The position numbers and the translations under genes are program-made. The notes below the pieces were generated by a model that had not been told where the DNA came from, did not search any database, and was given only the letters and a program-made list of their open reading frames with translations. This document shows, piece by piece, positions 1 through 64,000 of a DNA stretch of 64,000 nt (positions within the stretch are counted from its first letter, which is position 1; every line of letters begins with the position of its first letter). Source of the stretch: Euprymna scolopes (lineage: Eukaryota); NCBI GenBank assembly GCA_053919585.1, contig CM132785.1; one strand, written 5' to 3'.

Positions 1-175
1 TGACGTGTTTAAAAACAACCGGCGCCTTGTGCCAATGTAAAGGTCGAATCACCGGTGTTAGTTGAAATGTGCGCCTGGCACCGCCAGGCGGCGTCGTCTG
101 CTACGGGGTATCTATTCTTTACTTGGTCCGTAATGTCGAGTGCGACATTACTTGTTACTTCTTTTTAGCTAAACA

Positions 176-626
176 AACTCTTTAAAATAAGTTTAAACAC
201 CAAAACTTTACAAAGCTTGGTAGAAAACAAAAACTTAGAAAAATCAATTTAATTTTTTTAAAACAATATACATGTAAAAATATTTTTGAAAATATTATGG
301 GATGTGCATTATTACCTAAAAATATACAAATGTATTTTCTTTTGGAGGGCGCCCGTTTTAAAACTATATCTACCACTTTAATTTTCTATTTTTGAGCAAT
401 TATCGAGACTCCTAAAGTGTGATCCTCTTATGTTGGACATTTTTTGTTCATAAGTAACACTCGACATTACTTTTTTTTTTTTTTTTAACTACATAAACTC
501 TTTAAAATAAGTTGTAACACCAAAAGCTAGGTAGAAAACGAAAACTTAGAAAAATTGATTTAAATTTTTTAAAACAACAGTAAACAAGTAAAAATATATA
601 TTTTTAAATATTATGGGATGTGTATT
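176..626. repeat. Diverged direct duplication, ~135-bp AT-rich unit
   Basis: aactctttaaaataagtt...tattatgggatgtg occurs at ~176-310 and again at ~495-626. Confidence 0.7.
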
Positions 627-691
627 CTCTTTTAAAGACAATATCTTCTTCAATAACGGTCATAAAATGTGTTTTCAATCGATATTTATTC

Positions 692-752
692 AATAAGGGG
701 CCAGTTTTCCTACCTAGCGAAAGGGGACGAGTTTTCCGGAGACGAGTTTTCC
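692..752. mobile_element. Fragment of a MULE/MuDR-like terminus with 15-bp subterminal repeats
   Basis: ccagttttcctacctagcgaaaggggacgagttttcc is shared with ~43611-43647; two gacgagttttcc units here. The family assignment is inferred from the 15-bp repeat architecture. Confidence 0.5.
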
Positions 753-1009
753 TAAATTCTGTGTAACCCTTAACCGCATGCCGGAAAATTTAAATTTTTT
801 CATTATTGTTGTAATGTTGTAATGAAAAAAAGAAAAGAAATAGAGTTTCATTCAACACACAAAACTAAAAACACATACTAATGATAAATGATTTATTTTA
901 TCCATTGAAATTTAAAAATAGTTTTTATATGCGCACGTAAAAATGTTTGTAAAAATGAGAAATTAATATTCATTAAAAAATATGGTATGTTTTTTTTTTT
1001 TGGTTAGCT

Positions 1010-1092
1010 CTACCTCCACAAATGTTAAGAACAACTTTTGGAATGAACACCCCCAACCTCCCCATGTTAAGAACAGCTTTCGGAATAAACAA
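1010..1092 (+). repeat. Two units of the dispersed 42-bp repeat (cctccccatgttaagaacagctttcggaataaaca...)
   Basis: tgttaagaac at 1023 and 1065; same unit at ~2758-2794, 42207-42288 and 58845-58972. Confidence 0.8.
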
Positions 1093-1306
1093 TTGGGGGG
1101 GGGAGATGAAAAATATTTGCAAAATTTAACTGATATTTGTTGTCAGCATACCCATATGCACATACTACTAAAAAAAAAAAGTTTGAATTGGTTATCGAGT
1201 CTTCAAAGACATCGCGGTCATCTTTTCTTGTTCCCCGCCGTTCAACATTACTCGTTTTTCGAACCGAAATTATCAGTAAATGGGGTCTGGAAGAAAGACG
1301 GAACCT

Positions 1307-2115
1307 GTTTCCTCCGTTTGACTATAGGTGGCGTTCAGTTACGGAAGCACAAAATGTATATAATTGCACCCTTGAAATAAAAATAAATGTTTTTGTTATA
1401 TTTTAATTTTAAACATGTTTTTGTTTTCAAACATATTTAAGTTTAACTTTTTTCAAACATATTTACGTTTTTTTTTTTGCAAACATATTTAAGTTTTATT
1501 TTTCCAAACATTTACGTTTTGTTGCTTGTTTATTTTCAAATATTTACGTTTTTTTTTGTTTTTTTTAAATTTTTTTTTACGTTTCTAAGAGAACATCCTT
1601 TAAGGAATACTCAAGAAAACACATGTCACTTAGAGGTAAAATGTTATCAACAATTTCATCCATTATGTGGTTTGGCAAGGGTTAATTGGCGGCAAAGATC
1701 GTAATAGATTGCACATGTTTACAAAATAAAAAAATAAGAAAACTAGATTTGAAAAAAAAATAACAAAACAAAAAAAATATGTTTGCAAAAAAGAAAAAAA
1801 AAAGGAAAAACGTAAATGTGTTTGGAAAAACGAAAAAGAAACGTAAATGTTTCCAAAACAAACAACAAATAAATATGAAAAACGAAAATAAAAAACCTAA
1901 ATGTTTGAAAATAAACAAGCAACAAAACGTAAAAATATTTGAAAAAAAAAAAACAACTTAAATATGTTTGCAAAAAAACCCAAAAAAAAACATGTTTAAA
2001 ATTAAAATATAACAAAAACATTTATTTTTATTCCAAGGGTGCAATTATATACATTTTGTGCTTCCATAACTGGGTGGACAGACAGTAACGCCACCTATAG
2101 TTAAACAGAGGAAAC
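1307..2115. mobile_element. Foldback/MITE-like element with long inverted arms
   Basis: gtttcctccgtttgactataggtggcgtt...cagttacggaagcacaaaatgtatataattgcacccttg is mirrored by caagggtgcaattatatacattttgtgcttccataactg...aacgccacctatagttaaacagaggaaac. The arms contain internal aaacatattta-type repeats. Confidence 0.75.
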
Positions 2116-3129
2116 GGACTCTCTCGTTATTCCAGATTACCGTACATGGTTTAGTTTTTTTTGTTGTTTTTGTTTTTTACCTATCCGCAAATGCTACTAA
2201 AAATAAAGTCTGTAAAGTGAGACATTATTAATAAATGTTTAGTAACTTTTTTCTTTTAATATTCATAAACAGTAAAACTTTTTTGTACAAAATAAATAAA
2301 TAATGTGACAAATAATCGTTTAGTTACTACGGCAACGTCAGTAAATAAAAAAAATGTTACGTGGTGCGCATGCGTCAGGGAAGGGAGCGACGCTTATTTT
2401 TTATTGCTAGTCGCCATGGAACTCAACGCCCAAGGAGTACCGAAATAAAAACTCTTTTGAACTTTTAAGCGAATTTTGTTTTCTATTTTTTTTAACTTAA
2501 AAAAATAAAACTTTATTTGAATTTTTGGTGCTTATTCAGATTGGCACATATGCGATAAACAAAAGTGAAATAAAAACGCAAGTTCTTTTTTTATAAAAAT
2601 AAAATTTTATCAACAAAAACGAATTTAATTTTTAAACGAACAAAGTCAATTTGGTATTTTTTTTTTTTTTTTTTTTTACATAAGTCCAACTCGCTGTTCA
2701 CATTGGAAATGTCGACTTTATAGGTTTTTGGGTATGCTTACAACAAATAAACACTTCAACCTTTCCATGTTAAGAACGGCTTTCGGTATAGACATGTTTT
2801 GGGGCCGGTCGTCCAGAGACAATCGACCCAACAACTAACAAGGTAGACACGGACAAAAAGTAAACAGCAAAAAGGTAAAGAAGAATAACAGACACAGGTT
2901 GTTTGGTTAAAGACAAGGGTTCGGCTTTTATTTTTAAAGGAAACAAAAAAATCGTATGATCTGGATGCTGGTTGTCCAGAAGGTTGCACGTCACTGGAGA
3001 GTAAGGCCTGGATGTCTGGAAAAGGTACTCTAGACGTAGGGTGGTTCAGAGTTGCTTGCTGGGTCTGGAACGATTGGCTGGACATCAGAGCGATCCGGAA
3101 CGGACGGTAGACACCTAAGAACGCACGGG

Positions 3130-3385
3130 TCAGTGCTAAGGAATGGATGACACTGAGAGCATAGGGGTCAGTGTTAAGGAACGAACGACACTGAGAATGT
3201 GGGGTCAGTGTTAAGGAACGGATGATACTAAGAGCGTAGGGGTCAGTGTTAAGGAACGGACAACACTGAGAACGTAGGGATCAGTGTTAAGGAACGGATG
3301 ACACTGAGAACGTAGGGTCAGGGTTAGTGTTAAGGAATGGACGACACTGAGAACATAGAGGTCAGTGTAAAGGAACAGACGGTCA
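3130..3385. repeat. 38-bp minisatellite, ~7 units, each with a TCAGTGT/ACACTGA hairpin
   Basis: Unit tcagtgttaaggaacggatgacactgagaacgtagggg starts at 3130, 3168, 3205, 3243, 3281, ~3324 and 3362. Confidence 0.9.
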
Positions 3386-3396
3386 GTAGGGAGCCA

Positions 3397-3600
3397 GTTG
3401 CAGGCAAGGTTGCAGGCCGAAAAGGCGAGGTGAAAGCGAGGTTGCAGGCCGGAGGAGCGAGGGCCAAGCGAGGTCGCAGGCCAGAGAAGCGAAGTGCAAG
3501 CAAGGTCGCAGGCAAGGTTGCAGGCTGGAGGAGCGAGGTTGCAAACCAGAGGAGTGAGGTCCAGGCAAGGTTGCCAGAAAGCTGCAGGAGGAGCTGGAAG
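3397..3600. repeat. GC-rich degenerate repeat of the gc(a/g)aggttgcaggc motif
   Basis: Repeated aggttgcaggc/aggtcgcaggc modules; the overlapping low-complexity ORFs are by-products. Confidence 0.7.
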
Positions 3601-4359
3601 GCAACAAGGGCTGGAAGGCTGTGGGAATGAGCAGGAAGTTTTGGAGACTGGGAGTGAAGTTCGCTGCTGGTGGGTCTCAGGAGGCAAGCAATAGTGAATT
3701 GCATTAGTAGAAAAAACTTATTAGCCCTGGTAAGGGCTAGTTTGTTAGGCCTGATAAGGGATGTTTGAACTGCTGCTGAGACGGCTGCTGGGAATTCTTC
3801 GGCTCGTGGGTTAAGTCGATGTGACTGGTAGTGTCAACGTCGCCATTTTGGGAGTCTCCTCCAACTCTCCTGGCCGAATCTGGCACCTGACCGAAACTGC
3901 CCTGGTTGGGTTGAGGCTGGCTGTATTTATTTGGCCAGCGTGATGTTAGTGATGTCGCTCCCAATAAGACAAACAAACGACTCTAATTAATTCCAGAACG
4001 AAATTTATGCAATCAAAAGAAGCTTGGAAGTTTGTTGATTCCATTTAAATTAATTTTGTCTAAAAGTAAAAAGTAAACTGCCTGATTTATTGGCGTTTTT
4101 AATATATTTGAATTCCGACATGCATACAGAAGAAAGGGAAGGTGAATCTATTCACTGAACCTGGATATCTTCATCCATTTAGCTCGCGTTAGCCTATCGC
4201 GTCCTTTGTTTAAAGAAAGGGAAGGTGAAGAGAAACGAAACCGTAACGAGGCCCTTTCCCTGGATGATTGATAGTTATCAATTGATGATAGATTTGTGTC
4301 TCGGCAGGTTTGGTTAAGGATGATTGGTGAGTGTAAGCGGGTCTGCACAATTGTTCGTC

Positions 4360-4545
4360 AGTCTGCAAGTGCGTCTACAGAGTGTGTGGTGCAGTTGAAA
4401 GTGCTGTGTGAGTGCAAGTGAGTCTTCATCTTCTTAGTTTGCAAGTGCGTCTGCAGAGTTAAAGTGATGAGATCGAAAGTGATGAGTGATGTGCAAGTGG
4501 GTCTGCACGTTCTTAGTCTGCAAGTGCGTCTGCAGAGTCCAAGTG
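4360..4545. repeat. ~78-bp degenerate tandem repeat (gtctgcaagtgcgtctgcagagt), probably retroelement-derived
   Basis: Three copies near 4361, 4438 and 4517; related copies at ~18950-19110. Confidence 0.55.
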
Positions 4546-5239
4546 AAGTATGGTTGAAGTCAGTTGCATATGGGACATCAGGCACATAAGCTCCAGCCCT
4601 CACCACCATCAATCGAATGACAGGCTGAAGCAGCGGTGAAGCTGATGAAAGTAATTATTAAAAACATCGACAAAACAAGGAACAGATTTTTGGAAAGTCA
4701 TACTTGAATGGTGCAACACAATCACACCTGGCATGCACAGTTCACCAGCACACAGGTTCTTTTCAAGGCGCACACACTCCATACTACCTGGCAAAACCAC
4801 AGACTAAACAACACAAGTGAAAGTACTTACACAGCATCCACTCATACATAAAAGATAAGTAGCAAAAATATACTATGACAGACACACTAAGCCACTGTCA
4901 GGCCTCACTATAGGACAGCCTGTTAGAGTGAAATGTCACCAACAGATCCCTAATAGTGATTGGAAACCTATAGCCCCTTTAAGCATAGATATGTTAAATT
5001 CACATTCCCCATTGATGGAACCTATACACACTAGTATGTTTAAGACTTGGGGGCACCCATCACACATGTATACAAATGCTATTCTTTAACACTCCCATCC
5101 CCCTATATCTCAACACAGACCCAAATTCACACCCTTATTGGGTTTTATTTACATATAACCAAATCTTATTTTTCATAACATCTGACGGAACTTCCTAATT
5201 TTAACTTCCTATGATGAAGAAGATCTGATATCATCATTA

Positions 5240-5505
5240 CAAACTTTGCTTTTGTATAAGCTATATCGCTTGAACTCTGATGACGCGTATTCAGGTCCAT
5301 TGTCGCTGATCGCTATTGTCGGAATTTTCTTTTTTTTTTAAGGACCTCGCCATTAATAGCGCAAAGGGTGGGGGTGTCAGCATTTTAACCAACCTGTAAA
5401 ATTCACTTAACCCCTCCTCATCTTGACCGCGTCTAGCAATCGTTGAACTGAAGGACCTTTCAGCTGGCGAAGGTGTGCATGCGCATGTCTGTCTGTCTGT
5501 CTGTC

Positions 5506-5549
<44 letters not shown>

Positions 5550-6994
5550 AATGCCTTTCCTTTTTTCTTGGGAGCCATCAGCATTGCTTAACGCTGATTG
5601 GTTGGACAATCTCAATCAACTTTGTGAGACCCTTTTCAAATTAATTCCAAAGAAGACATCGGACAGTGAAGTCCTGTTTTTTTGGAAATCCGTCGGGCCC
5701 AGCAAGCGACGTAAAACACTCAACTGTCCTTAAGTGTGGAAGGCCTTTATTGAGAGGTTGAAATTGGAGTTAAAAAAAAACACACCATTTATTGAAGACG
5801 TTAACCCTTTCAGAGAAAGGAGACCAACGAAAGAAGAAGTGACCGAGCTTGTCACTAATTATTCCAAGCTGTGGACGGGAGACTCGTAAACAGTGATTTA
5901 TTTCTTTGTCCCCCTTTCAAACGGATGAAGAAATAGCAAGACAACACTTTTCAGAGAAAAGGAAAATTATTTCAAAAAGAAAGAGAAACCAACCCTTTAA
6001 AAGACAGGGAAAACAAAAAGAAAGAAATAAAAGATAACCCCCCTTTCAGAGAGCTTTATTTTTAAACCTTTTAAAGGTTTTGTTTGTTTAAAAAAAAGAG
6101 ACAGGAAAGAAGAGAGGAAAAGAAAAGAACTTTGAAAGAACATTGCAACCTGCATGTTTTTCTTTTCAGAAAAAAAAAAGGAGAAAATGACTTTTTGTTG
6201 AAAGACTGGATTTGAAAAAAGAATATTTTCTATTTTTTATGTGCTTTTATTTCAGCCTTTCTGTCAAGATTTGTTTTTTGTATTTGTTTTTAATTTTTTA
6301 TTTCATGTTACTTACAGGTCTTTAAAACCTGAGCTTAGGAAACTATAAGCAACCGTAACTATTTTCTTTAAATAAATTCGGATCATTTTAAATTCATTTC
6401 GGATGTGTATTTCTTTTGCTCATTTCTCTTTGCTTGTTTAATTTTTCCCTCCCCCCCTTTTAATTTGGTACCTTAAAAGACGGATTTTGGTGACAACCCC
6501 CAAATCCCGACACTATTTGTGGAATAGAAAATTTTGCGAAAGTGTTTTTTATTTTTTTTTTTTTGATCACTGTGCGTGATTTACAGTCATCAAGTTTGTG
6601 GATATCAAAGTATCTCGTTGTGTAGTCTATTATTACTACATCTGCTTTATTGTATAAATAAAAAATGTTTGTCGCAACTTTCGTCCATGGTGTTACTTGT
6701 ATTTTATGGTGCATTAGAGGTTCTTCAGTGGGTTTTATTATTCCCATTTTTGTCATTTTCTCAAGTTCCTTTTTTAATTTTGGTTTCATGCCAAATGGGA
6801 TATTTCTTGAGGTATTTATAACGTTTTTTTTTATCTGGGTTTATAGTTATGTGGTGAGTGACTGGTAATTTTCCGATGTCACCAAAGCAATCTTTGTGTC
6901 TTCCTATTATAGGAATTTTTGTACTATTGTATGCAGTTAGTGTTATCATTGTTTTTGTTAATTTAGGTTTAGGTTGTATTGTGTTGTAAATCTT
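5240..6994 (-). pseudogene. Internally deleted Gypsy pol remnant, split by a solo LTR
   Basis: LTAYNSTKIPIIG (protease), CFGDIGKLP and KKELEKMTKMGIIKPTEEP (RT N-terminus), PWTKVATNIF...FSIPQIV then ISDNGPEY (integrase), with the solo LTR between the last two motifs. Confidence 0.8.
5317..6512. mobile_element. Solo LTR (1196 bp) with 4-bp TSD CTAT
   Basis: Inverted termini tgtcggaattt...aaatcccgaca; CTAT at 5313-5316 and 6513-6516; removing it rejoins the integrase motif. Contains a (CT)n tract. Confidence 0.85.
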
Positions 6995-6996
6995 TA

Positions 6997-9789
6997 GGGG
7001 AAGGTGGGGTAAGTTGAGCATAGGGGTAAGCCACCCCTTTTCAGCCACAACTGACTAAGCCAATCCAAGTTTGTATGCAATCTATAAACAACTGATCACG
7101 TGACTTTAACTTCCACCATTTTGTTTTGTTGAACCAAGATCAGAGGTTGATGCAGTAAAAGAAAATCTGATTTCGTGCCAAAAAAGTAACATAAAGCGTT
7201 TCAGAGCTGAGTGCATGTTTCTTGTGTGTAGTAATAGTTTGATTAGATACAATATGTTGTAGTTGTTTGTTCAATTACTTGCCTTTAATAATTAAAATGA
7301 GAATTATCGGATTTATTGTGTTAACTTCATTTTTCTTTTTTGTGTGTTTCACAGAAAAAAAAGCCCACCAGACATGTGCAACTACGTGCGAAAGACAAAT
7401 CGTGGACAAACTCCTACAGACGTTATGGAACGGGCTGCTGCCGCTATTACTGGAGGGCAGAGTGTGAGGAGTGCTGCAAAGGGCTTTAACATTGATCGAA
7501 TGACACTCAAGCGGTACATGGACAAACAAGACAGTCAACCAGCAGGGACTGCTTACACACCTGTTTCTTTATGGCAATTGGTTTTTAGTCCTGAAATGGA
7601 AAGGGATTTGGCTGACCACATGAAACAATTGTAAGACATGTTTCATAGTTTGTCATTGAGAAGATGTCGCACACTGGCATATGAGTTTGCTAAAAAAAAC
7701 TGTCTCAATGTGCCACCAAATTAAGATCATGAGAAAAAAGCAGGACATGATTGGTGGTTAGGCTTCAAGAAGCGATAGAACCTGGCAATTAGAGTGACAG
7801 ATGCAACATCTTTTGGGTGTGCCACAGCCTTACACCGCCCAGTTGTTGATAAATTTTTCAACAACTCGAGTCAGATAATGGACAAGTACAAGTTCTCACC
7901 AAGTGACATTTACAACGCTAATGAGACTGGGTGCACCACCGTTCAAAACCCTGGAGCGGTTGTCACAGAAAAAGGAAAAAAAAACAACGTGGGGAATTGG
8001 TAACGGTGGTGTACACTGAGTGCAATTGGATCAGTAGTGCCTCTTCTGTTTATCTTTCCCAGAGTCCACTACACAGATCACTTCATCAGAGGTGGACCAA
8101 CACAGTGCATAGGGATGGCAACGCAGAGTGGCTGGATGAATGAAGAGGCGCGTGTGAAATATTTAAATCACATCATCAAACACACCAGATGCTCACCAAA
8201 AAAGAAAATCCTCTTAATCCTCGACAATCACGCCACACACATTTCTTTGAATGTTGTGAACACAGCAGGATCTCATGGCATTGTCTTACTGACCATTCCA
8301 CCATACACTTCTCATCGTCTCCAGCCACTTGACCGGTCAGTGTATGGACCCTTCAAAACGTCATACAACAGAGCCATGGATGGATGACTACGATCCAATC
8401 CAGGGAAAACAGTAACAATATATGAAATCCCAGCTCTAGTGAAACAAGCCCAGATGATTGTCATGACACTATTGAACATTGCTGTTGGATTCCAAGCCTC
8501 GGGCATTCATCCATTTAACCGGGACATCTTTAGTGAAATTGACTTTTCCCCTTCTCTTTCAACTGACCGTGAGCAAAATGTGGCTGCAGAAAGCCTTGAG
8601 GCAAATTCTAATGTGGAAGATGCAGAACCATCAGGTGAGGTTCCTGGAGCAGTCTTGCCCGTGTCCAGTGATGATGTCCAGCCACAAAAAACAGCAAGCA
8701 GATTATCTTATGCAACCATCCGCATCGGGGTCTTTTGTTTTATCTAGCTCACATGATGGCATGCATCGTCCATACATTTCACCATCTGCAATTCAGCCAT
8801 TTCCGGAAGCAGCACCAATAAAGGCAAGAAGAGGTGGTCGCAAAAAGGGCAGCTCAAAGATCTTGACTGACAACCCTGAATGACAGGAGCTGATAGCCCT
8901 TTCTGAAAATAGAAAGAGGAGCCTATTAACAAAAACAAAGCAGTGTTTGTTCAATGCTGGTGGGAAAAAGTCATGTCCCCCGAGATCTAAAACTCCATGT
9001 TCAAGTGACACTGATGATTCAGATTTTGAATTTGATGATGTGTCATCAGATAGTGATGGTGATATTGATCTGGATAGCATAATAATCGAAGGTGACTTTG
9101 TGGTTGTCAAATGTGCTCGTAAATTATGAACTATGAACTACATTCCTCGGGTTGACACTCTCAACGGGGAGGACTTTGAGTTTGAAGGTGTTTTCTTTCA
9201 AAAAGTTGCTGGGAAGGTTAGAACGAATAAACCTGTGTTTGTTCCAAATCAAAAGGATGAAGCGGGTTTCAATGCAGAAGATGTTGTTTACAAGCTGCCA
9301 CAGCCAAATAGTGTTGGCAGTTCTGTCCGTTGTTCTGGCCAGCTCGTGTTCAGTTGTGACTTGTCACAGTGGCAACTTCATTAACTTACTTTCAGATACA
9401 TGTTTCAAATTTTGTGCTGGTTCATTCGTTGTAATTAACATTTCTACTTCATGATTATAATTTGTTTTATAACCACAGCAACAATTTCGGGCTTGTTCTT
9501 TCTCCATTTGCAACACATTTTTGCGTGGCACAACTTACCCCTGTGTGGCACAACTTACCCCAGAGGTTGGATCAAATTGCCCCATGGTCGGGGCAACTTG
9601 AGCCATTTGATATGCACTTTTGTAAAACTCATGGTCGGTTTAAGTGTACTAGCAGAAGACTGTAACTTGTTTCACAATGTTCTCAAATAAAAGAATTGGA
9701 AATAATACACTCATCTTTGCAAAATAATTCGTCGTTTGGCTTCTGAACAGCCGAAATGGAAAATTGGCTTAACTTACCCTGCCTTCCTC
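6997..9789 (+). mobile_element. pogo-superfamily DNA transposon (DD35D, Fot-like/Passer type), full length and decayed
   Basis: TIRs ggggaaggtggggtaagttgagc / gcttaacttaccctgccttcctc flanked by TA at 6995-6996 and 9790-9791. Confidence 0.85.
7374..9384 (+). pseudogene. pogo-type DDE_1 transposase with stops and frameshifts
   Basis: HTH_psq-like SVRSAAKGFNIDRMTLKRY; CENP-B-type HTH region FSPEMERDL; IYNANETG (first D changed to N); LILDNHATH...HRLQPLD with 35 residues between the two Asp. Confidence 0.85.
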
Positions 9790-9791
9790 TA

Positions 9792-12700
9792 CTAATAAAC
9801 CACAACAACGAGCCGGAAGTGATTTACCACACTCTTCAAATAATAACTACAGTAACGACAAAATAAAAAACTGTAGATTCTGTTCATTCTCACATTTCCA
9901 TGTAAACTGCCCTGCATATGGTCGAATCAGCAATAAATGCAAGAGACAAAATCATTTTGCGAGTAGATGTCCTGCTAAAAGAGTAGTACAGAAAGTGCAC
10001 CAGGAACACAATGAGGTATCTTCTACAGACGAAGATAATTGTGAAAATTATGTGGATAGCATCTCTGCCAAATTCTCATCCAAGAAGAAAAAAATAACAA
10101 AAATCCACAAAGTTAATGCCTTAGCTGAAGATTGGAACATTAATTTACAAATCAATGGGACGAACATACAATTTAAAATGGAATCCGGCAGTCAAGTTAA
10201 CATTCTTCCAATAAAAGATTACTACAGATTATCGGTTCGTCCAAAATTTCATTCAACCAACATAACACTTTCTGTCTATAACGACACAGCAATACCAGTT
10301 CAAGATAAGTGTGTTGCTCAAGTAATAAGAAATAATGTCAAGTATCATGTAATGTTTGTCATAGCAGATACATGTCATGTTTGTCATAGCAGATATATAT
10401 TCATCTCCAATACTAGGACTAAACACCTGTACTAGTTTCACCCTAATAAAAAAAGGTATGCAAAATTAACACAAATAACAGTGATTTTCTCTCTGAATTT
10501 AAGGAATGCTTTGGAGAACTTGGAACTCTGCCTGGTGTTCATCACATCACAATAGACCCAGAAATTAAACCTGTCATAAACCCTCCACGGAATATTCCAT
10601 TTGTACTAAAGAAAAAATGAAAAAAGAAACTTGTTTCATTAAACCTGTATCAGAACCAACAGAATGGGTATCATCACTGGTGGTAGTAGAAAAACCCAAT
10701 GGTTTCCTTCGTGTATGCTTTGACCCACGGAAGCTTAACAAGGCTATAAAAAGAGAGCATTATAGGTTATCAATAGCATCAGACATAATACAGGAAATGG
10801 CAGGTGCGAAATTTTTCACTAAGCTTGATGCATCTAATGCATTCTGGCAGATTAAAGTTGATGAGGAAAGTTCCAAACGTCTCACTTTCAAGTCACCTTG
10901 TGGACGCTACAGATTCACACGTCTACCATATGGCATACACAGTGCCAGTGAAATATGTCATGCAAAAATAGCAGCTATCATAGAACATGTTGAAGGATGC
11001 AGAAACTCACAGGATGATATCATTTGGGCAGACACGCCAGAACTCTTACAAAAGAGAACTACTGAAGTTCTGAATGCTATAAGGAAATCCGGCATGAAAC
11101 TAAATCAATCAAATTGTCAGTCCAACATAACTGAGTTAACATTCCTAGGACACAAAATATCCAGTAGAGGGGTTGAACCTGATAACAAAAAAGGCAAAGC
11201 GATCATGAGCATGCCAAAGCCAGCAAACAAAACAGAACTCCAGCGTTTTCTAGGCATGATAAATTACTTTGGAAAATTTATTCCTAACTTATCAAATGTA
11301 ACTGCACCTTTTCGCCTCTTGTTGGAAAAAGATAATATGTGGTCTTTTGATAAACCACAGAAAGCTGTTCGATGACTAAAAAAATTAGTTACACAGAGTC
11401 CAACATTAAAATACTTTGACCCAGCACTTCCCATCAGAGTCTCTTCAGACGCATCAACCCTAGGACTTGGGGCTATGTTGGAACAAAAACACAACAATAA
11501 CTGGGCTCCAGTGGCATTTGCTAGCCGTTGTCTTACATCAGCTGAGGGCAACTATTGCCCGCTTGAACTGGAAATGTTGTCTATAGTATTTTCATGTTAA
11601 CATTTCCATGAATATGGGCAACGCGTTCTAATAAATAATGATCACAAGCCTCTCAAAACTATTGTCACAAAACCAATTTCTAAAACCCCACCCAGAGTAA
11701 AATGTTTCCTATTATGCTTACAGAAATACAATTTCGAAATTGAATACACTCAGGGCAAACTAATTCATGTTGTTGATACACTCAGCCATGCAGCACAAAA
11801 GTACAACAATCCAGAAATCTCTGACAAAGAAATGAACTTTTTTGTCCACTCCCTAATTTCTTCAATACCCATTAGCGACAAACGTCGACAACAGCTCATA
11901 ACTCAGACGGCTAATGATGAAACATTACAACAACTGCAACAGCAAATCAATGATGATCAGGATGGCCACAGCATCAAAATAATCTCAACGCCTGTCTTCA
12001 ACCATATTTTAATTACAGAGATGACATGACATACCAGGAAGAACTACTATTAAAGGGTCAACAAATTGTTGTTCCAACCAATATGCGAGCAGAAATGCGT
12101 AGGATTTTACATCAGGCACATCTTGGTATTGAGAAAACCAAATCCAATGTTAGGCAGTCTCTTTTTTGCCAAAAATGAACAAAGAAATAGAGGACATGAT
12201 AAAAAATTGCGATTCATGTCAACGCTATAGCAATCGACAAAGTTCAGAGCCAGAAATATGGCATGACATTCCTGACCAACCATGGCATAAGGTTGGTACA
12301 GATCTCTTCAGGCTGCAGGGGAAAGATTACATCATGGTAGTGGATTACCACTCAACATTTTTTGTATTCAGCCATCCCATTGATACAACTGCATCAACAG
12401 TAATAACCTGTAAAAAACATATCTTCTCGAGCCATGGTATACCCAAACAGGTAATATCCAATAATGGCCCACAATTTAAGTCTCAACAATACAAGGAATT
12501 TGCTCCAAAATGGGATTTTTTCCATGTAACTAGCAATCCAGAATGCCCACAATCAAATGGTCTAGTCGAGAGAACCATCCAAACAGTGAAGAAAATACTG
12601 CACAAATGTTTCCAGACTGGAGACGATCCATATCTTGCTCTACTAACCTTACGTACAACACCTGGCAAAAATAATAAATCTCCTTCACCAGCAGCTAAAC

Positions 12701-13371
12701 TGATGAACCGCTAACTGAGAACACTTCTTCCAAGCATAAAAAATCATGGTTATGATCTTTGCAGTTCATCCCCAACTAACATGCAGAAGGTAAAGCAGCA
12801 TATCAGCAATAAGCATGTACTGCCTTCACTAAATAAAGATAGAGGATCACATCAGAGTACATGATGGGGAAACTTGGTCCAGGATAGGCAAAGTGATTGA
12901 ACATTGCTCTCAACCAACGTCATACTTGGTACTGATGAATAATGGCAGAACTATACGCCAAAACCGCCGAGATCTACTAATAGTACCCCGTTCAAAGGTA
13001 CCAACAGCACACCCTTACCCTGACACAATATTTAATTTACCCAAGCAAGTTCATTAAACAAGAGCAGGAGCACCAAACCCAGCCACTCCAGAGTTAGGAG
13101 TTTGATCAAGGTCAGGACGACCAATACATCAATCCAGATGGATGCAAGATTATATATGTTAAGTGAACTTGCATTCCAATAGCAAAGGACCTTGGGAGGA
13201 GGGGATGTTATATATGTATATATATATACATATATATATGAAAGACATTTACTGCAGGTTGACAGTTGAGGACACTTCCGGTAACTGGGGCTTCCGGTAA
13301 GATGACGTTCTGGAAATAAAAGGTGTTTTAAACTACTCGGAGTCAATCTCTTTCCTCATATCTCTTCCACA
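9792..13371 (+). mobile_element. 5'-truncated Gypsy (Mag-like) retrotransposon with decayed gag-pol and short 3' LTR
   Basis: Gag knuckle CRFC...CPAYG; protease FKMESGSQVNIL; RT WVSSLVVVEKPNG, KLDASNAFWQI, SQDD; RNase H DAS..GLGAML; integrase HLGIEKT, PWHKVGTDLF, PQSNGLVERTIQTVK. PPT gggaggagggga precedes tgtta at 13206; the LTR end (~13371) is approximate. Confidence 0.85.
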
Positions 13372-14299
13372 GGACATCCTGATCTCTACTCACTCATAAT
13401 GATATTAAATAAGTATCTGCACGGTAAGACAATCTTATTTTATTGTCACATCCACAAATAGATAAACTTTGCTTATATAAATCACATACATAATGATGTA
13501 TGTATACAACAGTTATCAGAATTTTAACTGATCACATTCTTTTTAAAGAAATAAACACAATTAACTCACCCATCAATCGATGCATATTTTCCAGAAAATA
13601 TGATGATTAGACACCCTTCCCATATCAATAAAAGGAAAAAAGGGATCTCCTATATATTTGAATTGCCTCATCGACCTGGATAGCAAACATTATTTCATTA
13701 GCTCCGTGTAATAAAAATTTGGTTCTTTGGTGAGTATACTCTCAAAACCCTTTAGAATGGTCATTATAGGCACTAAAAATATAAATCTTTTACACCTCGA
13801 GGTATCGCTAAAATTCAAACCTCAAAAAACCATTTTACTTTGATGCATTGTTCACCAATGGGTTAAATCTGAAATTTGATATTCGTCGCTTTGGCAATAT
13901 TGTAACAAATATAAATGAAAAGGAATTCCACCTATGTTAAGTTTAAATAACTTTAACCATTCAACCGTGGATGGTATTGTAGATTTAGATCTGATTCAAC
14001 GCTTGTAGAATTTTAATGTCTGGGTGGATCTACCTGACAAATTTAAAATGGTGTCATCCATTTTAAGCACATAAGTTCCTTCTTGGGAAAGCATTTTAAG
14101 CAAAATAAGAAACCACATAGTTTCCCTACATTGAAAAATTCTATTCATAATCTTCCTAAATACACAAGTTACCTCATATAAGGAGCGTTGCATCTTGTCT
14201 TTTCTTATCCTGGTATGTGAAGACATTTCTTTGAGGAATCTTTTGTAAAGCAGGGAATTGAGAGTTTTTCTCTCTCGACTGTATCAGAAGACAGAGAAT

Positions 14300-15570
14300 C
14301 CGAATTGTCATCCTATTACAAAGACAAAATTAAAGTTTTTAAATAAATTATTGTTATAAAGGAAGGAGAAGTATCATATTGATTAATCAGGATAAGCTTT
14401 TCAGGTAGAATCGAATTATGTCTCTTAAATAAGGATAATAGAGAGAGTGGCAAACTATCTAAAGAAAAAGGGAATTTATGAAGACTATATTAATGTCTTC
14501 CAGAAGTACAAAAAGTGGACATTCTTGAACTGATATATGTATTTCGAAAAGACTTTGGATAATATTGTTGCCACGTGGGTATAAACTCAACCTTAGCCCA
14601 ATTCAGGTAAATCGAATTTTGGGTTCCCCAAGGAAGGCAGTCAGTTAAGGCTGTTATCCAACCTTGTCATGTATATAAAAAGATAAATTCCTTACCCTTA
14701 GGAATGCTAATAGGCTCTCAGTTGCATACACAGAGTTTATTTTGTTCGTCCTTTCTTGCAAATTGGGATAGATTTTACTAGTCATTATTGAGTAAAATTT
14801 AATGGTGAAGAAACAAAAATGTACATCTCATTTACTTGTATGAATCTCCGAGAAGTGCACTTAGGGTTACTGCCCGATATGAATACTCAATCTTTTTTAC
14901 TGGCTTTTGGCAGATAGATGAATTTCTTTGGTGTGCCTACACGTTTTTCTGAAAAAGCCAGGATTTTCTTAGGAGTAGAAATTGTATTGTCAGAAGTATT
15001 TATTTCCGATGAATTTCAGATCGATATCAATTATTTTACCATTCCACTTTATTCTGCTTGATACGAACTTGCATGAGAAAGAATGATACAGACAGTTAAA
15101 CAATATTTAAATCAGTTAATTAGAAGAAAGAAATTGGTGTATTTTGATGTCCTTACTATCATTTCAGATGTGGGGAAAGCTGTCAATGACAGACCACTCA
15201 CTTATATTGATTCTTATGAAATTGATTTAGGTATTTTGACGTCAAATCATTTCTTATAAACTGGTTATAACCTACGTTTACTGATGGGAGACCAAGATGT
15301 TTATGACCTCTGTCTCGATCCTTCCAGTATGATCGTATTGTTGAAATCGCTTGAATTAAGAGAGAAATTTGTGGAGTAATTCCACAAAGTGGAAAAGAAA
15401 AAGAAAAAATATGATGTCGCTGTACTGAAAAATTTTCAGTAGGCGACATCATTTTTGTAAAGTTGCTAAACGAAACCAAGCCATTCTGGAGTTTAAGTAG
15501 AGTACTTCCTCTCATTCATGTGAAAGATGAACGATTTCTTTGTAGTTCTGTATTGAGAGATGATCATTAG
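14300..15570 (+). pseudogene. Old BEL/Pao integrase remnant related to the 45.6-53.4 kb element
   Basis: Frame-broken GIDFTSH, KMY..FTCMNLREVHLGLLPDM, VNDRPLTY and KPFWSLSRV match the intact copy's GIDYTGH, FTCMNVRAVHIELVPDM, VNSRPLTY and RPFWKLGRV. Confidence 0.75.
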
Positions 15571-15587
15571 CAAACCTTTAGCAAGGT

Positions 15588-16374
15588 TGTAGTTGACTGG
15601 TGGATATATTATATATATCCCTCAGTCGTACAAAATATGAAAAATGAATTGAATTGAGAAAGGAAAAATGAATCGCTTTGAGGAAGAAACAAAAAATGCT
15701 TTTATTTGAATTAAACAAACTAGAATTTATTTTGTGAAGAAACACATGAAAGGAAAGGGTACAGCACACGTTTAGTTTGCCGTGCGTCTGTCGCTGTTAA
15801 CTGGTGAGAAGGAAAGTCTATTGTTGCAGAGAGAGAAAGAGAGAAAGTCAATCCAGTTTGGCGTGCGTCTCTCACTGTTAGCTGGTGAGAGGGAAAGTCT
15901 ATTGTTGCATATATATAGAGAGAAAGTCAATCCAGATTATGGAGATAGAAAGCGTGTAACGGGTACGTACTGTCTGTTGACTCTTGCCCCACGCATAGTA
16001 GCAGGTGGCGTGAGGCAAGCGCCCCGAAAGGGAGGCGTTGGTCTCTCGACCACTTAGCTCGGAAGGCCAGTCGAAAAAGGAGGAAGCAGCTTATTGTTCT
16101 TGCTTTTATGGTTGTTTCCAGTGGTCTTTTGCGCATGTGTGGATTTCCTTTGAAGGGGAAGTGACGTTGCCCATGTGTGCATATGTGTGTGTACATGTGT
16201 GTGTATGAACGTGAATGTGGGTGCATGTACATAAACGTGAATATATTTACGTGTGTGTACGTGTGCGCATATGTGTATGACAAGAAAAGTGGTTTGAAAT
16301 GCAAACGCGTGTTTTTGTGAGACTAGGAAAGGCTCCCACAATACTCCCCTTACCAGGAGAAAAAAAAATATGCA

Positions 16375-16432
<58 letters not shown>

Positions 16433-18147
16433 TGTATATAATGTTTTCGGCAATTGACTTTTCGTCCTGTTTTTTTTTTTTTTTTGCTGTTGGTGTGGTT
16501 GTTTAAAAAAACGTCAAAAACGGAGTGTGTTCGTAAAAAAAAGTACTTACGCGTGGAAAAGGCGCTTACTCTTTTTTTGGGCTGACATTTGTTTTGTTTG
16601 TTTTTTGTTGTGTGCTGACATGTGCATGAGTTGCTTGGACAGTTAAGTGAATTGTTCGTTTGGAAGGAAAATTTTTGTTTTGTGTTGACATTGTATGTCA
16701 AGTTGACGGTGTCTTCGCAAGTGAGTCTGCGGTAGTGTTTGTACGTTGTCTGTACGGGCACTTGTGCATTCGTTTATGTTGAACGGTGAGTGTCCCGGGC
16801 GCCGGTTGTCAATGAAACTTCCAGTTGAGAGTTTATCAGTGTGCGTGGTGCATCTCAACTCGTAGTGTTGATTCAAATTCTTCCTATGTGTTGATAGGGA
16901 TGCCCTGTAATTGTTTCTTTGTTGTTGCGTCTGCTGTGCAGGAGAGAATGTACATAGGCCTATGTGATTTTGCTCCTCGCGTTTGTTGCAGAGTAATGTC
17001 AGGAAACTGTGAAAAATGTTTGTCAAGCTCGAATTTTTCTTATATTCGGTATGAAGTCGACAGCTCCGTGTTTATTTTTCTGCCAAGTCTGACGAGGGGT
17101 TTCGTCATTGTAGTTAGTTGAGATTCTTGTCAGTAGTAGTTTACTGGTTTTTCTTTGTTGAAATGTTCGTTTTTGTGTTTATCAAATAAAATGTGCGTCT
17201 CGCTCAAAACAATTCATTTAAAAAAAGGTAGAGTCACAATGCGTGTTCGTTTCACGTCAGTTGGTCGGCAGTTTGTTGCGGGACTTGTGGTTTAGAAGGA
17301 AATGTGTGTTCCTCTCGCGTTCGGGTGTCACCAATTTGTTGAGGTCTGGTGGTATAGAAGGAAATGCGTGTTCATCTCACGTCGGGTCACCAATTTGTAG
17401 TGGACTGGTGGATATATTATATATATCCCCCAGTCGTACAAAATATGAAAAATGAATTGAAGTGAGAAAGGAAAAATGAATTGCTTTGAGGAAGAAACGA
17501 ACAACGCGTTTATTTGAATTAAACAAACTAGAATTTATTTCGTGAAGAAACACATGAAAGAAAAGGGTACAGCACACGTTTAGTTAGTCTGTTGCTGTTA
17601 ACTGGTGAGAAGGAAAGTCTATTGTTGCAGAGAGAGAAAGAGAGAAAGTCAATCCAGTTTGGCGTGCGTCTCTCGCTGTTAGCTGGTGAGAGGGAAAGTC
17701 TATTGTTGCATATATATAGAGAGAAAGTCAATCCAGGTTATGGAGATAGAAAGCATGTAAGTTGTACGTACTGTCTGTTGACTCTTGCCCCATGCATAGT
17801 AGCAGGTGGCGTGAGGCGCGCGAGCGCCCCGAAAAGAAGGCATTGGTCTCTCGACCGCTTAACTCGGAAGGCCAGTCGAAAAAGGGGGAAGCAGCTTATT
17901 GCTCCTGCTTTTATAGTTGTTTCCGGTGGTCTTTTGTGCATGTGTGGATTTCCTTCAAAAGGGAAGTGACGTTACCCATGTGTGCATATGTGTGTGTACA
18001 TGTGTGTGTATGCACGTGAATGTGGGTGTATGTACGTGAACGTGAATATATCTACGTGTGTGTACATGTGCGCTTATGTGTATGACAAGAAAAGTGGTTT
18101 GAAATGCGAACGCATGTTTTTGTGTAAGACTAGGAAAGGCTCCCACA
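15588..18147 (-). mobile_element. Complete non-autonomous LTR element (LTRs 17396-18147 and 15588-16340; ~1.05 kb non-coding interior)
   Basis: Two ~750-bp direct repeats tgtag...cccaca; TSD AGGT at 15584-15587 and 18148-18151; minus-strand PBS next to the right LTR; PPT aaggggagta next to the left LTR. Confidence 0.9.
17377..17392 (-). promoter_or_regulatory. tRNA-Trp-type primer-binding site TGGTGACCCGACGTGA
   Basis: Matches the known tRNA-Trp PBS (TGGTGACCCCGACGTGAT) with one C fewer; 3 nt from the LTR end. Confidence 0.8.
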
Positions 18148-18499
18148 AGGTTCGTTCATTGCGGTGGATACTCAGATAGCATGCGTTGTTTGTCTTTTAA
18201 ACGTCAACCGGTTTTATGCTCTTTGCTCCTTGTTTGAGTCAATTTATATGCAAATTAACTTAACTGTTGCTCGATCTCGCAGGGAGATCTCTTCTCTGCT
18301 ACAAGGCTCCCCACCAAGAACGGTTGTGGGAATATCACCAATCACCACCGTTCAACACTGATGCATCTGTAGCAGAATGTGATCATATAATTTAGGTACA
18401 GTAATCTCTTGCAAGTTTCTTGGGTCAATGAACTGTCCTCCCTGCTCTCGTTTTGTATGGTTGAGTTGCTTGTTCAGTTGTTTTTATCAGTAACTGTTA

Positions 18500-20105
18500 A
18501 AGGGTTGAAAATGTCTGCGTCAGGCGTATCCAACACGGTGGTTTCACACTCAATATGGGCTTTCTTTAATCTGTTCACTGACACCGTCTTAGTGCGACCA
18601 TTTATATTCAGTTTGAAATTTTGTTTTTTGCTGAAAATTTGGCCCCCAGATAGGGAGGGCTCAAATGTCCATGGACCGCATCATTTCAAATGAATACATG
18701 AGTCCATTTATCCATATCTCTCGGGACATGTGCTGAAATCATTTGTAGTTGAGGACACAGAGGAGGTAGTTTCGAAAAATATGTCCGAAGCCATAAGACA
18801 TACAATGAGATGTCTGTGTTGGATTAACTTTCGGGTGTGAACATTGTACCAGGTAAAGCCAAGTTAGTACCATACAGCAGTTCTACACAATTGTTTGTTG
18901 GTTGGTTGAAAGCGATGAGAAAGTACAAATTGATCTGCACAATTGCATTCTTAGTCTGCTAGAGTGTTTGCAGAGTCTAAGCGAGGAGGTTGAAATTGCT
19001 GAACAAGTGCAAGTGGATCTGTACATTCTTAGCCTGTAAGTGCATCTGTAGAGCCTAAGCGATAAGGTTGAAGTCAGTTACACAAAGGCTTGCAAGCGAG
19101 TCTGCAGTGCCAAATACAGGCGAGTTTGTACCCATGACAGTGTGTATCGTTTGTGTTGATCAAGTTCCCTATGCGTTGGTTGAATCAACGAACGTCCAGT
19201 TGTCGAGTTTTCCAATGTGCATGTCACAGATAACTCGTTTTAAACTGGTGACTTCTTCCTTAATGTCCAATCATTGAATTTTTCCTTGGGGTGGGTTAGT
19301 TATTATATCCTGAACATTTTAGCTAACTGTGCCGGCACAACACAAAATGCGTAGCTGATTATGTGGGGGGACATTGTGAATTTCAAAAAAGTGTTCACCA
19401 TAATTTTGCATCTTCTGGTTGAAGTAATTTCTCTTCTTGTTAAATTATTAGAACTTAAATTGTTGAACACAGCTGGCTGAATTATGATATTATTTTACCA
19501 TGCCATAAAAAATTGTGGAATCCACACCAATTAACAGGCATTGCCACTGATATTGCCTCACTAGTTTTGCAACCATTGAAATGAAACAAATCCAGATAAG
19601 TGTTTGTCATTATTTGCGGTCCGTTTCTGATGCAACATCCCTATCAAGTTATGTAAATTAATTTCTCATATGCTCTAAATTTTTGCCAAAATAGTTTAGC
19701 TCCACGTGCGTTTGATTTTGCTAAAATAAATTTTAATTCATAGTGAGGGTCTCGTTCTTTCTCAGTTGTTGCCTGGACATTGAATAAACAACATGAAGCG
19801 ACAGTAGCTCATGACAATTCTTGAATTCTTATTGGCTGGATTTTACTCGAAACATGATTTCTCTTCTTATTGAATTATATTACTATAAATTGTTGAACTC
19901 CATTTGTTTATGTCATTTTATCATGGCATCAACAATTGTGGAGTCTACACCAACTAATAAGCTTCAGCACTAAGATTGCCCCACTATTTTTGCAGTCATT
20001 GAACTGATGTCTTCCAAACAAATCTTGGTAAGTATTTACCATTATTTACGGTCCATTTCTGACGTGACAACCCTATCAAGTTATGTGAGTTTATTTCTCA
20101 TATGA
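18500..20105 (-). pseudogene. Decayed Gypsy remnant (integrase C-terminus, plus a duplicated segment that may be gag)
   Basis: GRTKTVSVNRLKKAH and LYGTNLALPG motifs; a ~250-bp diverged duplication at ~19420-19672 and ~19860-20104. Confidence 0.6.
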
Positions 20106-21739
20106 CTTTCTAAATAATAATGCTATTATTTTAGCACAAGCAGTAAAGTAAAAAAATTACATATAAATCCATTCTAAACATGTGGAGTTAAGCAAGTTTT
20201 ATTTCTGTTCTGTACTTTCATTTAACAATATAATAAATAAAATAAATAAAAATTCGTACAAAACTTGGCAAACCATAAGTGTGAGCGATTCCAAACAAGA
20301 AGGCTTTAATATCAGGAACCAAATCTGAACAGGTATCGTTTCTTGCGGATTTTGAGTCAGGCGGTCTTCTAGTTCACTGTCAAATCTTGTTTATCCAAAG
20401 ATTTATCTGCTTCCTAGAAATATTTCAAAAAGATGAGACAACCCATAACTTTACTAACAAAAGAGGCTTTGGTTGGTCGGTATGTAGATTGAAGTGACAA
20501 ATTTAAAACACTATCCTGCAATTATATTTTATAGCTGATAATTTAAGTATTATTTACTCAATAGAAGTTTTCACACAAACAACTTGCAGCGATCGCTCAC
20601 CAGCAATAGCACATGATTTCTTGTTATTTCTAAGGCTGTCTACCTATTCTCAAAGGATTCACGACTTCATCCATCTCATCTCAAAAGGTCAGCTCTCCTG
20701 AGTTTTGAATAATCTATAATCGTATTATTAATAGTGGCAAGGCTGCTATTTCTTCTCTTTTAAAGGTCTCCAGATCATTTCATCTTCTAAGAATAACACT
20801 CATCTCTTTGTTCGTCTTTTTGCTGAAAATTCCTCTATTGAATATACTGATGCTATTGTTATGCAGTTGGTACGGTCTGAAAGATTATTATTTCATCATT
20901 ATTGATATTTGTCAAAATAGAAACAGAAAGAATGTTATCAAGCTGAAAGGTATATTTTGGGATAAAATTATTTATGTTAAAAATAGTTCCCACAAATGTT
21001 TACTTGGTGAAAATAATGTTAACTAACATAAACAAAATATGTGAAAGGTTAATAATCTGATTTATATCTGTAGTTACATGGAGTTAAGGACGTGATGAAA
21101 TAATGTGAGACACATAGAAGTTAGTCAAGAATTGGCAGTCAGAGAGGAAAGTAAGTAGTCAAAAAGAAAAAGACAGTCTACTGACTGAAATGGCTCCGAG
21201 CAGAGGAGGCTGTCGGAAAATGTCTGTAGTAACAATCTGGGACTAACATTGCAGCTTTCCAATGGGGAAACATCGAGAATAATGTTGCTGAAAAGACAAA
21301 CCGAGATTTATTAATTCATTGGGATGAATCTTCTTTGCAGCTTCCCGTCAAACAAGACCAAAGCTGGACCAGGAATGCTTCCCCATTGGCCGATGTTACC
21401 CTTCAAAGAGAACTGCTATCCATCCCTTTTTTGTTGTTATATTTCCTGTTCATATTCTTTTCACTAGACGATCACATATATCGGCACATAAATATATATA
21501 GACTAGACGATAATATATACTCAGAAATATATACAACCCCCACTACATTTCACTGTTTTGGATTTTCCTTCGAAGACTTATCAAATTTGATTCTGTAATT
21601 TTCACTCTAATGATAGTTGCTAGAATTCTTGCTGGTCTTGATTTGATTTCCGTTATTGTTCTCAAATGTTGTGTACCTGATCTTTCTTCTATTCTCTCGA
21701 AATAATTCAATCTCTGTTTGTCGCAGTCATGTTTCTCTT

Positions 21740-22850
21740 CTTTTTGGAAGGAGTCCTCTGTTTTCCCTATCTTTAAAAATGCTGGTGATCAATCTGATCT
21801 AATTAAATATTGTCCTGTTAGTCTCCTCTCTGTTATAGCAAAGATTTCGAGAAGTTGGTCAATAGCAGGTGTGTTCATTTTCTAGAAAGTCTGGACCTCT
21901 TTAATTATCTTCCCTGTGACTTTCATAATTTTCGTTCAACATCTGATGTATTAACTTTTTGAATGGGTTTATTTTATGTCATCCCACTTCGTAATTAACA
22001 ATGTGGAGGAAAGATTAAAACATTTTTTAATAAGCATAAGACCAACAGGTTATAAAAATACACAGTTCAGTAATGAACAAAAAGATATTTTGGAAAACCT
22101 GTTATGTTAAAGATTGGGGTAAGAAATGACTTGTTTCTTTTAATCCTGTTAAGACTCAGCTATTGATTTTCAATCGCAGGCACGCCTCTTTTCTTTCTGA
22201 GATTCTTATGAATAGTTCTGCTCTCGGTGAGATATTGACTCTAAAACTTATTTTTTTCTCATTAAATCCTTCCTGGAGTCCATACATTAAATTCATTGCT
22301 CTTTCTGACATACTAAATACTTTCTCACACTCAATATTATCCTCTATCTCTACAAATCTACTATTTGACCATGTATAGAGTCCTGTTGTCATATTTGGGC
22401 TGGTGATCTGTGTCCCATTTCAAATGGTTCTGGACAAATTGCAGAAATATGTCTGTAATTTGATTTGCCTCACACTTTCTTCTTAATTGCAACCTCCTCT
22501 CACAGTCGTGATTTTGCTTGTATGAGTCTTTTCTACAAATATTATTATGGTATGTGTTCCTTAGAATTGTCTGATCTATTCTCTGCTTCCTTTATTCCAG
22601 CCTGTTTGACTTCACTATTTTAATACCTTAAAGAAGTATATTTTTTATATATAAGTAGATTTTTTCAGGGACTGCAAGGTTGTGGAACTCTCTTCCTGCT
22701 CACTGTTGTCCTTATAACTACAGCCTTCGTCTATTCAAGATTAAAGTCAATAGGTATCTTTTGTCTTTGCAATAATTAGCTTTTGTTCTTATTATCTCCT
22801 TCCATCAAGTGGCTTCGTACCTCATCTTGAGTGATTTTCATAAAAAATAC
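21740..22850 (+). pseudogene. CR1/Jockey-group LINE ORF2 remnant
   Basis: PIFKNAGDQSD..KYCPVSLLSVIAK and ILYLYKSTI*PCIESCCHIWAG; short A-rich 3' end near 22845. Confidence 0.75.
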
Positions 22851-25839
22851 ACAATACCATATTGAAAACCGTAATAAACATCATTTCCGTCATACATATC
22901 CTTCTAATATCAAATTCTTGTCAAAAGATAAATAACTGACGCTGTGGATGAAAAATATATAATTATAATGAACAAATAAAATAAACATCCTGCTAAATAT
23001 GGATTAGTTTGGCTCAGATTTGCATGAAGGCAGCATGCTTTTCAAGGAAAAAATTATTCTATATATAGAGGACAAATGAATACCCAATGAAATGAAACAA
23101 GCTAGTAAGATAAGCCATGGTAAAGGAGACCAGGACCTAAGACACCTAAATTCTACTGGCCTCATGGATCGACAGAAAATGTCACCTGAGCACTTTTGAA
23201 ACTTCTTTGAAAGCCAGCTACGAGTGAATATCAATTTTAAAATCAACAGACTTCACCTTATGTGATACTGCCAGACTGTGGAACGTGTAGCCAGACGTCA
23301 GTGAGTACTGGAAATGATAGTCGGTCATATTGATGGAGTTTTATGGGATCATGTCAAGTTATATGAATGGAGTTGTTCAAAATCATGTTGAGTCATATTA
23401 GCAGATTTGTTTGTGATCGTGACAGGTCATGTTGACAGAAAAGTTTGGTACAGTGTCAGGTCGCACTGATGACATTGTGTCAAGTTGTGTAGACGGAAGT
23501 GGTTGTTTTACATTTGTTGTTCAGTTGACTTGATGGTTGTCACAGTCATAATTGGTGTGTGTGTGTGATAACAATATATATTTGGGGGGAGTGTCTTCCC
23601 TTATGAAGTCACAATAATAAATTAAAATATATTGAAAAATTGGTAATTCTATTTACAAGATTTGTTGTTCACTCATTTCAGAATTATGTAATAATTTTAA
23701 ATAATTTAAATCTCTTAATTATTTTGAGAATATTTTTGTTCTTTGCAATTCAAAAGATTATAGCATATATGAATGAAAAAAGTTATAGTATTGAACTAAA
23801 TTCCACTTTGTATTTAAAAATTCATGTAAATTCATTAAAAATATGGTATAATTAAAAATATAAAATAGTAAATCTGATATATTAAAACTCTTTGGATTTG
23901 TACAATATTAAAATTCTGACTGATTACATATATTTTCTACAGATTTCCAAAAATGGAAATGGAATATTCAAAACTTTAGTATCGATAGTTCTGTGGAAAT
24001 CTGACTGTGAGTTTATGTTTGATAGATTTATTAAATACATGGGTGCTAGCATATACAAAGTATCCTTTAAAAAGGAACATTTTTATAAAACATCCATGAG
24101 GTAAAAAAGATTTTAATTTCTTCTTTTCAATATTTTCATACGCTGAAAAAATTGAAACTTCATTAGCAGTTTATTATGTTTCTTCTTTTGTATGTTATAA
24201 AATTATGATTATAATATTAAACTATATTAAAGTAACATTGTGTTACATAAAAGTGGGTAAATTCTATGATTCGCTTTGGAGGTCCTTAATATTCAGAAAT
24301 TATCGGGTTACCAAGATGAAAGACATCCACAATAATCAGCGTGATTTAGTTCCTTATATGAGTGCTTTGTTGAGTTGATGAGTATCTAGTCATATTCTTT
24401 ATGTCACATGTTTCTGTTTTGTGAGAAAGTTATAATATATATATATACACTCATATTATGAAAAATAGCAGGAGGATGTAAGCACATTTCCCAGATTAAA
24501 AACATTAATTCTTTTATTTTAAAATGGCACAATAAAAGTGAGGTGGAAGGAGTCAACATCTGTTGTCACAGGGAGAGGGGCAAGTGATGTTCTTCAGAAA
24601 ATCCACCCTATGCAATTTTACAAGACAGGGATTGGAAAACCAATAAAAATACAGGATCACTTTTGTTATGGAAGGGGTTTTGATAAAATAATAGAAAAGC
24701 GAATAGCAGTCCAATCCAATAGTTCAGTCCAGTGTCTCTGGTGAGCAGAAAAACTCTAAGGAAACTAAATATAGCAGAGTAAGAAAAAGGGACTTAAGAA
24801 AAAATTCAGTTGATTCATGCAAATTACATTTTAAATAAACAAATCAATACCAAAACCACATTTCACACTCGCTTTCCCTAATAGATTTTCCCTTCTACAC
24901 TTTTCTTTTGCCATTTCAGAACGAGTTCAAGGTAATTACTTTTCTTTAAAATAAGTTTACAGTTGCATGAACATGACTTCCCATTGCAATGTGACTAACT
25001 TTTTAATTTTCAGATAAAATGTTGAGCTTGCCTTGTAAATAAAACAAAAAGACATTTCTGGTTTTAATAACTTCTGCTTCTTGATTTTCGACTCCTTCTT
25101 CTCTTTTAATTCCTTTCTCTTTCTTTCCTTTCCATCATTATCTTTTTCAAACTATTCTTTCACGATCTCATACAATATTTGAAAAAAAAAACAACAAATC
25201 ATATTTCATAAAAAAAATTAAAGACAATGAAACAATAATTTATTTTGCATACAAATTAAATAAAACTGAATTAAAATGTTCGTTTTTTTATCCAATATAA
25301 ATAATATTCAAATTGGTTGCCAAATTCTTATTCACTTTTTCTGAGAATATTGTACAATTACTCAAGTTAAATATCATGTTGTATTTTGGTAACAAAAACT
25401 GTATGAAAAGAAATAAACGACTATATTTAGAAATACAAAAAGCAAAAACTGCACTTTTTAAAAAATCCAGAAATTTAATTTTAGAAATGTTTTTCTCTCA
25501 TTCAATAAAAATTGATTTCTGATATGCCAGAAAAGTTGTTAAAAGTTATATTATTTTATGATTCATAAAACAAAATTTTCTCTTAAACATTTTTCATAGT
25601 TTCATTTCAGTTTTAAACTGAGTTAATATTGTATAATCTAAAATTGGATCTGTACATCAGCTTTGTTCAATTAAAAGTGTATCAACATTTCTTTTATGAA
25701 AAAGATCTAAATATTCAATTCTCAGAGTCAAACCGTTTCTTTTAAGTGCAATTTCAATACTCTTGTATTAGTTTACCAAGTATATTCTATTTAGGATTTA
25801 TCACACATTAAATTACTTAAATGTTCATTTAGTATGTAT

Positions 25840-26510
25840 TGTAACCAACTTGTTTTCTGTTTAAGAGATAAATCCAATACATGACAATAATATGTTTTTC
25901 TTCCATTATGAGATTTATTGCAAAGCAGAACCATACTTTACATTTTGGTTTCTTTTTCAGCAGACTTCTATACGATCTCAACATACTACATCTTGGTATA
26001 AATAAATAATTTCACAGGAACCTTAATCCTTGTATCCTCAGCGATATATTAAATTTCTTGGAAATAGAAACACCACATATTCTACAAGAATCTGATTTCT
26101 CACATTGGCTTAGATATGATGCAATTTATGTGTAAATAAAAACCACACACTTTCCAGCAATATAGTTTCTCTTTAGTATAGGTTTGTATATGCAGAAGCA
26201 CGTGTCTTATGTTTAAGACTACACACTGAAACACAATATAGTTTAGATCATGCAAATGGTTGCCTCTGTTACATTTGCTGCGGCATTGTAAATGAATCAA
26301 ATACTTTATGAAAATATGGTACCTCTTTAACCACAGTATATTATATTTGTTTAAAAAGGATGAGCCACATACTTCAGAGGTATATAGTTTCTTAAACATA
26401 ATGTATCTGTGTAAAAGTAAAAACATTTTACATGTAAATAATTTTGGTGAGAATCTGAAATAGTATGCAACATATTGGATTTCTTTGAAAGCAAATACTT
26501 ATCAGGAATA
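25840..26510 (-). pseudogene. Decayed C2H2 finger repeats downstream of the zinc-finger gene
   Basis: KKLYTSEVCGSSF, HIQTYTKEKLYCWKVCG and EKSDSCRICG, broken by stops and frameshifts. Confidence 0.7.
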
Positions 26511-26518
26511 TTTTTTTC

Positions 26519-27932
26519 TATTTTTTCATTTTTCTTATCATTTTGTTTAAGCCAGGGATGGGGCATCCTACCAGATGCCAAACATACACCTGCTATTTTA
26601 GACACTCCAACCGAGAGATCTTTTTAAGATTCTACCCGTCCCTTTAAGTGCAATTGTTTGAATCTCCTTTGCACTTGGTTTACCTGGTATATTTGTAAGA
26701 TAGTTTGTAAAATTCTTTTTCATAAGTCCGGTTGCTCCTATAATTACTGGAATGATAGAGATCTTCTTAAGGTTCCAGTTTCTTTTCATGTCATACATAA
26801 GACCCTGGTATTTGGTAATCTTTTCCCTCTCAGCTCTGTTTAACCCAGCATCATTCGGGACACTAACTTCCACCAAGGTTGCTTCCTTCTCCTTCTTGTC
26901 CCATATTACAATGTCGGGTTTTATAGCTCCGTTTTCTAGGTACGTGGCTGTAGGGATTGCATAGTCATAGTGGATGATATATGACTTGTTTCCGACTGTT
27001 CTTTCGGGTATATGTTCCCATGACTTCTTGCTGCATTCGATATTTAACTTATTGCAGATCGTCCAGTGGAGATATTTGCATACTTCATTGTGTCGCATTG
27101 TATAGTAGCCGTCCCCTAGCAGAACCTTACAGCTAGAAATCAGGTGGCTCACACTCTCTACTTCTGTGTGGCAGAACCTGCATTTGTTGTCTTTGCTGAG
27201 ACCACTCATCTTTTTAAACACATTGGTCATCAAGCCTTGATCTTGGGCAGCTATTATAAACTTCTCCTGGTCATAGTGGAGCGATCCATCCTTTAGCCAG
27301 CTTATAGACCCTTCCTTATCAATATAGTCTTGGTTATATTCGTCCAGAAAATACTTGGCCCGTTGTTGGTTGGTCCATTCTTCAACTTTCTTGTCATGGA
27401 AAGCTTTAGTGTATTTCTGGCGACTTTTTCTGGCTATTTCAGTCGCAGGTATCTTTTCTGTTTCTGTCTCGCTTGTAAGACAGTCTTTCCCAAAATGTTT
27501 GGCCAGTTTTGTGATGGATGTTGTTCTACTGGCTCTTGATTCCTGATGTTGGTGTACCATCTTGAGAGTTGGGTTTTTAGAGCTCATCAGATATTGTCCG
27601 GTGCTCACAATAATTGCACGATGTTGATGGTCAATCTCCGAGAGCCCCATACCTCCTTTCCATCTGGGCAGATACATTCTAGACAGACACTGGTTTCTGT
27701 ATATTACTTTATACATTGTCAGCATTTTACATGTCTTAGTGTCTAGTCTATTTATGTCTTTTTGTGGCCAGTCGACAATACCAAAACTGTATGTTACCAC
27801 TGGCATGGCTAGTTGGTTAATGGCAGTTATTTTGTTTCTGCCTGTGAGTTCTGTTTTGCATATCTTCTTGACTCGGCGTATGTACTCACTTCCAATTTTG
27901 TTTCTCTCTTCTATGCCAAGGTATTTGTATCC
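26519..27932 (-). mobile_element. 5'-truncated RLE-type non-LTR retrotransposon (R4/Dong-like); 444-codon open frame 27932-26598
   Basis: GYKYLG (RT motif 7), MYLPRWKGGMGL (thumb), CRFC-x8-H-x4-C knuckle, RHN, KPDIV, EVSVP and EREKITKY (PD-(D/E)xK nuclease). Short 3' UTR with an A-rich tail. Candidate TSD GAAAAAA at 27933-27939 and 26512-26518. Confidence 0.9.
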
Positions 27933-28717
27933 TTTTTTCCAGTATGCGTTCGCATATGGCGCAACATATTTTGTTTCTGTGTAAAAGAGGAGTGACATAC
28001 TTCACATGAATATGGCTTTTCTCCAGTATGAGTTTTCATATGGCGCAACAAATGATGTTTCATAGTAAAAGAAAAACCACATACTTCACAAGAATATGGT
28101 TTCTCTCCAGTATGTGTTCGAATATGTTGCAATATTTTTTGTTTTGTTGCAAAAGAAGACCCACATACTTCACAAGAATATGCTTTCTCTCCAGTATGTG
28201 TTTGCATATGTTGCAACATACTGTGTTTAATTGCAAAAGAATAACCACATACTCCACAAGAATATGGTTTCTCTCCAGTATGTATTCGTAGATGTACTAA
28301 CATATTTTGTTTCTTTGTAAAAGAAGTGTCACATACTTTACAAGAATATGGTTTCTCTCCAGTATGTGTTCGCATATGTACTAACATATTCTGTTTCTTT
28401 ATAAAACAAGAGCCACATACTTCACAAGAATATGGTTTTTCTCCAGTATGCGTTTTTATATGTAGTAACATATTTTGTTTCCGTGTAAAAGAATAACCAC
28501 ATACTTCACAGGAATATGGTTTCTCCTCAATATGTGTTCGCATCGGTGGCAACATGCTTTCTTTCCTTGGAAGAGAAAAGCCACATAGTTCACAAAAATA
28601 TAGGTTTTCTCCAGCATGTTTTCGCATATGTGGCAGCCTACTTTGTTTAATTGGAAGAGAAGAACCACATACTTCACAAGAATATGGTTTTTCTCCATTA
28701 TCAGATTTAGTGTTCAT
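27911..28717 (-). CDS. C2H2 zinc-finger protein, 9 tandem fingers (finger 2 lacks the first His)
   Basis: Repeats of [16 protein letters not shown] with TGEKPY linkers; the last ~6 codons are LINE-derived. The true start or upstream exons are uncertain. Confidence 0.9.
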
Positions 28718-28921
28718 TTTATAAGTTGAAATATTTGAGATTTTTTCAGTACAATTTGAGTTTTCTATGTTTTCTTATTGTACTTTTATGCTAGAATTGG
28801 AATAAATTAAAAAACACTTTTTTCAATTTCTCATGCATTTAGAATTTCGTAGATCTGTTAAAATAGTCATGATTTATACTTTTCTCACATTTTAAAAGAA
28901 AGCATGACTTCTTATTGAATG

Positions 28922-28922
<1 letters not shown>

Positions 28923-28977
<55 letters not shown>
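28923..28977. repeat. (TA)n microsatellite
   Basis: Direct; similar tracts at 16378-16423, 41990-42069 and 58201-58279. Confidence 0.95.
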
Positions 28978-28980
<3 letters not shown>

Positions 28981-31867
28981 TATGTGTTACTTTTCTAGTA
29001 TTTGTGAAGCTGGAATTTTGCATTTATTATATGATATGTGTGCTTTAATTATCCATGAGTGGGTATTCAATGAGTAGTCCAGCTAATGTTAGATTCAATA
29101 ATACAAATGATTTTTTCAATTTATTATCATGAAATGCGATTTGATGAATGAAAAAAAATCGTATAGCTCACAAGGGTATGATTTATCTCATCCAGACTGG
29201 TACCTTTAGGCATTTGTTCTTTTTTTTATTGGTTGCTGGATATTCTGCAAAATTTTAAAAAGTACAAATTTCAAGAAAAAATGATTATTTAATATGTTCT
29301 TTTCAAACTAAAGTATTTTTAAGATGTTATGACAGTATTGTCACGGTTATCTTTTGTATGGATAAATAAGATATTTGATTAGAAAATAAAGATCTCATAA
29401 ATTTCACAGTCGTGATAGGTAACAGTGATACCCTTATTTACAAGCAACATTCAGTGGAAAGATTAAAAATGTAAGTATAGTTCAATAGTCATAGGAAAAT
29501 GGATATATCTCTGGTGTTAAAACATGGCTTCCGCATCTGCAAACTAAAAACAAAAACACCAATTAAAAAGGTATTAAAACATTTTTATTTTAATGACTTG
29601 ATTACTTTATTAAAATAAATTTCTGTGTGAAAACATATTTAATAATTTAATGATACTCATTTTTTGATTTCCAATCCGATAAAAGTATAATTTATGTGTA
29701 TGAATGCTTTGGCATTTGGTGATTATTGAACAAAAATCTGAGAATTTTGCTTATACACATATTGATATTCATTTATTTCAATGTGTTTATTTCATTTAGT
29801 AACTGATGAAGAAAGTAGCCATACTTTCCAAGTTAGCTGAGTGCAATTACAAAGTTATTCCTAGATTAGTTGACAGATATACACAAAAGCCTTGCTACAG
29901 CCAATTATGATAGCCAGAAACTATGTACAAATTACATAGGTTAAACTGTACCATGCAAAACGTTTATGTTAACTGCAATATAAATGAGTTGTTTGCACTC
30001 AATCATTTTGAATATGACTCTGAAAGCAATGTTTAATTCAAACTTTAAAAAATGCTTGAAGGAAGACTTAAAAGCAACGAGAATTAATGAAGACTTGAAT
30101 GCAATTATAGTTGAAGAACGATATAAAGAATCAAATTTGCAAGTTTTTGGCAAATAAACAAACTATCTTACTTACATTGTGACGGAAAATTATAGCTTAA
30201 AACTGATTCTACATGGAAGACTTGCAACAGCAGTCCTATTCCAAATCGACTCATGTAGAAAAGATAGTAATGTAGTAGTTGATTCTGGGTGCTTCTACAC
30301 TATACTGAAATATTCTATACTTAGCAAAGCAAACTGTTTAGCTGATTACTCTTGGTGTTGCAATGCAACCATATAGAGCTGATAAGTTAAAGCATGGTCG
30401 TAATTTAAATCAGGATATTGGTGAAAGACGTGCTTAGGTTTGAGCTGCTGCTAAAAATAAATGCAATGAAAACTCTTGGCAGAATATCTTGCTCTAAGTC
30501 AGGCAAAGTACAATTAGTAAAAAATTTGTTTCTGTATGTGCAGCTGCATTGAATACAATGCATCTAGCAAGCTTAAAAATAATGTATAAATGCTGAAAAC
30601 AGTCAAGAGACATTTTATCAAAGAATTATAAGCCATGGATAATTGTTCTCTATGAACAAGAAAATATTTAATTTTCAAAATTGTACTCTCGTAGATGCAA
30701 ATCATCAAGCAGAGCAAAACAGAAAAGTGCACCATATGATGAACTACTAGATCATTCTTCATATTTATGCATACAGTGCAAACTAAGAGAAATGAAACAA
30801 TGATGTCCAAGTATTTGTTGTGATAACTATGATCTGCCTATTTTTGACAGCAGATCATAGTTAAGCATGACAGTACCTAGTGTTTATCCAGGGTGGGATT
30901 TGTTCTGAATGTTACTCTGACAATAACAAGGTATATTATGGATGCAGCTTTATAATGAGATAATCAAATCAAGAAATAAATCTCAGTACATATTTACAAA
31001 ATATATGAAAGAGTAACACCATAACCCAATATTTCTGAATATTTTTAAACTTTTGATTAGTGTCTCGAATTAGAGGTCTAGGGATTGAATTGTATCCTAT
31101 TTTGGAAAAGGATTTTCAGACATCCCAAACATTATTGCCAGGGGGAATTTTTTCTCTCTCTGTAAATACTCAGTAAATGACCCTCTCTTCCTTCTGAGTA
31201 TCCATCAGCAAACTAAGCACATTGTCAAAAAAGATAGAATAACTTCACTGGCATATGCTAATGTGCATCAATAACAACAGGATACAACAAGCTGATTTAT
31301 TTAAAAGCGAATAGCAAATAGACTCTTAAACAGGTTCCTAGAAGCTTGTTTGCAGATATGTATTCCTGCCTGTGACAGCTGACTCAAATATAATGACGTC
31401 ATTTGAACACCAGCCACACTGGGATGAAACGGATGAGATATTAAAGGAAACTGGCCGTTTCTAGGAAAAACTGATCTTTGAATCTGCAATTGCCATCTGT
31501 TGATAGTGAACGTCCTTTTATCCAGTGCAGAATCGATACAAATTAGAGAAAAATTGAATCCTCAAATTTATGGTAAAGTTTAGTAATAATGTTACCCACT
31601 ACTTCACACATCGATTGTGGGTCAATAAGGTTTGAAGTCTTATGACTCCAACAGTGAGAGGATTCTGCAGCCTTTATTAAGTATCTTAATTCTGACAACA
31701 ACACTAATGATCAGTTTTCCAGTGTGTATACAAACTATAGGGAAGGCTTTCAACAGATCAAGCAATAAATAATTGTTGCATTGTATGAGAGGTTGTTTAT
31801 TGGTACATGGTCATGTGTAAAGATAATATCCGTGGTTTGACAGCACTAGCGATTGCATTTCAAGTGA

Positions 31868-32960
31868 TTTCAGTATTGCAAAACTTTCATATGATGTTGC
31901 AAAATTATTTGTATGATATTGCAAAATTATTTGTATGATAAAATGAAGTAATTGGTGAATATAATTCGCCCATAATATTTTCTTTTTTTTTGTACGGATA
32001 ATTATTTTCATTTTATTAAAAAAAATATTTGCATATGATGTTTTACAATTTGTTCAAAAGACAATGCAGAGACCTAGTAGGAAAACTGTGATCACAGACA
32101 GAAATAGAAAAGGAAACAGTACACCTAGTGGAAGAGAAGAATATAACAATATTAACTGAGATAAGGAGCTATTTACTCACCAGATTTGAGAATATCCACG
32201 GGAGTACAATCTCCTGTTACCTAAACAAGCAGAAGCTTACAGTAAAAATGATCCAGATCATACTGACAGAAAGGAACTTGGAGTGGACAAAGAGTCTGAA
32301 GTTTGAATATGCCTGGGAATTAGGACATATAACCTACATGCGACCATGAACGCAATTAATATACTTAGACGAATCAGGGTTCAGTATGAATTTGACAAGG
32401 CAAAGGGAAAGAGCACTACCAGAAATAAGCCCAATGACAACAGTGCCTGCATCACCAAGAAGAAACCTGAGTTTATTGCAAGCCATTTCCAGGGAAAGAG
32501 TGTTGTACCATGAGATGTATACAGGTAGTACAAATGCTGAAACATTCAGGTGGTTTCTGGTTGACTTGGAACCTACGTTACTTGATCAGGCCATAGTAAT
32601 CATGGATAATACATGTATACACCATGCTAAACGTCGGGTAGTCCTGTTAGTATATGTATAAGAATAACAGAACGTCTCTAACTAACCAAATTACAAGACT
32701 TCAAAGGTCTACTTTTTAAAGTCAGTCCATATTTCGATGAACAAACTGTAAACATCACAAGCAAATATTTTTTAAGTAAAATTAAAATAATTATTTATAT
32801 TCACAGCACAATATCATACAAATCATTTTGCAATATCGTACAAATATTTTTGCAATATCATACAAAGTTTTGAAATATCATACACAAGTTTTACAATATC
32901 ATAAAAATATTTTTGCAGGTACTTCATGAAAACTTTTACAATATCATAAAAATATTTTTT
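31868..32960 (+). mobile_element. IS630/Tc1-type (DDE_3) transposon, internally truncated, with repeat-built TIRs
   Basis: ORFs 32128-32349 and 32386-32661 share a frame across one TGA: LIYLDESGF...GSTNAETFRWFL...VIMDNTCIHH. Ends are ~20-bp modules, ttgcaaaattatttgtatgata versus tatcatacaaa...ttgcaa. Confidence 0.75.
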
Positions 32961-33299
32961 GAAGTCCTTCAAGAAATGGTAGTAAAAATTTCTTTTGTTG
33001 GACACTGGATAAAAAATTTCTCAAAACTATACTTGACGAACATTTTGATTTAAAACTAAGAAAATACATCTGTAAGATTTTCTCTAATCAAATTGTTTTT
33101 CTTCCACTCAGAAAACAAACGTTAACTTTGTTCAACATACAACATGAACTGTAATGAGTAAAATTATAGTGGCAATATAAAAATAAAGAAAAAAATTCAG
33201 AGTAAATAAATTTCGTTCTTGTGAAAATGTTTAAAAATGTAATCACTCAGAGGATGAAAGTCTGGATGGAGCACTGACAGTAAACAGAAGAAAGGTTGT

Positions 33300-34830
33300 A
33301 TCAACAACAAGAACTACAAAAACAACAGAAAACTGAAGAAAAGGTGATCCAACAAACAGAAATAAAATGAATAACTTCAACAAGAACAACAACAAAAATA
33401 GAACAGCCCTAGAAAAAAAAATTACTTCTTTGAAAGCTGAACAATAAAACACTCACTAAGAGCAAAAAAAAAACACAAAAAAAAACACTGTGAGACTTAT
33501 CAACGTTTCAGATGTAGACAAAACATCTTACGCTTTCTTTAAAAGGCATGAAAGCCTTGTCAACTTCAAATGTGAGGACTGGCCAGATGTAAAAAAAAGG
33601 CTAACTACTTTTACAAAAGTTAGAATCACAGCAGATTCGTGGACTATGTTGTACCTAAAAACAACAATGATCTAGAGATTATGGAAACACTGAAGTAACT
33701 GTCAGAACTTTTCAGCCCTAATATTGAACTGTTCCACAAAAGAGCGAATGTTTTAATTTTTCTAAGTATGATTATGAAAATTAACATCCACATCCGTTGT
33801 AAACAAACATTATAATGACTTTAGACTAGCGGCATTGTTGGCAAATGATTTTAAATGATTCATTCAGGGACTAATGTTCAAAAACGATTTCGAAATCAGA
33901 CAAAGAGTACAAGTGAAATTTGAAAGCAAGCTCAATCTGTCTACAGACACTTGTGAAGGATTGCCAAGGGTTTGCAAACAGGAGAAGCTATTCTAAAAAC
34001 ATGGGGCTATCTACATATGTCACATATAACATATGTCAGAAAAGTAAAGTATAAATTCAAATAAATTTCCTGAAAAGTGAAATAAGGATATGTCAAATCA
34101 CATTTTCAATATAAATCTAAAAAGAACTCCTCTGTAAAAAAGAGAAAAGAATTTGGCCACCCACCTTTTCTAAACAAACAAACCATATGAAAACAGAAAA
34201 AATTGCCTTTGGGATCATGTTACTAATGTGTAGTATTACCTTGGGAAAAATGCACTTTTCAGAATAAAACTTAAAATTGCAGCCAGCTTGGTCAGAAAGA
34301 AAAAAAGGAAAAGCAAAAAAGAATTCGACATACAAAATCCAACAAAAATTCAGACAAAATTTTATACTAGTATGTAATAGTCATAATATTTAATAAAACA
34401 GTTAAATTACAGTTCAACACTGGGTCTGATCTTTCCATAATAAAATTCCATCCGTGGAAACCTACTTTACCAAAAACACAAAACTAAGCTCCAAATAAAA
34501 TTATTTTTATTGGCAATAAAATTACTTTTATTGGCAAATTAATTTTACCAGTAAACGGTATAATTAAAAAAAAAAAGTTTCCTATTAAAAACTTCTGAGA
34601 ATTTCCTTGGGGCGAACTGGATGAACCCTTTTAACATTTGGGACCTTTCAATAAACACTTTTTACCAGAAAATAGAGACATCCCATCAAATTCCAAGGAT
34701 TTAAAAGCTGAATTAAAACACAACTTTCCTGCAATTTTTTTCAGCTTGATTTGACAGATGCACTAAAATGAAAGACAAATTTGATGTAAAAAAGCATAAC
34801 ATATTTAAAAAAAGAAATTTTAGACACTCT
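33300..34830 (+). pseudogene. Highly decayed Gypsy gag/protease remnant
   Basis: KTVKLQFNTGSDLS resembles a protease LDTGSD site; FFKRHESLVNFKCEDW is gag-like. Confidence 0.45.
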
Positions 34831-35063
34831 TAAGAGAGTGATACACAAATGGACTAACCTTACAACCATTCTTGCAAGTGTATGGAATTATGTTGAATCC
34901 AAATAGTCTATCAGCGGTATAACCTGCTGAAACCATATTCACATGAAAGGTAAGATCGATTTTTGATAAACTCTTTCAGAAACAATCAAAATTATGTAAG
35001 ATCACATACATAACCAAAAGTAAAGTTAAAGTTTTTTGCAAAAATTAAAAAAAAAACACTTAC

Positions 35064-35300
35064 AACTCTACTTTCAACCGAGTCGTTGTTTGTTTCGTTC
35101 ACCACACTCTTTTCTTCTACCTCTTCTTTTACACACGTCCGTTTGTTTTCGTGACTCAAAATCGTCTCTCTCCCCACTTTTCTCTCCTCGTTATTTATGG
35201 AATCAGGGTACGAGATTCTCCGAGATTCCACGAGACTTTTTTCCACATAAATGCATGCGGGCGCCATCTTGATTCTTAGTTTGTGCTCTGCAGGCACAAA
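35064..35300 (-). promoter_or_regulatory. Candidate first exon/promoter of the zinc-finger gene
   Basis: CpG-richer patch with AAGATGGCG (YY1-like motif/start context, ATG at 35267), 68 open codons (MAPAC...VKEE...ESRV), then a GTAAGT donor at 35063-35058. Confidence 0.45.
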
Positions 35301-35859
35301 CGCGCAGTCTCTTTAACGCTAAGCCACTTTCTCCACAAGTTCATTGTGGGAAATAGATACGATCAGAAAGACGATTGGTAATATTATATATATCATACAA
35401 GTTCTGAGACATACTTAAAACTTCCACTAAAATGCTGCTTAGATGATACTAGCAACTTATTACCTGTAGAAGAAGAACAGATTGACAGCATTTTTGAGAC
35501 GCTAGGTATTGACCAGCTCCACCCAACCCACGAATTTTTTTATAGTTCACTATATCTTCATTAAAGACTACAACTCTCGTTTTTTATGTATTCTGTTATG
35601 TTTAAGTACAAATACCTATTCTAAACTATATCTGTGTCCGAATCTTTCTTAGTGAGCTTTCCAGGTTAGAGCACCTTTTCATGAAATGAATACTGGAGAT
35701 TTCATGATTTTACATTATAAAATAAACAGAATTGTAGATTTACAGATTTGATATCAAGGAATAAAAAAGGAAGATTTTATGATTGTATATCAAGAAATAA
35801 AAACAGATTTAACGATTTTATATCATGGACTGACAAGAATTCTAGAGAGAGAACTAAAA

Positions 35860-36340
35860 TGTATAAGTGTGGCCCATAAGTCTCCTCCCACACCTTGGTA
35901 AAGTAATCTTTGATCACTCTAGTGATAGTTCACCAACTTGTTAAATTTCTTTCTGAACACAAACACTAATTTTGGCAACTCTGTTCTATTACAAATATTC
36001 TAGTGATCATCTTTGCATACATACACCATTCATTGTAAAGCTAGGCTAGTAATGCTTAATATATCGAAAGCCTTTGACAGTGTAAGTCATAAAAATATTC
36101 TCATACAAATAAAAATCTCATACAAATTAATTCCTACAATATTACTAAACAGATATTTTATATAATCAGATCATTCTTAAACAAAAGAGATATTCTAGGT
36201 GTTATTGTTGATCCTATGTATAAACAATATGACAGTAATACAAGTGAGTACCAGGTGTCGATCTTTTGATCTTTATTATTTCTGATTTTCATAAAGGAAC
36301 TCTCAGATGAAATTGAATATTAGATGAGTATTTACTGATT
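35860..36340 (+). pseudogene. CR1-like LINE RT remnant
   Basis: PISLL, ARLVMLNISKAFDSVSH and a decayed GVPQGSILGPLLFLIFINDL-type motif. Confidence 0.7.
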
Positions 36341-36628
36341 AATCCATGTTCTGTTCTCAACATGTAGGCAAAACAAATCCATGCATCCAAGTTAATGACT
36401 GAACCCTTAGATGATCTTCAGTTTGTGGTGGAATGAGACCACAAATAAAATTTATTACTACTATTAGAATGCTATGTTCCTTTAAAAGTTTTAAAAAATC
36501 ACTCAATGGCTAATAGCACCCTAACTGAACGCCCCTCATTCAAACTCCTTCGCCTTACAATCACATTTAACATGCATTGAAACAAATACATAGAATACAC
36601 TTCTGCATGTCACTTACAATGTAAATAT

Positions 36629-37075
36629 TATGGTGATTGCCGGGAGCTGGTGTCTTGTTGAAGTAGGAAGTGGGAAATACAGAAATAAAGATTGCTGAAC
36701 TCACACAAGAATTGGAGAAAATTATGTGTATTAAATTGAAAATATTACAAAGAAAAGGTTCTTGCAAAACTAATTGTGTTTGCGGCTTTAGAAGTCCAAT
36801 AAAAAGTTCTTTATCGTCCAAAAGTTTGGACGGCTCCCTGAAAAAGTTCAATCAAAATTCGGCGGCAAATTTAGGAGAGATTTTCCATAGTTGTCTATAG
36901 GCCGACGATTGATTCAAAAGGAGGGCGAATCTGTTTTTCCAGAATTCTGCTTATATTAAATGTTTGTTGATTGGCCAAGGAGCTTCATCCTAGCCAATCA
37001 AAATAGGGCTTTCAGAAAGGAGAAGTGGTCGATATAATTAGTTTGAACAAAGGGAGGTAACTACTTTTTTTTATA
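36629..37075 (-). mobile_element. Solo LTR of the BEL/Pao family, 4-bp TSD ATAT
   Basis: Reverse complement of the 45596-46035 LTR; ATAT at 36625-36628 and 37076-37079. Confidence 0.9.
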
Positions 37076-38922
37076 ATATGTCTTCATTTTCAAACACATA
37101 AAATCATTCTATCTATTGTAGTTCAATTTTGTATTTAACTATCAAGAGTAAAATAAGCCTATAAGTGTGTTTTTTAATTTATAAGTGGAACATTATTTTG
37201 TCATAAATTTACAGTAGAACATTATTTTGTCATAAATTACTTTTGTTGTTTTTAGACGTATAATTCTCAAATATTAGCCAATTCTACTTCTCAACTTGTC
37301 TTTCAAGAGGTTTTCTAAAGTCCATAATGTTTCAAAATAGTTTCTATTAAGAAATTTCCACATTCTTCTTGTTAACTTAAAACTGTTTTGAAAAGACTAG
37401 TGTCATAAGGGATAAAGTATTACGTCAAATTCAGCTAAAAGCGACACTCTTCTAGAGGTTGAAGGTTCAATACTCAATAGAGACAATACTAAGAATACAA
37501 CTTATTTAAGACCAAATCACTTATGGCTGGTAGAACGAGAGCATGCTACTCTGTGGATAAAATAAAGTGTTATATTCAAAATTCTGTGCAGATTTCAGAG
37601 TTCAACGGGAAGATATCCAAGTTCAACAAAATACATCTGAAACGTTGTGAAAATAACACTCAAGATAAGTAGAGTAGTCCTAATAATTCAAATATAAATT
37701 ATCAATCCTGCATCTAAAATTAAGAAACAAAATACTATTTCAAGAGCAAATATATTTTATAATTTTTATATAATTTTGAAGAGAATGTTGTTTTAATAAA
37801 AATCAATGCATCTATAAAAAAATATTCACTTTTAATATTTCCATTTTTTATGAAACTTATCTCGAAGACCTTGAACACTATTTTTTTACTTTATCTTATT
37901 AAAACTTTAGTTTCATCTTTTTTATTTAAAAATACTAAGGACAGTATTAATTTCTGAGTAGAATATTCATTAACGTTGTGATGTTCAAAGTAATTGACCT
38001 TACAGAAATCTACAATTTAAAAAATAAAATAAACTCATACAATTACAATAACCATTAAAGAACTAATAAACGTTAGAATTTTTACAAATAGGAATAATCA
38101 ACTGTTTTTCAAAAACTATTTTTGCATTAATCAGTTTGTTTTCGTTAAAGGTCATACAGCTGTACTTGAGGAATTTGGTCATAGATACATGCAGTTCAGA
38201 TGTTGTTCTATAAGTCTGTAAGAATAAATCAAATAATTTTAGCCTAATACTTTTATTACACAAGGAATTATGTTTTCTTCCTGCTGTAAATGTATTTATA
38301 GCATTCTAATTTTTTAAAGTATTTTTACACTAAAAAATTAAATCTGTTATTTTTTACAGGAATTTAAATATTAATCTGAAGGTAAAATAATATAATTCAA
38401 AATCAAATAATTTGAAGTTAAAATTAATTAGTTTTCTAAATTGGAGTAAACCTTCAAAACAATAAAATGAACAGGTAATGGAAAGTATTAATTGAAGTTA
38501 AAACTACTTAATTATAAAATTATAGCTTTGAATACATTTTAATACCAAAAAATTGAATCTCACGTCTTTTTAAATGAATAAATCTGAAGGTAAAATACTA
38601 TACTTAAAAATCAACATTTGAAGTTACAATCACTAAATCGAAGGTAAATCGTCAAAACAAAATCTGATACCCCCCCCCCTAAAAAATGAGCAGGTAATGG
38701 AAAATCTAAGTTGGAGATTATACTTACATTTTATGCATTCTTGTGATTTATCTGTTGAAAAAAATAATGCTGATATTTAATAAGGAAAGGAGATAACACT
38801 AAAATGTTTTAAGACTTCATAAATTGTATTGTTTTTCAATTGGAAAAGAAATCGACAAAGAAAATAATCTCTCAAAATAAAATGGAATGTAAACAAAAAG
38901 ATGAGTACAGTCTTTGTTGAAT

Positions 38923-39230
38923 TATTTTTGTATTATAATTCATCTAATATTTTTGTATTATAATTCATCTAATATTTTTGTATTATAATTCATCTAATAT
39001 TTTTGTATTATAATTCATCTAATATTTTTGTATTATAATTCATCTAATATTTTTGTATTATAATTCATCTAATATTTTTGTATTATAATTCATCTAATAT
39101 TTTTGTATTATAATTCATCTAATATTTTTGTATTATAATTCATCTAATATTTTTGTATTATAATTCATCTAATATTTTTGTATTATAATTCATCTAATAT
39201 TTTTGTATTATAATTCATCTAATATTTTTG
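38923..39230. repeat. Perfect 25-bp minisatellite, ~12 copies (atatttttgtattataattcatcta)
   Basis: catct recurs at 38941, 38966, 38991 and onward. Confidence 0.95.
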
Positions 39231-39999
39231 TTAGTAAATGTAATGCTTAGCCTCCATCTAAATTAATAAATAAATTGGAATAAAATGAACATTCTTAAAA
39301 TTAAAACGATTATTTGAACATTTGTTATCAGATCCAAATTTATTTGATGTTTCAACAACCATCGCTTTTTTAATGTGATTTCAAACATTTGAAACTATGC
39401 ATACAAAACAAATAAATTATATTTCATATTACTTAACAATATAACTGCAAACACATCATAACCATATCTTTTTATGCCAATACTGGAACAATTGTTGGTC
39501 ATCAAAATCCTTGGTCAGTAAATGTTCTTCTATTATTGCAGTCACTGAGGACGTGTTTCTGAGATTTTCACAAAGGCAGTTGATCATAAAATGGCTTCTT
39601 GATTACAATGTCTTTTGATTGTCTATCGTTAAATCAACAATGATTGTCATAGTTTACATTGGACAGTAGAGAACCTAGTGTTATTTTATAAAATTATTTT
39701 TATATAATGGTTTGAATTAAAGTTAAAATACAAAAATCAAGTACCATAGTTCTATTGTGTTCTAAACAGAAGCATTCGTTTCGAAGATGCCCTTATCTTA
39801 TCAAAGAACCTACTGTGATTTTATATGCTGGACATATCTGCTTGTGCAGAGATAAAAATTCTCAAATGCACTCGTGATGTTAGGCTGTATATATATGTAT
39901 GTGTTAACTTTGGTCAAAATCAAACTGTTCTATCTTTAATTAGGTTTTTTAATTACTGATTATTGACACTTATCAGAGGGATTTGGCAAAAAAACCTAT

Positions 40000-40141
40000 A
40001 TGTGAACACTCCCAAACATAAAGTACATTTGTGTGAAATTTCAAAAAAATCAGCCCAGCAACTTTGGAGGCCGTAAAGAGCAAACTCACACACACACATA
40101 CATAGGCACAGACAAACTGCGTTTTATATAAAAGTAGAGAT
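40000..40141 (+). mobile_element. 3' end of a non-autonomous Helitron-like (DINE-1/HINE-type) element
   Basis: gtgaaatttcaaaaaaatcagcccagc...(ca)n...cagacaaactgcgttttatataaaagtagagat has the typical layout. Confidence 0.45.
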
Positions 40142-40873
40142 GAAATGTTTTTTGCAATTAGTTTTATTATATTTTGGTAAAAATATTGAGCACAGAATGC
40201 TTAATTCAATTATAATATAGTTAATTAGATAAATTAATGTTCTTTGAGTGACATTTATTCACACAGATTTTAGGGTTCTTTTAGTCATACACCAGAAATA
40301 TTTTAAAACAAAAATGTTAATTGTTAATGCTTATAGTTTTATTTTCATAAAAAAGCAAAAATAAATAAATCCGTTTTTAGTAATTCAAATATAACTTTAG
40401 TGAAAGTGTTTTCTTTACATAAAATAATACATGTTCACAAAGATTAAAAAAAATCGGTTCATTATATTCTTATTAATCGTTATAATAATTTGGGGGTTTG
40501 TTTTATAATCAACAACGATACAAAAAAGTGGCCAGAACACAAATACATAACAAATAAATGTTATCAAAAAATTTATTTTTCAAAGATTTAAAAGTAATGC
40601 TTTTCGCAACAATAATGAAAATCAATAATTTTTTTTGCTAATCTGAAAGATAACAATTATTATTAACATATTCAACGAATTTCACACTTCAAAACACAAA
40701 AGATGAAAAATAAAACACATTCAAAATTCGGATTTTCAACCTTAAAATGTGATATGTGCTCAGTTTTTTAAAAAAATTTTTGTTGTCTACAAACCTCACC
40801 TTCCCCACAATACAATATATTTTGCTGAGTTTTGAGCCAATTATTTAAAGCATATTTGTACCCACAAATAAAC

Positions 40874-41957
40874 GGTATTATTTTAGAAAAAGCGTGAAAT
40901 CTAACTAGTAGAAAAAATATATTGTTTTTGTAGATTTCAGTATGCTGAAAAAGAATCTGAAAACCGTATCCATCGAAAATTAATAGTTTTGGAGATATTA
41001 ATATTTTTCTAAAGTATTATTTTCTTTGCAAAATCAGCTATAATGGCATAAGTCGGTTGATTGTGTGTGCACAGAGGCGCCATTTCACTGACTTCATTTA
41101 CACTACACATAAGCGGTAGTTACGTGAAATATCACAAGGCACATGAATACATGGTGGACATTTTAAATCACAAGAAATATTCTCATAAAAGTTATAAAAA
41201 AATTTTCACCTCATTTAATAGTAAAAATAATGCTGTCAGTAAGTTTTCACGACTAGTTTACAAAAAACATATTTTTATGTTTTTCGTTCTTTTTTTGGGG
41301 GGAGGGGGTATTCATTTATAGAACTTGTACACCGCGGCCTCACAGCACTGCCCCCCCCGTCGGCTCTCTCTGTCCTGCCAATGTAAACACAGAATTTTTG
41401 TGAAATATTAATCAGTACTCTGCTCGATAAATGTCAGCATGTTACTTATGGAAAAACGGGTAATTATGTTTTTGTAAACCACCCATGAAAACTTATTTTT
41501 TAGATCAATTTAAAAGCATTAAAACTACGTAACACACAAAGATATGAACCACATTTAAAAACTTTCTTATTTAAAAAAAACTGCCAGCCAAAAAATTTCT
41601 CCGCAATATGACAAGTCACTTTGTGCTCGTGCGCACACGAACGCAAGAACCGAAATTTTGTAAACAAATACATTGATGCGTTGTGATATTTATTTTTTAC
41701 TCACAGAAACTAATAAAATGATAATTTAAAAAAATAAATGTGAGTTCTCTTTGGTCTGTGGGCATGCATAATCAGGCGACTTACGCCATTATAGCTGATT
41801 ACACAAAGAATATAATCCCTTAGAAAAATGTTAATATCTCCAAAACTATTAATTTGTGACGGGTACAGTTTTCAGATTCTTTTTCAGCACCGAAATCTAC
41901 ACGAAAAATATTTTGTTTTCTACTAATTCGAGTTCACGCTTTTTCTAAAATGTTACC
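40874..41957. mobile_element. Non-autonomous DNA transposon with ~180-bp TIRs
   Basis: ttttagaaaaagcgtgaa...cagctataatggcataagtcg is mirrored by cgacttacgccattatagctg...ttcacgctttttctaaaa. Confidence 0.8.
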
Positions 41958-41986
41958 AAATAAAAAAGTGGGGCGTGGGGCGTAGG

Positions 41987-42073
<87 letters not shown>

Positions 42074-42206
42074 TATGAAAAATGAAAGTACACCATTAAA
42101 AAGTTCATTCTTCATTTACTAATCGTTGAAAATTTTGTACTGCTTTCGATAATTACTTGACTTTTGGCCGATTTTTAGAGAGAGACTCCGCCAAAAAATA
42201 CTTACT

Positions 42207-42288
42207 CCCAATCTCCCCATGTTAAGAAGGGCTTTCGAGGTTGGTGGATGTTTATTCCGAAAGCCGTTCTTAACATGGGGAGGTTGGG
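42207..42288. repeat. Palindrome made of two inverted 42-bp-family units
   Basis: ctccccatgttaagaagggctttcg ... cgaaagccgttcttaacatggggag. Confidence 0.85.
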
Positions 42289-43185
42289 ATGTTTATAATA
42301 CGCTGGGGCAGTGGGGCACGTCGTAAAAATTTACCCCAAAACAATACCCTATTGAAGCGAATTCTATGTTATCATTCTTCGTTCATGACTCATTCTTGTT
42401 TCAAAATCAAAGGGAGCCATAATTGTTTGGACGCGTCACTGTAGTAAAAAAAGAACTCTAAAAGGGAATTAAATTCAAGTAATACTTACTTTTTGTTTAG
42501 ACACCTATTTTTAAGAATGAAACGTCGATTGTCAGATGTGGATGTGCTAATTAAAACGAGACGAGTTTGGAGGGAGGAAGTCAACATTTAAGATTGCGAT
42601 CAAGAAAATAAGTTCGTAGAAAATTATGTCAAGTTTTGTTTTTATATTTTTACTGTTACGTATTACGATACATTAAAAATGATTATTTTATTATTAAAAA
42701 TGTATTAAATCATTTTGCCGCTTACGCACTTGTGCGTAGGTTCAACTTTTTTGTTTTCAGTTGGAGAGTGCATAACAGGAGCGAACAAATGCAATTTCAG
42801 GACTGAAACGAAAAGCGAAAATACTTTTTTGTAATAAAACAGAATTCTGCAAATTTGGAATGCGTTTTTTTTTTGTGTTTTTTTTTTTTTTACACTATTA
42901 GGACGAAATTTCGGAAATCATAATACTGAATTTCACATGAAAACAATAGTAGCTACATATTCCCCATATTTTTAAAATGATTCTATCCAAATATTAATGA
43001 AGTTGATAAGATAGAAAATTATCAAATAGAATAGAATTCGAAGAACACAATTCCAGAGTTCACAAGGGAGATAATTTCCTCTAGATAATTCTTGGAAAAC
43101 TCAGGAAAAGTTTTTGGAATTTTCTAATTGAACCTGAGGAAATTGAATTAGTGTAATATTTATTATTTTTGCTCAAATAAAAACC

Positions 43186-44445
43186 TATCATAGCCTAGCC
43201 TCGTCTTGGCAAATAACGCCGAGATCTACTTAACCAGAATAATTGCGCGCAGTAAGTACGTGTTTGTTTGGCCTTTTCCAATGTGTCTTACATTTGTTTA
43301 TTATTTATTAATTAATTTTACTATTATTGTGGGGAAAAGAAGTAAAGAGAGCAAGACAGAGAGTCGAATTTACGATGTTCTTTCGTAGAAAATATATCAA
43401 CAAAACAAATACAGTTAACTCTCAATTTATAAAAAAAGATTTATTACTTTTTAGGAAATATTTCAATGAAAATAATAGTTCATTTATGAGTGAACAAAAG
43501 GGGGGAATTAGTTGAGATTAAGGAAGTTTGAGTTGATAATTCAAGAGCCGTGATTAGTTCACGGGTCTGTAAATCGTAAGGAAAACTTCCTCACTCAACA
43601 AAATAAGGGACCAGTTTTCCTACCTAGCGAAAGGGGACGAGTTTTCCCGAGACGAGTTTTCCGGAGACGAGTTTTCCGGAGACGAGTTTTCCGGAGACGA
43701 GTTTTCCGGGCACCCTTTTCTACACGCAATAGGCATAAAAAATAAATTTTGTCTTTTCGCCCCGACGTATTCCTAAGCACCCCGCACGTGTCATAGACCA
43801 TGACTTTTCGTCCAATCGTTGTTTGAAAAAAAAACGCATTTTTGTAAATATTTTTTTGACGATCTCCAGGAGCTGGTCGAGGTCCTTTAACACGTGCAAA
43901 AAAGAGTTAGTAAAGTTGAGCCCAGTATCGTGTAAACAATACGACCGATTCCGTCCACGGATGTTAAACTGGTGCGGTGAGCACCTGCTATTTAATTTTC
44001 CACGTGGAAATGGACTTTTTACCCTATTCTTATTCTTTGCTAAAGTAAGCAATTGACTTGTATGTTGTTTAATTATTTCTAAAAAGGACTGGTTATTTTT
44101 AACTTAGAACTTTGACTTTTTTTTTTTTTTTTTACTCCATTTGATAAAGGACATTTTATTACCTCAGTTGCAGGAACTTTTTTTTTTACTTCATTTCATA
44201 AAGAACATTTTATTACCTCAGTCGCAGGAAGAGACTTACAATTAAGGGAAACTTTCCGGCTTTTCTTTTTCCACTTATTTTTTCAATCATGAGGAAATAA
44301 ATTTTGTATAAAATTTATCCTCTGTCTCTGTCATCTTTGTTTTGGTTGTTCAACTCCATTTTATATATGTTTTTATTTTATTTTTGTGTTAGCGGGACTA
44401 ACATAAACACCCACAGTCCCGCAACGAGTGGTGACCCAACATGAG
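43186..44445 (+). mobile_element. LTR (43186-44426, interrupted) followed by a degenerate tRNA-Trp-type PBS
   Basis: Aligns by eye with the solo LTR at 56169-56931 (tatc...agtcccgcaac); tggtgacccaacatga starts at 44429. Confidence 0.7.
43260..43715. mobile_element. MULE-like terminal fragment with five 15-bp repeats, inserted in an LTR
   Basis: gacgagttttcc(g/c)ga at 43636, 43651, 43666, 43681 and 43696, ending gggcaccc; the left boundary is approximate. Confidence 0.55.
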
Positions 44446-44789
44446 TTATACAATCATACAAGATGGCTAGTGACAACACCAACTATGATCCCTCCATCAG
44501 CATCGCTGTGCCCCTGATGCACTTACCAACGTTCAGTGAACATGGTCCAAGCATTACCTCCTACCGTGATTAACAAAGAGGCCAACACACTCGAACATGT
44601 ACTCTGAACATGAACCAACACCAAGCGCTTGACTTCATATGAGACGTAAAAGTCAAGCTCAGCAAATAACACTCTTCAGGACTTGCAAGCTTTCTCTGGC
44701 GACTTATTCAACAAACCCAAACCCACATGGATTTTTGTCAAGTGCATAAAATCCACAGACATCAATAACAACCACCATAGAAGTCACAC

Positions 44790-45591
44790 ACATTTAAAAT
44801 CGCAATGAAAGAAAAATTAGCTTTGAATAAACTGAAGGAAGTTTTGATAGCATACTTTGACTAAGAGAAAGACACTAACATTCTTGTAGATTCAAGCCCA
44901 GTTGGATTAGTTGCAGTTCTGACACAAAATGGGAAGGTATTATGCTACGCTAGTCATGCCCTCACAGACATAGAACAGTGGTTCTCCCAAACTGAAATAG
45001 AGAAGTTAGCTGTTGAGTATGCAACTGAACATTTTCATCTCTACTTATATGGAACAAGGTTCACCATCATCATGGATCATCGTCACTTCTTGGGATTGTG
45101 AAAAGTCTGGAACCAATGATGACAAGGATTGAGTGCTGCATCTTCATCTCATGCCGTACCAATACAGCTTTGTACATATCATCCTGAAAAGATAACCAGA
45201 ATCCTGCAGACTATCTCAGTCATCATCTACATCAACTACTATCAAAAGAAAATGTAGCAGAAGCCTACATAAAGTATGTAGTTTAAAACACTATACCCAA
45301 ATCTTTAACTCCTTAAACAAGCTACAGGGGAGAACCTTCTATTACAAAAGGTGAAGGCTGCAGTTGCAGATGGATGATGGAATGACCCACAGCTATCAAG
45401 CTTTTCTCCATTCAAGGACGAATTATCAGTGCCTAGTGGTCTCATCCTTCAAGGACATAGTTTTGTGATTCCTTTCAATTTAAGGAAAAAGTCAGCTGAC
45501 ATAGCCCATCACTCACATCAAGGCCAAAACATCTAATCAGAGAAAAGGTGTGGTTCCCAGGAATAGATAAACTGGTGGAAGTAAAATGAAT
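44790..45591 (+). pseudogene. Gypsy RNase H / integrase zinc-binding remnant (target of the BEL/Pao insertion)
   Basis: LVDSSPVGLVAVLTQ, YASHALTDIEQ, HHSHQG and IREKVWFPGID. Confidence 0.8.
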
Positions 45592-46169
45592 GTTGTATAA
45601 AAAAAGTAGTTACCTCCCTTTGTTCAAACTAATCGACCACTTCTCCTTTCTGAAAGCCCTATTTTGATTGGCTAGGATGAAGCTCCTTGGCCAATCAACA
45701 AACATTTAATATAAGCAGAATTCTGGAAAAACAGATTCGCACTTTTTTTTAATCAATCGTCGGCCTATAAACAACTATGGAAAATCTCTCCTAAATTTGC
45801 CGCCGAATTTTGATTGAACTTTTTCAGGGAGCCGTCCAAGACTTTGGACGATAAAGAACTTTTTTATTGGACTTCTAAAGCCGCAAACACAATTAGTTTT
45901 GCAAGAACCTTTTCCTTGTAATATTTTCAATTTAATATACATAATTTTCTCCAATTCTTGTGAGTTCAGCAATCTTTATTTCTGTATTTCCCACTTCCTA
46001 CTTCAACAAGACACCAGCTCCCGGCAATCGCCACATTTTGCAAAACTAAATAACGTTTAGCAGCTTGTTGTGAAAAAAAAAAAAAAATAACAAGGAAGAG
46101 AAGATTTGAACTCCTAAGGATATTTGCAAGGAAAATGGAAAAAGGAATACCAATTTGAGAAGCCCCTCT

Positions 46170-46595
46170 TAAAAAAAAAAAAAAAAAAATTATTTCGTTT
46201 CCAAAAAAAAAAAACGAATAAATAGTAATTCTGCCTTTGTTAAAGGTTTAAAATTCAATGAACATTTAAAAAAAAAAAAATTTTTATTTCGTTTCCAAAA
46301 AAAAAAAACGAATAAATAGTAATTCTGCCTTTGTTAAAGGTTTAAAATTCAATGAACATTTAAAAAAAAAAAAAAATTTATTTCGTTTCCAAAAAAAAAA
46401 AAAAAACGAATAAATAGTAATTCTGCCTTTGTTAAAGGTTTAAAATTCAATGAACATTTAAAAAAAAAAAAAAATTTATTTCGTTTCCAAAAAAAAAAAC
46501 GAATAAATAGTAATTCTGCCTTTGTTAAAGGTTTAAAATTCAATGAACATTTAAAAAAAAAAAAAAAAATTTATTTCGCTTCCAAAAAAAAAATC
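46170..46595 (+). repeat. ~95-bp tandem repeat (4.3 copies) in the BEL/Pao 5' leader
   Basis: tttatttcgtttcc(A)ncgaataaatagtaattctgcctttgttaaaggtttaaaattcaatgaacattt(A)n. Confidence 0.9.
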
Positions 46596-46901
46596 GAACA
46601 CATAATATAATATTTCCTGTTGTATTATTGAAAGTTTGAAACTTTCTACCGACTGAAGTTCGCGTAAAGCAGGCATCATTCGTTCAAGAGCGTGGCGTTG
46701 TACTACGTCATACGAATGTAAATAAACATGGTCTTCTTATATAAGGGCGATAACTCCACTTATGCAAACTTCCGTCCAAGGGCCATAACTCTTCTCGGCC
46801 TATCCACAGACATTAATCAACAATACTCCCACAAAATTTAACTTGTTAAAAAAAAAAAAACTTAAAACCATCATCCTTTCCCAAAACAAAACAACTGTAA
46901 A

Positions 46902-49900
46902 ATGGATGATTTCCGGACCTTGAAGGGTGTTAGGGCGCTCATGGACTCCAGAAACGTGTTAAAGGAAGATATTTCCCTTAACACGGACATGTTGGAAGAA
47001 CGCGAAGGTTTGAGAAAAAAAACCTTCCAGGAGGAAGAAGCTATAATTAAGGAGTTGCAGATTGAGGTCCGCTCCTTAAATGATAAAATTAAAGGGCTGT
47101 GTATAAAAGCAGAACTTGATTTAAGGGAGTGTGGATTTGTTGAGGAGCAAAGGAGGGAAATTGGCTTTCGAGCTAATATTAATGATCGCCTTGCCGACAT
47201 TGAAAACTCTATTGAAAACCCCACCACATCACGGAAAAATGAACCTACCTCTGTACCTTTGCTTTCTGTCCCCAAGTTGCAGTGTGCCACCTTTAGTGGA
47301 ATCAATCCTTCCAAATTTGAATATAAAAATTTTATTGCTCAATTCAAAAACTGTACTGAGTCTATTGATTCCGGCAGGGCAAAATTAGCCTTATAGAAAG
47401 GGTATTTGAGTGACTATGCCTTGCAATTGGTTTCCCATCTGACCTTGGAGGATGGTAATTACGATGTAGCAGTGGATTTGCTGACCAAGGAATTCCTGGA
47501 TGTCCCCTTTATAATAAGTGAGATCTTCAAGCAGATCATTTCTACTTCTCCTCAATATGACCCTGAATTTGTGGCTGTGAAGCGATACCTTGCTGAGGTG
47601 AGAGCGGATTTATCCGAATTGAGGACTTCATATCTGATAGATTTTTTTGAGGAGAACTCCCCCGGATTTTTGCTAGTCAGCCATATTATATATGAAAAGT
47701 TGCCAGTTGCCTTGAGAAGGGAAATTAACCACAGAGTGGGCACGAGTTACCCGTCTCTAACACAAATTTTTCAAAATTACAATGAGGCAGTTCGTGCTCT
47801 GTCTCGAAATAAAAAACTTTTTCGGGTTACGGAAAACCCCTCGAAGAATGATAAAGGGCAGGTCAAGACCTATGAAAAAAAGAATGGTGATGCTGCTCTA
47901 CAGAATTTCACTACAAGCTCTTCTGGGGCATATTGCAAACTTTGCACATCACGTGGCCACACTATGCTAAAATGCACCAAGTTTGCATCTTATGAAGCCA
48001 GAGTTGAGAGGTGCAAGCAGCTAAAACTGTGTACAGGATGTTCCAGCTTAAAACATAAAAGTGAGAATTGTCCTGGACTCCAGAGCAAATCACCCCTCAC
48101 GTGCAGCTTATGCCTTTCAAAGGCGCATATTGCACCCCTGTGCAACACTAAGAGAGTGGTTTCTCTATTCTCTCACGTTTATGAAAACGAAATCATATTG
48201 CCTGTTGTAGCTATTTCTTTAAATTATGGATCTGAGAAAGCTACTATTAACTGCCTATTGGACACAGGAAGTCAGCGTTCATATTTTTCTAAGAAAATAT
48301 TAAAGGAGCTGAAGTATCCTGATGGAAATTCTGATCCAACCGATTATCAAATGAAGACCTATGCGGGTGTGACTATGAAGCGATTTGAACAGGTTGTCTT
48401 GAACGTTACCGTGGGAAAGGGGAAACAACTCCCTATTCCTGTTTTAATCGATGATGGATTCAGTATGCAGTTTGAGTTCGCCAGCTTTGGCCAAGTGAAG
48501 TCCAACCTGAATGAGTTGAAACACAGATTGGCATTTTCAAATGAAAAACAGGGTGATTCCATAACAATTCAGGGTATCCTGGGAGTTGACATATTTCAGT
48601 TCATGGAGGGTTCCAGAATCATTAAATGTATGAATGGACAGGCCTGGGATTTGCCTCAAGGGATTGCCCCATTTGGTAATGTACAACACTTTTTATATCC
48701 TCATCAAGTCAGTCCTGTGAGATGTGGAATTTCCAAAATAATTGTCAATTATCATACTACAATATCCAAATATGCCCATTGCCCTGAACGACAGTTGAAT
48801 TCCATATTGGAACCCAAGTCTTCCTACCCGGATCCGTTTCCAGATGTATTTGAGAATTCCAACGTGGAACGGAATTTGGAAAAAATGTTTGCTGTGGACT
48901 CAGCTGCTGCTTCCCATGACGAAGAACTAATTGGTGATTATGACAGAAATAGGATTGAAATCTTCAGGAAGTCTATCGAATTCAGGGACAATTCTTATTT
49001 CGTGGATCTACCTTGGCATAAAGACAAAATCGATTCCGTTCCCTCTAACTATCAAGTCGCTCTTAAAGTGCTTGACAGAACAATGCTTTCATTGGAGAAA
49101 AGGGACTTGGATAAGACCTATACTGATATATTTCTTCAGCAAGAGAGCGAAGGGATTATCGAGAGAATTGAAGTCGCCCCACAAGATTTCTGCAAATACA
49201 TTTGGATACCCCATCGACCGGTCTTTAAGTCGGATCAACAGGTTACCACTAAAATCAGGCCTGTTTTTAACTGTTCGTTGAAGACCGGGGGTGGTTACTC
49301 CCTCAATGAAGCATCTTATCCGGGTGTGAACATGATGAATAACATGCTTGAACTGTTGCTCTTATTTCTTACTAACAAATATGTATTATTGGGAGACATA
49401 AGAAAGGCATTTCTTATGATCAAACTCCGGTCGGTTGAGGACAAAAACAGATTTTGTTTTTTCGTAAAAGATGGAGACAATTTGCTTTGCTTCCGATATT
49501 GTACATTGATATTTGGCTTCAATGCCAGCCCATTCATTTTAAATTACGTTCTCAAACACCATGTCAGCCGTTTTCCGAATGATGCATGTACTGAGATGCT
49601 GAAAAATCGATTTTATGTCGACAATTTATGTATGACCAGCAATTCTTCTGAGGAAATAATCAGTCTCTATAGGAGTGCCGTGCCTCGTCTGCAGACGGGA
49701 AATTTCCAGTTGAGATCGTGTAACTCCAACTATGAACCTCTTCGAGACATTATAACGGAGGATGACAGAATCGTGCAGCATGGTTGCGAGTACGAAAAGG
49801 TCTTGGGATATAAATATCACCCTGAATTGGATACTATTAGCATTGTTAACACTATGGTTCAGAGGAACATACTCTCAAAAGGGATATTTTGGCCCAGACA

Positions 49901-52345
49901 GCAAAAATATTTGACCCACTGTCACTATGTGCCTCGGTTACAATTAGGGCAAAAATACTTCTCCGAAGATTGTGGTTGCTCAAGTTGGGTTGGGATGAAA
50001 AGGTTCCTACTGACATAATGACTACCTGGTCGAATTTGGCCGAGGACCTTTCTGGTCTAGGTGATCTATTTTTTACAAGCCATGCTATAGACACTGGTAG
50101 CCAACTGAAATTATATTTGTTCTGTGATGCGTCACCACAGGCTTATGGATTTGTCATATATGGCGTGCAAAATGGGAAGTCTCACATAATATTTTCCAAG
50201 GTTAAAGTGGCCCCGATGAGGACAAAGACATTACCTATGATGGAGTTGCTTGCAGTATATATTGCATTCAAGGCTTTAACTATGATACTGAGATCCTTCT
50301 CTGGTGTCAACATAGAGGACGTTTTTGTTTCTGTGGATGCGCAAGTTGTTTTGTCATGGTTGCTCACCGAGAATATAAAGGCAAAAAGTCTGTATACCAG
50401 AAACAGAATTAAAGATATTCGAGAAATGAAGGAGAAGTTGAGTGAGGAATTTGGGTTGGGCATTCATTACAAATATGTTCCTTCTGCCGACAACCCGGCT
50501 GACCTTCTTTCTCGTGGTATCACTCTGGAAAAGTTTAAACAGGGATTGGACTACTGGACATGCGGACCTGCGTGGCTTGTTGAGCAACCTGAGAAGTGGC
50601 CTACGAGTACTTTGAGCTGTCTGAGTCCGGAAAATAAGTGTCATGTGGAAAGTGTTTTCCATAATACATTGAGTGAAGCTGTTAGGGAACCACTGATTCC
50701 ATTTGACAGGTTCTCGGACTTCAACAAGTTGTGTCGATCAACTGCTTTCGTATTCAAGTTTGTGCATCGATGCAGAAAAGTGAAGGAACATTCAGATCCA
50801 AAACAGACAGCCACGAATTACCTGATAAAGATGATGCAATTGCAATCGTTTGAAAAGGAAATTGCTTATTTGAAGAATCCTCTTGACAGGGAAATCCCAG
50901 TGCTGGTGAAGAATCTTAACGTTTTCATCGATTCTGATGAGATTTTGAGAGTGGATGGTAGAATTGCCAATTCGACAAGATATGACTACAATTTAATCTA
51001 TCCAATATTGCTTGCAAAACATCACTCTCTTACAAAATTACTGATTATGGATAGCCATAATCGATGCAGTCATTTGGGTATTGGTACGACAGTGACCAAA
51101 TTGCGGTTATCCGGATACTGGGTCCCACAGGCAAGACAGTCTGTGAAGACTGTGATTTCTAACTGCAATACCTGTAGGAAATTCAACAGCCTAGCCTTCA
51201 AATACCCCAAATTGACAAATTTGCCAAAACACCGTGTTAGATTAATCAATCCTTTCCAACACACAGGCATAGACTACACAGGTCACATCTGGGTACAAAG
51301 AGATGGAAAGTCTCATAAAATGTATTTATTAATTTTCACATGTATGAACGTGAGGGCTGTCCACATTGAACTTGTACCTGATATGAGCACACAAGCCTTC
51401 ATTCAAGCCTTGATTCGGTTTTCAAATACCTATGGAGTTCCCAGTCACATATACAGTGACAATGCACGTTCCTTTAATGCAGCCTTAGGTGGTGATGTAA
51501 TTAAACATCACATAAACAGTAATGAGTTCTGTAACTCATATTCAAGCGCTGGCATTAAACACATAAAAATACCCTTATACTCCCCTTGGGTTGGAAGTAC
51601 TTGGGAAAGAATGATCAGAGTGATAAAGTCATGCCTATTCAAAACACTTGGCCGATCTAAAATCAGTTATTTTAACCTTCTAACCCTTCTATCAGACATC
51701 AAAAGAGCCGTGAACTCTCGACCTCTGACCTACAGATGCTCTACCGATATTGATCTGCTTCCCTTAACACCCAACTGCTTCACTCATCCAAATATAAACT
51801 GTGAGCTCTCCTTCCAATCTGACACACCCAGTTTGGTTGAGACAGAACCAATAACTAGGTCTCTCCTTGTGAGTACCTTGGAAAGCAGAGAGGAATTAAT
51901 ATCTAAATTCAAAGAGATGTGGCACGATGAATATTTGCTAAGTCTGAGGGAGAGTTGCAAGGATTTACACGAAATCGAATTTCACAATAAAATAAATATC
52001 AACGACGTAATACTCGTCAAGAATCCGGCCAAGTCCAGGCCCTTCTGGAAGCTGGGCAGAGTTATTGAGCTATTTAGTAGCAACGATGGCAAGGTTCGTT
52101 CTGCTCGAATAAAAAGAGGTGATGGTGCAGTGGAAACACATAGCCTCAAACATTTATATCTGTTGGAGTTATCACTCACTCATAACCACTTTCCTGACAC
52201 CCCAGCAGATGAGGAATCTGATGAATTTGCATCCCTCCCTATAGAAGAATGTAGGGACCCATCGGAACCTTCAGAAGAAATGGCCAATTACAGGCCTAAA
52301 AGGATCAAGAAATCCACATCTAATCCTGAATACATTTATTATTAA
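46902..52345 (+). CDS. BEL/Pao gag-pol polyprotein (~1814 aa if repaired); one in-frame TAG (47394-47396) and one frameshift (~49880)
   Basis: Three Cys/His gag knuckles; protease LLDTGSQRSY; RT DIRKAFL, FGFNASPFIL, FYVDN; Pao RNase H FDPLS, FCDAS, NPADLLSRG; integrase HLG..YW..C..C, GIDYTG, SDNA, WERMI. Confidence 0.92.
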
Positions 52346-52860
52346 AAAAAAAAAAAAAGAAAATTTGCATTGTAAATGGGCCATAATAATGCCTAACACA
52401 TTAAGGTATATTCTATCTGTTAAATATTTCTATTAAACAGAATATTCTGTACAATTTAATTTATACATTACATTTATTATTAAAAAAAAAAACATTTTCC
52501 ATTGTAAATGGGCCATAATAATGCCCAACACATTAAGGTATATTCTATCTGTTAAATATTTCTATTAAACAGAATATTCTGTACAATTTAATTTATATAT
52601 TACATTTATTATTAAAAAAAAAAAAATTTTCCATTGTAAATGGGCCATAATAATGCCCAACACATTAAGGTATATTCTACCTGTTAAATATTTCTATTAA
52701 ACAATATTCTGTACAATTTAATTTATACATTACATTTATTATAAAAAAAAAAAGAAAATTTGCATTGTAAATGGGCCATAATAATGCCTAACACATTAAG
52801 GTATATTCTACCCGTTAAATATTTCTATTAAACAGAATATTCTGTACAATTTAATTTAAA
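52331..52860 (+). repeat. ~132-bp tandem repeat (4 copies) in the BEL/Pao 3' UTR
   Basis: tacatttattat(A)n...cattgtaaatgggccataataatgcc...acagaatattctgtacaatttaattta. Confidence 0.9.
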
Positions 52861-53562
52861 CACTTTACGTAGCAATCACAAATATTGTAACTGATTGCCT
52901 TTATATAGCATGCAACGATTTCAATCGTCGCATTATTTGTTGTTGTTGGGAGAGTATAAAAAAAAGTAGTTACCTCCCTTTGTTCAAACTAATCGACCAC
53001 TTCTCCTTTCTGAAAGCCCTATTTTGATTGGCTAGGATGAAGCTCCTTGGCCAATCAACAAACATTTAATATAAGCAGAATTCTGGAAAAACAGATTCGC
53101 ACTTTTTTTTAATCAATCGTCGGCCTATAAACAACTATGGAAAATCTCTCCTAAATTTGCCGCCGAATTTTGATTGAACTTTTTCAGGGAGCCGTCCAAG
53201 ACTTTGGACGATAAAGAACTTTTTATTGGACTTCTAAAGCCGCAAACACAATTAGTTTTGCAAGAACCTTTTCCTTGTAATATTTTCAATTTAATATACA
53301 TAATTTTCTCCAATTCTTGTAAGTTCAGCAATCTTTATTTCTGTATTTCCCACTTCCTACTTCAACAAGACACCAGCTCCCGGCAATCGCTATAGTTGGT
53401 CTACCGAATACCATTAAGAAACCAGCACCAGGGCCGCAACATGATAGCATAAAAGAAAATGATTCTAAAGAAAAAGAGATGAAAGGGTATGCAGACAAAA
53501 ACGGCCTGCAGAAAACAGAAGCAAACAAAGATATGCAGAATTTGAACAAGGTTAATTTTATT

Positions 53563-54245
53563 AAACACTAGCGGGGGTACCCGGCGTTGCCCGAGTGTTT
53601 GTTTCCGGGACGGGGGGGGGGGAGTTTTAAAAAATGTTATGGTAGGTAAGTAGGAAGGATCAAACCCGGAGTCATGAGTAAAAGTAGGAAAATAAAGTGT
53701 AAAAAAAAAAAACAAAAACATCTGCAACGTTAACAGTTCGGCCACCAAGAAAAGTCCATTCCAGTTGTTTAGGAAAAAAAACAAAAAAAAACGACTACGG
53801 TAGGTCGGCGCGAACGTGAAAATATAATGTGAATTGTCCAGCACGCTAACCACTACGCCACAGAGCACTGCAGCTTAGTTTAGTGATTTTAAATAACTTC
53901 ACATGAAAGAACTACGAAGCCAAACCGGTGTTCTCTTCTCAACTGTTCCTTGTGAACGATCCCCAAACGGTGTTAAGTGGTGGCAGGGGGAGGAGGAATT
54001 TATTAGAGAGAAAATATTTTACCACTTCCATTGATCTTAACCGATTTTGGCCGTGACTTCTCAGCAGAAAAAGTATAGAAATCTAAGATTATCGAGGAAT
54101 TTGAGAAATAATAAGCCTATAACACACCTCAGATATTGTTCTGCCGTTTGTGCATATTATATTTGCATGAAATATCTTGATTTTTAATCCTATTAAGGTC
54201 AAAATCCGACGGGAAAAAATGAATTCATTTTATTTATATAGAGAT
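53563..54245 (+). mobile_element. Non-autonomous Helitron-like element (Lep1-type ends)
   Basis: 5' actagc...acccggcgttgcccg hairpin end and 3' ttttatttatatagagat end. Confidence 0.6.
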
Positions 54246-55836
54246 AATGAAGGGGGAAAAACAACAACAAAAAAAGTCTCCAACCTTTGCCCTTCCAATC
54301 ACGTGTCTGGATCATTCTAAACTTGTGGAGATTATCCTGAAACAGTGAATATTTTTTTTACTAAAATTTATTTCTGTGCATCTGACTGATGTCGGTTTTA
54401 TTGTCGATTGTTACGTGTTACTTGACTCAGTTCCTTTACTCATGCTTGTGTTGTGGGGTGCATCGATGAATATCAACATTTTAATAGATATTTTTTAATG
54501 TATAAATTTAATTTTATTGAACACTATGAAGGTGATAAAAGAAGACTCCAACCTTCCTCCAACTATCACGTGTCTCGTCATTCTAGGCCATTCTCTTGGA
54601 GACTACCCTGAAAGAAACGAGTATATATTTTTTATTAGACTCCATGTATGTCAAAAACTTCACTTTTAACTCTTGCACCAGTTAGGGTTGCAAGAAATCA
54701 AATAGATCGCCAATAATATGGTCAGATAGTTCCTTCTTGAATCCACGAGAGAGATCTTCCAATTTACACATGAAGGGGCAAGAGCACCTTATCTGAGTGC
54801 TTCCTTGATACAATGTTTTTTGTGTTTGTATATATCCTGCTTGTTAATGTGCTTCTTTATGTATGTGTGACAGTGCACCTTATCACCAATCTCTATGAGA
54901 GATAATCACTATCCCTATGACAGAACCACAAGTAAGAGAATTCTGGGCTTGGTGTTGCTATAAGCACCACACTATGTACAATTACGAAGATAAATATTGC
55001 AAACCATGGGACTCAGAAGAAAGATATGATTGTCATGATCTGTGCTTCCTCGATGGCTAACATGAGTGACACTGTTTTCATCCTATGAATGTTGACTGCT
55101 CATTTAATTTCAGGAACAAGAACATCAAAGACCTCAATTGAGTAAATAACTTCTCCCATTGCACGCACAACAATACTGACTGAATACAAGAAAGCACAAC
55201 TATCCAACATAAAAAAACAAAGAAAGAAATGATCCACAAAAGTGGATAAACTGAGTGCCATTAATGAAGCCAGCCCAATGAAAGAGGATATCAAAAACGA
55301 ATGAAAGAACTATAGGATATTCTTCTAATAATAATGCAATGGAACAACAAATCGCTGATTAAGTGAAACTTACATACAAGAGAGTTTTGATCTCAGAACT
55401 AGAATGAATGGAAATACAATGAAAGATAAATGAAGAAACAGAACAAGAAAAAGAGGACCGGCAAAACATAAACACTGAAACGTGGAGACAGATAACTGTG
55501 ATTAAATGATTTAATTTGTGACACACCTGTTCTTTTCGCAGCCTGTAAGACCTCGTGCAGACAGAAAGAGTGAAAAGAAAAGAAAAAAAAAGAAATGGTC
55601 ACCTTTTTACATGCTTGGCCAATATGCAAATGAGACAGTTCTAATTGGATACAAAAGAGCCTGATTTTTCCGAGTGCGTGTATGTTAAACTTGATTATTA
55701 AGTGGTGGGTTGTGTCAGCTGTGCGTTGTGTTTTGCAGTTGGATTTTGGAGTTGACTATTGAAGTCGTGAGTTGTGTCTGCAGTGTGTTGTGTGTTGCAA
55801 GCAGATTCTGGTCTAGACTATTGAAATTATGAGTTT

Positions 55837-57190
55837 GTGTCAGTTAAACGTTGGCTTGCAGAAGGAATCCTAGTACCTTGGGATCAAGATGTAAAGATGG
55901 GAGTCTTTCCAATAATGGCAGTGATACAACCCAAGAAGATTAAAGTCAGATCAGTTCCTGATTATCAAGAACTAAATAAGTACATTGCGTGCCATTCTGC
56001 TGGGAACACAATTGATGTCTATGGAGAAACTATGAGGAAGTGGAGGCAGATGATAATGATAACAAAAATCGTGGATTTGAAATTTGCATATTTACAAATT
56101 CATGTTGCAAAATATTTATGAAAGTTCCAATTAGTCCGATATGAAGGAAAGACGTATTGTATTACTGGTATCGTAGTCTCGCTGCCATCATGGCAAGACT
56201 ACTCAAATAGAATAATGGCACGCAACCCAAAACCCAGTCGCGCAGTTGTTTAAAGTTCGTTTCAGCTCCACGTACATTTCCCTTTCTATACCCACGCAAA
56301 TTCTGTGGACTTATAAATGAAACCCTGCCTTTCACGCGGACGTCTTGCAGAGCACCTTATGTCATAAAGATGTTTTTTTCATCCAATCAGATTATGAAGA
56401 AAACAAATTTCAAAAATATTTTTTCAGATAGTGTTTGTGGAGCCGGTTGGAAATCAATAAATAGTGCATTTTGTGCCAAACCAATCAGTCGACCCTAAAC
56501 CAGCATGCTGTAGACTTCATCATTGACTCTATCCCACTGGATGTTAAATGTACGCACAACTGATAATTAATTTTCCATGGAAATTTACTTTTACTCTTTT
56601 CTATCTCTCTGCGAAAGTAAGCGATGAACTTTTAGGTTGGTTAATTATTCCTAAAAAAGGATTGGTTACTTCTAACCGAGAACTTTTACTTTTCTACTTC
56701 ATTTCATTTTATTACCTCGGTCGCAGGAAGAGACATTTAAGAAGAAACTTTCTTGTCTTCTCTTTTCACTTAATATCGATTTTTAAGAAAATAAATTTTG
56801 TATTAAATTTATTCATCTGCCTCAGTGATCTTTTTTTCTAGTGATTGTTCAACTCTATTTTACACATTTTATTTTTATTTATTTGTTTTTGAGCTTGCGA
56901 GACTAACAATGGCACCTGTAGTCCCGCAACACTGGATTGAGGGTTTGGGTTTAATGTTGCCCCAAAAATCATGGCAAAAATTTTGAAAACTGCTCTCAAT
57001 AAAAGTAGCCCCATTAAGGAGAACACAGATTCAGCAAAATCACCAGATTCATTGAAAGGAGGAACAGTGTTGGGTCTCCAACTCAATACTGATAGTGCAC
57101 AAAGATTGATATTTATGAGAGGAAATGACCTGCCAGAGGTACATAATAAAATGAGCAGGCATGAACTGTTTTCTGCCTGTGGAAAATAAA
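55837..57190 (+). pseudogene. Gypsy-like RT remnant split by a solo LTR
   Basis: PIMAVIQPKKIKVR, DLKFAYLQIHV and GKTYC, then GFGLNVAPKIMAKIL after the LTR. Confidence 0.75.
56169..56931 (+). mobile_element. Solo LTR with 4-bp TSD CTGG
   Basis: CTGG at 56165-56168 and 56932-56935; ends tatcgtagtct...agtcccgcaaca; same family as 43186-44426. Confidence 0.8.
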
Positions 57191-57223
57191 TAGGCCACTA
57201 CCTAAAATCTGGATGGTTTACTA

Positions 57224-57312
57224 ATGAAATGCCATGCTGGATACAAGTTTACTAACACAGACAAAAGAATGAACCATCTAATGTATATGGTTGATCTGAA
57301 ACTTTTTGCAAG
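57224..57312 (+). pseudogene. Short RT catalytic-motif fragment of an R4-like LINE
   Basis: AGYKFTNTDKRMNHLMYMVDLKLFA resembles NHLMYMDDLKLFA. Confidence 0.65.
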
Positions 57313-57577
57313 AATGATTTCCACCTCCCCTTCCTATCTCCCTCCACTTCATATCCCTCTCTTTCTCATCTACCTCCTCTTCTCATCTACCTCTCCTTCT
57401 CATCTTCTTCCTTACCCCCCCTCTTTCTTCCTTCTCCCTCTTTCCTCCCCTTTACCTCCCTCTCCCTAAAAAAATTGTAGCCGATGCCGGCACTACACCA
57501 AATAGTCGAAGGATCAAGGAAGATGGAAAGACCAAGGAGTGAAAGTACTTACCAGAACTCCACTAGATAGATGCGGA

Positions 57578-57762
57578 CAGGGACGTGCAGCGGGGGGGGG
57601 GGATGTTAGGGGTGCCAAAGCACCTGATCCTTTTACTCCTGTTTTAAAAGTGCCCTTTTCATAGGAATGTATTATAGGCCTGTGCCCCTGCCCCACCAGT
57701 ACTTTTTTTTTTTTTTTATATATATAAGCATCTGCCCTGAAAAAGTTCTCTGCATGTCACTG
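57578..57762. mobile_element. hAT-type MITE (185 bp)
   Basis: TIR cagggacgtgcag / ctgcatgtcactg; 8-bp TSD gatgcgga / ggtgcgga. Confidence 0.8.
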
Positions 57763-58196
57763 GGTGCGGAGAGGACTATGATGTTGGGGAGGCTTAATAC
57801 CACCCAAATTCCAGTGAAAACCAATGGTTATTGCCAGCGAGAAATCATCGGCAACCGACTGTTAACACAAATTTATTTGCAAATGTTGTCAAAAGATTAC
57901 TGGAAATCTGGGGCGACTTGTTGTCATTCAGACTCTGGGAAACACCACCGGTTTTTATCAGTGAACAATCTCTCTTGATGACCTGTGTGACACTCATCCT
58001 AATTGAAGTAATAATAAACTTACGAGCGTCTAATAGAGAAAGAGGGAGGAAGGGAGGGCGTTTGAGAATAACTGATGATGCTAATGACGCATGCGCCGAC
58101 TACTCGAATCCTTGATGAGATTCACTTCTAATCAAAACACACACAGAGTCGTTGTTTCCATGCCAAACGAAAGAACGTTAGATAATTGTGAGTATC

Positions 58197-58282
<86 letters not shown>

Positions 58283-58573
58283 TTTCTCTAATCAAAAGAA
58301 AGACTAATTTCATGGGGGAAAAATGTCGGTAGTTAAAATTAGAAAAAAAAAATATTAAAAACTGACATTTAAAATGAATTTAGTCTCGTTATCGATTTTA
58401 TTTTATTCGAGTTATGTAAAATTTTGGATGAATTATATAAAGGAAAGTTTATTTAATTTCAAGCGATTACAAACACACAAATGGCGTCGCAAATCTGATC
58501 ATTTTTGTTTGTTGATATTCAAATTTATCGTTAATTCGTTTATAATAACAAAATTTGAAGGAAAAATATGGAT

Positions 58574-59113
58574 AAAACTTGCATAGAAAGCTCTGTTTTA
58601 AGATTATTTAAAAAATGGAACAGAAATTGAAATTTCGTCCCGTTTTAATCTTTAATAGAAATGAAAGTTTTTTTTATATAAAAATAACAATTCGTTAAGA
58701 AAAACGAAATAATTTAATTTTTAAACGAAAAAATTCACATTGCTGTATCTTTTTGGTATTTTTTTTAAACATAAGCCCAACTCACCATTCACTTTGGAAA
58801 TGTCGAGTTTTATAGGTTTTCGGGTATACTTACAGCGAATACCCCCTCCCCGTGTTAAGAATAGCTTTCGGAATAGACACCTCCAGCCTCCCCATGTTAA
58901 GAACGGCTGTCGGAATAAACACACCCAACCTCCCCATGTTAAGAACAACTTTCAGAATAGACACAGCCAACCTTATTAGTATACCCGAAAACCTATAAAA
59001 GCTAACATGTTGAATGTGAACGATGAATTGGACTAAGATGAAAATGGAACGAAATTTAAATTTCCGTTCCATTTTTAAGATAACCGTAAAACAGAGCGTT
59101 CTCTGCAAGTTTT
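58574..59113. mobile_element. Foldback-type element: nested inverted arms around three 42-bp repeats
   Basis: Outer arms ~58574-58652 / ~59035-59113; inner arms ttttataggttttcgggtatact / agtatacccgaaaacctataaaa; units at 58845, 58887 and 58929. Confidence 0.8.
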
Positions 59114-61049
59114 TCCAAAATATGTTTGCTCACAATCGTTTCCAGAAATTTATATTTTCTTTTTGTCGGAAGGCGCCATGTCTGCCATGCTTTGTCACTA
59201 AAATAAAGAAAATCTTTACACGATGACATACCATTGTATTAGATAAATATAATCATTTAAAAAATTCAATTAAAAATTTAACCCTAAGTAAATATCACAT
59301 ATAATATCATCACTTAGTGTGTACTATAGGCAACTCCAAAATTCACCACAGAATTACCCCCCCCCCTATATGTAAAACGATGTAACTTTATTATAAGTTA
59401 ATATTAAAAAAAAAAAAAAAAAAGAAACTTCCTAAAAATTCATTAAGTTTTAAAAGATTTTTAAATGCTTAAATTTCTATCATTGCAAAATGTTTTGTTA
59501 CAATATAGATTTTTAATTAATTGCATTTATCACCAAGTCCAAGCTTCGAATGCGTATTTTACTTCTCCATAGCATCAAATTTTCACAAAGTCCAGCTTTT
59601 GAATACGTATATAAATTATCCACGGCATTACGAATTTTCACTTTGACTTTCAAATGCACATTTAACATTCAAACGAAACATCATATGTTAACAGAAAACC
59701 ATTAAACTTCTGCCCGAAGTGTATTGAAGTATTTAATGCACGTTACATTTAAACGTTATTAAATATTTTATGTTTTTATGAAAATAACTACCAGTAAATA
59801 AATATGCACATATTCTAAATTATACATAGCGTGGTGAATTTTCTCGTTGACTTCTGAATGTGCCTCGAACATTTAACTGAATCGTATTCCAACGCATTCA
59901 CTTTATGAGACATGACGACAATTAAAAAAGAAAATCTAATGAATCCTATCTGAAGTTTTTAAAATTCGACACCAATTCTCTCTCGACACTCAATTTTTTT
60001 AAAAGGTCGACGTGAAGCATTTCAGTCTTTCTTCTTCGCAACACCTCCAAACCTCGACACGACTCATTCATTCTTTCTATTTTTTCAACGCCTTCAACTT
60101 TAGAAGTTGATGCGTATCATATAATATTCTCATTCTCTCAACACTTTTAATTTTTAAAGTCCTACATGAATCATTTAAATCTTTCCATTTCTCAAAGCCT
60201 TCAACTTTTAAAATTTGACACATATCATGTAATACTCCCATTCTCTTGACACTTTCAATTTCCAAAGTTCTTTGCCGAAATAGCTTGTAATTAAATCAAA
60301 CTCGACTCTTGTCAGCATTCAACTGCCATTATAATATCTGATCCGTTTAGTCCAGTTCTTCAAACTCAACTCCCTGCCTCCTTGATTTCTGGTCTTTTTA
60401 TAGTATCATTTATCAAACCAAATTATATTTATCACGATAAAGTGAATGTATGAAATACAAGTGCCAACCCAGGAACTCCAATGCTAAATAAATCTATGAA
60501 CTAAAAGATAGGAACACAATACATTTAAAAAGAAAAGAGGAAACACTGTCAAATTTACAAGAATGTATAAGATATAACAGTATACTAGGTAGGTGATTCA
60601 TTATTTTATTGTTATTATTATAAAAACAAACTATCACTATCACTTATTGTAAACAGGTACCATACGCTGTTTATTCAATTTTGTGAATCAATAATAATCA
60701 CCAATCCTCTTGTTCAAAGAAAAAAAATTCTATTTCATCCAATGGTGCTAATTGTTAATTCTTTTTATAAACAATAGCTGACCAAATACCTCCTCAACTC
60801 TATAGATTGGCAAAATATCAATTTGTTGAATTTTAATGGACCACTCAAGGACGTCAGAAGGGAAGTAAAAGTAAATTATTTGTTGCTGTGATTTGGGATT
60901 GAAGGCCATGTTGTGAGTGACACATTCAAATTTGAGGAAATTCAAATGCGTAATGTAGAAAACTAAAATAAGAAATTTCACGCATATATAGAGCTGAGGT
61001 CAAACTTTTGTGTCTCAAGATACCAGTTCCTACAGTGCTGCAACAACCT

Positions 61050-63510
61050 GACAACTCAGCTTATGCATTTTGAAGAAGTTAAGGCAAATTATAAAACATT
61101 GTGAGAATGATCAACCCATCAGGAAAAAAATTCTAGTCAACCATTATATTCTTGGGCTCAACCTCATCCTCAGAAAAGTCCTTACTCAAAGAAGGGAATA
61201 ACTTCAACATCACAGAAGTCCTACACATCACAGAAACAGAAGAGGCAATATTGAAGCATTTGGAGGCAATAAAAACACACACAAAGTACACCACAGATTC
61301 CCCAGGAAAAACACAATATGCCCATGCAATAAAGGCTGGGAGAGAGTACTATAACAGTTGCTACTTTGTTGGTTAAACCCTTACAGAGGCGAATGCCCAG
61401 CGAAAGTAAAAACCTATGAAAAGTGTGAGAGGACAGCATTTTGCAGTCACTTGCTGCATCAGAGACATGACAGACTCTACTTGTAAACGAAATGGGCCTC
61501 CATGATCAACAAAAAACTCAAGAAATAGAAACAGCCACAATATAACAACACACAGTGATGGGGAAGATGACTATTCACCGACAAAGGCATACTTCATTAC
61601 CATATCTGAGCTCAAAATACCAAAATCTCATAGACAAGCAGATACAAGAGAGGCATATGCAGAATTAAGAGTAGGGAACAATATGTCCCAAATAGAATTA
61701 AATGCAAAGGTTCTATGAGTAACCTTATTTCTTGGGAGTGCTTCAAACAACTTAAGCATGTACACCTTTGAGACATTCCAATCCGACTATTCGACTTTAA
61801 GAGCGTCTCAGTTAACCAAGTGAGTGTGTTTCACCTAGTGGTCAGATACAGTGATAAATTTACAAGCACCAACTTCCATGTGATAAAAAGCATTGGACAC
61901 ACATAACTTGGCCTTCAAACCTCAGGGAAACTGGAACTAGCGATTCTTTATTTCATAATAGGGACCAATATATCTGATGAAGATCACACCAGTTCAACTG
62001 CAGCAACACAATCAAAACCAGCAGGAAACATGGAAAAGAGAGCACATACTCAAGGAATTTGCTGATGAGTTTAAAGGCACTGGATACCTACCTGGAGAGT
62101 ACAGCATTAAGAGTGACCTGTCAGTACCTTCAGTAGGACATCCACCCCATTGAGTACCAATAGCCTTGAAAGAGAAATTCCAAGTGGAGCTAGACTCGTT
62201 TGTAGACCAGAACATAATAACTCTCATAACTAACCAATGTCCTGAGTCAACTCTTTTTTATGCATCACAAAACCCAACAGATCTGTCAGGCTATGCCTGG
62301 ACCTCAAGGATTTAAACAAGGCTGTGTTGTAGCCACACTTTGTTACACAACCATTTGAGGAAATCGTCTCAGATTTCATGGAGCAAAATGGTTCTCATTA
62401 GTAAATGTGAAATCTGGCTACTAGAATGTGAACCTGGATGAAAAATCAAAGCTAACTCTATTTATCACCCCTGACGGATACTATATATTTAAATGCTTCT
62501 CAATCAGAGGTGAAAGTACACAAGATGAATTTCAGTGAAATATGGTTGAGCCCTTCAGAGACATCAAGAATTTTCTTTCAATATCTGATGATACTTATTT
62601 GTTGGATTTGAGGAGGATTGCATGAGCATGATAAGGCACTCAAGGAACCCTGGAAAGAGCTTGGTATAAGAACTGCAAGTTTGATCCACACAAATTAGTA
62701 GTCTGTGCAGAAATCTGTTTTTTTTTTTTGTCATATCATATCAAGAAATAGAATAAAACAAGACTCAAAGAAGATGGAGGCAATCATCGAGATGAAGCCA
62801 CCAAAAGACGAAAAACAACTAGCAAGCTTCTTTGGGCTAGCAAATTGCTAAAACAAATTTGCACCCCAACTGACAATGGTGACCAAGCCACTCTGAGACC
62901 CTCTGTTGACAAAAACTCAGTTCATCTGGACAACAGGAACAGATAGCATTCAACTGTGTACAAGAGGAAATAGAAAAAGCAATTGTACTTAAATATTTTG
63001 ACCCAAAAGTGCTGATCAATATACAAATACGTGCATCATCAGCTGGACTAGGCACAGTCCTCATCCAAAATGGAATGCCAGTCGCTTTAGTAAGCAAACC
63101 CTGTCAGGGCTAAAGATAAGATACTTCCATATAGAATCCAAAATGCTAGCAGTGATTTTTGGATTGGAAAAATTTCATCACTATACATGGGCCAAGTGGT
63201 GACAGTACAAACAGATCACAAACTGCTAGCATCAATAGCCTTAAAGAATCTATCTAATAGACCGTGAAGGTTAGAAAGAATGTTACTTAAAACCCAAGGC
63301 TATGAGTTCACAATCAAATACAATCTAGGAAAATCTATCCTGATAGCCAACTGCGTGTCCAGAGTGTCACTAAGTCCAGGGGAACAACTCAGTGATGTAA
63401 CCATCAACATTCACCTCAATGCATCTCTCACCTGTCTACAAGATATCAAGACAGAAACATTCAAAGACCCAGCACTGAAAGAGCTCACACTGTTATGTTT
63501 GAATAGCTAA
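61050..63510 (+). pseudogene. Decayed Gypsy (Mag-like) gag-pol remnant
   Basis: FKGTGYLPGEYSI, VPIALKEKFQVELD, KPNRSVRLCLDLKDLNKAV, ASSAGLGTVLIQNGMPVA and TDHKLL. Confidence 0.8.
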
Positions 63511-63849
63511 ACTCAATCCTTAAAAGCAACAAATTCATTATACTCTCTCATTCAAACCGAAAATCCTAAAAGAACTACATTTATCCCACCAAGAGATATA
63601 GAAAACATGTTTACTGGCCTTAACTGTAAACTGTTTTTCATGCTAGAAGTATCAACCCAGTATCTCATCTGTAGCGGATCAGGATATAATACCCTAGCTC
63701 GCCACAAGAAAATAATGAAACGAATGGAATTGAAGGAAACAAAGACTCAATTGATGGATAAGATAAACGTCGTTTATTTACTGTTGAAAGAATGAACATT
63801 TTAGTTATAACATGTATTCATGTCCGTGCGTGTGTAACCAATGTTCGTT

Positions 63850-63910
63850 GCAGGATTGGTGTTGTAGAAGGATAGGAAATGTGTGTTCATCTCAAGTTCG
63901 GGTCACTGTT
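63850..63910 (-). mobile_element. Fragment related to the PBS/leader region of the 15588-18147 element
   Basis: ggaaatgtgtgttcatctcaagttcgggtcac resembles ggaaatgcgtgttcatctcacgtcgggtcac at 17360-17390. Confidence 0.5.
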
Positions 63911-64000
63911 GTTTGTTCGCGCGTGGGAATTGAAGTGAGTGTTGTAGTGGAAATGAGAATCCAGCATGTAGACAAAGAAGAGGATATTAGAGTTGTCATC

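Follow-up and report, generated by a model that had tools for sequence, protein, structure and literature searches.

R2 elements encode a single ORF with a reverse transcriptase (RT), thumb/linker, CCHC knuckle, and C-terminal PD-(D/E)xK nuclease, and insert into a multicopy target at a single nucleotide position, in sense orientation. Their copies are frequently 5'-truncated and have variable 5' junctions with small target duplications or deletions. Related lineages of LINEs with a restriction-like endonuclease (RLE), namely R4/Dong, NeSL/Utopia, R8, and R9, have switched their target among repeated sequences. Among the coding motifs of animal genomes, the C2H2 zinc-finger linker is the most repeated. 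The LINE family described here shares these features of R2 and its relatives. The locus under study lies on the minus strand of a 64,000-nt stretch of Euprymna scolopes DNA (assembly GCA_053919585.1, contig CM132785.1; the window), where a C2H2 zinc-finger array adjoins the nuclease part of such a LINE. The initial annotation, made from the letters alone, had put it forward as a candidate natural zinc-finger nuclease, offering three readings: an in-frame fusion hidden by a homopolymer error, a frameshift-regulated fusion, or the chance result of a recent insertion. According to our analysis, the locus very probably represents a young, truncated LINE copy that homed to the linker after finger 9, with the fusion protein not made and the open nuclease frame reflecting the youth of the copy.

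Contigs from one DNA run and three RNA runs were aligned onto positions 25300-31200 of the window. Table 1 lists the features of the locus, together with the junctions found at related loci.

Table 1. Features of the finger/LINE locus (window coordinates) and LINE-host junctions at related loci from other samples
Feature	Position	Strand	Remarks
C2H2 zinc-finger ORF	27911..28717	-	268 codons, 9 units of 84 bp
Probable target-site duplication, upstream copy	27935..27939	-	GAAAA(AA)
A_AAA_AAG heptamer	27932..27938	-	at host/LINE junction; X_XXY_YYZ phase, zero-frame codons AAA and AAG
Open LINE-frame ORF	26598..27938	-	446 codons, -1 frame relative to finger ORF
5'-truncated R2-superfamily (RLE) LINE copy	26519..27934	-	~1.4 kb; same orientation as finger gene
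Deletion site in window copy	27904..27905	-	27 nt (9 codons) absent compared with family full-length transcript
Probable target-site duplication, downstream copy	26511..26518	-	flank opens with GA, last two bases of linker Gly codon
Decayed zinc-finger units	26000..26510	-	60-70% identical to intact units; stops and frame changes
AATAAA, likely poly(A) signal of chimeric transcript	25914..25919	-	
L001			3' tail followed by GT GAG AAA CCT TTT TCT TGT .. and three intact fingers
L002			second tail followed by GT GAC AAG CCA CAT AAA TGT
L003/L004			3' tail followed by G GTT AAG AAT TAT GAA TGT .. and up to four fingers
L005			3' tail followed by T GAA AGA CCT TTT GTA TGT
L006			3' end without finger
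L007			3' tail, then tandem LINE, no finger
L008			5' junction at HTG: ..CAC ACA GGT GA|C CAA CTA..
L009			one array with three tails; after each tail, GT GTT AAA AAC TTT GAC TGT; fingers between

The finger ORF consists of eight canonical C2H2 units and a finger 2 in which Pro replaces the first His; the nine fingers counted originally are present as units, but only eight are canonical. Its terminus, KKDTNTLA*, lies inside the LINE, with the stop codon at 27913-27911. The decayed units beyond the LINE are the former continuation of the finger array, now 3' untranslated. A (TA)n microsatellite was found at 28924-28990, ~200 bp upstream of the finger ORF. An Rfam search of 25800-29100 gave a single match, to mir-297, which was rejected as spurious since it is below threshold (24 bits vs 90) and falls on this (TA)n run.

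The adjoining piece is a 5'-truncated R2-superfamily LINE with a restriction-like endonuclease. It contains the RT end (YKYLG), thumb/linker, CCHC knuckle, RLE, and an 80-nt A-rich 3' UTR, and the order from the RT C-terminal region through the CCHC knuckle to the RHN / PD / (D/E) / K nuclease motifs is preserved. A zf-RVT domain match was also obtained. The motifs CRFC..H..C (253-270), RHN (282), KPD (340), EVSVP (357), and KITKY (373) of the nuclease frame all fall on columns that are invariant in an alignment with seven relatives, in agreement with the CCHC knuckle and intact RHN/PD/E/K endonuclease described before. The -1 frame is indeed open through the nuclease, for 446 codons counted from 27938. 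A strict R2 element would lie in 28S rDNA; here, the flanks are zinc-finger units, with no rRNA match.

A full HMMER scan yielded 6,448 relatives, the full-length ones being 1,100-1,200 aa long with RVT_1 in mid-protein. The alignment pairs residues 4-442 of the window piece with the last ~440 residues of full-length relatives, and the copy begins at residue ~700 of ~1,130 in a full-length relative, just before YKYLG. This motif comes after the RT palm, and the YxDD palm is located ~65 residues further upstream in full-length relatives. The RT active site is therefore absent, as had been stated, because it lies upstream of the truncation point. For a full-length relative, the nearest solved structures were R2 retrotransposon proteins. 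Full-length relatives also possess a Myb-like W..EE motif, and Pfam recognised no N-terminal C2H2 finger in them. The closest protein-database relatives of the LINE piece are 74-77% identical. A fixed 40-aa extension before YKYLG, shared by several relatives, was discarded as an artefact of gene prediction, the predicted starts being at a conserved Met within the RT.

No further copy of the LINE was detected in the whole window by blastn and tblastn. Other elements in the window are three long plus-strand ORFs (164, 870, and 818 aa) at 46902-52345, which appear to form an intact-looking LTR retrotransposon, and retroviral-type pol fragments at 10617-12714.

The family is very abundant. While the single-copy flanks had a depth of 16-21 in the DNA run, the summed depth of the LINE interval was ~5,800-6,000 in its 5' part and rose to 150,000 at the 3' end, a value that includes family members at 95% identity or more and does not equal copy number. 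Such a gradient toward the 3' end is what a very abundant family of mostly 5'-truncated copies should show. Together with the 5' truncation and the short target duplication, it is one of the marks of target-primed reverse transcription found at this locus. The G+C content of the LINE piece (40.5%) is above that of the surrounding DNA (31%), which fits a recent arrival; that of the finger ORF is 34%.

Compared with the majority variant, the window copy has ~7 differing sites and a 27-nt gap, and is ~0.5% diverged. Within the LINE frame, the majority-variant table gave five nonsynonymous and two synonymous differences, seven sites being too few for a significance test. One difference changes Arg to Cys at a column invariant in seven aligned relatives, and the gap at 27904 takes out nine codons of a conserved stretch. 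On this evidence, the changes specific to the window copy look neutral. The youth of the copy, ~0.5% from its master, accounts for the open LINE frame.

Across the junction, the minus strand reads CAT ACT GGA AAA AAG GAT ACA AAT ACC TTG GCA TAG; the junction itself, the finger stop at 27911, and the phase of the heptamer were thus confirmed. A_AAA_AAG is the sole in-phase slippery heptamer within the finger ORF. The full-length LINE is represented by a 3,492-nt RNA contig, which agrees with the window as far as 27934 and from there follows its own sequence (..GGGCAGG), so that the LINE-derived part begins at 27934. Of the six-A run, 27938-27935 come from the host/target side and just 27934-27933 match the LINE; the heptamer bases 27934-27932 match the LINE family. 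At the junction point, the LINE master has ..CTA GAA GGG CAG GAA GGA TAC AAA TAC.. The slip signal is conserved neither there (CAG GAA GGA) nor in the other linkers within the finger ORF (GGA GAG AAA). As judged from these comparisons, the heptamer was absent from both parents and is a by-product of the insertion joint.

The occurrence of GAAAA(AA) at 27939-27935 and at 26518-26511 makes a target duplication of 5-7 bp likely, its exact size being ambiguous owing to the A run. The 3' flank of the LINE, GA AAAAAA TATTCCTGATAAGTAT, aligns to the unit consensus GA GAGAAACCA TATTCTTGTGAAGTAT. Before the insertion, the site would have read CAT ACT GGA AAA AAA TAT TCC TGA, with the ORF already ending in HTGKKYS*. 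Given this presumed earlier stop, the insertion would merely have exchanged a short tail.

RNA contigs without differences from the window were found for finger units, for the junction, and for the unique region of decayed fingers at 26022-26518. Coverage was not seen further down than 26022, and neighbouring unique DNA had essentially zero RNA depth. No single contig spanning the whole gene was seen among the RNA contigs. These observations suggest a weakly expressed chimeric mRNA, in which the finger ORF would extend to 27911 and the LINE piece and the old fingers would form a long 3' UTR.

If the assembly had lost an A, the true run would contain seven, and both frames would be joined in a single finger-nuclease protein. 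Miscounts of homopolymers are common in long-read assemblies; the RNA contigs, however, leave this explanation with virtually no probability. A 168-nt contig of run X17 covers 27887-28054 with 0 differences and six A's, and in run X25 a contig spanning 27916-28028 has one substitution and, again, six A's. These are assembled contigs with a depth of 3-6, not raw reads, from RNA libraries, which can contain DNA. In the contigs of all four runs, no indel entry was present at 27933-27938, and none had seven A's. The proposed count of six versus seven A's was thereby answered in favour of six, and the hidden in-frame fusion is refuted.

There is at most a slim chance that the junction acts as a working -1 frameshift site, at which some ribosomes make a 706-aa finger-guided nuclease (nine fingers, thumb, CCHC, and RLE). 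In its favour are the correct phase of the heptamer, the -1 ORF that stays open across intact RLE motifs, and the presence of the junction in RNA contigs. Furthermore, a distal structure at 27895-27815 folds somewhat better than shuffled sequences (z = -2.3). It starts, however, ~37 nt from the heptamer, and an MFE fold of 27938-27810, limited to pseudoknot-free structures, gave no hairpin 5-9 nt downstream; the sole nearby pairing was a 4-bp stem overlapping the slip site. All well-studied eukaryotic frameshift cases have a downstream structure (PMC4066793). Heptamers of the type X_XXA_AAG work best in E. coli and are the least efficient in eukaryotes (Sharma et al., PMC4066793), and the efficiency of A_AAA_AAG has been tied to a single bacterial tRNA-Lys (Atkins et al., PMC5009743). 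The heptamer of the window ends in G, whereas the efficient eukaryotic type ends in A, C, or U. The slip site arose from the junction and is missing from the LINE master, the LINE part carries neutral-looking damage, and a C2H2 Pfam domain was found in none of 113 database relatives of similar length. A frameshift-regulated fusion is consequently unsupported, the heptamer being junction-made, of the weakest eukaryotic class, and without a nearby stimulatory structure. Any A-rich heptamer allows some spontaneous slippage of ribosomes at a low rate, and on sequence alone trace amounts of the fusion protein are conceivable; beyond such background slippage, the fusion of fingers and nuclease is presumably not made. 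Because the frame changes between fingers and nuclease and the finger frame stops at 27911, the two do not form the one polypeptide of a zinc-finger nuclease. This, the six A's, and the neutral-looking LINE part leave the headline of the initial annotation without support.

The position of the insertion is informative in its own right. The 3' end of the window copy meets the linker within the Gly codon, on the strand of the finger gene. Contigs of the family share the window sequence down to 26517 and diverge beyond. Five DNA contigs from Euprymna scolopes continue past the LINE end with GA GAG AAA CCA TGT TCT.., and their consensus parses as the LINE tail ..AAAAAATA, GA as the end of the Gly codon, and Glu-Lys-Pro of a finger linker. 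Additionally, nine contigs from other samples were compared, the encoded LINE proteins of which are 47-75% identical to that of the window. Seven of the nine showed a finger-linker junction, always on the gene's own strand, and at each linker-joined locus the break was within or right after the Gly codon (Table 1). The finger sequences differ widely between loci and are therefore host arrays, not element cargo.

This recurrence makes it highly unlikely that an ordinary, untargeted LINE insertion into a zinc-finger exon took place, with position and orientation meaningless. Such an event would gain from the very high abundance of zinc-finger units in this genome (the summed depth of DNA contigs is high across 28058-28451) and would agree with the two related loci that have no finger at the 3' end (L006 and L007). 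It would leave unexplained why the same Gly-codon nucleotide and strand are used in the window, in five same-species contigs, and in most related loci, with quite different finger sequences next to them. The junctions compared here show homing of the LINE lineage to the zinc-finger linker motif, at the same nucleotide and in sense orientation. The two exceptions make linker targeting a preference, not a strict specificity. A biochemical basis of the homing may be presumed, and the habit is suggested to be common to several LINE lineages and hosts. In full-text searches of the literature, no published zinc-finger-linker target for such elements was found. As the window insertion fits the linker pattern, its place and orientation follow from target preference. 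Of the "chance result of a recent insertion", the recent insertion holds, but the place is not due to chance, linker codons being targeted in sense.

Very probably, the locus arose by targeted insertion, as follows. A young member of the very abundant R2-superfamily LINE would have been inserted by target-primed reverse transcription into the linker after finger 9, in sense orientation. The primary nick would have been made inside the Gly codon (G|GA), at the nucleotide common to other copies and to related LINE lineages. The 5' joint would then have connected the A-rich host linker (GGA AAA ..) to LINE ..AAG GAT AC, yielding the target duplication of 5-7 bp and, as by-products, the A_AAA_AAG heptamer and the -1 frame relation. 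The finger ORF consequently stops nine codons into the LINE.

Some related loci carry more than one insertion. The array at L009:1801-4120 contains three LINE tails, each in sense orientation; the stretches between and after the tails hold four, one, and two fingers. Similarly, L001:2225-2690 contains two short derivatives at successive linkers of one array, each consisting of the last ~25 LINE codons and the tail. At L007:1992-2130, only GT separates the tail of one LINE from the 5' end of a second, full-length LINE of the same kind, so that the two stand in tandem. Such an arrangement would agree with recognition of the target through sequence upstream of the nick.

Regarding 5' junctions, two at L009 are in frame with the fingers (..HTG|YQDLKNDL.. 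and ..HT|AINQLAIPV..), and for the first of these a gene caller predicted a 192-aa finger protein. In L008:2740-2800 and L009:2560-2600, the LINE is truncated at nearly the same point (..INQLA..), in frame after the linker Thr/Gly codons. This recurrent in-frame joint may have formed via microhomology between host CAC ACN G and LINE ATT ACA GCC. Altogether, three of the four observed 5' junctions were in frame (chance p about 0.11). One may speculate that linker-homing LINEs repeatedly create finger/LINE chimeric frames, such as the in-frame ones of L008 and L009, and that some of these, or the window locus via slippage, are translated as finger-guided RLE proteins. We regard this as a very remote prospect. 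If true, it would mean natural zinc-finger nucleases and a route for RLE LINEs to gain new DNA-binding heads.

The locus very probably represents linker homing by an RLE LINE, and as such is a clean and datable instance. The insertion truncates the finger array, which thereby receives a new stop codon and a new 3' UTR. On related contigs, one array is split by repeated insertions, a process that could steadily drive the turnover of large zinc-finger families. Furthermore, R2-type integration machinery is under development for genome engineering, and here the linker would offer a new target specificity of natural origin.

Compared with engineered zinc-finger nucleases, in which fingers are combined with the FokI cleavage domain, the locus likewise has a finger array adjoining a PD-(D/E)xK-type nuclease in one transcript. 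In contrast to them, its fingers and nuclease do not share a frame, a stop lies nine codons past the junction, and the nuclease normally works within the whole LINE protein bound to its RNA; the window locus gives no sign of function or selection. With the bacterial A_AAA_AAG sites of dnaX and IS elements, the junction has the heptamer and its phase in common. Those sites operate with a single tRNA-Lys and Shine-Dalgarno or hairpin stimulators (PMC5009743), whereas no stimulator is present here. For R4/Dong, NeSL/Utopia, R8, and R9, none of the listed target classes consists of a protein-family coding motif. R2 itself targets 28S rDNA and not, as here, the linker-coding sequence of a protein-coding gene family; full-length relatives also differ from it in the Myb-like W..EE motif without a Pfam-recognised N-terminal C2H2 finger, and the present family in being very abundant. 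These differences aside, an R2-type LINE lineage lands on the C2H2 linker much as R2 uses rDNA.

Follow-up and report, generated by a model that had tools for sequence, protein, structure and literature searches.

Reverse transcription of LTR retrotransposons is usually primed by a host tRNA, which anneals to a primer-binding site (PBS) next to the 5' LTR. Self-priming, in which the element uses its own RNA, has been demonstrated experimentally only in the Tf1/sushi branch of Ty3/gypsy (Tf1, Tf2, sushi-ichi), where the first ~11 nt of the mRNA serve as primer after RNase H cleavage, and it is predicted for the Tcn1 clade and, from LTR-PBS complementarity alone, for the Ty1/copia TAR lineage (Houba, Osr-1) (PMC6317226, PMC5445492). 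A self-priming ancestor of LTR elements has been proposed (PMC3601003). In contrast, the ICTV 2021 profile describes the BEL/Pao elements (Belpaoviridae) as tRNA-primed, with an 18-nt PBS complementary to the 3' end of host tRNA-Arg or tRNA-Gly (PMC8742986), and in the literature that could be searched no report of self-priming in BEL/Pao was found. Here we describe a BEL/Pao element of Euprymna scolopes that lacks a tRNA-type site and carries in its place a sequence complementary to its own LTR, a pairing that is retained with different sequences in related families.

Results

Organization of the element

The window, a stretch of 64,000 nucleotides from contig CM132785.1 (assembly GCA_053919585.1; host genome 5.9 Gb), contains a full-length LTR retrotransposon at 45596-53394, here termed family A, the ends of which were fixed by target-site duplications (TSDs). 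The features of the element and of a related solo LTR are as follows.

45592-45595 (+), TSD GTTG, left copy
45596-46035 (+), 5' LTR, 440 nt, starting TATA and ending CACA (CATA in most of 30 family copies read)
45832-45904 (+), the only LTR block still alignable between families A and B
45883-45887 (+), GCAAA, an upstream copy of part of the PBS, pairing with TTTGC (45898-45902) in a small predicted local hairpin
45893-45904 (+), proposed self-primer TTAGTTTTGCAA, with the predicted RNase H cut at its 3' end (45904)
45934-45967 (+), possible poly(A) region, inferred from sequence only: AATATA (45934-45939) followed by a T/G-rich stretch (45956-45967)
46036-46037 (+), 2-nt spacer TT
46038-46049 (+), proposed PBS TTGCAAAACTAA
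46173-46593 (+), tandem repeat in the leader, 94-nt unit, 4.4 copies
46902-52345 (+), gag-pol region, in three ORFs (46902-47396, 47406-50018 and 49889-52345)
52948-52954 (+), polypurine tract GGGAGAG, abutting the 3' LTR
52955-53394 (+), 3' LTR, with the primer segment at 53252-53263
53395-53398 (+), TSD GTTG, right copy
36629-37075 (-), solo LTR of the same family with TSD ATAT (36625-36628 and 37076-37079) and the primer segment at 36762-36773

The two LTRs were 99.5% identical over the 433 aligned nt, with two more differences at the 3' tip. In this copy gag-pol is broken by an in-frame TAG after the first ORF and a frame change near 49889-50018, while other copies of the family have open frames up to 1826 aa. 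A Pfam search of the third ORF identified, in order, Peptidase_A17 (PF05380, 1.5e-29), Integrase_H2C2 (PF17921, 2.3e-08) and DUF5641 (PF18701, 1.3e-10), which assigns the element to BEL/Pao; only Pao-type domains and no Ty3/gypsy-type pol were found, and the nearest homologues all carry PF05380. For the gag domain DUF1759 (PF03564) the ORFs of the window gave no Pfam hit at E<=0.001, and three homologues (P0001-P0003, 44-99% identical) carry PF03564. The polypurine tract is also present in family B. The LTRs of this lineage end TA...TA with 4-bp TSDs, and the internal junctions read PPT + 2 nt and 2 nt + PBS, as if integrase trims two bases from each end.

The leader is about 870 nt long up to the first ORF, and its tandem repeat, identified with TRF (94% matches), is rich in A-runs. 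The element is inserted into what looks like the coding region of another transposable element (45400-45595 and 53399-53868), with a 155-aa ORF on the minus strand at 53401-53868. Elsewhere in the window are a tandem array of a 25-nt unit in about 20 copies (38823-39322) and a 17-nt inverted repeat (TTGCAATATCATACAAA; 32077 and 32850) with arms about 925 nt apart, near repeats of AATTTTGCAA and unrelated to the LTR element. Two other AGTTTTGCAA sites in the window (19563 and 31876) are also unrelated.

Complementarity between the LTR and the primer-binding position

The initial annotation had noted that no TGG-type PBS follows the 5' LTR and that the sequence two nucleotides beyond the LTR end is the perfect reverse complement of an LTR segment; this observation was confirmed, with all of its coordinates. 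TTAGTTTTGCAA is the exact reverse complement of TTGCAAAACTAA, the helix can extend to 45906 with G-U and A-U, and no TGG-type site is present. To assess whether such a match could arise by chance, the LTR was shuffled with preservation of dinucleotides; 1 of 5000 shuffles gave a complement of 12 nt or more at offsets 0-4, close to the earlier rough estimate of ~1e-4. Of 62,623 other 12-mers in the window, six have a perfect complement in the LTR. The LTR is AT-rich and the core TTGCAA is itself a palindrome, which had been overlooked, although the six outer positions are not palindromic. In 28 of 30 other genomic copies of the family both 12-mers are intact and complementary, and the remaining two each have one substitution in the PBS.

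A further U5/leader stem had been proposed between CAACAAG (46004-46010) and CTTGTTG (46064-46070). This stem was absent from the predicted fold and is not conserved in families B and D, and is therefore not supported.

Covariation in related families

Compensatory covariation in related families had been named beforehand as a test of self-priming, and it was found. Assembled RNA contigs (Logan), from runs labelled mollusc or invertebrate, were aligned to the LTR; one contig spans the whole LTR, so neither a start nor a poly(A) site can be read from them, but contigs of other LTR families matched only 45867-45912. Following these contigs and protein-level relatives yielded four more families in the same genome and one in another assembly. 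The LTR segment, spacer and PBS of each family are given below.

Family A, window: TTAGTTTTGCAA, TT, TTGCAAAACTAA
Family B, same genome, 74-77% identical to A in coding DNA, 13 PBS copies found: TAAGTTTTGCAA, TT, TTGCAAAACTTA
Family D, same genome, one old copy (locus L087), LTR end and spacer not defined: TCAGTTTTGCAA, TTGTAAATCTGA (TCAG.../...CTGA)
Family E, same genome, LTRs of 467 nt and identical, TSD GTAT: CAATTGTTTGCAA, AT, TTGCAAACAATTG
Family F, same genome, LTRs of 508 nt, TSD GTAA: ATCTGTTGCAA, CA, TTGCAACAGAT
Family H, ENA assembly ERZ25072293 (locus L115), LTRs of 922 nt: ACATTTAACTTGCAA, TT, TTGCAAGTTAAATGT

The complementarity covers 11-15 nt in the six families and is perfect in A, B, E, F and H. 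It is decayed in the single copy of D, where the C:G pair is kept and the other two departures are one G-T pair and one mismatch. In every family with a defined LTR end (A, B, E, F and H) the site begins exactly 2 nt after the LTR. Counting from the 3' end of the primer, positions 1-6 are constant (TTGCAA), while positions 7-12 each show two or three different Watson-Crick pairs with no mismatch in the four well-kept families compared (A, B, E and F); six of the 13 pair positions change on both sides and stay Watson-Crick. Shuffle tests gave 1/5000 (B), 0/5000 (E), 3/5000 (F) and 0/3000 (H), a per-family probability of about 2e-4 to 6e-4 or lower. As the match is repeated in families with unalignable LTRs (E, F and H), always at offset +2, chance complementarity is excluded.

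No relative carries a tRNA-type site at that place, which argues strongly against a host primer. A host small RNA ending in ...TTGCAA, such as a tRNA half cut in a GCA (Cys) anticodon loop, with the LTR match being secondary, was considered because TTGCAA is constant at the start of all six sites and half-tRNA primers are known for copia-type elements (PMC6317226). However, the variable 5-9 nt beyond TTGCAA differ between families and each time match that family's own LTR, which a host RNA cannot follow, six nucleotides alone are too few for a primer site, and no site starts with TGG. ARAGORN found no tRNA gene in a search confined to the window. On present evidence this alternative appears very unlikely.

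Between A and B the LTRs were alignable only in the block at 45832-45904 (blastn, 83% over 76 nt; supported by a three-family alignment), which stops exactly at the 3' end of the primer segment, and similarity resumes at the PBS and leader. The segment ends 124-146 nt before the LTR end in A, B, E and F and about 275 nt before it in H, which fits an R-U5 distance. All families share GATAAAG/GTAAAAG and TTGGAC motifs upstream of the primer block (45850-45878 in the 5' LTR; reverse complement at 36787-36813 in the solo LTR), and A/T-rich then TCTTGTG-like stretches similar to the possible poly(A) region of A appear in B, C and D.

A further family, C (LTR segment TCAGTTTTGCAA), was represented in 40 loci only by solo, 3' or truncated LTRs, from which its PBS could not be read; at loci L062-L064 (G000:C3:124.535-124.543 Mb) its LTRs occur in a tandem array with a period of about 2.16 kb, joined to a GC-rich unrelated sequence. 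Pattern searches anchored on short AT-rich LTR ends or leader motifs returned noise equal to the reversed-pattern control. Pieces of two further families (L108-L111) showed no LTR pair, an ENA contig (L077) lacks LTRs, and a Mytilus locus (L112) and loci L114 and L116 gave no clean LTR pair. In ERZ25072293 two BEL/Pao elements lie head to tail (L115, 5808-10842 and 12745-18441), the 5' LTR of the second, which has an 1898-aa open frame, starting inside the end of the first.

As a control, a BEL/Pao element of the moth Ostrinia furnacalis (L113, 6584-13831) was analysed in the same way. It has TGT...ACA LTRs (496 nt, 98% identical), a 5-bp TSD (ACAAT) and a canonical TGG-initiated tRNA-type site, TGGTGCCGAAACCCGGGA, 7 nt after the LTR, with no self-match above 6 nt. 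The test therefore discriminates, and tRNA-type BEL/Pao elements do exist, as the ICTV profile states.

Predicted RNA structure

The long-range helix between the LTR segment and the PBS was present in the minimum-energy fold of A, B, E and F, and partly in D; in A it was also in the centroid fold. Overall fold energies were unremarkable (z = -1.9 for A and +0.2 for B). The helix closes a domain of roughly 130 nt, and long-range U5-leader helices exist in retroviruses, so the pairing could be only a structural helix of the leader (packaging, dimerisation or translation control), the real primer being something not yet seen. The palindrome TTGCAA, and a second palindrome AACGTT at 46052-46057, which is kept as AACGTT/AAACGTTT in families A and B and as ACGTTT in D, could serve RNA-RNA contacts. 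Yet in five families the helix occupies the very nucleotides where a primer must sit, starting 2 nt after an LTR end that is itself set by the 3' end of the primer, and no other candidate site, TGG or otherwise, lies next to the LTR. A purely structural helix need not keep that register, and this reading is considered unlikely.

The primer also sits in a small predicted hairpin, in which its 3' half pairs with a short upstream motif copying part of the PBS. The local fold was predicted in seven families, with the following motifs and partners.

Families A-D: GCAAA, pairing with TTTGC
Family E: GCAAAC, pairing with GTTTGC
Family F: GCAAC, pairing with GTTGC
Family H: GCAAG, pairing with CTTGC

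The fifth pair is A-T in A-E, C-G in F and G-C in H, and so changes on both sides. The 3' half of the primer has, therefore, two exclusive partners, which could represent a switch or a processing signal, although this is inference.

Discussion

These data suggest that minus-strand DNA synthesis of this BEL/Pao lineage is primed by its own RNA rather than by a host tRNA, a reading to which we assign a probability of about 0.8. The interpretation of the initial annotation, Tf1-like self-priming, is supported, except for its second stem and with its RNA start at 45893-45895 remaining a prediction. The 3' boundary of an LTR is set by where minus-strand synthesis starts, and a segment whose 3' end pairs exactly 2 nt beyond that boundary in five families is therefore what a primer would look like. 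In the proposed mechanism, a segment near the start of the R region (45893-45904) folds back about 130 nt onto the site 2 nt downstream of the 5' LTR, RNase H, by analogy with Tf1, cuts after 45904, and the freed 3' end is extended through U5 and the remainder of R. Plus-strand strong-stop synthesis would later copy the primer, rewriting the PBS from the LTR segment in each cycle, which would explain why the two match and the clean covariation. The complementarity, its exact position, its covariation across families and its place in predicted folds are shown by the analysis, whereas the RNA start, the RNase H cut, the release of a primer 3' end and the role of the hairpin are inferred; for the cut the support is indirect, namely that inter-family LTR conservation ends exactly at 45904.

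The position of the RNA start is a prediction from sequence motifs. A TATA-like box about 30 nt upstream and an initiator-like T(C/T/A)AGTT fit a start at the paired segment, but these are only suggestive, and a start at the A of that motif would leave the covarying second position just outside the RNA. A CCAAT/TATAAG module at 45668-45715 in family A, not conserved in B or D, could place the start about 150 nt earlier, and the conserved hairpin partner 6-10 nt upstream suggests that the RNA may begin before the paired segment, unlike Tf1.

A more speculative and doubtful possibility is that self-priming in this clade uses a two-state primer, the 3' half of which is held in the hairpin by an upstream mimic of the PBS (GCAA+N) and switches to the true PBS for priming, and that the clade is widespread in marine invertebrates. 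Self-priming would then be present in all three LTR-retrotransposon superfamilies, which would support the idea that hairpin or self-priming preceded tRNA priming. The three-way covariation between upstream mimic, primer and PBS gives a concrete, testable RNA switch, its function being inferred.

A BEL/Pao clade that self-primes would extend the mechanism to the third LTR superfamily, would call for correction of the family description, and bears on whether self-priming is ancestral or arose several times. It would also explain why PBS-based annotation tools would fail to find a tRNA site in these abundant elements; at least 398 genomic places matched the 281-nt LTR-PBS junction of family A.

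The element works like Tf1, on this reading, but is not a member of the Tf1/sushi group. In common with Tf1/sushi elements there is no tRNA site, an 11-15 nt site just downstream of the 5' LTR is complementary to a segment of the element's own LTR transcript, and an RNase H cut is expected to free the primer (PMC6317226, PMC5445492). The pol, however, is Pao-type and not that of a chromovirus, the paired segment is only presumed to lie near the start of the RNA, and the primer is embedded in a small covarying hairpin with an upstream partial copy of the PBS, which is not known to us for Tf1. As in the copia TAR lineage, self-priming is predicted from LTR-PBS complementarity (PMC6317226), but those are plant elements with integrase upstream of RT, whereas here integrase follows the Pao domain. 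With canonical BEL/Pao elements (PMC8742986) the lineage shares a Pao-type pol, DUF5641, H2C2 integrase, LTRs, a short TSD and a polypurine tract. The Ostrinia element fits the tRNA-primed description of that family, while the present lineage does not: its site has no TGG start and is complementary to its own LTR, its LTRs end TA...TA rather than TG...CA, and its TSD is 4 bp.
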